DNA of 63,999 nt, filler included, from Reticulomyxa filosa (taxonomy: Eukaryota > Protista > Foraminifera), in assembly GCA_000512085.1 (NCBI GenBank). It is 16 parts of 16 records of this genome, joined end to end, with 100 filler letters (N's around TTAATTAATTAA, not from the genome) between each part and the next. Parts side by side here need not be neighbours in the genome. Positions count along the whole stretch, not along the records: positions 1 to 15,671 come from ASPP01005437.1; 15 more parts are not named here. The stretch is one strand, 5' to 3'. Every line of letters begins with the position of its first letter. Position 1 is the stretch's first letter. Positions 1 to 63,999 of this stretch are shown piece after piece. A program made the position numbers and the translations under genes. Under the pieces are notes generated by a model that ran no database searches, was not told the origin of the DNA, and worked only from the letters and a program-made list of their open reading frames with translations.

Positions 1-37
1 AATAATAATAATAATAATAAGTATATATAATATACTT

Positions 38-1585
38 ATCCGACCTAATGTCCAATTGATCCATCTTGTCAGCCATATTTCACCTGTCAAACTTTCCAAA
101 GTCTTATCATCTTCATTAGACTTTTGTAAACGAATCAGCTCTGGGAATTTGTTGAAATTGATTAGTTTGTCCACGTGGGCGTCAATCAAATGTAACATGA
201 GATCCTTCACGCTTTCGTAGCTTTTCAAAGGATCGACGAAATGATCCAAGTTGTATTGGATCGTGGAAATGCCCAGAGACTGTGCGGTGGACAACACTAA
301 CAAAAAGTTTTCACACACTTGCACTTTGGTCAGTGGCATCTTCATTGGATCTGTTTTAGGTATGTTGACATACCGCACATCAATACATTGCGGTTGAATG
401 GCGTTCAAAAATAAACAAAACACCACCCCGTCCTTCATCTGATTAAAGATATACTTCTCTGGCGCTTTAATGTTCAACGGAATGTAATATGCCCATTCTT
501 CGGGCAATATCTGTAGGGCGGACCTCTTTAAATACTCCATCATCATTGATTGCACGGAGGGGCCTTCGGCAGGCGGTGGTGGTGGCCGATATTTGGGTGC
601 GCTGCTCGAAACCGAGGCGTAGCGAACAGACGCTTGACTGACTTGTAGGGTTGTGTCAACTGCCTTATTTTTTTTATTAAGAAGAACAAGAAGGGGATCA
701 CACACACACAAAAAATCATATTCACCTTTCATATGCAAAAATCATTATCTTCACATAGTAGTAATAGTCAATACAAAATTAAATAGGTTTACAAAACATT
801 ATCGACAGCAGAGGAGGAAATGGCACCATCGGTTGTGGAATGTACTGTCTCTCGAGTTTTAATGGCATCGCTTGCACGTAGATTTTGATTGTTATTACGG
901 TCGTCGTTACTTTTTTCTTCTTTGCCATTCTCATTCTCATCATTGTCATTGTCATTGTTATTGTCATTATCATTTTCATTGTCATTTTCATTTTCATTTT
1001 CGTGCTCGGCACCGCTTTCGTCATTGCTGTCGTCGTTCGAAATGTGGGCTCTTTTCACACGGGCATTGAGAGCACAATTAATGTATGGTGCTACTGCGCA
1101 AAATTGAACGCTTTCCAATTCGCGGATTATTGCTATCCATTCCAAAACGTCTTTCAAATCTCCTCGAAAATGAAAATGTCGTGGATCATTCTTCATCATT
1201 TCCTCCGTATTGTCTGACATATTTCATACATGTTGTTTTTTTTTTTTACGTTGCTTATTTCGAACATACCGTCTTTCGATTCATCTGCATCACGCTTTAG
1301 TTTGTGTTTGCGAAATAAACGAAAATGATTCGCCAACAGTGTATCTGGTTGGACGTAAAAGTTGCTCAAATCTATCACTTCGGTTGGCTTTTGGCTAAAG
1401 TCATTGCTTTTGTAAGTGTAAAATTTGCTTGGCTCTGACAACAGGCACCAACGCTCACGCCACACTGCCAAATGACGACTACGTTTCTCCAAACGACTGA
1501 TTTTACGAGCATTCACTGCTAATGTTGTTCGAGTCTTGGATCGGGACTTGTTTTCCACATCCTTGTTAAATCCCAAAAATTGCAT
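38..1585 (-). CDS. PH-domain protein with fimbrin/plastin-type calponin-homology domains (multi-exon, 3' end runs off the window)
   Basis: Exon 1 has a PH motif (LEKRSRHLAVWRERWCLL..FYTYKS..PTEVIDL). Intron 1214-1269 (GTATGT..TCAG) joins it in frame to HFHFRGDLKDVLEWIAII, then an N/D/E-rich linker. An exon at about 660-40 reads PPPPP..IPLN..IFNQMKDGVVFCLFLNAIQPQCIDVRYVN..CENFLLVLSTAQSLG..FPELIRL..LESLTGE/WLTRWINWTLG, typical of fimbrin CH1 and the start of CH2. One homopolymer frameshift at 78-81. Confidence 0.75.
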
Positions 1586-2266
1586 GATGTTGATTTTTAA
1601 AAAAATGTTAAACTCGTAACTTTACTTTGAACACATAACACAAGATTTCAATTGGAAAATCTTTTTCCATAAATGGCATTAAGTGGTCCATCACATTTAT
1701 TGTAAGAAAAAGAATTATCACCAAGTTATAAGCTACAGACCACAAGCGATATAAATTTTTATATTACAATGAAAACACTATGCAAAGCTTAAAAAAACAA
1801 AGAAAGTGAAAGGTGCGGGACAAAATCTAATACATAGAAGTTTAATTAATTTCAAATTTTCTAAGCTTTAAAAAGTAAAATTTGTAGCATACATATACTT
1901 TCAAAAAGGGGCATGCATTTTCTTGCTATTCTTTGTTTGAATCAAGTCGTAGACGATTTCTTTTAACAATTACAGAAGAAATAGAGAATAAAAAGTGTTA
2001 TTTTCACAATAAGTATATGAATATTGAAGCAAATGAGAAACAAGTATACGCACAAACATAAAACGTAAAAGCAACAACTGTATTCATAGAAAAAAAAAGG
2101 CACCACCAAAATCAAGCAAAAACACCAACGAAGACAAAAAAAAAAGAAAAGAAATACAAAGCGGCCAACCGCAAGCAGATCGCGGGCAATAGCAACGCAA
2201 AAAAAAAAGGTCCATTGAATGTTAATGCCTGTAACGACAAATGAGAGAAAAGGAAGACAAATAAGA

Positions 2267-5200
2267 TCAATGATCAATATCATTTTCATGTGAGTAAGAT
2301 TTGGATCTGGATTGACTGACTTCTCTCTCAGGAACATCGACGCCTAATTTTTTCAAGATATCAATACCCCTTTGAAGTTTATTTTCAACAATCCAATCAA
2401 TGCACGTTTCCTCGTCGTTATTTTGCAGTGTGGCAATTTGTTCTTTGGTGACATTCCAGAACTCGATCAAATAGCCAAACACATCCATTTGGCCTGTCAT
2501 ACACGCCCACAGTAGCGCAGTGTTGCCCTCGTCATCCCTGACGTCCGGATTGCAGAGCGAAGACCGTACAAGCTCTTGAACACATTCTAAATGTCCCTCT
2601 GCACAGGCTTTCATCAGAGCAGTTTCACCAATTTGGTTTTGATGATTGACGTTGGCATTGTATTTCAAGAGTATCCTCACGGCCTTGACCTCGCCATGAT
2701 CAGAAGCGACAAGCAACGGCGAATTGCCGTACTTGTCGCACTTTTCAATGCTTGCACCTTTTTCAAGGAGCACTTCCAAGCTGGCCGCAGAGCAGTTGTA
2801 GGCGGCCCAGTATAAAGCAGTTTCCTCTCCTTTATTCATTTGATTGACTTCACATCCGTGATCAATCAAAAAAGCGATGGAAGAAGGTTGATCTGTCATA
2901 GCAGCAGCGATCAATGGAGTATTGCCATCTTCATTGCCCAAGTCCAAATTGCAGCCAACACCAGCCAACACTTCCAAATTCTGTAATTGTCCTTTCCACG
3001 CTGCATTGTAGGCAGGCGTGGCTCCATTGTTATTGCGAGAATCGAAATTGAATCCAGTCGTGTACAACTTGAGACTCGTTTGGACAGTACGCTGGACTTG
3101 AACGCCATCCAAGTCCGACGTGGTTGATGACGCCGACACATTGCTATCTCCTCTTGACAATGCGTCATGACGAAACTCATCTCCGTACTTGCTTACTAAA
3201 TACTCGAGGATATTCTTGCCATTGAAAACCAGTGCTGCATGATGTGCGATCGTGTTGCCCTGTTCATCCGTGACGCCAATTTCCAATCCACGCTCATTCA
3301 ACAGCTGCACGATTTCTTTATCCCCCTTTTGTGCGGCCAGGAGAATGGCCGAGTCACCTTGCATACTTTTAGCTGCCAAGTCGGCATTCCAATCGGCCAA
3401 TTGTCGTATGACGGTGGGCTGAGACCCTTCGACGGCACTGAACAAGAGCAGCTCGTCGAACTCGTCGTGCAACGTTGTCACGTCGATACGTAGTTGTGTA
3501 TGCACGAATTTAAGGATTTCCGTGTCGCCATAGAAGGATGCGTAGCGACACAGATGACGCAAACCTCCGCCGTTTTTGGCCATTAACTCCACACACGACC
3601 AATCATATCGCAGTCCCAATACAATGATGCCAATTTGATCTTGCTCGTTCGCTTCAAACATGTTAATGTGCTGCCGACTGCGCAGCAGCCAGTTCAACTC
3701 TTTATAGTTGTTTCGATGCACTGCTCGCCAGAATTGACGCTGTAGCAATTGTTGTCGACTCGTCTTGCCGTCCAATCCAACAGGCATCGTTTTGATCAAC
3801 ACACCACTCGAACGCCGAGAGTTACGTTTGGAGCTGGTCCCTGATTTGTCTGTATTATACTCGTCTGCTGTCTGTTTTATTTATTTATTTATTTTTTTCT
3901 TCAATTGATATTAATAAATCGACATTATAAATTATATGCTTATTTATTAATATCGATTGACCTGGACAAATACGGCCTTTCCTGCTTTGCTTGCGGCGAG
4001 GGCCTTGGTTTCGTCGGCCAGGCTGTCCTTCACAAACTCATGTCGAATGGGATAAAAGGCGATCAAAAACATCCAAGTGGACATGACGGCGATCCAATAG
4101 GACGCAATGGTAAAACTAGACTGCACGTTCACCGAGGCTTTATGCAGCTTTCCAGTACCATACAACTCGATGCCAATGAAGATCAATTCCAAGACTGATT
4201 CCACGAAGCGGGATGCAGTGTATGTGGTAATCACATATGACGCGTACTCCTCCAGATTGGCCGAATCTTATTTCATGTGCGTGTATGAGTGTGAGAAAGG
4301 CAATGCCCCGTTTGTGCATAATATAATAATCGATTAGAGAAAGGTGGGCATAGATGGAGATATATGTCGCATAATGGAGCGACAAACATATTTGCGTGGT
4401 TTAATGTTTGTAATATTGTATTGTATTGTATTGTATTATTATTGTTTGTTTGTTTGTTTGTTTGTTTGTTTGTGGAAAAAAAACTTTTGTTCATATGCAA
4501 AAATTTGCCGGCAAAGAATTCGACAAACATTCGAACAAAAATCAAAGGCGATCCCAAGATGACGAGAACAAAGTAATGAAGTCGATTTAAGCGATTCAAA
4601 AAGTTATCGCGACTGGCAATACGTCCAAAGGGCGAGCTGTAATCGGGGAATGCCAAAAGTGACTGATAAATGAAATTGTAAGGTTCGTTATCAGTGCGTC
4701 CCAATCTTTTTTTTGAATAAAAGGAGAGGGTATGTTATTTGTAATCGAAATCAAAATTTCGTTTTCAAAAAAAAAAAAACTTGAATGGTCCCGAATTGGC
4801 GACCAAAGGAATGAGAATGACCAAGAATAAGACCCACCAAGGAAACAAGGCAATGAAAAAGGCCAAAACCAAAACGCGACTAACGACTTGGAAGAGACGA
4901 TAGCAGTGATTCGCGAAGCGCACAAAGACGTGAGAGTGGAATGAGTCCAAGGCGAGACATGTTGTGTCATACAAAGACAAGGAAAGGAGGATGGACAAAA
5001 CCGAGACGAACAAGGACAGCAATGCAAAATGTTGTACGTCATTGTCGAAGGAGCTATTTTCTCCATACATAAGAAACGTGACGGCAAATAAGCAAAAAGG
5101 AAACGACTCTGTCAGTGAGCGGACTTTACAGAACCACGCAAACTCTGGTACCAGTATTCGTGTGTAATCCCAATTAAACAGCCACGGTGCCAGTTCCAAC

Positions 5201-5946
5201 AGGTATCCTGCATCGAATATCAATTGTAGCCAACAGTAGTTAATACATGAAACACACGATGGCTCGCTTTTATATAACAATGTGTTCGCCGCACCCAAAC
5301 GGTTCAAATGTATCGACGGACCGCCTTGTGCAATGGCTGCGGACAGCAATGCGCGATTTCCCGACGCTGTCTTTGTGTAGCTGTAGCGGGGGAAGTAGAA
5401 CCACAACACCAGAAACGATGACACTCGGTAGAACACGAGGATTAATATCCCTACAATCAGATATTGCTGTGTCAGGTCCCATTCGTTGCCACGGTTACTG
5501 TTTTCGATCAGGTTCGTTAACAATCCCAAGTGCAGTCCTGTATCACAAGAGTGCACAAATGCTATACATGATTCCCACTTCGATGATGGTGCTCCTTGCC
5601 ATGTTGATGTATGTGTTATGTCGTGCAACTTTGTCAGATCCACTGTTCCACTGCTTTGTCTTCGATGCAATTGCGCGTCGTTCTCTTCTTCTTCCAATTC
5701 TTCTTCCGTATCGTGCACTCTTTCCAATCCTCCTTGGACGTGACTACGACGTACTTTACCACTACTTTGTTTGCGGTGCCCCACCACTACCATCCCGTCC
5801 TCTTTGTTTTCATCTATCCCTCCTATGCCTCCTGTCAACACATTCGGGCTCACTTTTGAGGTTCTGGACTTGTAATATATAAACAATATCGTTACAAAAT
5901 ATGGCAAAATGTAGACAAAGGCAACCGCCCAAGCCGACACCACCAT
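2267..5946 (-). CDS. XK-related (Xkr) multi-pass membrane protein fused to C-terminal ankyrin repeats; 4 exons (5946-4781, 4705-4485, 4266-3962, 3871-2267), about 1098 aa
   Basis: XK-like motifs TESFPFCL, SLFVSVLSILLSLSLYD, YRLFQVVSRVLVLAFF and SRFVESVLEL. GT-AG introns 4706-4780, 4267-4484 and 3872-3961 keep frame (total 3297 nt). The last exon has many ankyrin repeats (GDSAILLAA, GNTIAHHAA, GATPAYNAA, GNTPLIAAA, ETALYWAA, GNSPLLVAS, GETALMKAC, GNTALLWAC). Confidence 0.75.
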
Positions 5947-7085
5947 GATGAAGGAGTTTTTTTTACCCCTGACATCAAGGAAGGCTGACCCTACCTACTT
6001 TTTGCACTGGCTCTTGTTGCACAAATTTGAAGTGAAATAAGAAACTTCATACGCTCTGATATTACCCATTCATTAACTTTGAACGCACATTACAAGAAAA
6101 TAAATTTACATCAAACAGTAATCGTTTTTCAAAAAAAAAAACATTAAAATGCAATCTATGCAAGTATTTTGCTCTCTTTATTTTGCTTTATGTTTTCAAA
6201 AGAAAAAATTTCGCATTACACAAGCATATCCACACGTGTGAAAAAACTTAGTTACATGTGATTGCAATTGTTTTTGTTACTGAAAATAATAAACAAGTAT
6301 CTTGAAATGATTTAAAGATAAGCCCTTGCAATAAAAGAACAAATAGAAGACAAAAGACGCTTGATAAAATTTTTAAAAAATATTTTTCACTTTCCATTTT
6401 GTGAGTGCTGGTTGCATTTGCAAAGCAAGTACGAGATTGTACATGTTCAACTTAGATATTTGATTTTAGCAATATCGATAATGTTGCTTGATCTCAATTA
6501 TATTTTATTTCTAAAATTTGCAAACTTTACGAATCTTTTTTTGATATTTTACCATTGACTGGCTAAAGTCATGCAAGTATCTCATTGTAATGTAGATATT
6601 TCAATAAGAAGTCAACATTTTTGAAATTACTTTGAAACTGATTTTATTAAGGCACGTATGCAGATTGATTTTGCTGTATTATAATTTGACAGTATTCTCT
6701 AGTATTAATATGCACATGATTGTTTGTTTACGCACTTATAAATATAAAGAATGCTGTCAACAAGATTACATATAATTTTAAAAATGTTTATACAATTTGT
6801 TTCGTTTACTTGTTTGATGTATGTTTAAAAATCGAATTATTATATTTTTTGTCTTTGTGTGATTGATTGTATTTATTGCGTACTGTTACTGCAAAATGTA
6901 TACATTCATTGTAATGATATCTTTTTTCAACTTGTAAAAAACTCTAATTAAAGCAAATAACATCAAATTTAAGGATTTTTGAGAATAAAATACACAAAAG
7001 AGGCATTTTAAGAAATTCATAAGATGTTATTTCTAAACACTGATAAATTTAATTGTGGAACGTTTATAGAATTTTTACAAAAAAA

Positions 7086-7868
7086 ATGTCAAACGTGCGT
7101 CAATTTTCCATCCCAGAAGATATTCATCTTTTTGTTTTAACTTTTTTGGAACTAAAAAGCTTGGTTCATTGCTCAGAAGTCTGCCATTCATGGCAAAAAC
7201 TGGTTAAAAGTGAAAAAGCAAACGTGATTTTGTGGAAACGTATGTATGAAAGTTTATTGGAGCACAACCGGACGTTGTCAAACTTTAAGAAAAGAGACTA
7301 CTACAGCAACGTTCGTTTCAAAGTAATTAACGGGCGTTTACCAAAGCAATTGATACGGACGTTGCATCATCAATTTATTTCGATGGATAACTACGCACTG
7401 GGTGATTATATTACAGCAATGCCGATTGATGACAAACCATTAAACCAATGGAAGGCCTTTATAAAAGGGCCAGCAGACACTCCATACGAAAATGGTGTGT
7501 TTGAGCTAGAAATAAATTTTTGCGATGAATATCCGTTTAAACCTCCGAAAGTTAGATTTGTAACCAAAATTTGGCATGTTAATATTTCGCAAAAAAACGG
7601 TTTCATATCGTTAGACTTGCTGCAGAACAATTGGTCGCCCGCATGGACTGTGGGGACAATGTTATTAGCTATTATGAGTTTGCTTGGGGATCCCAACTGG
7701 AGAGAACCTTTAAATACAGATGCTGGCAAAATGCATCGCGAAAATCCACAAGATTTTGATGCAATGGCGAAAAAATGGACAATGAAATATGCTACACCTG
7801 AAAAAATTGGAACTAATTCGGTCTCGAAAAACAAAGGGAAAAAGAAAAAAAGATTTGTTTTGTTTTGA
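7086..7868 (+). CDS. F-box + ubiquitin-conjugating (UBC/E2) fold protein, catalytic Cys replaced by Ser; intronless
   Basis: N-terminal IPEDIHLFVLTFLELKSLVHCSEVCHSWQKL..ILWK is an F-box. The C-terminal WKAFIKGPADTPYENGVFELEI..YPFKPPKVRFVTKIWHVNI..GFISLDLLQNNWSPAWTV..LLAIMSLLGDPN..PLN is Ubc4/5-like. Polybasic tail KNKGKKKKRFVLF. Confidence 0.88.
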   Translation: MSNVRQFSIPEDIHLFVLTFLELKSLVHCSEVCHSWQKLVKSEKANVILWKRMYESLLEHNRTLSNFKKRDYYSNVRFKVINGRLPKQLIRTLHHQFISMDNYALGDYITAMPIDDKPLNQWKAFIKGPADTPYENGVFELEINFCDEYPFKPPKVRFVTKIWHVNISQKNGFISLDLLQNNWSPAWTVGTMLLAIMSLLGDPNWREPLNTDAGKMHRENPQDFDAMAKKWTMKYATPEKIGTNSVSKNKGKKKKRFVLF

Positions 7869-8603
7869 GTCAGCCAGCTTTTTTTTATCCTAAAAAAAAT
7901 GAAAACTTCCCAAATCAACCTTCCTCTCCATCCCTCCTGTATACCGTTCCCCTTTTTTTTCTTGTTGTGTAGAACTTTATACTAAATCCAATGAAAATCG
8001 TAGTTTGTCGCTTTTTATCATTATTCTTCAAAAAAATGTTAAAATGCCACTGTTTAATATATCCTTATTCCATGCTACTTTCTACTCTTGAGTTGGATTC
8101 TGTCACTGGAATGACTGATTTTTTTTTCTTCTGATCCTTGTCCCTTTTCAACGCCTTACCATTTGGATATTTTAAATCAATCATTTTTGTGCTTGAAATA
8201 TCTGTTTTTTTAATGTTGTGCAGCTTTTAGTTTTTTTACGTACGGCTGACTCTATTCGTGAAAGGATTTTCTCAAAGAGGTTACCGAAGTTATGAATTAT
8301 TATTCCTCACTACTGTAATCAATGGCATGCAAGCTTTGTATTACTCAAAGTACGTCGTGTCATGCCTTCTTTTTTTCATTTCAGACAAAGTACAAATAAA
8401 GTTTTCTGACTTTGAGTTTTTCAAAATCAATCATATTATAATGAAATGTTATATCTGTGGTATAATCCACTCGCAGAAGACGGAATTGAGACGATAACCT
8501 GACCACATGTTTCACAGACTTGTATCACACGAAGCTGAGCAGAAAACTTAAAGTGAATATTTTTTTCCTAGTCCCTTTTTATTGGACGATATTAAAGTAT
8601 CAT

Positions 8604-11339
8604 ATGAGTCTTATTGGTGGCCATCGTAAATTGTTGCACTCTTTTATTTGTTACAGTTTTAGTTTGATATTTTTGGCATATTGTTTTTCTCATTATGGAG
8701 TATTTCCAGGACACTACCACACAACAATATCCGTGCTTCAATCAATGAAGCAACCGAATCCAACGCAGAGATATGAACTATCAGCAACAAACCAATCAAG
8801 CACGCAGCCAATCTATCCTGAGCATGTTGCCGGGATTTGTTCTGTTGACTTTTATTTGTTTTGTGCAAATATCAAAAAAAGAAGGAGGCTAAAACAAAAC
8901 GGAAATATTTGAAATAGATACAGGCAAATATAACGACAGCGGGAATTATCTGCCAAAGCATGGACAATGTTTTCTGATAATTGAGTCAGTAGAGTCAATA
9001 GTCTCAGCATCGGTGATGAATGCATCACGAGACAAGCAAATAATAAGCAACGTGGCCCGAGCGAAAATGCATTTACTAAAAAATGATAGCAGTACATTGT
9101 TGATAATATTTAGTCACGGCATATATGATCAAAGTCTCGGAGTGGTGCTGCTGTCCTCGCAGAACTTTACGTATTGGAAGGCGATGCATCACTGGCAACA
9201 TAAAGACAGTTCGAGGACGGCGCCGGGTATGAACTTTCGCAATGACACGGACGTGGCATACGACGAGATGGACGACTTATTTACGCCGTGTTTGATCGGG
9301 ACGTCGCAGCTGTGGCAGGCCCATCCCAATGGTCTGTTTGTGCAAATACACAAAGAACAAAGACCAGTCTATGACACCGCAGACCCGTATTATAAAAGAG
9401 AGATCAAAGAGTGTCCAATTGTTATCGCGTTGCAAATGACTCAAGTGTCCACTTTCAAAAAGTCGTTGCAGCTTCAATCCACATCTTCCAATTCTTATTC
9501 CAATTCCAATTCCAATTCCAATTCCGACTCGGATTCTGATTCCAAAGACACTGACGATTCGGATGCTGTTCGTGGGTGTGTCATGACCATTGTAAATAAA
9601 AAAGAACAGCAATGTGGCGTCCATAAGAAAATTCCTGGCTTTATTCGAAGTTTCTTGTCCTTGCAATTTGTCGAACAAGGCAAATTTCTTTCTCAAGCTG
9701 CCAATTATTGGTGGACTGCCTTTTTGCTCACTATGTGTCAGGTAGCGTGTCTGTTCTATCCTTTTTTGACAATTATATACATACATATATGTACATATAT
9801 AATATAATATATTATATTATATTATATTATATTATATTATATATGTATGTATATTGATTCCTGAATAGTGCTACATATTACTTCGACAATGGTCATATGC
9901 CACGCAACATCAATCTCTTATTAAGTTGTCGTTGTGCACATTGTTTTTGCAATCCGTTTACAGTGGTATCATTTTTGCCTTTCATTTTTATATTGCCATT
10001 AATGTCGATGCATTGGGTGCATCTTTTTTGATGGTTGCAACTGTTTGTCTATGGCAATTAAATGTATATAACAGGTTTGTTTCCACATTTTCTTGCTTTT
10101 GTTCTTTCGTCCATCCTATTTTTCTTCTTTTTCTTCTTTTCATTTCATTTATATACACACCACACACATATATATATATGTATATGTATATAACCGACTT
10201 CACAGATGGATTCACGAAATTTGGCACTTGAGACATGGGAATCACAGATCATTAGCCTTTTTTCGCCTTTTTGGCAGCTAAGTTTGTTTGTTTTTTTTTT
10301 TTGGAATAGTAAGATATATCAGTGTCTTTGTTTTCAATATCACGTCAAACATCCAGTGGGTTTGGCAATTTGGTCTTCCGCATCTTTATTGTTTTCAGCG
10401 ACATTATCATGGATTCATGTCTGCGTATATCTATTGTTGTTCTCCGACTGGACGTTTCAAATTTTTCACAATGCCCGAAAAGACGAACGTCATGTGTGGA
10501 GTTTGGGATATGCGATTGGCATCACTGTCTCCCGATTATTCTTTCCATTATGTTTCGCTGATATTCCTCATACAAATTCATATATGTATATATATTATAT
10601 ATACATATGCATATATTTATATACAAATACATACATAATATATGTTATGGATAGGGACGGGACGTTTATTTGTTTTGTGTCTTTGAAAACAATTTTATTC
10701 AATTGTGTACATATATACAACACACATAAAATTCATGTGGCTGATATTCATCTGTCTCATTCACATAAATTGTTTATTGAAGATATCTACGGCTGTCCCG
10801 TGAACATGCTACAAACAGAACCCAATTATTGGTTCTGTGCCGTTCTCGTAGGCTGGTCAGCACTTCAAATTTACATATTACATCTACAAGACACACGGAG
10901 TCCCAGGTTTTTTATTCCTCGCCGTTTTAAACCCACAGGTTACACTTATCATCGTGCTCATACGATTGACGTAGACACAAGCGATGAGAGTGAGGACACA
11001 ATGGACCAACATTCAGACACGGATAACATTACTACGGTCACAGAAGTGAATTCACAAATATCACACCACCATGACAACTCTGGTGGTCAAGAAGAGCTTA
11101 TCACCGGCAGCAACACAATCGACAACACTGTTGCTTTAAAACATCGTGGAGAATCGAAAAAAAAGAAAGTCGCCAAAGTTTGTGCTATTTGCTTTGACCC
11201 TATCAAGAAAAACGCTCCAAATGTAATGGTTACGCCATGTGATCATGTGTTTCATGACGAGTGCTTGCTGCCATGGATGAAACGACAACTCACATGTCCA
11301 ACCTGTAGACAGCCTTTGCCCGAAGAGCATAGTGACTGA
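8604..11339 (+). CDS. TUL1: Tul1/Dsc1/FLY1-like transmembrane RING-H2 E3 ubiquitin ligase (multi-exon)
   Basis: Hydrophobic N-terminus, lumenal region and several TM exons. Conserved YGCPVNML..W..LQIYILHLQD..PRFFIP..YTYHR. C-terminal RING-H2 CAICFDPI..MVTPCDHVFHDECLLPWMKRQLTCPTCR. Exact exon boundaries not fully resolved. Confidence 0.8.
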
Positions 11340-14300
11340 TATTGTTTGCATGTATGTTTTGCTACCCTGCGACTTCTATTTTTTTCAAACTCCAGAAAAA
11401 TATGAAGCCTTGCAAATGCAATTTTTAGTAGTTTTTACAAAAATTGACTTGTCAAACACAAATTGAGCGAAATAAAAAATTGTTGCGCAACAGTAACATC
11501 ACAGGAAAGGTTACATTTGTTACGACAACATATGAAATATCCTACTGACTTTGATTATAATTGTAATGGCAAAAACAAATTGGTAGATGATGGCTGCCTA
11601 GCACTTTTGCAATAAGGTTTTGTTGCTTCACTGCCTCTTTCTCATTTCACAAAATAAAAGTATGTACTGAATGTTTAACACCGCCAATACCTCTTTAAAA
11701 TTGGTCTCGATTTGATTTTGAAGAAGGCAGTGTCGACATCATTCATAGAATCTAATGCAAAATATTACAGTAACAGTATTCTTAAGGTTTGCATTAAGGT
11801 GAGATACCACTTCATCCACATGCTTTTTGTATCTTTATTTCCATGATCAGTAATTTTTCAAATCAGTACGTTGAATTTTGTAATACTGAACAGCTCAAAT
11901 ACAATAACTAAAAGACCAGTTTTTTTAGGGTTAAAAGTTGTTTAAAAAGACTGAAATTTAATCTTGGAGAAAACTAAAAATTTGCTTAGCCCTTTGCTTT
12001 AAAAAAAGAAAATGTATTGCTACCCACTTGTTTTTATTGGGAACACACCAGATGTATCACAACAAGACGCACAACCAGTCAATTTTCGAACAAAAATGTT
12101 TTACTGACAAGACTACTTCAAAAAATAGAAAAAAGGAATAAGCACTTAGGAAATTAGTTAAGGAAATACACAAATAGATAAAGTAAACAATTCACCGACA
12201 ATTGAAAAAATTAGCATTTACTGTAGTATTGAATTTTATTTTTATGTATGGCTATCCAACTGGTGCTTTTTAGTGCGAATGAATGATATGTCGTCAGTTC
12301 TAGCTCTTTGTTCTTTGTGATACAATGTTATAATTTCTTATAAATTACATATCATAATAATGTTATACGTGTTTTCTTCAAGAAAGTTTTTTGTCATATC
12401 AACAGTAATGATTAAAATGATAACACAAATAAATGAATCATTTGGCATAGAAAAATACACATCAATGTAAGGATTGGCCGTGCGTATGTTATAAAGATTA
12501 AATAGTCATTAATCGGCATCAAATGAAAAAACAAGATATCTTTTTTCGAATGAAAAGTTTTATGAAATAATTTATCAAATTGCTGTGTTTTTTCTTTGCA
12601 ATAAATAAAAAAGCACTTTTATACGTATGCATTTTTTCTTAGTCAAGCTGTAAATACTTTTAATTTTAAAATATTTGTTCAACATAATAACTAAAAAGAC
12701 TAAATTAAAATAAATAATTGATCTTTAGGTGTAACATCAAAAATACGACAAACATTTATTATGAAATCATTCGCGAGTACAACTAAAAAAAAATTAAACA
12801 CATAACGCAGTTGTAAAGCATTTTTACAAGAACTGATTACATGTATTTCGAGCGGTACAGATTAATAAATAGATTTATTATAACTTACATTAATAAATAA
12901 AAGTGACAGATATATCAAAGTGTCGACATCGACGGCAACCTCAAGCATTTGCAATTACAGCAACAGAATACTAGTAATAACAGATAGACACTGTAATAAG
13001 ATCTTTGGCAAATGGAGATTCTTTTGGTTTACAGTAAGACGCAAAAAAATTGATGACTTAAAATATCATTTTATGAAGATTATCAATTTTTTCAAAAGTA
13101 TAGTACACATTTTGATGTCCTAGCTTGCTTGTTTTGTCTGATAAAATGATTTTTGCTTTTGTTATAATGTCTTCGCGGATTTTCGCTTTTGTAGTCTGAG
13201 CATTGAAAACTTTTCACATAGCACTCTTTTTGATTCTATTCCGTGTAATTTATTTTTTAATTTTTCAATTTTGTTTTTTCATATTAATCGATATTTTAAA
13301 TTTATAGCTTGTTTATTATTTTTTGTTTTGTTTCGTGTCATATTAGGTCTGCTCAAACACTGAAAAACAAATCTAAAAATCTGTCGTAGTTCTCACTAGT
13401 GCTGCTTACTTTTGTAACGTTGCGTGGTGATGAATTTTTTAGAAAAAAAAGCGTACCTGGAAAAACCTTCTTGTGATACAGGCTTTTAAACCGAAATAAC
13501 GTGATTGTGTGATTATTGTTCCATTCCTAAACAAATTTTTAGTTGAACAAACAGGGGTGATAATTTAACACTGTGTAAAGTTAAAACTCTGACACAAACT
13601 AGTGAATTAAGAGCCAAAAAGAGCGCACAAGATCACATACAATTTTTATATTCTCTGAAAGAGCAGGTTTTTATACACAGAATCAAACGTTTTACATCAT
13701 ATCTTGTGATTGATAAACAATCTGTTTCTCTTTAAAAAACAAAAAAACAGATTGGCTCCAATTGTGTGAGTCATCGATACTACCTTGGTCACAAATTTTG
13801 ATAATTTTAGCTCAACCATAACAAAGGCACGTCGACGAAGGAGGGATGGATTTTAACTTAAAATTTTTGAAACTGGAGTCCAAAAAAATTTACGAGTTAT
13901 CTGTAAAATTGGAGTTAATCTATTTTTTGCTGGACACAAAAAGTAGCTTAAACTGATGAACGTGTAAGAGCTTTTTGATGTATGCGCTTTTGCAGCACAA
14001 AAATAAACACATTTGTGTTTTTTCTAAAAAGTTTTGATCAAAACGGCTGCAACAACAAGCAAAAAACCAGAAAGCGGTTACTTTTTTGTCTTTCAAGTGC
14101 AATACTGGCTAAGTGATTTTGTACATTTTTTTTGCTTAAAAAATTTTTCAATGAACTGTTCCGATCGAAACTGGTTATTGGGACAATACTTTTGGAAATA
14201 ATTTTGTTTTGTGCTCATGACGGTGCTGAAAATTGTACGTTGCAAATGGATTTTGTTTTTGTCTTTGCGTTTTGTTGTTTTGTAGAAGGAGTGACAGCAG

Positions 14301-14596
14301 AGAAAGGGGAGAGGGCGCCATAATTGGAAGGATATCTATAAACGAAATATTGAGCAAATCCATTTAAAACTGTGATTAAACATTGCAGCATTCTTGAAAG
14401 TTTTGGCAATAAAACAGTTTTTTCTGTCTTTATCAAACTAATTTGTAATTATACTCAGGAAAAATCAGGCTTTTCGTTAAGGCGTACCTTTTTTTTGAGT
14501 TGAAAGAGTGGGGAAAGTACAAAGAAAAAACTCACAGCAAATCTTGTCTTTTGTTTGTTTTATTTGTGCTCTCTTAGGTGAGTGGGCTTTACTGCA

Positions 14597-15671
14597 ATGG
14601 CGGCTGGAAAAAATAGAGACGCAATTTTTCAGAACGAGATCAACTATTTTACGGAGAAAATGCACCAAATTGTGGGATATCAAAAGAGTGGCAAACCAGG
14701 TTTGTTATATCAATCACAAAAACGTCTAGGTTGCATTATTTGTTTGTGTCGCCCGTATTTTGTCAGCCATTTAAAAAAAGAAGGACCTTTGTTTTGTCAA
14801 AAAAAAATGCAACATTTTTTTAATTTTTTGTTAAAAAGAAACTTGTTGAATGGCATTGTGTGATGGGGGATTTGGGCAGAGTCTAAAAAAAAAATGAGAT
14901 TTAGCGTTTGTCCAGATTGTCAAATGAAAAATGTACATTTAAATCGTCAACTGTTTTCGCCTGAATACGTATTTCCTTGCATTTGTATGCACCGCAGTAG
15001 TTTGGCGCAATACCAAAAAAAAATTTGTGACGTTGCATTTGCTTCTGAGATACTGCAAGAATTGTGTAATCATTGCGCCACGAGTTTTGACATGGTCTGT
15101 GTTGTGGAAATTGACGATTACTTACGAGTCGAGCAAAAAGTTTTGTGGAAACCTTTGCAAAGATCAACGTGGAATAGAAACAATCAGCCAAAGGTTTTTT
15201 TTCTTTTGCTTGTTTTTTTTTTTGTTTGTATACGTGAGCCTTTTCAAGCTCCCCGCCTCTTTCCCCCTTTCCCTTTCTGTTATCTTCCAAATTTTTTCAC
15301 ATGTTAAAAAAAAACCTTGAATGTGCAATTTTGCTTTTTTTTGATCATTGGTTTGTGTGTTTGAATTTTTTTGTAAATATCAGTGCGATAATATTCGTAT
15401 CACTGCGGTGTCAAAGGCGTTTGTAACAATTGGGACCACCCCTTGGGGTGATGTTGAATTGCACATTATTGGCCCTGAAGTCATCCATACAAAGCCTTAT
15501 TCACGATTGGGAGTTGGTGTCAATATGCTTTCAAAACATAACTGGAAGCCTGGATTTCTGTACATGACCAGTGACGACGAAAGATTGCGTCAGCATTTGC
15601 ACCTTGAACTGCGCTATCCAAATCAATTCGAAGGTTGTCAAAAAAAAAAAGATTATTATTTTTTTTTTTTT
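14597..15671 (+). CDS. Hypothetical multi-exon protein with Cys-rich, RINGv-like segments, truncated by the contig end
   Basis: CIICLC, CPDC, PCICMH and CNHC patterns across ORFs 14582, 14894 and 15348, separated by A/T-rich intron-like stretches. Confidence 0.4.
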
Positions 15672-16519
15672 NNNNNNNNNNNNNNNNNNNNNNNNNNNNN
15701 NNNNNNNNNNNNNNNTTAATTAATTAANNNNNNNNNNNNNNNNNNNNNNNNNNNNNNNNNNNNNNNNNNNNACAAGAATCAATAATGTCATTTTTTTCTC
15801 CAGTTAATCTTCACGTGCTGAAACTAAACTGCATACAAAGAAAGGGAACAAAATAAATACTAGTCAATTTGTTCCAAACTATTTCTATCATCGAAAGAGA
15901 TTGGACATATTTACTTTATTTTATATGAAAGATATAATTTTTATTTGTTTAATTTTGATAAATCAGTGTTTTTGACTATAATTTAATTATACATCTGAAA
16001 AGTTAAAATTGCCACATCAATTTAAATTAAGAAATGAAAAACCACAATTTGCATACACAATCCATACATTACACTGTCATGTTCGAGTTCTTACAATTAA
16101 ATAGAAAGAAGAAAAAAACTATGAGTCAAAATCATTGATCAAACAACTAAGAATCAGTAAATATTACTTTATATTATTGTACACAGACAAAGGGAAGATA
16201 ATAATAATAAAAAAGACAAAGCAGTGTCTGCATTTTTTCTCGAGGAATTTTTGAGTCCATATACTTGTTTGAATGTTGTACTCTTGTTAATCGCATCTGA
16301 CTTACCTCTTTTTTTTCTTATTTTTGCCTTAAAATGGCTTTATTTCTCATTGAACATCCTTCCATTTCAGTTTGCTCAGTAGAAGTGGAGGGGACAAACT
16401 GAGAAGAAAATATTGAGTGAAGACCTCCATTATTCAAGAAGCATGAAATCGCCGTTGGTGTTGGTGGTACTGCTTGTATTCAATGCATTCGTGTTGCTGC
16501 TAAATTCAACTAAGATAAT

Positions 16520-17250
16520 TACAAGAGGGACTAACGGACAAACACACTTCAATCAGCACATCAATACAAACACAATGATAATGTCACATTATACGTTACT
16601 CAATCACTTAGCCAACTATATGTGGAAATGTGGACAATATCTAACATTTTGCTATAACATGGCAAAAGAATCATCAATGCAAATTTCTAGTAAAAAGTCA
16701 ATGCAATTAAAAAACAACATTATACGTATTCTCCAAAGCACTTTTGTTAATAATGCAAAGCAGTCCAAGAATAATTTGCGCACAAAAACATTGTCAATGA
16801 ATAATTTCAGATCCGCTTCGAGTATAACACAGACGACGTACAAATTGAAAATCAAAGCAGCAACATTTAGGTACATAACAGGTTTACGTATATCACAATA
16901 GAGTAAGGGGGAGGATTTGCTATGTATCATGGATTTATTAGAAAGAGTTAAAAAAAAAATGACAGAGTATTGAGAAATAGCAAAGCAGAAGCAATGATAC
17001 AATCGAATACAGCGTCTAACATTCAGAAGCAAGTATTGATCGGAGATATTGTCTGTTATCAATTATTCTGGTACAACGTCGCGACAAACAAGAATGAAGC
17101 CACCAATACTATCTGGAAAATTTATTTTCAACATATCGCTATCCAATCCATGTCCCAGTTCAAACTTTTGCAAACTCCAACTTCACGTCCAAAAAATATT
17201 GTCAAAGTTCGCCTGCTGTTTTGTCCAATGCTGCAATGTTAAGTTCTTTT
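16520..17250 (+). pseudogene. Degenerate hypothetical gene, possibly TPR-like helical repeats
   Basis: Broken ORFs with helical-repeat character. No intact motif. Confidence 0.2.
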
Positions 17251-17538
17251 TTTTTTACTTGCTTTTTGTTTAAAAATGAGCAAACAAATAAAAAAATTAG
17301 ATTATGCGATTAGCGGTGCCTTAATGAATGGAAAATGGAAAAGACGCAGATTCAACTAGCTGCAATTGCTTGAACAAAATGTGACAGCAATCATGTCGTT
17401 TCTTTCCATGGCCCAAACCACGCCTTTATTGATAGAAGNNNNNNNNNNNNNNNNNNNNNNNNNNNNNNNNNNNNNNNNNNNNTTAATTAATTAANNNNNN
17501 NNNNNNNNNNNNNNNNNNNNNNNNNNNNNNNNNNNNNN

Positions 17539-18505
17539 CCTTGTCTTTTGTCGACCCGTCTTCTTGCTGTTTGTGGTGTTCAGCTTCCATAGGTGTGGGT
17601 GAAAATGTGGTATTACCTTCCTTGCCCTCTTCATTCGTCTCCTTGTCTGTGTCAGACTTGTTGTCGCTTTGATTCAAATCTCTTCCATTCTCTTCCTCTT
17701 CCTTTTTCATTTGTATATTCTCATCTGCATGCTCTTCTCCGATCTCTCCACTTTCGCCGATGTTGGCACTAATTACTTTCAATCGCAAACAATATGTTTC
17801 ACTATTGTTATATCTCTCTGCCCAAATCGCCTTCAAATCTTCACCGTTTTGTATTTTCTTGTCTTGACCACTTTCACTTAACCATTCATCATTTGCTGAT
17901 ATTTCCACAAATTGTTTCAAATTCTCAAAGTGTTGGCTCCAATTTTCTGTTTCCATTTCGTAACGGAAATTCGGATTATCGGAATTTTTTGGACACCATG
18001 TCATGAGCTTATCTTCTTTCGTTATTAGCAAGCATCGCTTTGTTTGTAGAATTATATACATACACATATTTTTATTTTATTTAATAGTTAAAAATATATA
18101 AATTAGTCTAACCATTTTTAGCGTGTAATACATTACTTTTCTACTTTTATTCAGTTCATTCCAAAGATCCATTAAGTCACCATCATTGTCAATTTGATCA
18201 TCTGGATTGTCTTTTTTTACAAAAAGAAATGTGGATGTATCTGTCAATTTTAGTTGATCTTTAATTATTTGCAATAATTGTTTCCAATTTGCCTTTTTTG
18301 ATATTTCTATTCGTCCTTCGTCGCTTAGATCAATTGCTTTGAAAATTACTTTTGCATTGTCATAAGGCTCAATCACAAAATATTTTTCCTAATTTTTTTA
18401 TTTGTTTACTATTATTTTCAGGTTAAAGGGTTCGCATATTTTTTAAAATATATAACCATTGACTCCAGTACGTTTTTCCACTTCCCCCTCTTCTTTTTTA
18501 GACAT
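17539..18505 (-). CDS. Hypothetical multi-exon protein with two PB1-like acidic segments and an E-rich tail (3' truncated)
   Basis: DNPDDQIDNDGDLMDLWNE..YYTLKM and GQDKKIQNGEDLKAIW..YCLRLKV resemble the C-terminal halves of PB1 domains. Introns lie between ORFs 18077-18376 and 17483-18067. Confidence 0.45.
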
Positions 18506-19264
18506 GCCATAAAAGATAAAAATAACAACCTGTTTTGACATGTGCTTGTTTCTTTATTAGAGGAAACGAAAACCAACTTCAAAGCAAAACTTAAAAAAAA
18601 GATTCCTTCCTTTCAGAAAGGTTTTTTAACTGTTTTCAGACTTAAACGCCTTACTTCCTCTTTATATTTTGCATACTCTTCCTTCAGAGCCCTTATTTTG
18701 GTGTAAACTGCTGTTGTGGATTAAGGCAGCAAATTTCAAATTGTTTTAACATACAGTAGATCGCAAAAAACTACAGCCATAGTGCCATCTGTGAAAGCGA
18801 TCAATTTTCTCCGTGAAATAAACATTTAGATCTAATTTTTTAAAAATCTTGTAGTTTTAAATATGAAATTTGTTTTATGATAACTTTTTTAACATTGGAT
18901 AAAAACATCGCTTTTTCATATATTTTTGAAAATTTTGCAAGAGTGCATATTAATCAAATACGTATTTGCACAATGAAACTTTTAAATCTTTTCGTTTCTT
19001 TTTAGGAATATTAAGTCGTGTATATATTTTTAAAAAATTAGAATTGTGTCTTTCATAGTTTTTGAAAAAATTCAGCAATTAAAATTTAACTTTGAATTTA
19101 TTCGATATAAAGTTTTTTTCAATTTTTATTTATGTATTGATTTCTTTTTGTTTTAATTTTTTTTGGTATTTGTCATTTTTAGCTTCTTTGAACGTGACAA
19201 ATCGATCGTGAAGTGTAATTAATTCATTAAACTTTTTTTAAGACGTAATGTTTTACACAAGTAT

Positions 19265-19445
19265 ATATTCATCTGTTTCAATATTATTCTGTTCCACCAG
19301 TACTGGTATTCCATCTAATACAAGGTACTTTTCGAAAGTTGTCCCCTATAGTTGGCTCGTAATCTGGTACTCAGTTTTCACAAAGTACTTAACTAGTATT
19401 GCAGTTTTGCCAACATGGGCGTCTCCCAATAACGCTAACTTGTAT
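19265..19445 (-). pseudogene. Ras-family small GTPase pseudogene fragment
   Basis: YKLALLGDAHVGKTAILVKY (P-loop), then after a frameshift VPDYEPTIGDNFRK (effector loop), then after a second frameshift LVLDGIPVLVE. No DxxG or NKxD follows. Confidence 0.65.
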
Positions 19446-19927
19446 ATAGAAACTGTCAGTTTTAGTATTTTTATTTTTTTCCCTTTTTGTGCTTCGTTTT
19501 TTAAAACGTGAAACTTAATTTTTTGTTCTTGATGAATCTAAAAAAATAGTGTGGTATTTAATAAATTCAAAAGTATGAACATAGTTTTGATGGTCAATTT
19601 AAAACTACTATTTTGATAATCTATTTCAGAACGTATCAAATGCTGTGTAAACAAAATTATTGCTTTCACAATAAGATTCAAAGAAAAACAACCATTCACC
19701 ACAATTGCAACCAGTTATTTTGTGGGACTGTTATTGGAGGTGTGTGATCATTGGCATTTTCTGTTGGTATAAAAATTTGTGGTTGAATATACTCAGATAT
19801 TTGATGAGTTTCTTGAAAAAACAGAGANNNNNNNNNNNNNNNNNNNNNNNNNNNNNNNNNNNNNNNNNNNNTTAATTAATTAANNNNNNNNNNNNNNNNN
19901 NNNNNNNNNNNNNNNNNNNNNNNNNNN

Positions 19928-19967
19928 TCGGAATTTCGGAATTTCGGAATTTCGGGAATTCGGAAAT
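19928..19967 (+). repeat. Tandem 8-bp repeat (TCGGAATT) x about 5 at the contig start
   Basis: tcggaatttcggaatttcggaatttcgggaattcggaaat. Confidence 0.8.
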
Positions 19968-20009
19968 CATGCCATGTATGTATATATGATTTGCTTGTGT
20001 TGTGGACAA

Positions 20010-20821
20010 GATCATCAGTGCAGACAACGCGTGGATGGGTTATTCCGGGCGTTCCAACTCAGTTCGTCGACTGTCGGAACGGCGGCGAGAAGAGACATAT
20101 CGCAAGTTCTATGCGGATTCGATGAAAGGTGTGCGCTCGGAGAAGATGGCCGGTGATTACGAGTCTTACCAATACGATAAAGCTTATTCATCTCAAGCAC
20201 AAAGCGCTACCGCCAGTGGGGATGAGTATCGATCCACTACCACTGTCATTGCAAAGTATACCGAGTTGTACACAGTTATCTCTTTTTTTTTTTTTTTTTT
20301 AATACTTGTTCATTCCAATATTCCCTCACTCACTTCCCTTCTTTTCTTTCGACTGAAATTAACACAAACGCTGCTCACCACCAACACAATGACGAAAACA
20401 GGTGCTCGATGTCCAACCGAATGCAACGCTGAAAGAGATCCAACAATCGTTTAGTGACTTGGCCAAGCAATATCATCCTGATATGTTGGAAGCCTCGCCC
20501 GAAGAGGAGAAGAAACAAGGCACGGAAAAATTTCGAAAAATCTTGCTCGCTTTTCAGGTCCTCAAAGATCCTGAACGAAGAAAAGAATATGACACGACTG
20601 GAAATACCAAGTTCAAAAACAAACCCAAATCGTCTCCCAAATCTGCTGCTTCCTCTACTTCCGCGTCCACTAGCTCTCGCACCCAATCTCGCTCCGACTC
20701 TCAACAACAAACTAATCAACAAACAGACGAATATTCTGAACACTCAGAATGGAATCGCAAGCATAAACATAGTTTTCATACTAAAGGTACGAAAAGATCT
20801 GAATTCAATAAAGGGGTCTAG
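20010..20821 (+). CDS. J-domain (DnaJ/Hsp40 class C) protein, 5' truncated, intron 20275-20401
   Basis: Spliced TELYT|VLDVQPNATLKEIQQSFSDLAKQYHPD..KFRKILLAFQVLKDPERRKEYD with an intact HPD motif. Confidence 0.85.
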
Positions 20822-21171
20822 CCTGTGATTCGTCTTGTTTTCCCTTCTTCAAAAGACCCCTTTCTCTCCAAAATCAGCAACATAAAGTCCTGGTTCGGCA
20901 GGTCTTCAGCTTTTTTTCGTTGTTTCCTGTTGTTTATTTCCAAATTGCATAGCTCCTGTTTCTCTGTTTTGAATGGTTAAAGTTTGGGCTGTCAGCTTTT
21001 CGCAACAAACAGACAAAACAGCAAATAACATAAACCAAAATAACGTTTCAAATCTGATAAGCAGTTTTACAAATAAGAAGGTCAGTAACAACAAAAAAGG
21101 CTTAATGTTTTGTGGCATGCCGCCAATTTTAACAATCTAATTGATCATATTTAACTAAACCAAAGGCTAAT

Positions 21172-21798
21172 ATGTCCAGAGCCAGCGTATCCAATGGAGG
21201 ATCAGGTACAGACAATATGCAGGATGATAATACCAAAGGCCAAGGAAGCCAAGGGACAGGAATAAAGGGTGAAATAAAAAGTGAGCTGAGCACAGTCTCA
21301 AGTGGGGTGATATCACATCCATTGGCAGTGGAGCCAACCCAATATCTCGGGAGCGAGCATGAACAGGGGCATAAATCAAGCGAAGCAAGCGAATTGTGCT
21401 TCCTACGATAGCAGAAACAAGACAATCATTCTCAGACAAGTTGAGAGCATTAGAAACAAACATATTATTGAGACAACAGTAACAAAGGTTGAATAACAAT
21501 AACAACAATAATAATAATAATAATAATAACAAAAGTCACGGAATGAAAATAGGGACAGACTCGCTATTGATACATAAGAACCTGGGCTATAACAAAGACA
21601 AGTATGAGCAAGTGGACCAGGCAAGCGCGTCCTCGTACGAGAGCAAAAAGACGCAATTGCCAGCAGAAGATGGGACAGGGGAGGAAGAGATTGTCTACGA
21701 CAAAGAAATCGAGAAAGATATTGCCGGGAAAATGGGGGCCATTTTCAAGATCCGTAAAGACAAAGATAAAGAAAAAGATAAGGACAAAGATAAAGAAG
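21172..21798 (+). CDS. 5' part of a low-complexity (N/K/D-rich) hypothetical protein, with one frameshift and an in-frame TAA
   Basis: ORFs 21172 and 21489 are linked through LPTIAETRQSFSDKLRALETNILLRQQ*QRLNNN. Confidence 0.4.
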
Positions 21799-22729
21799 GT
21801 AATTTTTGTGGAGTAAAAAAAAAAAACANNNNNNNNNNNNNNNNNNNNNNNNNNNNNNNNNNNNNNNNNNNNTTAATTAATTAANNNNNNNNNNNNNNNN
21901 NNNNNNNNNNNNNNNNNNNNNNNNNNNNAAAGACAAAACAGTTGCAGTTTCACTTTGATGAAATACTCTAATAATTTCTTGTCAATCTTGCTTGGACGAC
22001 GATAACCAGGTTTTTTTATATTGAGAAAACAAGCCAATCACCAAACGAATTGCAACAGTCCACAATTTGAATATTCTTCACCAAACTGGCACCCAAGTCA
22101 TACCCAATTTGCATCTCTGATGTGTGTGGCATTGGAAACCACATACAATATAGTTGCAAACACATATAACATGCAACCACGGGTGCTTGTGTAAATGATG
22201 CAAATCATAACTGGAGTGAATGTATGGTATTCGAGCCGAATGTTATTTGTTGTGATTGCAGAACACACAACACTCCATTTCCACTTGTGCTTCGTTTACG
22301 TGGATGTCATTTATAATCTCCCAGTGATATATTGTGTCGATCTTTTTTTATCCACTTTCTCTATATGGACGTGGACACGCCTTGCTTCTTGCACTGGTAC
22401 ATTGTCATCGTCGTCGTCCCTCTTACACACGGTCCATTGCTACTTGTCATATTGTTTGAAGTAGTCGATACGGTCCTAAAATTATTGCTCTGCATTTTCG
22501 TATTTACTTCTTTTTTCTTTCCATTAATCTCCTCTTCCTCCTTCTCTCACTCCAAACCAAAACTAAAGCACTTCACAATAACGGGACATATGTTTACATT
22601 GCCTTGGTTGATGCGTATTACAACAACTGAAAATATGTACAAACAATTTGTATTCACACCGACCTTTAAAAAGTGATTGCCATTCTTCACGTCGACGTTC
22701 GTGCTTTTTTCTGTTTTCTTGTTTTTTTC

Positions 22730-24300
22730 TTGGGTTGCGTGTGTTGATGTGTGGACCTAACCATGAAGCAATCTGTCTTTGAGTGGCAATTACGATATTC
22801 CGGAAATGCTGGCTGGATAATAACAGTGCTGTGACGGATATATGAATTCACATTGTTTTCTTCATCTTTGTTGGCGACTCGTAATACGATTATATTTATG
22901 ATCAGCGATGTGATTGTGGCTTGTTCCTTAGATAATACTTAATCAATTCGTTTAGCAATTTCCAAGATTGTCTAGCTTGATTTCCATCTTATTTGTTTGT
23001 AAAGATAAAATTGTACACTGCATTGCCAACTGTGTTCAAAATATTCTCCCTTGCAATGCCTTCTTCTAATAACACTCTATCCGACGACGATAGCAATGAA
23101 TTGCCATGTTAGTACAATCATGTTTGATTGGCAATACAATTTGGAGAGGAGATAATTTGGGCAGCAGAAACAATGAATAGTACTATTATTGAGGATACTT
23201 GCATAATTCAAGTATCTACAATAGTGCCATACTATCTGATGCTTTTCACACATCCAAGAATTCAGTGCTTGCACGCAACAACCAAGATAGTCTGCAAATA
23301 TGGTGCGTATTATATGCTGACGCTGCTTTGGGCGACTTGTTGATAATTCCTAGCGCTTTCACTTACAATGTTTCATGTGAACGTAATTCTTAGCACATAA
23401 ATCTTTTGGATTGCTTCAATCTACAGCACACACGAACAGAGACCAATATAACACACCAATTGAAGCATATTGTGGAAGGGGTCGATAATGTTGCGGAAAG
23501 AGGAAGTGCTCGAATTCATTTTGATTGGTTATATGGACATGACTAGTTGTTTCATTTGTGTCAACAATAACTGCAGACACTTTCGTTATGCAATTGATCT
23601 TCTCTTTTGGCTAGGGGATTACTTGGCTGGAGTGAGTATTACCCATTCGCGTTTCGATATGACACCTTGGATACAATGCTCGATTTGTGGAGATGTTCCA
23701 ATGATTCAACAATTGAGACCCTGCGTCGTTGCAAATTGAAGTATGGCCAACCAGTGTTCATATTCTATCGGTAATTATGGACGTAATAGAACTGTAAGTC
23801 GATGGTCGCAAGAGCCTGGAAATGCAATTTGTTGTTCGAATTGAGATCTTTCTTCAATAAATGAAGTATTCAGATTAATACTTGGACCAATGAAACTGGG
23901 CGGTATGCTGCTGTATACTAATTCGTGCTGGCTTGTGGTGTCTTGTTTGGTTTTAGGAAATGCTTGTAGGCCGTGGAGCTGGAGAGTTTGTCGGAGATGA
24001 TATTGTTAGTGGGATTTTGCACAACGTAGTATGAAACCGCAGGTACACACATACAAATTGTATTGATCAGGTTCTAACAAAAAACAGGAGGCGAAGCCCA
24101 TGGAATATCAGTTGGATTGGACGTATACTGGTAAAAAATTATGACACTATTGGCTGTGTTATGATCACTATATTACGTCCATAATGCAGTCCATTTGAGC
24201 GTATATATAATCTTCAATTGTGGATGAATTCTGTCAATTAGCATATGTTAAACAGACTCACCCACTCTATATCCTATGATTGGATCATTCTCTCATTGAC
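22730..24300 (-). mobile_element. Highly degenerate retroviral-type integrase remnant (Gypsy/Ginger-like)
   Basis: Frame-shifted minus-strand fragments in the expected order: IRALPLSAT..CFNWCVIL, KALGII..SAYN..VQALN, LNNSTIH, and C-terminal ASWLGPHI. The contig has many stops and no intron-like structure. Confidence 0.4.
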
Positions 24301-25341
24301 TTGCAGCTTACTTTTGATGATATCGAACATCGAGCCAGCAACAATTTTGCAAAAGGCTTGCTCTTTTCTTTCTCGATAATCTTACAAATGGTGCTAGTAT
24401 CTGTTAGCTGTATTGTCGTAAATCTTGTCAGGAACATTGATGTATATACTGTTGGATTTAAATTGACGAACTCGATAGTGATTGCTAGTGCAGTTATCGC
24501 TAGTTGATTTGCCCATTTATATCAGACGATAATGATACGCGAACTGCAAGACAGCACAAACTTCACCACGACGACAATGAACCAGCACCCAACCAAAAAA
24601 ACAACCAATATTTCTGTGGTAACATGCAACAACTTTAACTGTCAAGTCAGACATAATTTTTTTTCAAGCAAACACATAAAAAAAAATATTACTTAACTAA
24701 CATTCGTTTTTGGAGTCATAGCTCCCACATAAAACATAAATTAAAAAAATTAAAATTTTAATTAATTTTTTTCTTATTTTTGTTCTTTTTTTTCCTTTTT
24801 TATTCTTATTCTTTTTTTTTTCTTTCACTTATTCTTCTNNNNNNNNNNNNNNNNNNNNNNNNNNNNNNNNNNNNNNNNNNNNTTAATTAATTAANNNNNN
24901 NNNNNNNNNNNNNNNNNNNNNNNNNNNNNNNNNNNNNNTGTACATTTGTTTTTTTTTCTTAGAGAAGAGTTAAATTTAATTTTGTTTAATTCGAATTGGA
25001 TTCAGTTTTGCAAGAAAAAGAGCCTCTTGTTTTTTCCTTTTTAAGATTTGACTTTAAACTAGAAAAAAATTTTTAATTCAATTGATTTTTCAATGAGAAA
25101 TTGGCTAAATATATCAATTTATCAATCCTTTGTTGAAGTTTCACAAAGAAACAAACAGAGTGAATAGAACAAGTATTTGTAGTATCTTTTCTTATTTTTC
25201 TTGCTGTTGTGTCTTTATTTAATTCGTTTTCAAACGTAAACCTTTCTTTTCTCGAAAAAGTTGTTGTAACCTGTAAACTCCTTCTTTGTTGAGGATTGAT
25301 CATTGGATAAACTCTTTGTTGAATTGATTGCCTTTGTTTAA

Positions 25342-26350
25342 ATGGAACAAAACAATGATGTGTCTTTCTGGCCGTTAGTTCTTAAAATGGCAACTGTCGT
25401 GTGGCGTAACATAAAACTTACGTTTGTGACGTTGTTGCGACTGCTAGTGGTGACAATAATATTTCCGTTCATGCGATTGTATGTCCTATTAGACGAGGAC
25501 AAAGCATTTGCCAGTCTGAAAGTTGCACAAAAAAACGGAAATCGATTTGTCCCAATGCCGTATACTTTCCACGATTGGAAGCATATTGTGCTTCGTCGTA
25601 TTACTAGTTTTTTGAAGTTTTTTTTTTCCATATTTTTTTTTTTTTTTAATCATAATTCCAAGGGATACCATAGAAAAAAAGTAACACAATACTTGTGACT
25701 GAACAGTGAGCTGTCTGCTGTTAGTCGCGGAGATAAGATAAAGAAGTATGTTGTGTACACCGATGCTGGAGAATCCGTGGAATTTGATCGGTTCATGCAA
25801 GCATTAGAAAAACCGTTGACTTTGATTATATTTGGATCATGTACCTGGTAATTTGATGCACATACAAAACACTTTTTATTTCTTTTTAATGTAGCAAGTA
25901 GTGTATCAATTATCAACATCGTGACAACAACCAAAACATAGCCCATTATTTGTATCGGATATGAAAGAGGTATACAACTTTGTGCAGCAACACCGCAATA
26001 TGTTGAACATAGTCATTGTTTATACGAAGGAAGAACATGCAAGTGATGAGTGGTCTTTGCCAAACAATTACGACATTGCGACACACAGAGTGTTAAAAGA
26101 TCGGCTGAAAGCATCTGAGATATTTAAGAATGAGTTTTCTTATTGGTTTGAAACCTCCACCAATGGTTTTGTCACCCATCTGTTGATGGATAACATGAGT
26201 GATGAAATGGCCGTCGATTTCAACAGCACTCCCGATCGATTGTTTCTTGTTGACAACACAAACATGAAAATCGTATACAGATCAATTGCTGGACCTTTTG
26301 GAGCCTTAAAAACTAAACCTTTAATACCAATTTTGCAAAAACTTAGATGA
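25342..26350 (+). CDS. Iodothyronine deiodinase (T4_deiodinase) homolog, Cys-type; exons 25342-25616, 25707-25847, 25942-26350
   Basis: Spliced protein: N-terminal TM segment, then KPLTLIIFGSCT-C-PLF (deiodinase consensus RPLVLNFGSCTUPPF), IVIVYTKEEHASDEW (cf. YIEEAHPSDGW), IATHRVLKDRLKA, LLMDNMSD, TPDRLFLV, KIVYRSIAGPFG. Confidence 0.88.
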
Positions 26351-26623
26351 GCACATTAGGAGACGTTTGGAATTGTGAGAGTGACAGGTTTTAGTTTGTC
26401 ATTTCTCAAAAAATATTTTTATCAGCACCTGAAAAAAGAAAAAAAAATTGTTTGTGATTTAGAGTCAGCATTGTCTATTCTTCTTGGTAAATTAGAGTCA
26501 TATCTGCAATTTAATAAAAAACAAAATAAAAAAAACATCTTAATTCGATTGTGTGGTCACTCTTTGAAAGGGTGGAGGAAGAAAATTGAACAATTGTAAG
26601 TTGGCAAAACATTGTTTTGGTTT

Positions 26624-27741
26624 TCAAGACAAGCCAAGATGTTGCACAATTCTTGCAATTAACTCTGCCTTTTTGCCAGTTTTTTTCAAGCAATTATTGG
26701 CTAAATAGATCTTTAAGTCGTCAATTTTGAGATTTTTGAGTTCGTCATTTTCCGCCATTTTTTTCCAATCAAATGTCGCAGCTGTCGCCGCATCTTCATT
26801 CTCATTTTTTCGAGCAGTTTTTCGTTTGCGTCCACCTGCCTCCGTCTTTAAACGTTGTTTTTTTTTACAATATCAGCAAATACACACAAAAAAAGAAACC
26901 AACCAACATTCACACAGCACACAAATTTCTTCTTTTTTTTTTTTTTTATAAAAAAATACCTCATTTTTGCGCTTTTTGCCAACAAGCACAATGGATGGCT
27001 TTACATCCAAAGACATGCTCTCGGGCAGACTGTTCATCAAATCGGTGATGGCATTGCCAGCCACCTCTTCGATGCCGGGCAAATCGGGAAGCAGTTCGTC
27101 CTTTAATTCGGGTGGCTCTTCGTCCAGTGCCAGTGCTTGCAACGCGTCAAAGTGTCTTTGCAGCGCTGGGTTCGACGGCTGAGGGACGGTGCCGAATTGC
27201 AATGCGTCGATTACTTTCTTGGCTTTCGTGATGAGCTGGGGCTGGCTGGTGGCGCGTGGCGCGTTTGAAGCCAGTGGTACTTTGCGAATATCGTCTGCAT
27301 AAGGCAAGAAGATCACGTGCATTCCCGGAGGCTTTTCTTGTGCGCCCTTTTCGTCGTTTGTTTCTTGCTATTCAAATGTTATTTTTTTTAAATTTCATTT
27401 TTTTTCCTTATTTTATTTTATTTTTATTTTTTTCAAAATTGAAAAACATAACTTGTGCGACCAAAGCCACAAATCGAGGGGTCGTGCGTTTGCGAGCAAT
27501 GATCCTGGCCACGGCAAATTTTTGCAAGTCGCACATTGCCGTGATCAGCGCCGCAAATGCACAAGTTGAGCCTTCAATCCTCTGGACCAACACACCACAA
27601 AAAGTTCAAAGGGGCCAAGTTTCCAAAGCAAATGATAAAAAAAAGCAAAACTGATTCGTCAGGATACATAAAATAAGAAGGTTTGATATTGTAATAAGGT
27701 TTCAAGCGATGCAAAGGCTTGAATCCAAGCAACACCAATGC
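26624..27741 (-). CDS. KU70: Ku70 (NHEJ DNA end-binding subunit), 3' half with SAP domain, 5' truncated
   Basis: LVLLGFKP..IKPSYFMYPDE, IEGSTCAFAAL..PRFVALVAQ, PPGMHVIFLPYADDIR, NPALQRHFDALQALALD, and C-terminal SAP LKIDDLKIYL..KTGKKAELIARI. Confidence 0.93.
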
Positions 27742-27864
27742 NNNNNNNNNNNNNNNNNNNNNNNNNNNNNNNNNNNNNNNNNNNNTTAATTAATTAANNN
27801 NNNNNNNNNNNNNNNNNNNNNNNNNNNNNNNNNNNNNNNNNTCTGAGAAAAACTATGACAGAGA

Positions 27865-28207
27865 TTATCCAGATTTAAATAGCAAAATAGCAACCTGATC
27901 GATATAAAAGTAAATGAAATGTTTAGTTTCATGAGTGACATAGCTACCAAAGTTTCTACCCACCACGCAATGCCATGTTGGTCCGTGTTTTTTGTCAAAC
28001 TCTTTCTTGATGTGTGCCGCAACGTCTTTTTCTATTGTAAACTTTTCTAGTCCCTACACCCCACAAATGTTAAACTACTTGAACAAAACGGATCTGTCAA
28101 AAGTATGGATTATTGTTAACTGCAGTGGCGAACGCGACTGCGTCAACTTGCATCTCGGTGGACATGTCTGCAATTTTGACAACAGCTTTTTTCGTGTCTT
28201 GTGACAT
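27865..28207 (-). CDS. DYNLL1: Dynein light chain LC8, one intron
   Basis: [24 protein letters not shown]..|..[55 protein letters not shown]. Confidence 0.96.
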
Positions 28208-28609
28208 CTTCGCTTCACCGTCTTTTTCTTTTTTCAAATGCACGGCCAAAGAAAAGGAATATTTGCAAGGGGTAAACTTTATTAGAGTTTTGGGGCTTGT
28301 AACCAAAAAATTTTTTAGTTTCCCTTTTAAAGTTGCAGGCCACACAACACCGTCCCAAACAAAGCCGGAATAAAATCTTACTGAGAAATACAAAAACTTG
28401 TCTGAGCTGATAGATTTTCAATTGTTCTAATATGTATGCCCTATTGATGTCACAAAGCCTAATTTTTGAGGCAGAATTTATCCTTTCAGTGAGCAGAGAA
28501 AATTTCAAAGTAAATCGAATTTTTAAAGGCAGCCAAGGATTTCCAAAAAACTCTTTTTTTATTTGTAAATATATTCAAATATAAAATTACTCTTTCAACA
28601 TTTATTTTG

Positions 28610-28999
28610 TCATTGTGGTTGCTCTTTCTTATTTTTCAACTCTTCTGCTAGAAGAGCACGACGTTTGGCATTTCTCTTGGCAATAACTCGTTGTGTCTTT
28701 TTTTGTTCTTCAGGCGTCATATGGGCCCAGTTTTTGATACGACTGATTGTACCATCTTTGTTCAATACAATGGGTCCCAAAGCATTCAGGCTGGCAGAGG
28801 TTGTCCCATTTTCCAGTGTTGCCGAAACTTGGATTGAATCGACTGCTGCTGAGATGTTTGGAGACGCACCTGAACCGCCAAACGCTGTTAACGAACTTGT
28901 AACAGTACTTTCCTTCGACTCTTCTTCAGCTGTTGTTGATTCTTGTTTTGTGCACACAAGTGCGTAATTATTGTTATCAATTTTAACGTTTGAGGACAT
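28610..28999 (-). CDS. Conserved small uncharacterised protein
   Basis: Intact single-exon ORF with LGPIVLNKDGTISRIKNWAHMTPEEQKKTQRVIAKRN, a motif I recognise from small uncharacterised fungal and algal proteins. Confidence 0.75.
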   Translation of the reverse strand: MSSNVKIDNNNYALVCTKQESTTAEEESKESTVTSSLTAFGGSGASPNISAAVDSIQVSATLENGTTSASLNALGPIVLNKDGTISRIKNWAHMTPEEQKKTQRVIAKRNAKRRALLAEELKNKKEQPQ

Positions 29000-29422
29000 T
29001 GTTTTAATTGGATCCTAACAAAGACCACATCACAAAAAAGGAGCGCTGGTAGAACCTGTGTAAAACACAGCAAAAGAAAGGTGTATTTGGAGGGATTGTG
29101 ACAATATATAATAAAGTAATAACAATTTTCAAATGAATTCGTTTTGTTTGGGTTTATTTTGACCAGCTATTGAAGAAATGCTATCTAAAATAAGAAAGTT
29201 TCTGTATTGGTTTAATATTGTAAGCACATCATCATTAGATTTAATTGCACAATTTGGAATGAAGGGTCAACAAAAAAAATTATATAAAATGAAAATACTG
29301 TGCAACAACGGTTTGAAAATCACCCACAAAAATGGCAAACTTTCCACAAACTTTATTCCAAAAAAAAAGTCAAATAAACAAAGACAATACTGTTCCAGAA
29401 GTAGGAAGGAAATGAATAAAGA

Positions 29423-31340
29423 TCAAGTTTGGTTTTGCGTGTTGTCAATAGAAGTGCCACCAGATTGACGTTTTTCCGTCAATTCTCTTCGTTGCATTCT
29501 GGCCTTTCTCGCCTCTTCAATGCGGTCACGTGCAGATTCGGATGTGTCTGTAGAGGAAGTAGAGGTAGCTGCCAAGGGATCAGTTCGTTCCGAGGTAGTG
29601 CCCGTGGCAGAGGAACCGGTCAATGATCCACCGGGACGACTCGCTTTGAAGGCGGCCATTCGTTCCATTGTTCTTCGAGCACGATCGAGCGGATTGGTGT
29701 CAGTCTTGCTGTCTCTGGTCGCTCCACTGGCGAACGCACTTGTACCAGTCGATTCAGTGTTGGCCACTCTCGGCGTCGTTGTGGCAGATTGAGGGGCCGA
29801 GGGCGGGTTCACCTCCTCTAATACCTCAGTAAACTCTTTGTTGCTCGGAATGGAGCTCAATTGCGGTGACACAAGTGCGGCTGTCTGTCGTTGAGCCTTC
29901 ATTTGTTGCAGCTTCGATTGAAATCCTGCAGTGCCTCGATTCGCCAGCGTAGATGTCGAAGCTGCTTTGCTGGACCAAAGTTGCATGATTTCAGTTTACA
30001 TACACATATTGTATATTTAGTATATTAGTATATTAGTACAGTGGAATAGAATTGACAAATGATTTATGCCAAAGAGAAAGAAATAGGAGGGAGGAAAAAA
30101 AAAAACAAAACTCATTGGTTCGTGAAGCAATGTCACTTGACATGTTACCTGACATGGTAGTTAGACTAGTGCGAGGATTGGACAACAAGTCTTTGGCTTT
30201 TCGGAACCCTTGGGCACGAGGCGAGGGACCGTACTTGCGAATCATTTGCTCCTGAGTGATTAAGGAACGCTTGGGATCGCTCCAATCGGGGACTTGTTCA
30301 TTCAATTTCGACTCACTTTCAAATTCTTCTTTCGTCAAAAATAGGTCTTCATTGAATCGGTCCGTCAATTGTCCATATATCGAACCGCCAACAAAGTTGC
30401 GAATGTTGGAAGGAAATTCACATTTTACTAATCGCACATGTTTGCTTAATTCTAATCCAATTAAAAAACATACATATTATTACATAATTTTTTTTACTAT
30501 TATTATTTTTAAAAAAAATAGACAGCTCATAACTTTGCAGTGAAGAATACTTGTCCAACACAAAGGCTTGTCTAAGTTCACTGACAAATCGAACAAAAAA
30601 GCCAGGAATACATGCACACCCTCCGGTGATGAGAATGTTGCTGACAAGTTTGGCTCGACAGTCGATCGGCAATTTGAGCAATGCGTCGCAAACAAAGTGT
30701 GCAATGTTGATTCGATTGACTTCGTCGAACAAGGCGTCACATGCCTGTTGTCGAACATTGCCACCGATTTTGCAAAACGCAGATTGCTTTTTCACTCGAA
30801 ATTCGTACGATACATTGTTTGCTTTCGTCTCGGCCAGTGTCTGTGTACGCGTAGCGGCAACAAAACACGTTCGAGCAATGGGCGCCTCCACGTCTTCACT
30901 TTCGACTTGGAAATCTCGTCCTGTTTCGATCACGCGCATGCATTGCATTGCATTGCATTCCAATGGCAAAAGAGACAAAGAGAAGTTAAATGCAGATGCT
31001 TGATGTATGGGTTTGTTCAAAACTGTCCAAGTCTAGTGTGGTCGTTTCTTTGATCAACTTTTTGAAATTCGTGACAATCGCACTAAATCCAACTGGAATC
31101 CACAGACGTGACTCTGGGACTATATGTCCCATAAACACCTGTTATAATTTCAACATGACAAACACATTTTTTTTGTTTGATCATATTTTTTGTATGCAAA
31201 AATAAAGTATGAAACTGCTTCCAATTTGGACGTGTGATAACCAATATCCAATACCAAAGCAGTATCTCCACCAGTGCAGAAAGTGGCTGCATACAGCGAG
31301 TCCACAAATTGGACAGCAGGAACCTTGCACAGAGCAATTT
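29423..31340 (-). CDS. ACTR10: Actin-related protein Arp11 (ACTR10, dynactin pointed end) with a long C-terminal extension; 5' truncated
   Basis: TALVLDIGY, DALLKLPIDCRAKLVSNILITGGCACIPGFFVRFVSELR, FVGGSIYGQL..LTKEEF..VPDWS. Intron 29970-30111 joins a 187-aa S/T/A/R-rich final exon. Confidence 0.82.
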
Positions 31341-31583
31341 ATTTATTTAAATGTTTTTGCTTTTATTGGACAAGAAATGTAAATAAACAAACAAACAAAA
31401 ATAAATAGCATATACATGTATACGTATGCAGAGTTACAAAACATCATATTGAAATAATGCTTTAGCTAGTCCATTTTGAAAAGGCTTGGACCAAAAAGGG
31501 TCGGCCAATATCAGCACTTTACGAGTATTCGGTTTTATCATCAATTGTCTGTTGAAAGGATATTTAATTACAAATCCAAACAC

Positions 31584-31627
<44 letters not shown>

Positions 31628-31727
31628 NNNNNNNNNNNNNNNNNNNNNNNNNNNNNNNNNNNNNNNNNNNNTTAATTAATTAANNNNNNNNNNNNNNNNN
31701 NNNNNNNNNNNNNNNNNNNNNNNNNNN

Positions 31728-32060
31728 ATTTGGATGATGAACGAAATGTGTCAAACATGAAGATAATATATGTCTATGTTAAATACACATTTTTATTAGT
31801 ATTTTAAAAAAAGAAAGAGCAAATGGATTAACATAATTGACAACAAGTTTGTCAAACTCATGAATCCATCCTAATTTGATTTTCAATATTCGAATCCAAT
31901 GTTGTATAATTAATTGAATCTTTTCTTCTTCAGACTATTTGTGTCACAAATTATATAGAATAAATAAAATAATAAACTTTTTGAAAACTTGTAATAAAGC
32001 TTACAAACGCTAATTGTGTTGGAGTTTGCTTCTCATTACTAAGAGTTGTCATTTTATTTT
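31728..32060 (-). CDS. 5' exons of a lineage-expanded WD40-family gene (truncated by the contig end)
   Basis: EEKIQLIIQHWIRILKIKLGWIHEFDKLVVNY | IFFMFDTFRSSSK, nearly identical to the copy at 38013-38440, which continues into WD40 repeats. Confidence 0.65.
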
Positions 32061-32429
32061 TTTTCTTAAGTTCGTTTTTGACGATGTAAAATAGAAGATA
32101 TTGAACTTGTTTTCCACTAAAGGGCAATGAAAGGGGGTTTCAAAAATATGTTGGCAACATGAAAAACAAACGTGTTAATTTTTTTTTAATAAAAATAAGA
32201 AATTTTTTTTAAACATATGTTATACGTGCATACTCAGTTTTCAAAAGATTTTCAACAAAAAGGAATTTTAATGTGGAGATAAAAAGTGTAATTTAACACA
32301 GCTTTTATAAACTTTGAATGTATTTTTAAATTCATTATTGAAAAGTAGAAAGATAACTTCCATAAATTACATAAATGATATATTTTCCATGAATTACTTA
32401 GAAATATTTAATTATTCTCCAAAATTTAT

Positions 32430-33520
32430 TTTATCTACTGTACTTTATAATAATCTTATCAAAATTATTAATTCATCCTAATTTTATCTTTAAAGTTCGA
32501 GTCCAATATTAAATAATTAATTTTATTTCATTTTTTGATTGTTTATTTTTTGTCAATAATTTCACAAGAAATTTACTTGTGTTTCATCAAAATAAATAAA
32601 CAAATCATTATCAATTGTGAAGGATCATGTGAGTATATTTATCAACTTTTCCTACAATGATGTGTATATAATTGTCTTCAAACAATGAACTCATTGATTT
32701 TAAGGTATTAGAGTATATTTAATTTATCAAAAGGATACACATATGCATATGCATAAAATGATGCAATATCATCACAAACAGGTAGTTAATTGATGTTATC
32801 TTCATTCATATTCAATTGATAATCCATTTAATAATTTTGTTGATTTAATCAATGCACGCACATCTCTTTCAATAATAATTTGATGATTGTGATTGTCTGT
32901 GAAATGAATCAATTTATTATAATTATTTGATTTGTTTAATTTCATTTTATTTTTATTTTTGTCGTTGTTGGAAAAAAATTATTGTTGTTCTAATTACAAA
33001 TTTTATATTTATTATCATTGATACACACATACACATATGCATAGAACGATGAAATATCATCACAAACAGATAGTTGATGAAATTGAAAATTTTTGTTATC
33101 TTTATCATATTCAATTGATAACCCTATCTCTTGTTTGAACAACAGCTTTGATAATTTGTTGATTTATTTTCATCCTTTCTTGTACTTGTTCATTTTCTGA
33201 CTTTGATACAAAGCAATGATACCATATACCATTAATAGATGGTAAAGATCATGTTTAATAAATCGAAACGCATTTAGGTCATACACTAATATTATTCTCA
33301 ACGTCAGTGATAAATAACAAATGATTGTTGATTCCACCAATCACTGCACGCGCTCCGGCATAGTCTTCATCTTTTCCAATGACAATTGGGTGATTTTGAT
33401 TGTCTGTGAAAGGATTCCATTGATTGCAATTGTTTGATTTGTTTAAGTTCTTTGATTTACTCATTTCATTTTTATCATCATTATTGTTATCATTACTATA
33501 TCTTTATTTTGATAGCGTTG
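32430..33520 (-). pseudogene. Kelch-repeat family pseudogene with internal duplication
   Basis: NQWNPFTDNQNHPIVIG..GARAVIGGINNHLLFIT, twice QLPVCDDI..YAYVC, and a C-terminal exon SKNEIKLII*YWTRTLKIKLG*INNFDKIII. Multiple stops and frameshifts. Homologous to 52735-53812. Confidence 0.75.
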
Positions 33521-34003
33521 TCTCTTTGTGTATTAATATTTCTTCATTTGAATTCAAGTTTCAATTGAATAAAGCATTTACTTCTATTCAAAAGTTGATC
33601 AACAAGGCAAAACTATGGATAACATCTTGAATAATTTGACTGTTTGTTCTTTTACTCGTTATTACATTTTAAAAAATAATTCTTTCCCAGAGAAAAAATA
33701 AAACATCAAATATCCTCTCAATGCTTGTGTTTATATCTTACAAAACATGGTGTGTTTCTATATTTTAAGTAAATTAAAGAATCAATTTTAAATTCGATTT
33801 ATTGTTTGTAGACTTTTTATACAAATAGTTTGGTTCGTAAGTTCAGCACCTACAGGCGCCTTGAGTCTCTAAAAAAATCTGTTAACTTATCACTCTATCT
33901 CACACATTTCTGAAATAGCTTTACTTATTGTCTTCTTTGTTATTCTAATGGAGTAATCACGTCTACAGTATCATGTACTGTTGAAATCATAACGCCAAGA
34001 ATT

Positions 34004-35648
34004 CTACACATTAGTTTTGAAATGATTGTTGATTGAATGTAAATTCTTCACATACAATGTTGGATGATGAACAATTACAACTGCAATGACTGATAAATGC
34101 CTTCTATCAAATTTCAATTTGTTTTTACCATACTGCAAAATTGTAATGTTGAAAGTTTGATACCTTTCTGGTTGGTTTTTATGAAGCATTGTGTTAAATT
34201 TTTTGATGAAGTATCTTTAACTTGGAAAGGATTTTTACTTTGGTTATTGGCAATCAAAATTTGTGTGATTATATGTGAATTTTTTCGATTTGCACAATAC
34301 ACATAAATTAATTATCGCCTTGGTGAATGAAAATAAAATTATGAATTGCAATAACTTTTACTTTTACACTTTTTTTTTTTACCAATCTCGTGATCCTTTT
34401 TAATAAAAGGTAAACCATTATTCACAGTGTTTGCTGTTGCAATTTCAACAGCTGTTCGTTCTTTGTATGCTTCAGAAAGAAATATACAAAATAAATTGAT
34501 ATTGTGATTGCAACAGCGTCTTTCCAAAAACTCATTTATTCTTTTTTTATATTTTTGTTCATTGCTATCTCGAAATTTCCATTTTTCATATTCAAACAAT
34601 AATTCCCTTGTTTCATAAATATTCCCTTCACAGCAAAAATGAAGTGAAACATAAATGATATTGAAATCAATAAAATAATTCCACATTGCACTTATTTGAA
34701 TAATTTGTTGGATATATAGATCATATTGTCCCCATGTAATAATATCATTTGTGTGTATTTATCTTCACTCTCTACTTTTGCATTCCATGCATATATTTCT
34801 TTATGTGTTTTCTCATCATCCCTATAACTTATAAAAGACCTTGCAAACAAAATTTCACGTTCGTGTTTGAATGGGGATATCCATGATACATCACAGCTAT
34901 CAATTTGAAGTGACCTTCTCATGGAAGGATGAAAGTGTAAAATACATCCTTGATCACTTCTATAAATTTGTGCAACTTGAATATCATCAGAAGTACTTAC
35001 ATGACTTATAAAAAATCCTGCTTTGATTTCTTTAATATTCTCCAATCTCACTCCTTTCAATCCACAATATAATTCCATTTCACTTTCTTCTCTTCTTTCA
35101 TGTGAGTGAAGTATTTTGACAGCCTCCTGCAAATAAAAATCCAAATAAGGCCACTTATGATGTCTAAATTTTATTTGATCATAGCTGAATTTTTCATTAC
35201 ATGATTTACCACAATACAATAAAATTGCACAAATATTCCATAATTGAAGTGGATATCCCATTTGCTTATGAATATTATCATGATACAATATCTTCAATTC
35301 ATTTAATATTGTCAATATTTTATCATTTAATATCAATTCACCATTTTCATCCTTTTCATTATAGTTAATTTGTTTTTTGATACTCTTATGAGATGCTGAC
35401 GGGCTAGTAATTAAATCATTTAAACAACTATTCTTTATTACTTCGTGTAACAATTTCTGTAAATGATTGTTTTTTGTCATTTTTACGTGTACTGTATCTT
35501 CAATAATTTTAAGTTTGTGCAAATCACATTCATACAATAATGGATTGAATTTAGTTTTTTGATATGACGAAATAACTGTATCTTGAAATGGAACACTTTT
35601 TGGCAAATTATTTCTTTGTATATCAATTGTGCGTTTGTAGGGTACCAT
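34004..35648 (-). CDS. Lineage-expanded protein with an ADP-ribosyltransferase (ARTC, R-S-E clade)-like domain; homopolymer frameshift near 34735
   Basis: AILLYCG..KWPYLDFYLQEAVKIL (helical lead-in), LYCGL (R strand), FISHVSTS (STS), DVSWISPFKHEREILF (ExE). The frame continues QYDLYIQQIIQISAMWNY into ORF 34339-34686. Confidence 0.7.
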
Positions 35649-35771
35649 GAAATATCCTTTTATTTCCCAATNNNNNNNNNNNNNNNNNNNNNNNNNNNNN
35701 NNNNNNNNNNNNNNNTTAATTAATTAANNNNNNNNNNNNNNNNNNNNNNNNNNNNNNNNNNNNNNNNNNNN

Positions 35772-36284
35772 ACGGCGCCGGCCAGGTGAAGACCCACAAG
35801 ACGCTGAACGTGAAGATTCCGGCCGGTGTGGACGAAGGCGACCGCATCCGCTTGTCTGGCGAAGGCGAACCGGGGGCAGAACGGCGGCCCGTCCGGCGAC
35901 TTGTTCGTGGTGGTGCACGTCAAGAAGCACAGCGTGTTCGAGCGCGACGGCAAAGCCTGCACTGCGAAATGCCGATCAGCTTTACCGTGGCCGCTGGGCG
36001 GCGAGGTGGAAATCCCCACCCTCGATGGCATGGTCAAGGTGAAGATTGCTGCCGAAACGCAGAGCGGTCGTGTTTACCGTGTACGCGGCAAAGGCGTAAA
36101 ATCGGTACGTGGCAGCGACGTTGGCGACCTGATGTGCCACGTTGTCGTCGAAACGCCGGTGAACCTTACCGAGCGCCAGAAAGAGCTGTTGCGCGAATTC
36201 GAGGCCATCAGCCAGGGTGATGTGGCCACCCACACGCCGCGCGCCAAGTCCTTTGTCGACAAGCTGAAAGACTTCTTCGGCTAA
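35772..36284 (+). CDS. dnaJ: Bacterial chaperone DnaJ, C-terminal part (frameshifted by sequencing indels)
   Basis: [97 protein letters not shown]. Confidence 0.95.
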
Positions 36285-36317
36285 GGCCATTTGTTACATA
36301 GTTGTGCCGAACAACGA

Positions 36318-36347
36318 CACCGCGAGGGTTAACCCGCGGTGCGTTTT
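36318..36347 (+). terminator. Rho-independent terminator after dnaJ
   Basis: CACCGCG(A)GG-GTTAA-CCCGCGGTG hairpin followed by CGTTTT, 34 nt after the stop codon. Confidence 0.75.
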
Positions 36348-36548
36348 GCATTTTGTGGCAATCATTGTGCGCAGCAGGGCGATTGTCTGACAAATAATGG
36401 TTAATGTATCCAGCCTGCTGGTATTCGGCGCTTTGTTTCAGTATGTTTGCGGCTTCGCAAAGCAGGCGCATGACCTGCGCGATGGCGGTAACCCTGACCA
36501 GGTTGCCGACACCAAATGGGAACAGACCCTGATATCAAAGGAGCAAAC

Positions 36549-37912
36549 ATGCAGGAATTAGTCGATTTTCTGAACGGCTGGATCTGGAGCAAAGGCCTGA
36601 TTTTTCTTTGCCTCGGCGTTGGCCTGTACTTCTCTATCCGTAGCCGTTTTGCGCAAGTACGCCATTTCGGCGAAATGATCCGCCTGATGTTTGACGGCAA
36701 GAGCGACAGCAGCGGCGTATCGTCGTTCCAGGCGCTGGCGATGACGCTGGCTGGCCGTGTGGGTACCGGCAACATCGCCGGCGTGGCCACCGCCATTACC
36801 TTCGGCGGCCCGGGCGCGATTTTCAGGATGTGGATGGTGGCCTTCCTGGGCGCCAGCTCGGCGTTTGTGGAATCCACCCTGGGTCAGATCTACAAGGAAA
36901 AGATCAACGGCGAATACCGCGGCGGCCCGGCGTTCTACATCGAAAAAGGCCTGGGCATGAAGCCTTTTGCCATCGTGTTCGCGGTGGCTACCATCTTCGC
37001 CTGCGGCGTGCTGCTGCCGGGTACCCAGTCCAACTCCATCGGTGCCGGTCTGGAAAAGCGCTGGGTATTGATCCTAACGTGACGGCCGCTATCCTGGCGC
37101 TGATGCTGGGCTTCATCATCTTTGGCGGCGTGAAGCGTATCGCCAAGTTTGCCGAAGTCGTGGTGCCGTTCATGGCACTGGCCTACATCATTGTGGCCTG
37201 CGTGATCGTGGCGCTGCACATCGACCAGCTGCCGCACGTACTGGGCCTGATCTTCAAGAGTGCCTTCGGTCTGGACGCCGGCTTTGGTGCCATTCTGGGT
37301 CTGGCCATCCAGTGGGGTGTGAAGCGCGGTGTGTACTCCAACGAAGCCGGCCAAGGTACCGGCCCGCACGCGTCCTCTGCCGCTGCCGTGTCGCACCCGG
37401 CCAAGCAAGGTCTGGTACAGGCATTCTCGGTGTACGTTGACACCCTGTTTGTGTGCTCGGCTACCGCCTTCATGCTGCTGATTACCGGCCAGTACAACGT
37501 ACAGGGCCCGGATGGCCAAGCCATGTTTACCGGTATTGCCGGTGTGGCAGCAGGCCCAGGCTATGTACAGACCGCGATGGAAAACATCATGCCGGGTTTT
37601 GGTAGCGTGTTCGTGGCGGTGGCGCTGTTCTTCTTTGCCTTTACCACCATCATTGCCTACTACTACATCGCCGAAACCAACATCGCCTACCTGAGCCGCA
37701 AGGTAAACCGTCCGTGGATGACCCTGGTGCTGAAGATCGCCATCATGGCCACTGTGGTATACGGCACCGTGAAGACCGCCGATCTGGCGTGGGGCCTGGG
37801 CGATATCGGTGTGGGCATGATGGCGTGGATGAACATCGCCGCCATCCTGCTGCTGCAAAAGCCGGCCTTTATCGCACTGCGCGACTACGAAGCACAAAAA
37901 GCACAAGGCCTG
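36549..37912 (+). CDS. Alanine/glycine:cation symporter (AGCS/AlsT family), one frameshift near 37055, 3' truncated
   Basis: GVSSFQALAMTLAGRVGTGNIAGVATAITFGGPGAIF, GGPAFYIEKGLG, GGVKRIA, GVKRGVYSNEAGQG, HPAKQGLVQ. Confidence 0.95.
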
Positions 37913-38012
37913 NNNNNNNNNNNNNNNNNNNNNNNNNNNNNNNNNNNNNNNNNNNNTTAATTAATTAANNNNNNNNNNNNNNNNNNNNNNNNNNNNNNNN
38001 NNNNNNNNNNNN

Positions 38013-38440
38013 CATATACAAAACACACGACCTGAATGTCCATTGAATGATTGAGTTTGTTTGTTATTATCAACATCCCATACACGAACTGTTTAATCAT
38101 GTGATCCAGAACAAATGAATTGACAATCATCAAATGTTGAATAATCAATACTCCACACAATACTTGTATGCCCAGTGAAGGTATTAATTAATTTAGATGA
38201 TGAACAGAACGTGTCAAACATGAAGACAATAGATGCATATGTTAAATAAATATTTGAATATTTGATTATTATTTAAAAAAAGGATAATGGACTAACATAA
38301 TTGACAACAAATTTGTCAAAGTCTTTGATCCATCCTGATTTAATGTTTAATTTTCTAATCCAATGATAAATAATTACTTGAATCTCTTCTTCTACAACGA
38401 TAAGTAATATAAATATAAAAACTGAAAGGCAACTTGGACT
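38013..38440 (-). CDS. 5' part of a lineage-expanded WD40-repeat gene (frameshifted or truncated)
   Basis: EEEIQVIIYHWIRKLNIKSGWIKDFDKFVVNY | MFDTFCSSSKLINTFTGHTSIVWSIDYSTFDDCQFICSGS..VRVWDVDNNKQTQSFNGH. Confidence 0.75.
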
Positions 38441-39020
38441 TAACTTTCATTGATAAGTTTAAGTTCATTTTTGTAACTTTTTTTAGTTTTCTCTTGAGAT
38501 AATCATTCATGATACAAGATGAAAAAAACGCTTGAACTTTTGTTTATAAAAGGAAAAGCTGAACTAAGATGTAGATAAGAAATATTTTGAAAAGAAATAT
38601 AAATGTACATTTTGTAATGTATTTGGACATTGCAATAATCAGTAACCGCAATTCTACAATTCAAAAATCTTCAAATTAAAAAATATTGATCATAGAATGA
38701 TAATATAATTTTACTTGTTATGTGAATTTTTTATTTGATCTGTGCAAGCAGAGCAATCAATTGTTCAAAAACAGAATACATTGTATTTTGAATGAAATAA
38801 CTTTGTAAATTCAATCCAAAGGAAAAGCTACTTATGTAATTTTATTTGAATATTTCAAGAAATAATTATGAAAATTTTTAATTAAATTAATTCAACTTTT
38901 TAATCTTAATTTAAATTTTATTTCAAAAACCAAGTTTTTGCTTGAATAATTTAGTAGAATGCGTTTCGTAATTTTTTCAAAAGGGTCATGTTAAATCTTC
39001 TTTCTTAAAACTATTAACAA

Positions 39021-39420
39021 CATGGGTAATCGAAACAACTCTTTCAAAGTTTGAAGGAGTTACGAACTTTACTTCATCAATCTCAATGTATACTACACAA
39101 ACATGAACTCCTTATTTGTGGGGAGTGGTAGAAGCGAAAGAGCTTGTTGTTCTTGTCACACACTCAAAAACGAATACAAGTTTATCTGTGAGTATCCAAG
39201 TAAAGTTAAATTATTTGGGCACTGTGTAGTAAAACGTCAGACAAAAACAAAGACAGTAATGAAATTATATCCAATTGTCATTGAAAAATATGGAAATAAG
39301 AATTATAATGGAGTACGTGCAGTGATTAGTGGAAGCAACAATCATTTGTTATTTATCACTTATCACGAAAAGGATATTAGTGTGTTTGATTTAAATACAT
39401 TTCAATTTATTAAACACGCA
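39021..39420 (+). pseudogene. Kelch-family pseudogene with internal deletion, interrupted at about 39420 by unrelated sequence
   Basis: MGNRNN..HTLKNEYKFICEYPSKVKLFGHCVVK..GVRAVISGSNNHLLFITYH..ISVFDLNTFQFIKH. Matches 52735-53310. Confidence 0.75.
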
Positions 39421-40056
39421 CCAATATGCACTCCTTGCCCTCTTTGTTGGGACACGAAACATTTAGCAAATTATTGCCACCACAAAATCGATTGGAAAAT
39501 ATTCAACCCAAAACCAAACATAAGCATAAGAAATCTGATGACGCTGTATCGTCTTCCGCCTCCAACATATATGCCGCTTTAATATCTCCTCATTTGGTCG
39601 TTTTGGAATTAAATTATGATGCTTCAAAATTGAGGGTTTACAAAAATATTCCTGACGCTGTTCGAACTGTGAAAGATAATATTGAACCCAAATGCGATAC
39701 TGTCTCACTTCGATGGGGACAGTTTGATCATTCCATGGGCACCACCAAAATGACCCGTGCATTGCATCGTCGTGATACCAGTAAAGCATTGGGTGGTTTG
39801 ATGCAACAGACTTGTCTGGATCTAAACACAATCCTCCACCTGCTATTAGTGAAGGTAAAGAAGATGATTATGAAGTACCTGTTACCACTCATCAAGCCAT
39901 TCTAAATCACAAGTGGCTTTACCTAATACTATTTAATATTTTTTTGTTTGTTTGTTNNNNNNNNNNNNNNNNNNNNNNNNNNNNNNNNNNNNNNNNNNNN
40001 TTAATTAATTAANNNNNNNNNNNNNNNNNNNNNNNNNNNNNNNNNNNNNNNNNNNN

Positions 40057-41051
40057 TTATTGTTATTATTATTGTTATTGTTATTGCCATTGTTATTATA
40101 TTCATGTTCATTGCTATGTTCAGTCTGAGCGCGTTTGGGCAGCTTTGCACCGGGCAATTGCAAACTACTGATTTGATGCAAAGACGCTTTGTCACCGCCT
40201 GCCTGTGACGGACTGGTGAACACGGTACCGACATGGGAAAACCCAAAGGTCAAAGGGGTCAGCTTTGTGTCAGTGCGAGTGTTTGTATTTGTATTCGTAT
40301 TCGTGTTCGTGTTCGTATTGGTCCCCGTGCGGGTCACGCCTGCAAATTGCCGATAGTATACCGGGTCAGGCGTTTTGCTTCGGTTGTGACCATAGTTGCT
40401 CAGCGTCCTTTGTGGCTTTAACTTCAACGTCTCTTGCGTACCATTTCGACTACGTTGCTGCTGCTCTGAAGACTCTGGTGATTGCATGTGCTCCATTGAC
40501 GTCGGAAACGGGGCAATGCCTTGCGCCTCCTCCATTGGCAAAGGGTCTGCAAATGCTACTCGTTTTTTCTTTTTCGTTTCCTCTTTTGTTTGGCTATTTC
40601 TAGAATTTTCTTGCTTCATTTTCGCTTGATTTTTCTTTTCTTTTGTTTTCTTTTTTTGCTTTTGCTCTTGTCCATGTTATTGTCATTGTCTTTGTTCTTG
40701 TTCTTGTTCTTGTTCTTGTTCTTGCTCTTGCTTTTGCTCTTGCTCTTGCTCTTGCGTCGAACGCTTGTTTCGTTTGGTTTGAGCTCGGTAGTTTGCTGTG
40801 ACAAGTCTTGGATTGGCCGAGACAGGTCTTCGGCGGCCGTAGGTTGTACGTGATGACTACTGTTGCGCTTGCTTTTGCTTTTCGTCACGGAACGCGCGTC
40901 GTCATTCAGAGAATACATTTGCAACAGGTCGTTACTCAATCTGCCGCCATGCAGTGAAAACTTTGGTACTGGTGGTGGATTTCCTAGTCGATTCTCTTTC
41001 TTTCTCTCTTTCGAGTTGTTTTTTTGCTTTTCATCTTTGTCTTCAACTTCA

Positions 41052-41086
<35 letters not shown>

Positions 41087-41176
41087 GTTATTATTATCAT
41101 TGACATTATTGTTATGATTATCGTTGCTATCATCGTCGTCGTCGTCATCATCATCGTCATCATCATCGTCATCATC
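40057..41176 (-). CDS. Internal fragment of a low-complexity (D/N/K/S-rich) protein
   Basis: Trinucleotide-repeat-rich open frames (40616-40939, 40005-40619) joined by a probable homopolymer frameshift. Confidence 0.55.
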
Positions 41177-41719
41177 NNNNNNNNNNNNNNNNNNNNNNNN
41201 NNNNNNNNNNNNNNNNNNNNTTAATTAATTAANNNNNNNNNNNNNNNNNNNNNNNNNNNNNNNNNNNNNNNNNNNNTTTTAAAATAATAAAACAAAATTA
41301 TAATTAATAATTATAAAATTATCTGGATCTTGATGAAATACAGCGATAAATAAAAAAATCATAAAATAAATTGCGAAGTATGTGAAATAATATTGTGGTG
41401 CATGTCAATACCGATCATCAGGAAAAGTCTGTTTCAGAAACATGAGTTACGAAAGATTAATATGTTTACTAATTCATTGAGGATGTATTGACACGACAAT
41501 ATTATCACAATATAACGCACATAATCATAAAATAAAAACATCAACTAAGATCCACAAATGATGTCAGATTTGACAACAATGAGGCCTTTATTTTTTCATT
41601 TTTAAGAAAGTAAAAAATTGATTGCATATTATTAGATTATTTACTTTTATTATTTTAATTGAAAATAAAAAGATTGAATTAATTTACTAAAATCAAACTG
41701 TATCAACAAAAAAAAGAAA

Positions 41720-42190
41720 TGTTTTAGTTTGAACTAAAAGAGTTTTCTTGCCAAGCAGCTTCCAAGGACTCCAAAGTCTTTGACACTTGCAACTGGTTAT
41801 TTGATAGATTTGTGGATGGATATTGTAACTGTTTCCTGTGACAGTTTTGAGTAATGATGCTAATCATTTGTGGTCAATGTGTTGCATGCACGCTTGTAGA
41901 CCACAATTTGATGCAGTATTTGCATCGTTAGAGTCGAATGCCACGCAATCCAGCAAGAAAGAGATTTCACAAATGTGATTGCAATGAAGATGCCAAAAGT
42001 GTGACACGCTTATCTATGACTAGCATGGAGTGTGTTAATAGATATTGATGCGCTGATTTGAAATAGAAGATGTGCAAGCAAGCACTTTGCTGTGTTATTG
42101 CCGACACAATCTCCACCGAGTGGCCAAGGTAAAACTGAAGAAAATAGAGGCTATCGTAAGCGCGATTCTACGATTACCCAAGTTTAGTTT
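41720..42190 (-). mobile_element. Degenerate non-LTR (LINE-like) reverse transcriptase remnant
   Basis: Ordered minus-strand fragments GNRRIALTI, EIVSAITQQSA/LAHLLFQI (cf. SGVPQGS.L.P.LF.I), LLDCVAF..LQACMQHIDH (cf. ADD..LQ..L), PVASVKDFGVL (cf. VKDLGV). Confidence 0.45.
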
Positions 42191-42669
42191 ACATGTTCAA
42201 TTTCTTTACAATTTTTATTGTATGTATTTTCATCGCATCAATCTCAAATTCCGCATTCTTCTCTTCAGACACATGTTGATTGTTACGTTTGCGCAGAACG
42301 TACACAAATACTTGCTATTTTCATTTTTAAACATCGTGAGTCATTTTTTTTTGAACTTAAAATAACCACTTTTATTAAACTAAACAAAAAACTGGATTTT
42401 TTCAATTAAATATTGATCAGATAGGGCAGTTATTGTGTTATTATATGTTTTGTTACCATAATATTAGCCGTAAGACACAGTATTGATTTTTTAAAAATTT
42501 CCTTTCACAAGAAGTCAGTCTGCATTTATAGGAAAATTGGAATTTTTTAATACACTATTGTGTGAAGTTCGAAAAAGACTCTTTTTGTTGGTAATATGTA
42601 ACTTAAGTGTAAACTAGTAGGAAGAAACAATTCCAAAAACAGTTAACAAAAATGGTAAACAGTGTCATT

Positions 42670-43907
42670 TCATTGTTTTGCCAAGTTTTCGGCAATGTCC
42701 AATGTTTTTATGAAGTGATTTTCTGAAATTTCCAAGACTTTGGCTGCTTCGATATGTAGCTATACATATAAAAAATAACTGTCGTTCATTTTTTAAGTAT
42801 ATATGGATAACAAAACTAAACTTTTTGTTTTCTTAAAATATCAATCAGCTTAAGCTGTTTTTTGAGAACGATCATAAGTTCATTTTTTTGTTTTGTCAAT
42901 TTTTGATTACTATCCTTTAATTGTTGTAACTCGTTGTCAAATTTATTGATATTGCTAGTGCTTACATTTTTATTGTTTTTGCATTGCATGAACAATGTTC
43001 TGTATTTTTCACTTTCTTGCAATGCTCTTGCTAATCTGACGTCAATATTTCCCGAATTTTGTTTTTTACTATCTAATTGTCTTTTTAATTCTTTATTTTC
43101 CTCTTTCAAAGTATTCAATTCAATTTTAAGATTTTCAACATTTGTTTTATTTTTTTCAGTGATCTGTTGTTTTCTACCTATTTCCTTGTCAGCACTTTCT
43201 AATTGTTTTTTCAATTGGTTATTTTCAATTTGAAGTGTTTTAAGTTGCTTGTTACATTCATTGAGAGATTTTTCTTTTTCATTTAAACCTTGAAGAGTTG
43301 CTTCATAAGTCTGCAACAATTCATTGAATTTTATTTTTTGTAAATTTAAACTAGTTTTTATTTTTTCGACTTCAGTATTGGCACTATCAAATTGTGGCTC
43401 TTCCTCATGAAAGTTTGTATGTTCTGTCTTTTTAGGAGGGGTAGTTCGTGGAGTTTCGTCAACGCAATTCATAACCTCATTTTTTTTTTCAAGATTGCTG
43501 TCTTCTTTTGTGTTATTTTGTGCCTTATTTTTCAGTGTTATAGGCTCGTTCATCTGTTCTTCACATTCCTTAAATTTTTTTAAGTTTTCACTGAAACAAT
43601 TCCGTAAGTTACTTTCATGAATTTTCTGATTAAATTTTATTTGTTTTATTATTTGGATTGCATTTTTAATTTCTAGAAGTAAGACAAAGACAATTGTTTA
43701 ATGTCTGTGCACCAAAAGATTTTCTGCTTTTTTCACAATTTCTTCTCTTTTTTCTTCTAATTGTTTGTCCAATTGCCTAGATTTTCAGACAAAGACACAC
43801 GCAACAATAACAATGCTGCAGAAGTAAAAATTTCATATGATTTCTTACATAAGTACATTTTCTCGTTCCTCTAGGGTCAACTCAGTGTTGGACTCTTCCT
43901 TTGACAT
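42670..43907 (-). CDS. TEX9: TEX9-like coiled-coil (centriolar/ciliary) protein, multi-exon
   Basis: DVRLARALQESEKYR..KQKNELMIVLKKQLKLIDILRKQK|LHIEAAKVLEISENHFIKTLD matches the TEX9 C-terminus. Confidence 0.8.
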
Positions 43908-44676
43908 TATATATGTTATGTAAAGAAATGAAATGCTAAAAAGGTGTTAGCGATGCTGACGTGGCATAATAACATATGATGAGACTTTTGTGCAAGCTCA
44001 CAGGACACACACTGAAAACTGATTGTAAATGTCTTTTCAAATGCCATAGTGCGTCAATTTAATTAAGATAACATTTAAATTTTTGTAGTTTAAATAGGAT
44101 TCAATTTCCAACAGAAACGACGTAGCAGCCTCGAGGTAGCTTATATGTTGAACAACTTTGAACAATCATAAAAAAGTTCCGAATTAAGGTAATAATTTCC
44201 AAAACTGCTTTGATTTTTTTTTTTGATCAAAGTGTTAAAAGTCAACTCTGTTGGCACGACATTTGGAACCCGAAAAAAGCGTTGATCAAACGTTTTAATT
44301 TTTTTTTCCTTTTTTTTTTTGTTTCGTTATCGTTTTGTCACCCTTTTGTTTTGAAGCTTTGTCGAACAAAGAAGCCAGAAAGCAACCAAATTAAAAAAGT
44401 TAGTTTCTGTACTAATAAACATAGAAAGACAGACACTAGGGTTTGCAAAGCTTTGTTGATTATCTATACACATAAACAAAACTTATCTATCCAACCCATT
44501 TCAAAGACATTTAAACTTAATTTGTTTGTTATGTATGTTTGATTGTTCAATTATGTGTGTATGGGGGGGAATGGTTATTTAAATTTTAAATGATATCCTC
44601 GATTCTCTTCTCTCCTCTCCCTCTGTCGTTCTTATCACACTTCCTGTCGACTACATTGCACGAATGATGATAAGAC

Positions 44677-45281
44677 ATGGATCCAATGAAGTCAACAAAA
44701 AGAGGGGGAGCATCACTACGTGGGAAAAAAGTTAACTTTTTTTTTCTTTTTTTGCACTTTTCATTTTTATTTTTTTTTTGGTTCCCTCCCCTTTTTCTAT
44801 CTTTCACTTTTCTTTTCCTTTGCCCGCTTAAAAAAAAAAAAAAAAAAATTGAAAGAAAAGAGGGCAGGCCGGATTTGCGAGGGATCCTCTATCCCTTGCT
44901 CTTTTCAATAGGAGAAAAAAAGGAGTTGTGGTAGTAGGACGGAGATAAGGAGAGGAAAAAAACAAAAAAATAGAAATGTGTTTGAAATAGAATTGGCAAA
45001 GAGGACGTGGATTTTCGCGCAATTTGGGGAACACAGGAGGCAATAATCCCAACCTAATAAGTGGGAATCCAAACATGACGGGCAATGGTGGCATTGGAAA
45101 CAATAACACAGGCAACAACCCCGGCAATCGAAGTCGAGGTGTGAATTACGGTGCGAATGCAAACAGCAATGTCGGTGGAATGGGGAATAACAACACAGCT
45201 ACTCATCCGAGCATTTTAAAAAATGCTGGCAATGCCAATAGTGGAGGTGCCACCAATAGCAATAGTAATAACAACAATGCC

Positions 45282-45316
<35 letters not shown>

Positions 45317-46726
45317 TAGCGGCAATAACACAAATATAAATGGTCCAAATAATGGCCTCGGCAATAACACAGGGAACAGCGGTGCTGGCAATAACAACCC
45401 GAATAGTCATATGAATAGCATCACTTCGAATATCAATGGCATGAGCGACACTCTATCCAACAACTTGGACAACGGCCCAAATAATAATTTCATCGACAAT
45501 GGTTCTGCCAACAATTCCAATACCAATGATGATATCCGTCGTTCCAATCCCACTCTCAACTCATTTCGAGGTGTGTTCCCCCTTTTTTTTTTTTTTTTTC
45601 CCATGTATTTTAATTTAACAATAAATGAGTGGATTGAAATGGTACAAAACAAAAGGACGAGGATATGGCAGAAATCGAGGGAATCTAATGAATGGCCCCG
45701 GGAACAATGGACCCTCAGGCATGAGAGGCAATGCACCCGGAAGACAACCACAAGTGCAGTGTGTACACTTTATTTTGTTTCAGTTTGGTTGGTTGTTTTT
45801 TTTACAAAAGATACCAAACAAGCACTTCATATCCCAATTCCACTCATTTTTTTGTATACACATATATGCATATACATGTACATATACATATACATATATA
45901 CATATTTTTTTTTGGTCTAGGGAGGAAGAGGTGGGATGATGGGTGGGCCATATCAAACCCCATCCAATCAACAGAGAGGGCCGACCGTCCAAAGCAATAT
46001 TGTTTCGCCTCTACAACAAGTTCTTTTTATTAAAACAAAGCAATTGAAATACATAAAAAGTGAAACTTTTTGTGTTTGAAATGATGATGATAATGATGAT
46101 GATGATGATGATGAAAGGCAAACATGCCTGGACAAATGACGTTCCCTCAAATGATACAACTTCAACGGCCTCAATGGGTTGCAAATGTTACCAATCCAAA
46201 TGCAAATGCTAATGTAAGTGTAAACATCAACGCGAACTCGACTTCCAACAATCCCAATTTGCAAGCGCAACAAGTCATTGATCCAAACATCAACAACAAC
46301 AACAACAACAACAACAATAACAACAATAGCAATAGCAACAGTGCCATTGTCATTAACAGCGTCAACTCTATTAATAACAATAACAATAATCTGAATGCAA
46401 ATATAAATAACAATAACAACAGCAATAGTCTCATGCAAGGACAAGCGCAAGTGACGCTAATCGATGGACAAACGCAAGGTCAATCTCAAACCCCGATGCA
46501 AGCGCAATCGCTTGGACTGAGCAACTTGTCATCCTCTGGGGAAATGAGTAGCACCTCTTCTCCAGGAGGAATGCTATCGCAAACCCAAATACCCATTTCT
46601 GGATTGGTACGACAGTCCACTCCACAGCCACAAACTGTCCAGCTCCCTCTCAATAACTCCGTCAACCCGTCTGCCACTGTTGTCATGACCGACGCTTCCT
46701 TACAAACCCAACCAACCAATCTCCAG
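44677..46726 (+). CDS. N/G/Q-rich intrinsically disordered (prion-like) protein, multi-exon, 3' truncated
   Basis: Exons encode RGG/GRG patches and long poly-N tracts (45024-45570, 46124-46726), separated by T-rich or (AT)n introns. Confidence 0.6.
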
Positions 46727-46746
46727 GTTGTTTTTCATTAATTAAT

Positions 46747-46807
46747 ATGTATATGTATATGTATATGTGTATGTGTATGTATATGTATATGTGTATGTAT
46801 ATGTGTT
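46747..46807. repeat. (ATGTAT/GTGTAT)n intronic microsatellite
   Basis: Directly visible, at the contig end. Confidence 0.9.
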
Positions 46808-46907
46808 NNNNNNNNNNNNNNNNNNNNNNNNNNNNNNNNNNNNNNNNNNNNTTAATTAATTAANNNNNNNNNNNNNNNNNNNNNNNNNNNNNNNNNNNNN
46901 NNNNNNN

Positions 46908-48293
46908 ATCCCAGGTAGCGCACCCATTCCAGGTTTGGCACCCATTCCAGGTCTGGCACCAATTCCAGGCCTTGCGCCCATTCCAGGAGCGCCTTTGCCT
47001 CGTGGAGCTCCTTTACCAGGTGGAGCACCTTTACCAGGTGGAGCTCCTTTACCAGGCGGAGCTCCTTTACCAGGCGGAGCCCCTTTACCAGGTGGAGCCC
47101 CTTTACCAGGTGGAGCCCCTTTGCCTCGTGGAGCACCCTTACCAGGTGGAGCCCCTTTACCAGGTGGAGCCCCTTTACCAGGTGGAGCGCCTTTGCCTCG
47201 TGGAGCACCTTTACCAGGTGGAGCTCCTTTACCAGGCGGAGCCCCTTTACCAGGCGGAGCACCTTTACCAGGCGGAGCCCCTTTGCCTGGTGGAGCACCA
47301 ATTCCAGGACTAGCACCTCCTCCACTGCTCGGAGCCCCGTTGCCAGGCTTGCCTTCGCTGGCTCCAATTCCAAACTTGCCTTCGTTACCACTGATGGGAG
47401 GTCCACCACTTCCTGGATCCGTGCCCTTGCCTTCTTTGCCAGGCTTTCCTCCACTTCCTGGTTCCGTGCCCTTGCCTTCTTTGCCAGGCTTTCCTCCGCT
47501 GCCTGGATCCGTACCCTTGCCTTCTTTGCCAGGCTTCCCTCCGCTGCCTGGATTGCCGAGTCTGCCTGGACTACCAAGTCTTCCTGGATTACCAAATCTG
47601 CCTGGATTACCTACGCTCGGTGGCGGATTGCCCACTCTTGGCGCCAAAGGTGCGTCAGCGGCGGCAAAGGAAAAGAAGAAACGCTGGAATCCGAAAAAGG
47701 AAATGAAAGCGCTACACTGGACTCCGATCAAAGAGCGCGACTTGGCCAAGGCAAAGGACAACATTTGGAGCAAGATCGACGACCATGGACTCGATTTGGA
47801 CACAGACTTGTTGGAAAAACATGTTTTACAAGCCTGCAAAAGAAAAGAAGAAGAAAGGAGGTGGCAAAGGAGGAGCAAAGGGAAACAAACCAGTGACCAT
47901 TACGTTCATTGAAAATGATCGACGATCTCAAAACATGAACATTGGCTTGAGTGGAATCAAGGAAAACTACGAAATGGTTCGCAATTGGATGCTCGAGATG
48001 AACGAAGAAAAGCTGCCCATTGGCACTTTGAAGAAATTCATTCCTTTGGTGCCCAACGCAGAGGAACAAAAACAGACAACCGATGCAATCGAAAAATACA
48101 ACTTGAATACGGAAAAAGACAAGGTTGCCCTTTTGGGAATAGCCGAAAAGTTTTGGTACTACATGGTCAGCATCCCGAAAGTGGACGAACGATTGAACAT
48201 TTGGGCTTTCAAAATGGAGTTTGACGAAATTTACGAATTGCAAGACAAGCGTGTCAATTTGCTGGTGGACGCCCACGAACAGCTCAAAGGCAG
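46908..48293 (+). CDS. Formin (FH1-like repeat region + FH2 N-terminal half), truncated both ends; frameshift in the A-run at 47815-47819
   Basis: KKEMKALHWTPI..NIWSKID..LLE/NMFY..ITFIENDRRSQNMNIGL..VPNAEE..AEKFWYYMVSIPKVDERLNIWAFKMEF are FH2 lasso, knob and coiled-coil motifs. Confidence 0.92.
46986..47307 (+). repeat. 18-bp coding tandem repeat x about 18 encoding [G/R]GAPLP, followed by three 45-bp units encoding PPLPGSVPLPSLPGF (about 47403-47540)
   Basis: GGNGGAGCNCCTTTACCA units with synonymous variation. Confidence 0.92.
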
Positions 48294-48639
48294 NNNNNNN
48301 NNNNNNNNNNNNNNNNNNNNNNNNNNNNNNNNNNNNNTTAATTAATTAANNNNNNNNNNNNNNNNNNNNNNNNNNNNNNNNNNNNNNNNNNNNACAAAAT
48401 TATTATCAAATACAGTAGATGAAATTAATTTTAATGAGGACAATCAAAATATTTGTTAACTATGCTGCTTTTAAATATGGTTTTGGTTTTGTTTATTTCA
48501 TAGTCATTCAATTTTTTTAATTATTTTCAAGATATATAAAAACAAATAACTGAATGTTTATAACTCAACAATTAATAAATGTTAATAACAAAAATGGCAA
48601 AAATTTCAAAAAATGAAATTCTGTCGAAAAGAGTATTCA

Positions 48640-49170
48640 AATGATTGATTGTCTCTAATTATAGGAATGTTTCAAGAAAAAAAAGCATACAACAAAAAAA
48701 GATGGCATTGTAGGCTGCATTACAAGCAGTAATCTCGTACATTGCATACTTCTTTCCAACAATCCATTTGGAACATCTTCAGTACTCGGAATCAAATAGA
48801 TATTCACGTTTCACAAGAAGGTGGATCATGACGCGATCCCAAATTGAAATATGTTGGTTGTTTATTATAATATTCAATCCCACTCGCCCACACGACATTC
48901 ACTTGACTGTTTTTTGATATCCAGACCTTGCGTCGTTTGATATCTGCAATGAAAATAATTGGCATCATCCGATGAATAATTTGTACAATCATACTTGATC
49001 ACATTTTCCACATATCAATCCTGTGTTATCATCCTTTAGTATATCCACAGGTCAAATTCACTATCTTTATTCCACTTGATGTAAACGCTGACAGAAAATA
49101 ACTTACTCCACAGTTGATATTTCAACAATGTAATGTACTGTAGAAAGATAAACGGCTCTTGCTACACAAA
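48640..49170 (-). mobile_element. Possible decayed Tc1/mariner-type transposase
   Basis: Fragments VARAVYLSTVHYIV (HTH-like), YSSDDANYF (cf. FSDE..F), RRKVWI..QVNVVWASGI (cf. VMVWGGI). Many stops. Confidence 0.25.
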
Positions 49171-50194
49171 AAAACTTGCAATCATATGTATTGACAATAA
49201 GATCCTTCTCCTTCTTGCATTGTCTTCGTTGTGACAATCAGTATTTTAGTTTCAATAATATTCTCAATAGTAGCAAAGGTTTAATTTATGTGTTGCATTA
49301 TTTTCCTTGCAATGAAATAATTGATAAACATTGACCGATATTGAAGTGCTATCAAATGATAATAAATAAATTAAAGATACAAGATCTTTTCAACTGCTTC
49401 AACAGATGAATCTCTTTATGTATAAAAAAAATGCATAGAATGATCTCGAAAGCTTTGAAAATAGCAAAAAAGATGAAATGATGAAGGATAAAAAAATTTT
49501 AAAAATGGAACTAACCGCCTAACTCCTTTTGAACCAAAACAAGCCAAATTATGATGCTACATTTACCAAATCTTGACCTTTTAATTTTAAAATTAACTTT
49601 AAAGGCTTGTTTTGACAATTTTTGAAAGTATTTGTTTCAATCATTTACACGCAATTTTATCTTTGTCTCATCAAAAAAAAAACCATCATACAATAATTTA
49701 AAATATTATTTTTAAGTATGTTTTAAATTTGAAGCTTGCATTAATATAATTATCTTCTAACTTTGGCTTTTTTTTTAGTCGCTGCAATAAAACAATTCCA
49801 AAGGACAGGAATTTAAATGACAACCAAAAATTTTTAAAAAAACGATCAAACAATAAAAAAAAATTCATATTTAAAAACTACAAGATTTTTATATATTAAA
49901 AAAATTAAGGTTAAATGTTATTTTTCATGGAGAAAATCTATTCTCTTCATAATAGTACCACTTATGTATGGCAGTTTTTTCTGGAATATACTGTATATTA
50001 CCACAAACATCAAAAATTGTAACAAAATATTGTCAAGATAAAGATAATTCTATTCGTAAAATGTATGAACAAATGTGAAAAAAAAAATAAACAATCAAGT
50101 TCAAAAAACTATCTTAACTTTAAAGTTTGCTCTGCTGTCTGTTGAAAAAGTTTGAAGGGTCACGAAGGAAAAAACCAAGTTTTCGTGGTGTGTC

Positions 50195-50422
50195 ATGAAC
50201 GATCAAGTGTTAGCGTTTTTGCTGATAGTATGTTCCGGATTGATGTCTCCCTTGGGAGCATTGATTGCGACTTGTGCGCCATCTCATCAAGTGCGCTTTG
50301 TGCCCGTGGCCCTTGGGCTTAGTGTGGGAGTGTTGGTATGGGTAGCGCTTATAGATCTGCATCCGGAAGCACTCCAATTTTTTGAAGACGCATTTGATAT
50401 TTGTGAATTTGACGATATTTGA
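50195..50422 (+). pseudogene. ZIP (ZupT/GufA-like) metal transporter N-terminal fragment, TM1-TM2 only
   Basis: LAFLLIVCSGLMSPLGAL..VALGLSVGVLVWVALIDLHPEA. Followed by a stop and AT-rich unrelated sequence, with no downstream ZIP exons visible. Confidence 0.6.
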
Positions 50423-51897
50423 TATGTTTAGGATATTTCAAAATATTCCACAAAATATTCAAACACATTTTTCGAAGTATTTTAAATTCATTTTCTTCTT
50501 GAGATCTATTATTTTACAGATTTTATTTATTTTATATTTTATATTTTATTTACATTTAACCATTAATTTGGAAGTTGCACAAATCTCGAATATTGTTAGT
50601 AGGTATCATAATAAATTTGATTGTAATTTTCCATGTCTGTGATATTGTCTCTTTTTCTAGCTTATTGCCAAAGTCTTTGAATAGATCCATCATATAATGT
50701 TGTTGTAAATTTGTGTTGTATTAAAATATATAAAGCAATGATTTGTTAAAAAATATTGAAATGTTTTTGTTAGTAAAAAAGAGAAAAGAGAATAATTGTT
50801 ACATGTTCTCTGTTAGCAGGTTAAGACATTCTTTGTCTTTCAGCATCTTGCTTAAGCCATTCCAATACATCTGAAATGATTTCTTCCTTAATCTCGGGGA
50901 ACGTCTGTTGAAGTTGTGTAAGCATGATGATGATGAAGTTAACTGCAAAAGAAAACCCTTTTTTTGAACGCTTAAAAATTGAATTATGTAATTGGTGAGC
51001 AAGAAGGTGAGAAAAAATGGACACCATATTGTGTGGACATTGTCAAATGGAATTAGTGCACAAATACTCAAAGAGCTGGTGAAAATAGAAGCAACACTCG
51101 AGCTTAAAAGCGAATTACTGGTGTTTATGATATAGTTGCAATGGGACTGTAAGGTTTAAAGAAGTATCACCTAGCTATATAAGAGTTGTAATGCCACGTG
51201 CGTGAAAAGGCAGGCTTTCTTATAAGCGCAGTAAATAAATCGAAATGATAAGGAAAAATGAAAGGAATCAGTTGTCTTACGAGATAACATAAAACTGGAA
51301 CCAATTCTATTAACAACTGATAAGGTGACCACGGCAAATCATACACACGTGCTGCATTGTAGAGACGAAGTTACTACAAATGTCGCAGTTGATTCAAGTC
51401 CAAACAAGTGACAAATTGTATCAAAATCAAATAGTTAAACAATAAGAAGAAATATTCAAAGAAAGACTGCAGAAACACTTGTTTCACAAATACACAGACT
51501 AGTCTCAAGCAGAATATTCCAATTAGTGTGCAATTGCTGTAACGTTTGTACTTCAACAGCATGAGGGTATCACTTACCAATAGTCAGTTTCAACTCGCAA
51601 ACGCATATGACGCATTTGTATCATTGCTTCTGACAATCCCACTGATAAGCAAAGCATGATAATAATTATAAGTACAACATCGTCAAAAAAAACACTTGAC
51701 TCCAATGCAATTGTGGTCAAACCAAATTCCGATTCATGGTTACGAAAACTAAAAATGACATTGACATGTTCAATTTTTTTGTGCTTCATCAATCAAATAA
51801 AAAATGTCATGTAAAATACCTTTTTTGTATTTTTAAAAGGGTCACATCCTCTTTTTTAAAAAAATTAAACTTAAAAAACTTCAGCAACATTAACAAC

Positions 51898-52215
51898 ATG
51901 TGTAATCAAACTACAACATAACAACCTCCTGAAAGAGAGACTAAAGAAAGTCAACATCTTATTACTCCCTTCAAACTTTAAAAAAGTTACCTATTCCACT
52001 TGACCGAACTCAATGTGTTCTACACAAACATGAACTCCTCATTTGTGGAGGTTATTATAACAATAATTGTATTCTTATCATACACTCAAAAACGAATATA
52101 AGTTTATCTGTGAGTATCCAAGTAATGTTGAATTATTTGGACACTGTGTAGTGAAACTGATAAATAATAATAACAAAGACAGGAATCACTTTGTTGTCTT
52201 TTGGGTCTCATCGGA
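51898..52215 (+). pseudogene. Truncated Kelch-family gene copy
   Basis: QCVLHKHELLICGG..YSYHTLKNEYKFICEYPSNVELFGHCVVKL, near-identical to 52735-53000. Confidence 0.75.
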
Positions 52216-52734
52216 ATTGCAAGGGTATACAAAATGTTTTTATTTTCATAATTATTTTTTTTTATCTTTTTTGCTTGTTATATCCCTAATCTACCCCTAA
52301 ATTCCAAAACAAACAAATTTTTTTAATTGTGAGCAATAACAATCGAAAATATGTAAAAGAGACTTTTCCATTGTCTAAACTTACTTTCAATATTTCCTAA
52401 AAGTCTCGATATTTTAGAGCAAACATCATTTGATACATACAACTTTGTAAATTTGTTATTGAAAAAAACTTTATTGTTTTCAATCCTTCAATAATTTGTA
52501 TTAAGATACTTTATTGTATTTTAGTTAGGTCACTAAATAACAAGCAGACAAGTATGTCTCACATCTTTGTCTTCCTTAAAAAAAAAAAAAGACATCAGTT
52601 CAACATTGAGTTTGTTGTTTATGTATTACATATTGCCACGTAAAACAACTTATTTGTTTTTTCAAAATGGTTACACCAAGTCCTTTTTTTAAAAAAGTTA
52701 AAAACTGCTTAAAAAAATTCACAACATTAACGAA

Positions 52735-53812
52735 ATGGGTAATCGAAATACAACTCACTTTCAAAATTTGAAGGAGTTGCCCACTCCACTTTCTCATTCT
52801 CAATGTGTGCTACACAAACACGAACTCCTCATTTGCGGAGGTGTTCCTCAAAGAATTTGTTATTCTTATCATACAATCAAAAATGAATATAAGTTTATCT
52901 GTGAGTATCCAAGAAATGTTCAATTATATGGACACTGCGTAGTGAAACTGGTAGATAACAATAAAGACAGAAGTCAAATCACTTTGTTGTCTTTTGGATC
53001 TGATTGGAATAGATATTCTAAACACACATTGATAATGAAATATGTAAGTGTTTGGAGTGATGACAACAGTAATGATAAAAATAAAACGAATAAATCAAAA
53101 AAAAAAATCAATTCAAATCAAATAATTACAATCAATGGATTCCTTTCACAGACAATCGCAATCATCCAATTATCATTGGAAGAGATAATGATGATTATAT
53201 AGGAGCGCGTGCATTGATTGGTGGAATCAACAATCATTTGTTATTTATCACTTATTTACCAAAGAATATTAGTGTGTTTGATTTAAAAACATTTCAATTT
53301 ATTAAACATGATACTTTACCAACTAATTGTATTCAATATCATTGCTTTGTATCAAAATCAGAAAATGGACAAGTACAAGAAATGATAAAAACAAATCAAA
53401 AAAATAAACAAAATTACCAAATGCTGTTGTTTTGTGAAAAGACAGGATTATCAATTAAATATAATGAAGATAACAATGCTTTTCAATTTCAGAAACTACC
53501 TGTTTGTGATGATATTGCACCATTCTATGAATATGCATATGTGTGTATCAATGATTTCATCTTGTTCTTTGGTGGATCAAATTATCCTGATGTTTCAAAA
53601 TCAGTGTATAAGTATTCAATTCGAGAAAACAAATGGATGACATTTCAAGACACTTTACCCAGTCCATTGAGAGATTGTGTTGCAATATTAAGTGAAAAAG
53701 ACAATGATATACACATAATTGGAGGAGTCAATGATAAAGATATAAAAGTATCAAGTCACATGAAGACAAAAGTGCGTGCATGGGATCCTTCACAGTTGGT
53801 AATAATTTATTA
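52735..53812 (+). CDS. Lineage-expanded Kelch-repeat protein with a putative N-myristoylation start (MGNRNT); frameshift in the A-run near 53100
   Basis: Kelch blades with GG..Y..W: ELLICGG..YSY, LIGGINN, ILFFGGS..VYKYSIRENKWMT..LPSP, IHIIGG. Confidence 0.8.
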
Positions 53813-54008
53813 NNNNNNNNNNNNNNNNNNNNNNNNNNNNNNNNNNNNNNNNNNNNTTAATTAATTAANNNNNNNNNNNNNNNNNNNNNNNNNNNNNNNN
53901 NNNNNNNNNNNNTTTGATATTTCTCAATCGTACATGTAAAAAAAAAAAAAAACAAATTTCAATGAAATAAAAATGCACACACTGACGGCCACAACAAAAC
54001 ACAAATAG

Positions 54009-56005
54009 TGGGCATTTGGTATGTGGAAAATGTTCCCTGCATCGATTGCCCAAAAGAAAACAACAAGGCAAAAGCGAGGGTACCCCAGTGCGGGTGTGTG
54101 ACAATTGTTTGTTAAGTAAAAAAAAAAAAAAAAAGATTTTTTTTTTTTTTTTGCACACACGTATACGTTATTTGTATAACACATGACTACAAAAAAATAG
54201 CGAAAAACACAACTCAAAAATACCAGAACCTCAAAAGAATGGCGCAGAAACGAAAACAGAAGAAAATTTGAATGCACTGGAAGTCAAGATGTTATCCCCA
54301 AGTGTTTCCAGTGAGGATACAGTGTATCCGAACTTGGATCTTGATGCTTTGTGCAAACACTTTGTTGAAGTTTAAGCCACTTACGTGAGAAAAATAGAGA
54401 GAAGGAGGGGCTTTCTAGTCTCGTAAATGTGCATGTATGTAATATTTTGCAGAGAAAACGGCAGGCGTTAATGAATGGAACCGACAATGAAAAGAAAAGT
54501 AGCAACCACACTGCGAGCGAAACAGATGCAAAAAGTGAAGATTTTACCATAGGTGATTGTAATGTGAGCTTAAGCACAAATTCGAGTTTGGACTTAAATG
54601 CACAACAAAATGAGGTGATCTCAAACAACGCAATCTTCAAAGAAGATTTTGCGTTGATCAAGGCGTTTTTGAAAGAGACAATTTGGCCAGTAGTTACAAA
54701 TTTAACTGATCAAAACAAACAACTCTCTTCAAAGGTCCAAGCATTGTCTATGGAACTGCAATCACTGCGTGATGGTGTTGTCGAGGACAATGTATTTTCG
54801 CCAATTACTCCGTTGTCCAATTTTTTCAGCGTAAGTTTTTCCCATCAAATAGGTCATATCTTATCCGCACTTTTTCATTTTATCTGTACATTAAAAATGT
54901 CTGTATGCGTTGCAAATCGTACATTTTAGAATCAAAAAGAAAATGGACAAGAAATATCCTGCCAACAAACAGACCAAGTTGTGAATGCAGCAGAGAATCA
55001 AACTCAACTTGTCCAAGTTTTGTAAGATTTTGAGCAACAAAAAATCTTTTTTTAAACCTTTACGTCTCACCTTTCGTGCATACTTAGGAAATTGAAGAGC
55101 TGAAGAGAAGGAACGCGCAGTTGCTGAGGCAGTTGGAATGTCATCAGGGCATAGTGTTCGCAAAAAAACATGGACCTGCAAACAATGAAAAAGTTACAAC
55201 TTATTCTAAGCAATATCTGTTGCTTCTTTTTTAAAAAAAGCAAAATTTATGCGTTATTCAAACGCTCATCCTTTTTGCAACATGTGGAATAATAGTTACA
55301 TCGCAATTGTGACAAATGCCATAAAACTATTGACGGCAGAGCATTTGAATCATTCACAGGAGGGTTATATCATCACAAATGTTTTGTCTGTGATTTATGC
55401 CAGTTAATTTTTTTTTTTTGCGTTTGCTTTTCCTGCTCCTTTGGCACATTGATTTCAACCAGTTGTTTTTTTTCTCACTGTTTTGCATCCAAAAAGAAAA
55501 GGACTGATCGGACAAAAATTTGCAACATCAACAAACAATGATGGGTCGGCAGTATACTATTGTGCCGATTGTACAAAAGATTATAACGACGAACAACTGA
55601 AAATAGCCGAGAAAGAAAATGAAAAGTTAACAGAAACAATAAGGCAGTTGACAGACAGTGATAGTCCTTCATTTTCCCCATCTGCTATAAATAAAAGTGA
55701 TGGCAAACGTGGGATATGCTCCAAGTGCAATGGTATCATTATTGGAAGAGCTGTTCAAACCTCAACTAGGGAACTAATTCATTTGGATTGTTTCAATTGT
55801 GACAATTGCCAGTTTTGTTTTGTATTTTTTGATATATATTTTAGTAGTATGAAAGTTGGCTATGTTTGTGGATTCTTAATTTAGATCAAAGCTAGTTGGA
55901 AAAATGTATGGTTTAGTATACGTAGACAATTCCAAAAAAAGGCATTGTACTGCTTGCATGAAGTTTTCAACTAGTCAAAATACACAAATTACTAGTCAAA
56001 ACTAA
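54009..56005 (+). CDS. FYVE (C-terminal half) + coiled-coil + two LIM domains, multi-exon, 5' truncated
   Basis: Exon 54009-54110 is GHLVCGKCSLHRLP..PVRVCDNCF (FYVE). Intron 54111-54200 keeps frame. LIM1 is CDKC..YHHKCFVCDLC..YYCADC. LIM2 is CSKC..IHLDCFNCDNC..HCTAC. Confidence 0.78.
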
Positions 56006-56485
56006 CAGTTTGTGACAATTATTTGTTGCTCATGTTTGATCAAAAAAACCGTGACTATTTGTGTAATCTTTTTCTTTTTTTTCCAATTTTGAGTTTGTTT
56101 CAATTTGCAAGGCAAGTGTTTTTGTGATATTATTAAATAATCACCTATATATTACATTTCGTGTTGTACGTGTGACAAGCATGATAAATTATCTTAATTA
56201 TTTGCGTTTCTTTTTGTGATGATAAATGTTTTCTTTTGCTTGATTTGAGTATTTATTTTATTGCAAATGTCACAAAGCAATAGAAAATGTATTATAGTTA
56301 ATACAGCAAAGACAAAATCCAAAACTATCGGGATGACTGTCTACTATAAACATTATATATTCTACATTGCATGAATGTGGTCGTTTCACTTAATAATACA
56401 CTCAAGTAAGATAACAGTTTTGTTTTCTTGTAGGTTAACAAACAAGAAACAAGGGAACAAAGCAGAAAAACTCGAAAAAAGAATA

Positions 56486-59400
56486 ATGACTGGGTTGAGA
56501 AAATCGGGCTGTCCTTCTTTGGACGAATATCTTGCTTCTTCGATTGTTAGTACGTTAAGTTGCATCTATCTTTTTTTTACCTTTGGTTGGAAGCTTCATG
56601 CTAAGCCAAACCTTTGACACGGGCAGATTGATCGGTTAAGGCCAATCAAACAAGCCCTTACTCATGATTTGGGGCTGAACGATAATCAGCTTAGTGGGCA
56701 ATCTTTGGCAACCTTATGTTTTCAAATAAACCGTTGGATGGATCGATGGATGGGAAGAGATGTTAAGTATTTGTGGAGCGAAAGATAAAATGAAAAGTGA
56801 AGACAATTGGATGACAAATGTGTGCTGGGGGGTTCACAAAAAAAAAAAAAATGATAACGGCAACAAAAAGTCTCATCATCCACGTCCTGCTACTCGAATA
56901 GACGCACACGTCATAAATGATTTTGATCTGAATGGAGGGTTGAGACATACGTTGGGATTTGTGTTAAGCTACGGACAGAAACAAAAATGGAATGAAATTC
57001 CCTTTGATGACCCCACCATGCATTCGCAAATGTGTAACATGTTTCAACAGCTGTGGCGTTATCTTCGAGTTTGACTTCATCTTATAAAAAAACAGCAACA
57101 GTCACAAAGGGCACGAAACAATTTCTTTTTTTTTTTTTAGCAATTTCAAAGTCCCTTTTTTTTCCCCCCCCCCCTTCCTCATTAGGAAAAAAACTTCATT
57201 CCAGAACGAAGGATTTACTTGGACGAAAGTCTTGATATTGGCAGCAGGAATCGATTGGCAAAACTAGTGGAGCGCCACGGTGCCGAACTTGTTGATCATC
57301 CATCCAAAGCATCACATGTACAAAACAAAAAACAAAACAAATCTTAACTTGGCACTTTTGTGTACTCATTATTACACCAGATGTAGGCAAAGACCTTCTC
57401 GGATTATCGCAAAAAAAACTTTTTTTTCTTCCCCCTCCCCTTCTTCTATAAGGATGAAACTTACATTTTTCAATCCTTTAATCAATCAATTCCACGAATA
57501 AAATAAAATAAAAAAAGATAATACTTCCTGATAATGATGATATGAAAGGAGATGATGACAGTAACGATTTACGGACATTAGAGATTGATTCGAAACACAA
57601 TAAGACACTTGTTCATTGGTGGTTTTATCCCGCCAGTTACAACGAGTGGATTGAGTCTAGCTTGGTTGAAGGAGACGTGATCGATTCTTATAACTCAAAC
57701 GACGCATGGCATTTGGTCAACCTTTGTTTGTTCTGGTGCATGTGCATGTGTCTCCGAAACATGTACACATAAGTATATTTGTGTGGGGTGTCAACAGGGA
57801 GAGAGATTTCTCAATGATTTAGAGCGATACAATGAATGGATGGTGGAACTCGATTACGAGATTGTCGAAGACGAATTGGAATCTGCAAAAGAAGAAGAAG
57901 AAGAAGAAGAAGGAGATGATGACGAAGAAGAAACAAAAACAGACGATCGAAGCCAAAGAAATAAATGTGAGTTACCTATCACCACAATTGATGTGGCCAA
58001 TGCTACCACGGACAAAGTGTACACAAAGGATACGAGTGATATGGGCATCAAAGGAGATATGAAAACAAACATAGAAGCTGTTGCTAAAAACAGTGCACTC
58101 CACTCACACCCCACTATTGATTCCATTTCCAGTGTAGACAGCAAAGACACACATGCCATTTCCAATCAGACCACCAATGGAAATTTACATGAATCGCATA
58201 CCAAACAAGAGCCACTGTCCTCACAACAACACTTGCAACACCAAAAAGAAAAAGAAAAAAAAGTGGAAAAAGAAGAAGAAGAAGAAAAGACAAATGGGAA
58301 GCAAAATAACAAAGATAAGTTGAATAATTACAAACCAAATGACGAAAAGACATCCCAGTCCATATCCATCACAACCGCGAGTGACTCGTCAAAGAAAACT
58401 CTCAAGCCAAAAATAAACGGACCAGAGAAGAAGCGGGTCTGGAAAGTCCTTCTGCCAAACGCCAAAAGACAGATGTTATGCGCTGTTTGTTGTTGTTTGC
58501 TGTTGTTGACATATATATATATATGTACATTTATATGTACATGCATGGGGTGGACAATATTAGAAACGAACATTGCGACTGAAATTCAATAAAGACAAAA
58601 CGGCCATGAACACAATATCTCGTCCCCCTAGCCAAATCGAAAAGCAAATAGCAGGCAAACCAAAAAATGTTGATCCACAGTCGACAGTTGCGGATAAGTT
58701 TCCCTATTCTGGTCCCATTTTAACCACTATTAAACCAGCCATCCCAGCATATCCTATTGTCATTCCCTCCTACGCTCGGTGGTTTCGCCTCGATCGCATC
58801 CATCCTATCGAGCATCAAGCGCTTATTGACATTTTTTCGGGAAAAGGGATGCATTACCATCAGAGGTATTTAGAAATCCGCAATTTCATTGTTAATTGCT
58901 ATCGCATGAACCCTCGTATTTATCTGGCCGTTACATCGTGTCGACGCTTGCTTGCCGTTATGTACTCTTTCTAACTTTTCCGACTTGCTCTACTTTTTTT
59001 TAAAAAAAAAATACTGTATCAAAGAGGGCTCGTCGCTTGAGGTTGCATTCATTTGTATCATTTCATATTGATATCATAGGCTGATGCAGCGCTCGTTCTT
59101 CAAATTCACAAATTTTTGGAGGAATGGGGGATCATCAACTATCAAGTCGATCCAGGCAGCATTCCTGAATTTGAGCCGCCAATGGTCGATTACACGCACG
59201 TTGACACTCCATTTGGCGTGAAACGAGCCTTGCAACCGGTGTTTGCCACGACGACGACTGGCACGGGACACCACGAGAAACCAAGTGATTGGTCCTCTAT
59301 GAAAAACCGAGAAAATATGGTTGCTTCCGCTGCTGTCGAATATGCAAAAGATATGTCGTTGTCCCATTGCCAAAACGATACCATCTGCATTTTTTGTTCA

Positions 59401-60924
59401 TTGGACTGTACTTATGCTCGGTATCGCAGCAAAATTGACAACTTTGTTATTATTTGTGCAGAATGGTAAGACTCTATTTTCAATCATTATTTTTTTTTTT
59501 TTTTTTTGGTATAAAAAATAACTCTGTTTTTTTTTAAAAAAAACAAAGCTATCAAAACACAAGATATCCTTGCATTTTTACTCCAGAAGATTTTGAGATG
59601 GAACTGTTCCAAATTAAAAAAGAAAAAAAAAGCTCTTCATCGGTGACAAACACCGATGAAAAAACCTCGGAATTAAAACCATCCAATAAAACTGATCACA
59701 AAGCTTCCATCGCGGCGTGGGATCCTCTGCCGAAACATCAACTACTGGAAGCGCTGAGGACTCACAGACCTGATTGGGACAAGTTCAAAAATAATTCACA
59801 TTTCTATTTGCATTAATCCTCATCGCTGTTGATTTGCACATGTTCATATTTGAGGCAGCGTAAGCTTACATGACTTGTCGTTGTGTGGACACTATGTATA
59901 GAATAGCTGCAGAGCTGGGCAAAACCAAAGAAGAAACAGTCGCACAATTTTTACAACAAGCGTTCCATGATCCATTTGTTGAAATGGAAGAAGATGTATC
60001 GGGAAGTGATCTCAAACGCAGCAGTGCATGCCATCAGCAAGTATCTTCGTGGCGCGCGAGAAATGACACATATCTGCGGAGCCAAGACAAATTATTACCA
60101 TTGATGGACCAAAATGATAGCAATGATGCATCCATTGCTGTACCTTCTCCATTTGCGGATGCATCACATCCTATTTTGGGACAAGCTGCAGCGTTAGCAT
60201 CAGTGGTAGGAAGTGACGTTGTGAGTGTCTCTAGCAAAGCTGCACTCGACTATTTGACAGACGAAAATAAGCAACAATTAGGCATTAAGATTGGTGATAG
60301 TGTTCATACAAAATTTGGTCGAGGAATTGTGGAAGATATTGACCTGGACCAAGGCAACTTGATTGTCAAATCCCCAACTAGTGTCATGAACATTAAAATT
60401 ACAGATGTGTTAAATGTCTTTGAGTCCAAAGATAGTGATGTTGTGAAACCTTGGAATTGTTTGCCAACACAAGCTCAAACCAGTCAAGCATTGGCAGCGG
60501 GAATATTAGGAGGGGCCACTATTATCGCAAAAGCTCTAAGAAGACATCATGAGCAAAATGTTCAACAACTGTTGCAACAATTAGTGATTTTGCAAAGCAA
60601 AAAAGTCAAGTTTAGTAATCACAAACAGTCAATACATAAAAAAAAGCATCTTTATTCGAGAATTGGTAGTTTTAATGAAATACTATTGAATTGTGATTTT
60701 TAAATAGAGCAAAGATGCAACAATTGGAAGAATTGTGGTCCGCTCTTATGCACGAGTACGAAGATATTGAGGATTCACGATTACAGTTAATGCGTGAAAG
60801 AATTGAGATCGGAAGACAAAGACTTCAAGTTAACGCGACATTGGCTTCAGCATCGGTTGCCAAGCCAGCCGACAACCTTACTGGTAACTCGAATAGTGAG
60901 AACAACACTCAACTCAAATCGTAA
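56486..60924 (+). CDS. SWI3: SWI/SNF core subunit SWI3/SMARCC (N-terminal SMARCC module, SWIRM, ZZ-like, SANT, C-terminal coiled coil), multi-exon
   Basis: LVHWWFYPASYNEW and NEWMVELDYEI (SMARCC N-module). IVIPSYARWFRLDRIHPIE..YLEIRNFIVNCYRMNPRIYLAVTSCRRLL..HKFLEEWGIINYQVD (SWIRM). LLEAL..DWD..IAAELGKTKEE (SANT). PFADASHPIL..LASVV. EDSRLQLMRER. Confidence 0.92.
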
Positions 60925-62033
60925 ACAGCTCTGTTTTTTAGTCTGATTTTTCAAACACCAAGAACGAGGAGGCTTGCAATTGGAAATTATTTTCACAGTT
61001 TTGTGTTTGCTTGGCACAAAAAAAAGATCTTCTGGTAACAAACACAAATAAAAGAGATCTCTGGCCTCAATGGTTTTCACACCCGTCGTGACTTGTTATC
61101 ATTGCCTTTATTAGGCTGTAATTGTGACTAATTTACTTATATTGCTTTGATTTTTTTTTGTTGTGTGTAAATCATCTTCCCTTCAATACTGTAGGTTAGT
61201 TCAAAAGTGTGTTTGAAAAAAGAGATAATATCGAAAAGATGACCCACAGCAAAATTTTAGACAAATCCAGCATTAAAAATATTTCATTTCAAATATATTT
61301 GTTCGATTTGCACGAATCATTGATAAACAAAATTTTTTAAATGATAAATGTATAGTCCAACCTCAACTGCTGTGAAGTATAGAAGAAAGTCCAATTGTCG
61401 GTTGGATTCCTCCAAATCTTCAGCATACAAATTCAAAAACGGTTGAGGGAAACACAAACAAAAAACTACATTTAAAACCAAGTATGGTCAAAGAAAGAAG
61501 AGAGGAAAAAAAAACAAAACAGAATCCAAAAAAATGCAACCAAGTGCACACGAAAAAATAACAATAGAACATTTTTGTATTTTATTTTTGCTGGTTTGTT
61601 TTTTTTTGTTAATTGCACATTGCCACACAAACAAACACGACTCATCAATTTTTATGCAATTCCATTTTCTGCAACTAGCTTTGATGGTGTGTGATTTTGT
61701 GACAACCTGTCTTCTTTTGCTATGTGTGAAGAACCAATAACAACAAAAAAACCAGCATTCCCATGCACATTAAAAACAAAACTGAACAAATGATAACCAA
61801 AAGAACAGGAAGAAAAAAAAAGCAAACACACCACACTAAATTCAATAACAAGAATACTAATTGAAAAAAGAAAGATAAAAAATAAATTGTACAGCACAAA
61901 CTGAAGAATAAGATAAAAATAAATAAATAAATAACAAAAACAGGACCAGCACATATTTGTGTTGAAATCAATGCTGTGAATTATTCACAGTTTGATTACA
62001 TAATATTTTGAAGACAAATGTGGTTCAGTTCTT

Positions 62034-62814
62034 TCATAAAGGCTTCAAATTTTTTGGCAATTTCTTGGAAAGGCTTTGTTGTTTGGGTGATATGATTTTG
62101 GAATGCATGCGAATAGGTAAATGTAAAGCCGGAATTTGTTCACCCGGATCATCCGAGCTATTTACATGTTGTTCATCTGCAGTAGCAATTGCATCAATTT
62201 CTTGGATTTCCACGTGACTTTTGGACAAAAGCACGGGTGTTGCGCTTGGACGTTTTTCATGTTTGTGCTCTATTGTAGTTAATGTGGGTGATGAAAAGTC
62301 TATTGAGGCAATCAACAAGGGCGATATTTTGGTTTAAATCTCTTTCAGTCAAGCATTTAAATAGTTTTTTTTAAAAAAATAAGTATATATGTAATTATTT
62401 TTCCTTCCTTTTGTTGTCTCGTGTTTGAGATTATAAAAAAAAAAATTATCAACTAACTAAATTGTGTTGCTTGAGCTCCCTCAAAGTTGTGAATATGTCT
62501 GTACAACAAAGGTGATTGACTTTGAGAAGGCAAGCCACTCTGCGAGGTTTGGGTTTGTGAAAAATCATTTGCCATCGACTGACTGGGCTGATGGGATTTG
62601 CTTGTCGTACTAGTGTAATGTGACAAATCCAATGACAAGGGTACGTGGCGACGTCTTCCATGAGGGGTGGGTTTGTCATCGATATGAATAACCGCTTTGC
62701 GAGTGGCTCCACGTTTGTTATGGTTATGCGTGCTGCTCACGGCTATGGACAGAGTCGGAGAAGAAGCAACATTTCGAAATGATGGCGTTCTGTTGGACTC
62801 GGCCACAGACGCAG
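62034..62814 (-). CDS. 3' exons of an S/H-rich hypothetical protein
   Basis: ORFs 62453-62806 and 62034-62318 separated by an A/T-rich intron-like segment. Confidence 0.5.
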
Positions 62815-63470
62815 NNNNNNNNNNNNNNNNNNNNNNNNNNNNNNNNNNNNNNNNNNNNTTAATTAATTAANNNNNNNNNNNNNNNNNNNNNNNNNNNNNN
62901 NNNNNNNNNNNNNNTTTTTTCAGTTTATTGACTTCTATTCATTTGTATTATTATGTACTAAAAATGTAAATACGTTGAATTTTCGACAGAGATTTCGGTG
63001 TACAATTATTACACATAGCTGTGTATTGCAAAAGACAAAACTTGCTGTCAACATATCTTTCTCTAGAATGTAATAATGTTTCAAAAGTTAGTACATGACA
63101 TTGTGATTGTACTATTCAACTTTGAAGATAGTTTAATTAGTTGATTCAATACTTGTTTCATTGTAATTTTTTAAATGACAAAAAGAGTTCTCGCACTATG
63201 TATTTAATATGATTGCATTTTCATTTTATTTCTCTTTGAGAAAAGAAAGTTAGTTTATGCAGTAAAAACAAGCTGGTGTCTATCAATGTCAGATTATTTT
63301 TGTCAACGCAAATTATTTTAAAATCAACTTTGTGCAAAAAAAGATATAACAATTGTCAAAAACATTACCTATTGAAAATTAAATTTATTGTGCATTTCAT
63401 TAAAAATTAGCGTTGCAGTTAAAACAGTTGTATAAAAAAAATTGATAATCACGTATGTAACTTGTTTCTT

Positions 63471-63610
63471 CTCCAAAAAAAAACTCTACATCAATTGGAG
63501 TGACTCCACAAAAAACCTCTACTTTAATTGGAGTGACCCCAGAAAAACTCTGCTTTAATTGGGGTAATTCCAAAAAAACTTTGCATTAATTCGAGCGACT
63601 CCAAAAAAAT
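63471..63610. repeat. About 31-33-bp degenerate tandem repeat x4 with an internal palindrome
   Basis: AAAAAACTCTACWTYAATTGGAGTGACTCC-like units. TGGAG-TGA-CTCCA is an inverted repeat. Confidence 0.8.
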
Positions 63611-63999
63611 TAGTTTGAATTTTTAATGAATAAACACGATAAAAAAAGACAAAAATTGCATTAATGTTTGCTCAATTATTATTTAAAATGTTTTCCTCAA
63701 TAATATTTTGCATTTGGAACTGACAAGATTGATATTCATTTTATCACAACCAAGTCTAGAATAAGTGATAAAAAGAACAAAAAATAGACACAAAAAAACA
63801 GTTTTGTGAAATCATCCTTTCATGTCGGATTGTTTCTACTTCTGGATCCTAATACATTCAAGAAATATTACCTATTTCAATGATACTTATAATTCAAATT
63901 GCAAATTAATAAATTTGTCCTCAATTATAATAACTTTCAAATAAATGATCAAAAGCAATCTAAAAAGTCACTTTGGTTGAAAGTGTAAAAAAATACTCC

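Follow-up and report, generated by a model that had tools for sequence, protein, structure and literature searches.

Among described proteins, the closest counterpart of the gene product reported here is Drosophila Morgue (CG15437), which was found in cell-death modifier screens and consists of a zinc finger, an F-box and a UEV domain whose catalytic Cys is replaced by Gly (PMC3787007). Morgue associates in vivo with SkpA and with K48 polyubiquitin and binds the RING protein DIAP1, and exchange of Gly421 for Ser, Ala or Cys left its over-expression phenotypes unaltered (PMC3787007). It has been reported from Lophotrochozoa, Platyzoa and Ecdysozoa only, i.e. from protostome invertebrates; according to the same paper, negative regulation of active E2s is a possible role of some UEVs, and Gly at the active site is found in no UEV besides Morgue (PMC3787007). 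Two further systems are relevant for comparison. COP10, a Cys-less E2 variant of the Arabidopsis CDD complex, is found together with DET1-DDB1 in a receptor complex of a cullin ligase (CUL4; PMC7215765), and in engineered UbcH5 C85S, charging with ubiquitin routinely yields a stable oxyester (PMC9501438, PMC9304225).

The locus was found in a window of 63,999 nucleotides (the whole stretch of DNA that was analysed, joined from parts of the genome of the foraminiferan Reticulomyxa filosa, Rhizaria; assembly GCA_000512085.1), on contig ASPP01005437.1. Its product, called P0001, resembles Morgue in that an F-box stands N-terminal to a Cys-less E2-fold domain on one chain. Several features set the two apart. 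The zinc finger (CX2CX12CX2C) is N-terminal in Morgue, whereas P0001 has only 7 residues before its F-box, and no C..C(8-16)C..C motif was present in any plus-strand frame of positions 5947-7090, i.e. the 1.1 kb upstream. The F-box of Morgue contains five conserved Trp residues as compared to two in P0001 (W36 and W50; residues 1-60), and the invariant active-site Gly of Morgue contrasts with Ser in P0001 and in its two relatives described below (P0017 and P0111). Finally, P0001 has about half the size of Morgue and belongs to a rhizarian protist rather than a protostome invertebrate. A first reading of this DNA, made from the sequence alone (called the sequence-only reading), had stated that no characterised F-box-UBC fusion was known. 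This statement does not hold, since Morgue, with its F-box and Cys-less E2 domain, has been studied genetically and biochemically (PMC3787007). In addition, the ESM Atlas contains several clusters combining F-box and UQ_con, which are commonest in Arthropoda and are the nearest to P0001 by language-model features (0.94-0.95). We presume that these mostly arthropod clusters represent Morgue orthologues.

The comparison with the other systems is less close. As in COP10 and UBE2E in complex with DET1-DDB1-DDA1, a Ubc4/5/E-like fold is predicted to be placed at the substrate-receptor end of a cullin-RING ligase, and the human counterpart of that complex (DDB1-DDA1-DET1-Ube2e2, PDB 9ltz) was among the fold matches of P0001. 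There, in contrast to P0001, the E2 fold sits on the CUL4 receptor DET1 as a subunit of its own and is not fused to a CUL1 F-box. UEV1/MMS2 and TSG101 share with P0001 an E2 fold without catalytic Cys and bind ubiquitin non-covalently, but these families are ancient and diverged and their active-site region is eroded, whereas P0001 is near-canonical Ubc4/5 with N77, D87 and N114 (UbcH5 numbering) kept. UbcH5 C85S carries the same residue change in the same E2 family; it is a laboratory trap for the E2-O-ubiquitin ester and is not known to occur as a natural enzyme.

Gene and domain organisation of P0001

The sequence-only reading had described one intronless open reading frame encoding an N-terminal F-box and a complete Ubc4/5-like domain. 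This was borne out: the gene is annotated as a single exon, and both domains score above the Pfam cut-offs. The features are as follows (positions along the window).

7086-7868, plus strand: coding sequence of P0001 (F-box/serine-E2-variant), 260 codons and a TGA stop, unbroken and annotated as a single-exon gene of ASPP01005437.1
7107-7247, plus strand: F-box (Pfam), residues 8-54 (IPEDI...VCHSW...LWKRMY)
7248-7343, plus strand: helical linker from the F-box to the E2 fold, residues 55-86 (AlphaFold; colinear with P0017)
7344-7391, plus strand: E2 helix alpha1, residues 87-102 (helix in the model, followed by a 9-residue insertion and then strand 1)
7407-7778, plus strand: UBC core, residues 108-231 (Pfam UQ_con, PF00179; 139.9 bits, cut-off 27)
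7575-7583, plus strand: HVN in place of HPN (H164 V165 N166; sequence and alignment)
7608-7610, plus strand: TCG codon of Ser175 at the position of UbcH5 Cys85 (sequence and alignment)
7827-7865, plus strand: C-terminal tail, residues 248-260, polybasic, ending in RFVLF, of low model confidence

By our own arithmetic, a run of 271 open codons has a chance probability of about 2e-9 at 35% GC, where around 7% of random codons are stops. In the N-terminal half, residues 8-54 matched two Pfam profiles, F-box-like (PF12937) with 34.0 bits (cut-off 24.3) and F-box (PF00646) with 31.3 bits (cut-off 20.5). PDB sequence matches of residues 1-107 were weak (best E-value 0.0017) and nearly all of them were F-boxes, namely those of FBXW7, beta-TrCP, Skp2 and FBXL5, and the Atlas model of the same residues matched many F-box protein clusters with TM scores of 0.5-0.59. 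Based on the conserved (L/I)P..(I/L) ... VC..W pattern, we infer that P0001 binds Skp1. The F-box and the E2 domain were the only domains recognised by Pfam, i.e. no classical substrate-binding repeat domain was found. In the AlphaFold model (60-sequence alignment as input, mean pLDDT 80.6), the F-box is connected to the E2 fold by helices comprising residues 43-60, 62-66 and 69-81, which have pLDDT values of 57-79.

The E2 domain is far better defined, with pLDDT values above 90 across its core. Its nearest solved structures are UBE2D1-3/Ubc4, i.e. E2s of the Ubc4/5 type (PDB phmmer, E-value ~1e-35), and it is 41-47% identical to UBE2D. Superposition of the model on UbcH5 and UBE2E1 with Foldseek gave TM scores by target of 0.89-0.95 and rmsd values of 1.4-2.0 with helix alpha1 included. 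The Pfam UQ_con alignment starts at profile position 16, yet alpha1 is present upstream in the model (residues 87-102), and the E2 domain is thus complete, as the sequence-only reading had claimed. Its reading of the HVN motif and of the TCG codon was exact, both by sequence and by alignment. Lacking the active-site Cys, the domain would be classed by sequence as a UEV and not as an active UBE2D enzyme, which carries Cys85 and HPN.

The C-terminal tail is polybasic and ends in FVLF, as had been described. Its interpretation as a CaaX-shaped end was rejected: position -4 from the C-terminus is not a Cys, and the tail sequence is not kept in P0017 or P0111.

The GC content of the gene is 35-36% (positions 7001-8000) with a GC3 of 0.375, similar to the GC3 of 0.36 of the paralogue P0017. 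The genes upstream at 2.5-5.9 kb, one encoding an ankyrin-repeat protein and the other a protein of 587 residues, have a higher GC content of 45-50% (compared over positions 2501-5500). This difference could mean weak codon bias or low expression. About 1.1 kb downstream on the same strand, a gene at 9016-11466 (plus strand) encodes a protein of 660 residues with a DUF2921 domain and a C-terminal RING-H2, which is visible in the open reading frame 10206-11339. That a RING E3 gene adjoins an F-box gene with a pseudo-E2 domain may be coincidence.

Relatives of P0001 and the residue at the active site

Relatives were sought by an exhaustive phmmer search against 1.84 billion cluster representatives. 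Among the best 150 matches, which were examined, at least two further proteins matched P0001 over both domains. P0017 (ETO09755.1) is encoded on another R. filosa contig (ASPP01023920.1, L002) and is 44% identical to P0001; P0111 stems from the Logan assembly of run SRR30952584 and is 35% identical. Both share the layout of P0001, in which an F-box-like region at the N-terminus leads via a similarly long linker into a UBC domain, and their N-terminal halves are colinear with P0001 (E-value 3e-18 over residues 7-107 for P0017 and 3e-07 for P0111). The F-box of P0017 gave no Pfam match at E<=0.01 and that of P0111 only a precomputed match graded as faint, weaker than that of P0001. Word-based homologue searches, for which P0001, P0111 and the alignment of the three members served as queries, returned, beyond the known members, canonical or tandem Ubc4/5 proteins only, and none of 50 pattern matches from a JGI metagenome scan with P0001 was a relative.

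All three proteins have Ser at the position of Cys85, and the HPN motif reads HSN in P0017 and HCN in P0111. The paralogue search with tabulation of the active-site residue that the sequence-only reading had called for thus turned up P0017 with a Ser codon TCA (10523-10525 of L002); both R. filosa genes use TCN codons for this Ser. Two alternative explanations for the P0001 sequence were discarded, namely a sequencing error at the Ser codon, as two further loci carry Ser, and an assembly chimera, as the same architecture recurs in P0017, on a different R. filosa contig, and in P0111, from an unrelated assembly. The earlier argument against an error, i.e. that TCG is two substitutions away from TGY, is correct but weak; the Ser residues of P0017 and P0111 argue more strongly. 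Comparison of P0001 with P0017 (NG86) yielded a dN of 0.53 with saturated dS and hence only a rough dN/dS of ~0.19, whereas the sequence-only reading had named a value near 1, combined with a lack of transcripts, as speaking against it. The recurrence of Ser in P0017 and P0111 together with this ratio make an error, a chimera or a long-dead pseudogene unlikely, and as judged from these sequence comparisons the P0001 gene is real and selectively maintained.

From residue ~230 onwards, the annotated C-terminus of P0017 fails to align with helix 4 of E2s (L002:10640-10830). A helix-4 sequence of the KQWVTLYAQ type followed by a stop is present in another frame just downstream of position ~10685 of L002. 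This implies an apparent frameshift of 1 nt by a short A run before the last helix of the P0017 gene, either as an assembly error or as a real lesion.

The residues of the three proteins were compared by alignment to Ubc4/5 proteins of 147 residues (UbcH5 numbering). R5, H75, N77, D87, S94-P95-A96, N114 and P118-L119 are common to all of them, while F62 (F/L/F in P0001/P0017/P0111), K63 (K/K/R), L86 (L/L/V), L104 (L/I/L) and D117 (E/D/D) are changed conservatively. Besides C85, which is replaced by Ser, P76, K4 (I/L/L) and K8 (H/R/N) are gone, and the 9-residue insertion between alpha1 and strand 1 is found in both R. filosa proteins. F62, P95 and A96 of Ubc4/5 E2s contact RING, U-box and HECT ligases, and the corresponding residues of P0001, F151 and S184-P185-A186 (=S94-P95-A96), are retained. 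The basic alpha1 residues K4, R5 and K8 of E2s contact E1, and the loss of K4 and K8 in all three fusion proteins (R5 is kept) argues against efficient charging by E1. Overall, this residue pattern suggests that contacts to E3s and ubiquitin were retained while E1 charging was weakened.

Trees of the UBC domain were quick trees of 148 columns and are poorly resolved. P0001 and P0017 formed a clade (SH-aLRT 93-97) with a long stem among Ubc4/5-like E2s. P0111 nested in the crown Ubc4/5 group, and its UBC domain is ~60% identical to canonical UBE2D-type E2s. A topology uniting the three proteins had a log-likelihood lower by 17.4 and was not rejected in the one AU test performed (p 0.18). Canonical Ubc4/5 proteins with HCN, the motif form of P0111, came from Symbiodinium, Perkinsus, Lotharella and Prymnesium where the organism was named. 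Compared with Morgue by its described features, the R. filosa fusion of F-box and E2 domain likely has an independent origin.

Other natural-looking Ubc4/5-like proteins with altered catalytic positions were observed; laboratory constructs with Ser, such as P0107, a tagged UbcH5 C85S-OTUB1 fusion, were excluded. P0056, P0099 and P0041 (Logan/ENA assemblies) have Ser at the catalytic position (HSN or HCN ... ISLD) and carry one or two ubiquitin domains fused C-terminally (P0056 and P0099) or an N-terminal extension (P0041). On the quick tree they fell into a weak group (SH-aLRT 89) with the canonical Ubc4/5 of the rhizarian Lotharella, so that the change from Cys to Ser in Ubc4/5-like proteins is either recurrent or the tree is too weak to tell. 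P0030, P0031, P0042 and P0193 (ENA/JGI contigs of metatranscriptome size) form a clade (SH-aLRT 96) of proteins of 280-450 residues with at least 30 member sequences, in which an N-terminal Ubc4/5 domain with Ser at the catalytic site is followed by a second, degenerate UBC/RWD-like domain. In view of this clade, pseudo-E2s with a change from Cys to Ser seem recurrent in microbial eukaryotes. A plant tandem-UBC protein (P0021; Gossypium, 284 aa) has Gly at the catalytic position of both of its Ubc4/5-like domains.

Proposed function and competing explanations

We favour, with a probability of roughly 0.55, the reading that P0001 is a Morgue-like F-box protein whose thiol-less E2 domain serves as a module that binds a RING E3, ubiquitin chains or an E2. 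The N-terminal F-box would dock on Skp1 and, via Skp1, on Cul1-Rbx1. The C-terminal fold, derived from Ubc4/5, is predicted to form no thioester because Cys85 is Ser, and would therefore be used for binding and not for catalysis. The retained E3-contact residues (R5, F62, K63 and S94-P95-A96) and the ubiquitin-facing residues (N77, L86, D87, L104 and N114) would serve this binding. The likeliest partners would be ubiquitin or polyubiquitin, a catalytic E2, or RING or U-box E3s, with P0001 acting towards these E3s as a 'pseudo-E2', and the partner would be brought into the SCF complex as a substrate or cofactor. By analogy, such a role matches what is shown or proposed for Morgue with respect to SkpA, DIAP1 and K48 chains. 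The sequence-only reading had likewise suggested that the F-box brings an inactive E2 fold to Skp1 and SCF, which fits the data and has also been proposed for Morgue; its claim to novelty has to be dropped.

The same set of domains could also be read as a decoy or inhibitor, in which P0001 titrates Skp1, RING E3s or E1, delivers no substrate and thereby damps SCF or Ubc4/5-dependent ligases. Apart from its F-box, P0001 has nothing but a dead E2 domain; it lacks classical substrate-binding repeats and retains the E3-binding residues, all of which would suit a decoy, and negative regulation of active E2s has been considered for some UEVs (PMC3787007). Yet decoy and receptor are not separated by sequence alone, and two diverged paralogues under constraint fit specific partners equally well; we regard the decoy as unlikely. 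Quite unlikely, in our view, is a decaying lineage-specific Ubc4/5 duplicate that acquired an F-box exon and has no biological role. Such decay would be in line with the tiny size of the family (three 50%-identity clusters at this similarity among the best 150 matches to the 1.84 billion representatives), with the GC content of the P0001 gene of 35-36% as compared to 45-50% in its neighbours at 2.5-5.9 kb and with the apparent frameshift near the 3' end of the P0017 gene. It is difficult to reconcile with an open reading frame of 260 codons in AT-rich DNA, with two domains that still score above curated HMM thresholds and with the recurrence of the F-box plus Ser-E2 architecture in an unrelated assembly (P0111). 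Furthermore, P0001 and P0017 are only 44% identical yet keep the fold-defining residues, with a dN of 0.53 as compared to saturated dS.

The identity of the replacing residue raises a further question, namely whether P0001 is a natural serine E2. In this case, E1 would load Ser175 with ubiquitin as an oxyester, and the F-box would set a slow, hydrolysis-resistant E2~Ub in the SCF complex. Engineered UbcH5 C85S provides a precedent in forming a stable ubiquitin oxyester (PMC9501438, PMC9304225), and environmental eukaryote assemblies contain further natural Ubc4/5-like proteins, some of them fused to ubiquitin, whose active site is intact except for the Ser. P0001, P0017 and P0111 all have Ser and not Gly or Ala, and the catalytic residues N77, D87, N114 and D/E117, which a pure scaffold would not need, are intact, leaving room for chemistry at Ser. 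On the other hand, E2 mutants with Ser in place of Cys form the oxyester slowly and discharge it poorly. The Pro of HPN is missing in all three proteins, as are K4 and K8 of alpha1, and the R. filosa pair has a 9-residue insertion after alpha1. Moreover, Ser is one mutational step away from Cys and is thus also the easiest neutral replacement, and Gly, Ser, Ala and Cys were equivalent at the Morgue position in the phenotypes tested (PMC3787007). A natural serine E2 appears very unlikely to us, and its predicted role as a built-in E2 or as stored ubiquitin in the SCF complex is as much of a long shot. Even more improbable is the wider proposal that the foraminiferal F-box proteins, and perhaps also the protist Ubc4/5-like proteins with ISLD, are genuine serine E2s that carry a ubiquitin oxyester inside SCF. 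If true, a serine E2 in an F-box protein would constitute a self-contained E2-E3 fusion with ester chemistry on the E2.

Compared with Morgue, what is new in P0001 is the protist setting, the absence of a zinc finger, the Ubc4/5-grade domain and the Ser. Morgue has been portrayed as unique and as confined to protostome invertebrates. A second, probably independent fusion of an F-box to a Cys-less E2 domain, in this case rhizarian, would show that the design was reached more than once. Such repeated origin would argue that the combination itself is useful, i.e. that a pseudo-E2 can serve as a recognition module of SCF. P0001 offers a smaller protein free of a zinc finger for testing the Morgue-type mechanism. 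With Ser in three F-box fusions as well as in other natural Ubc4/5 derivatives that carry ubiquitin or a second UBC/RWD domain, the existence of natural serine E2s becomes directly testable.
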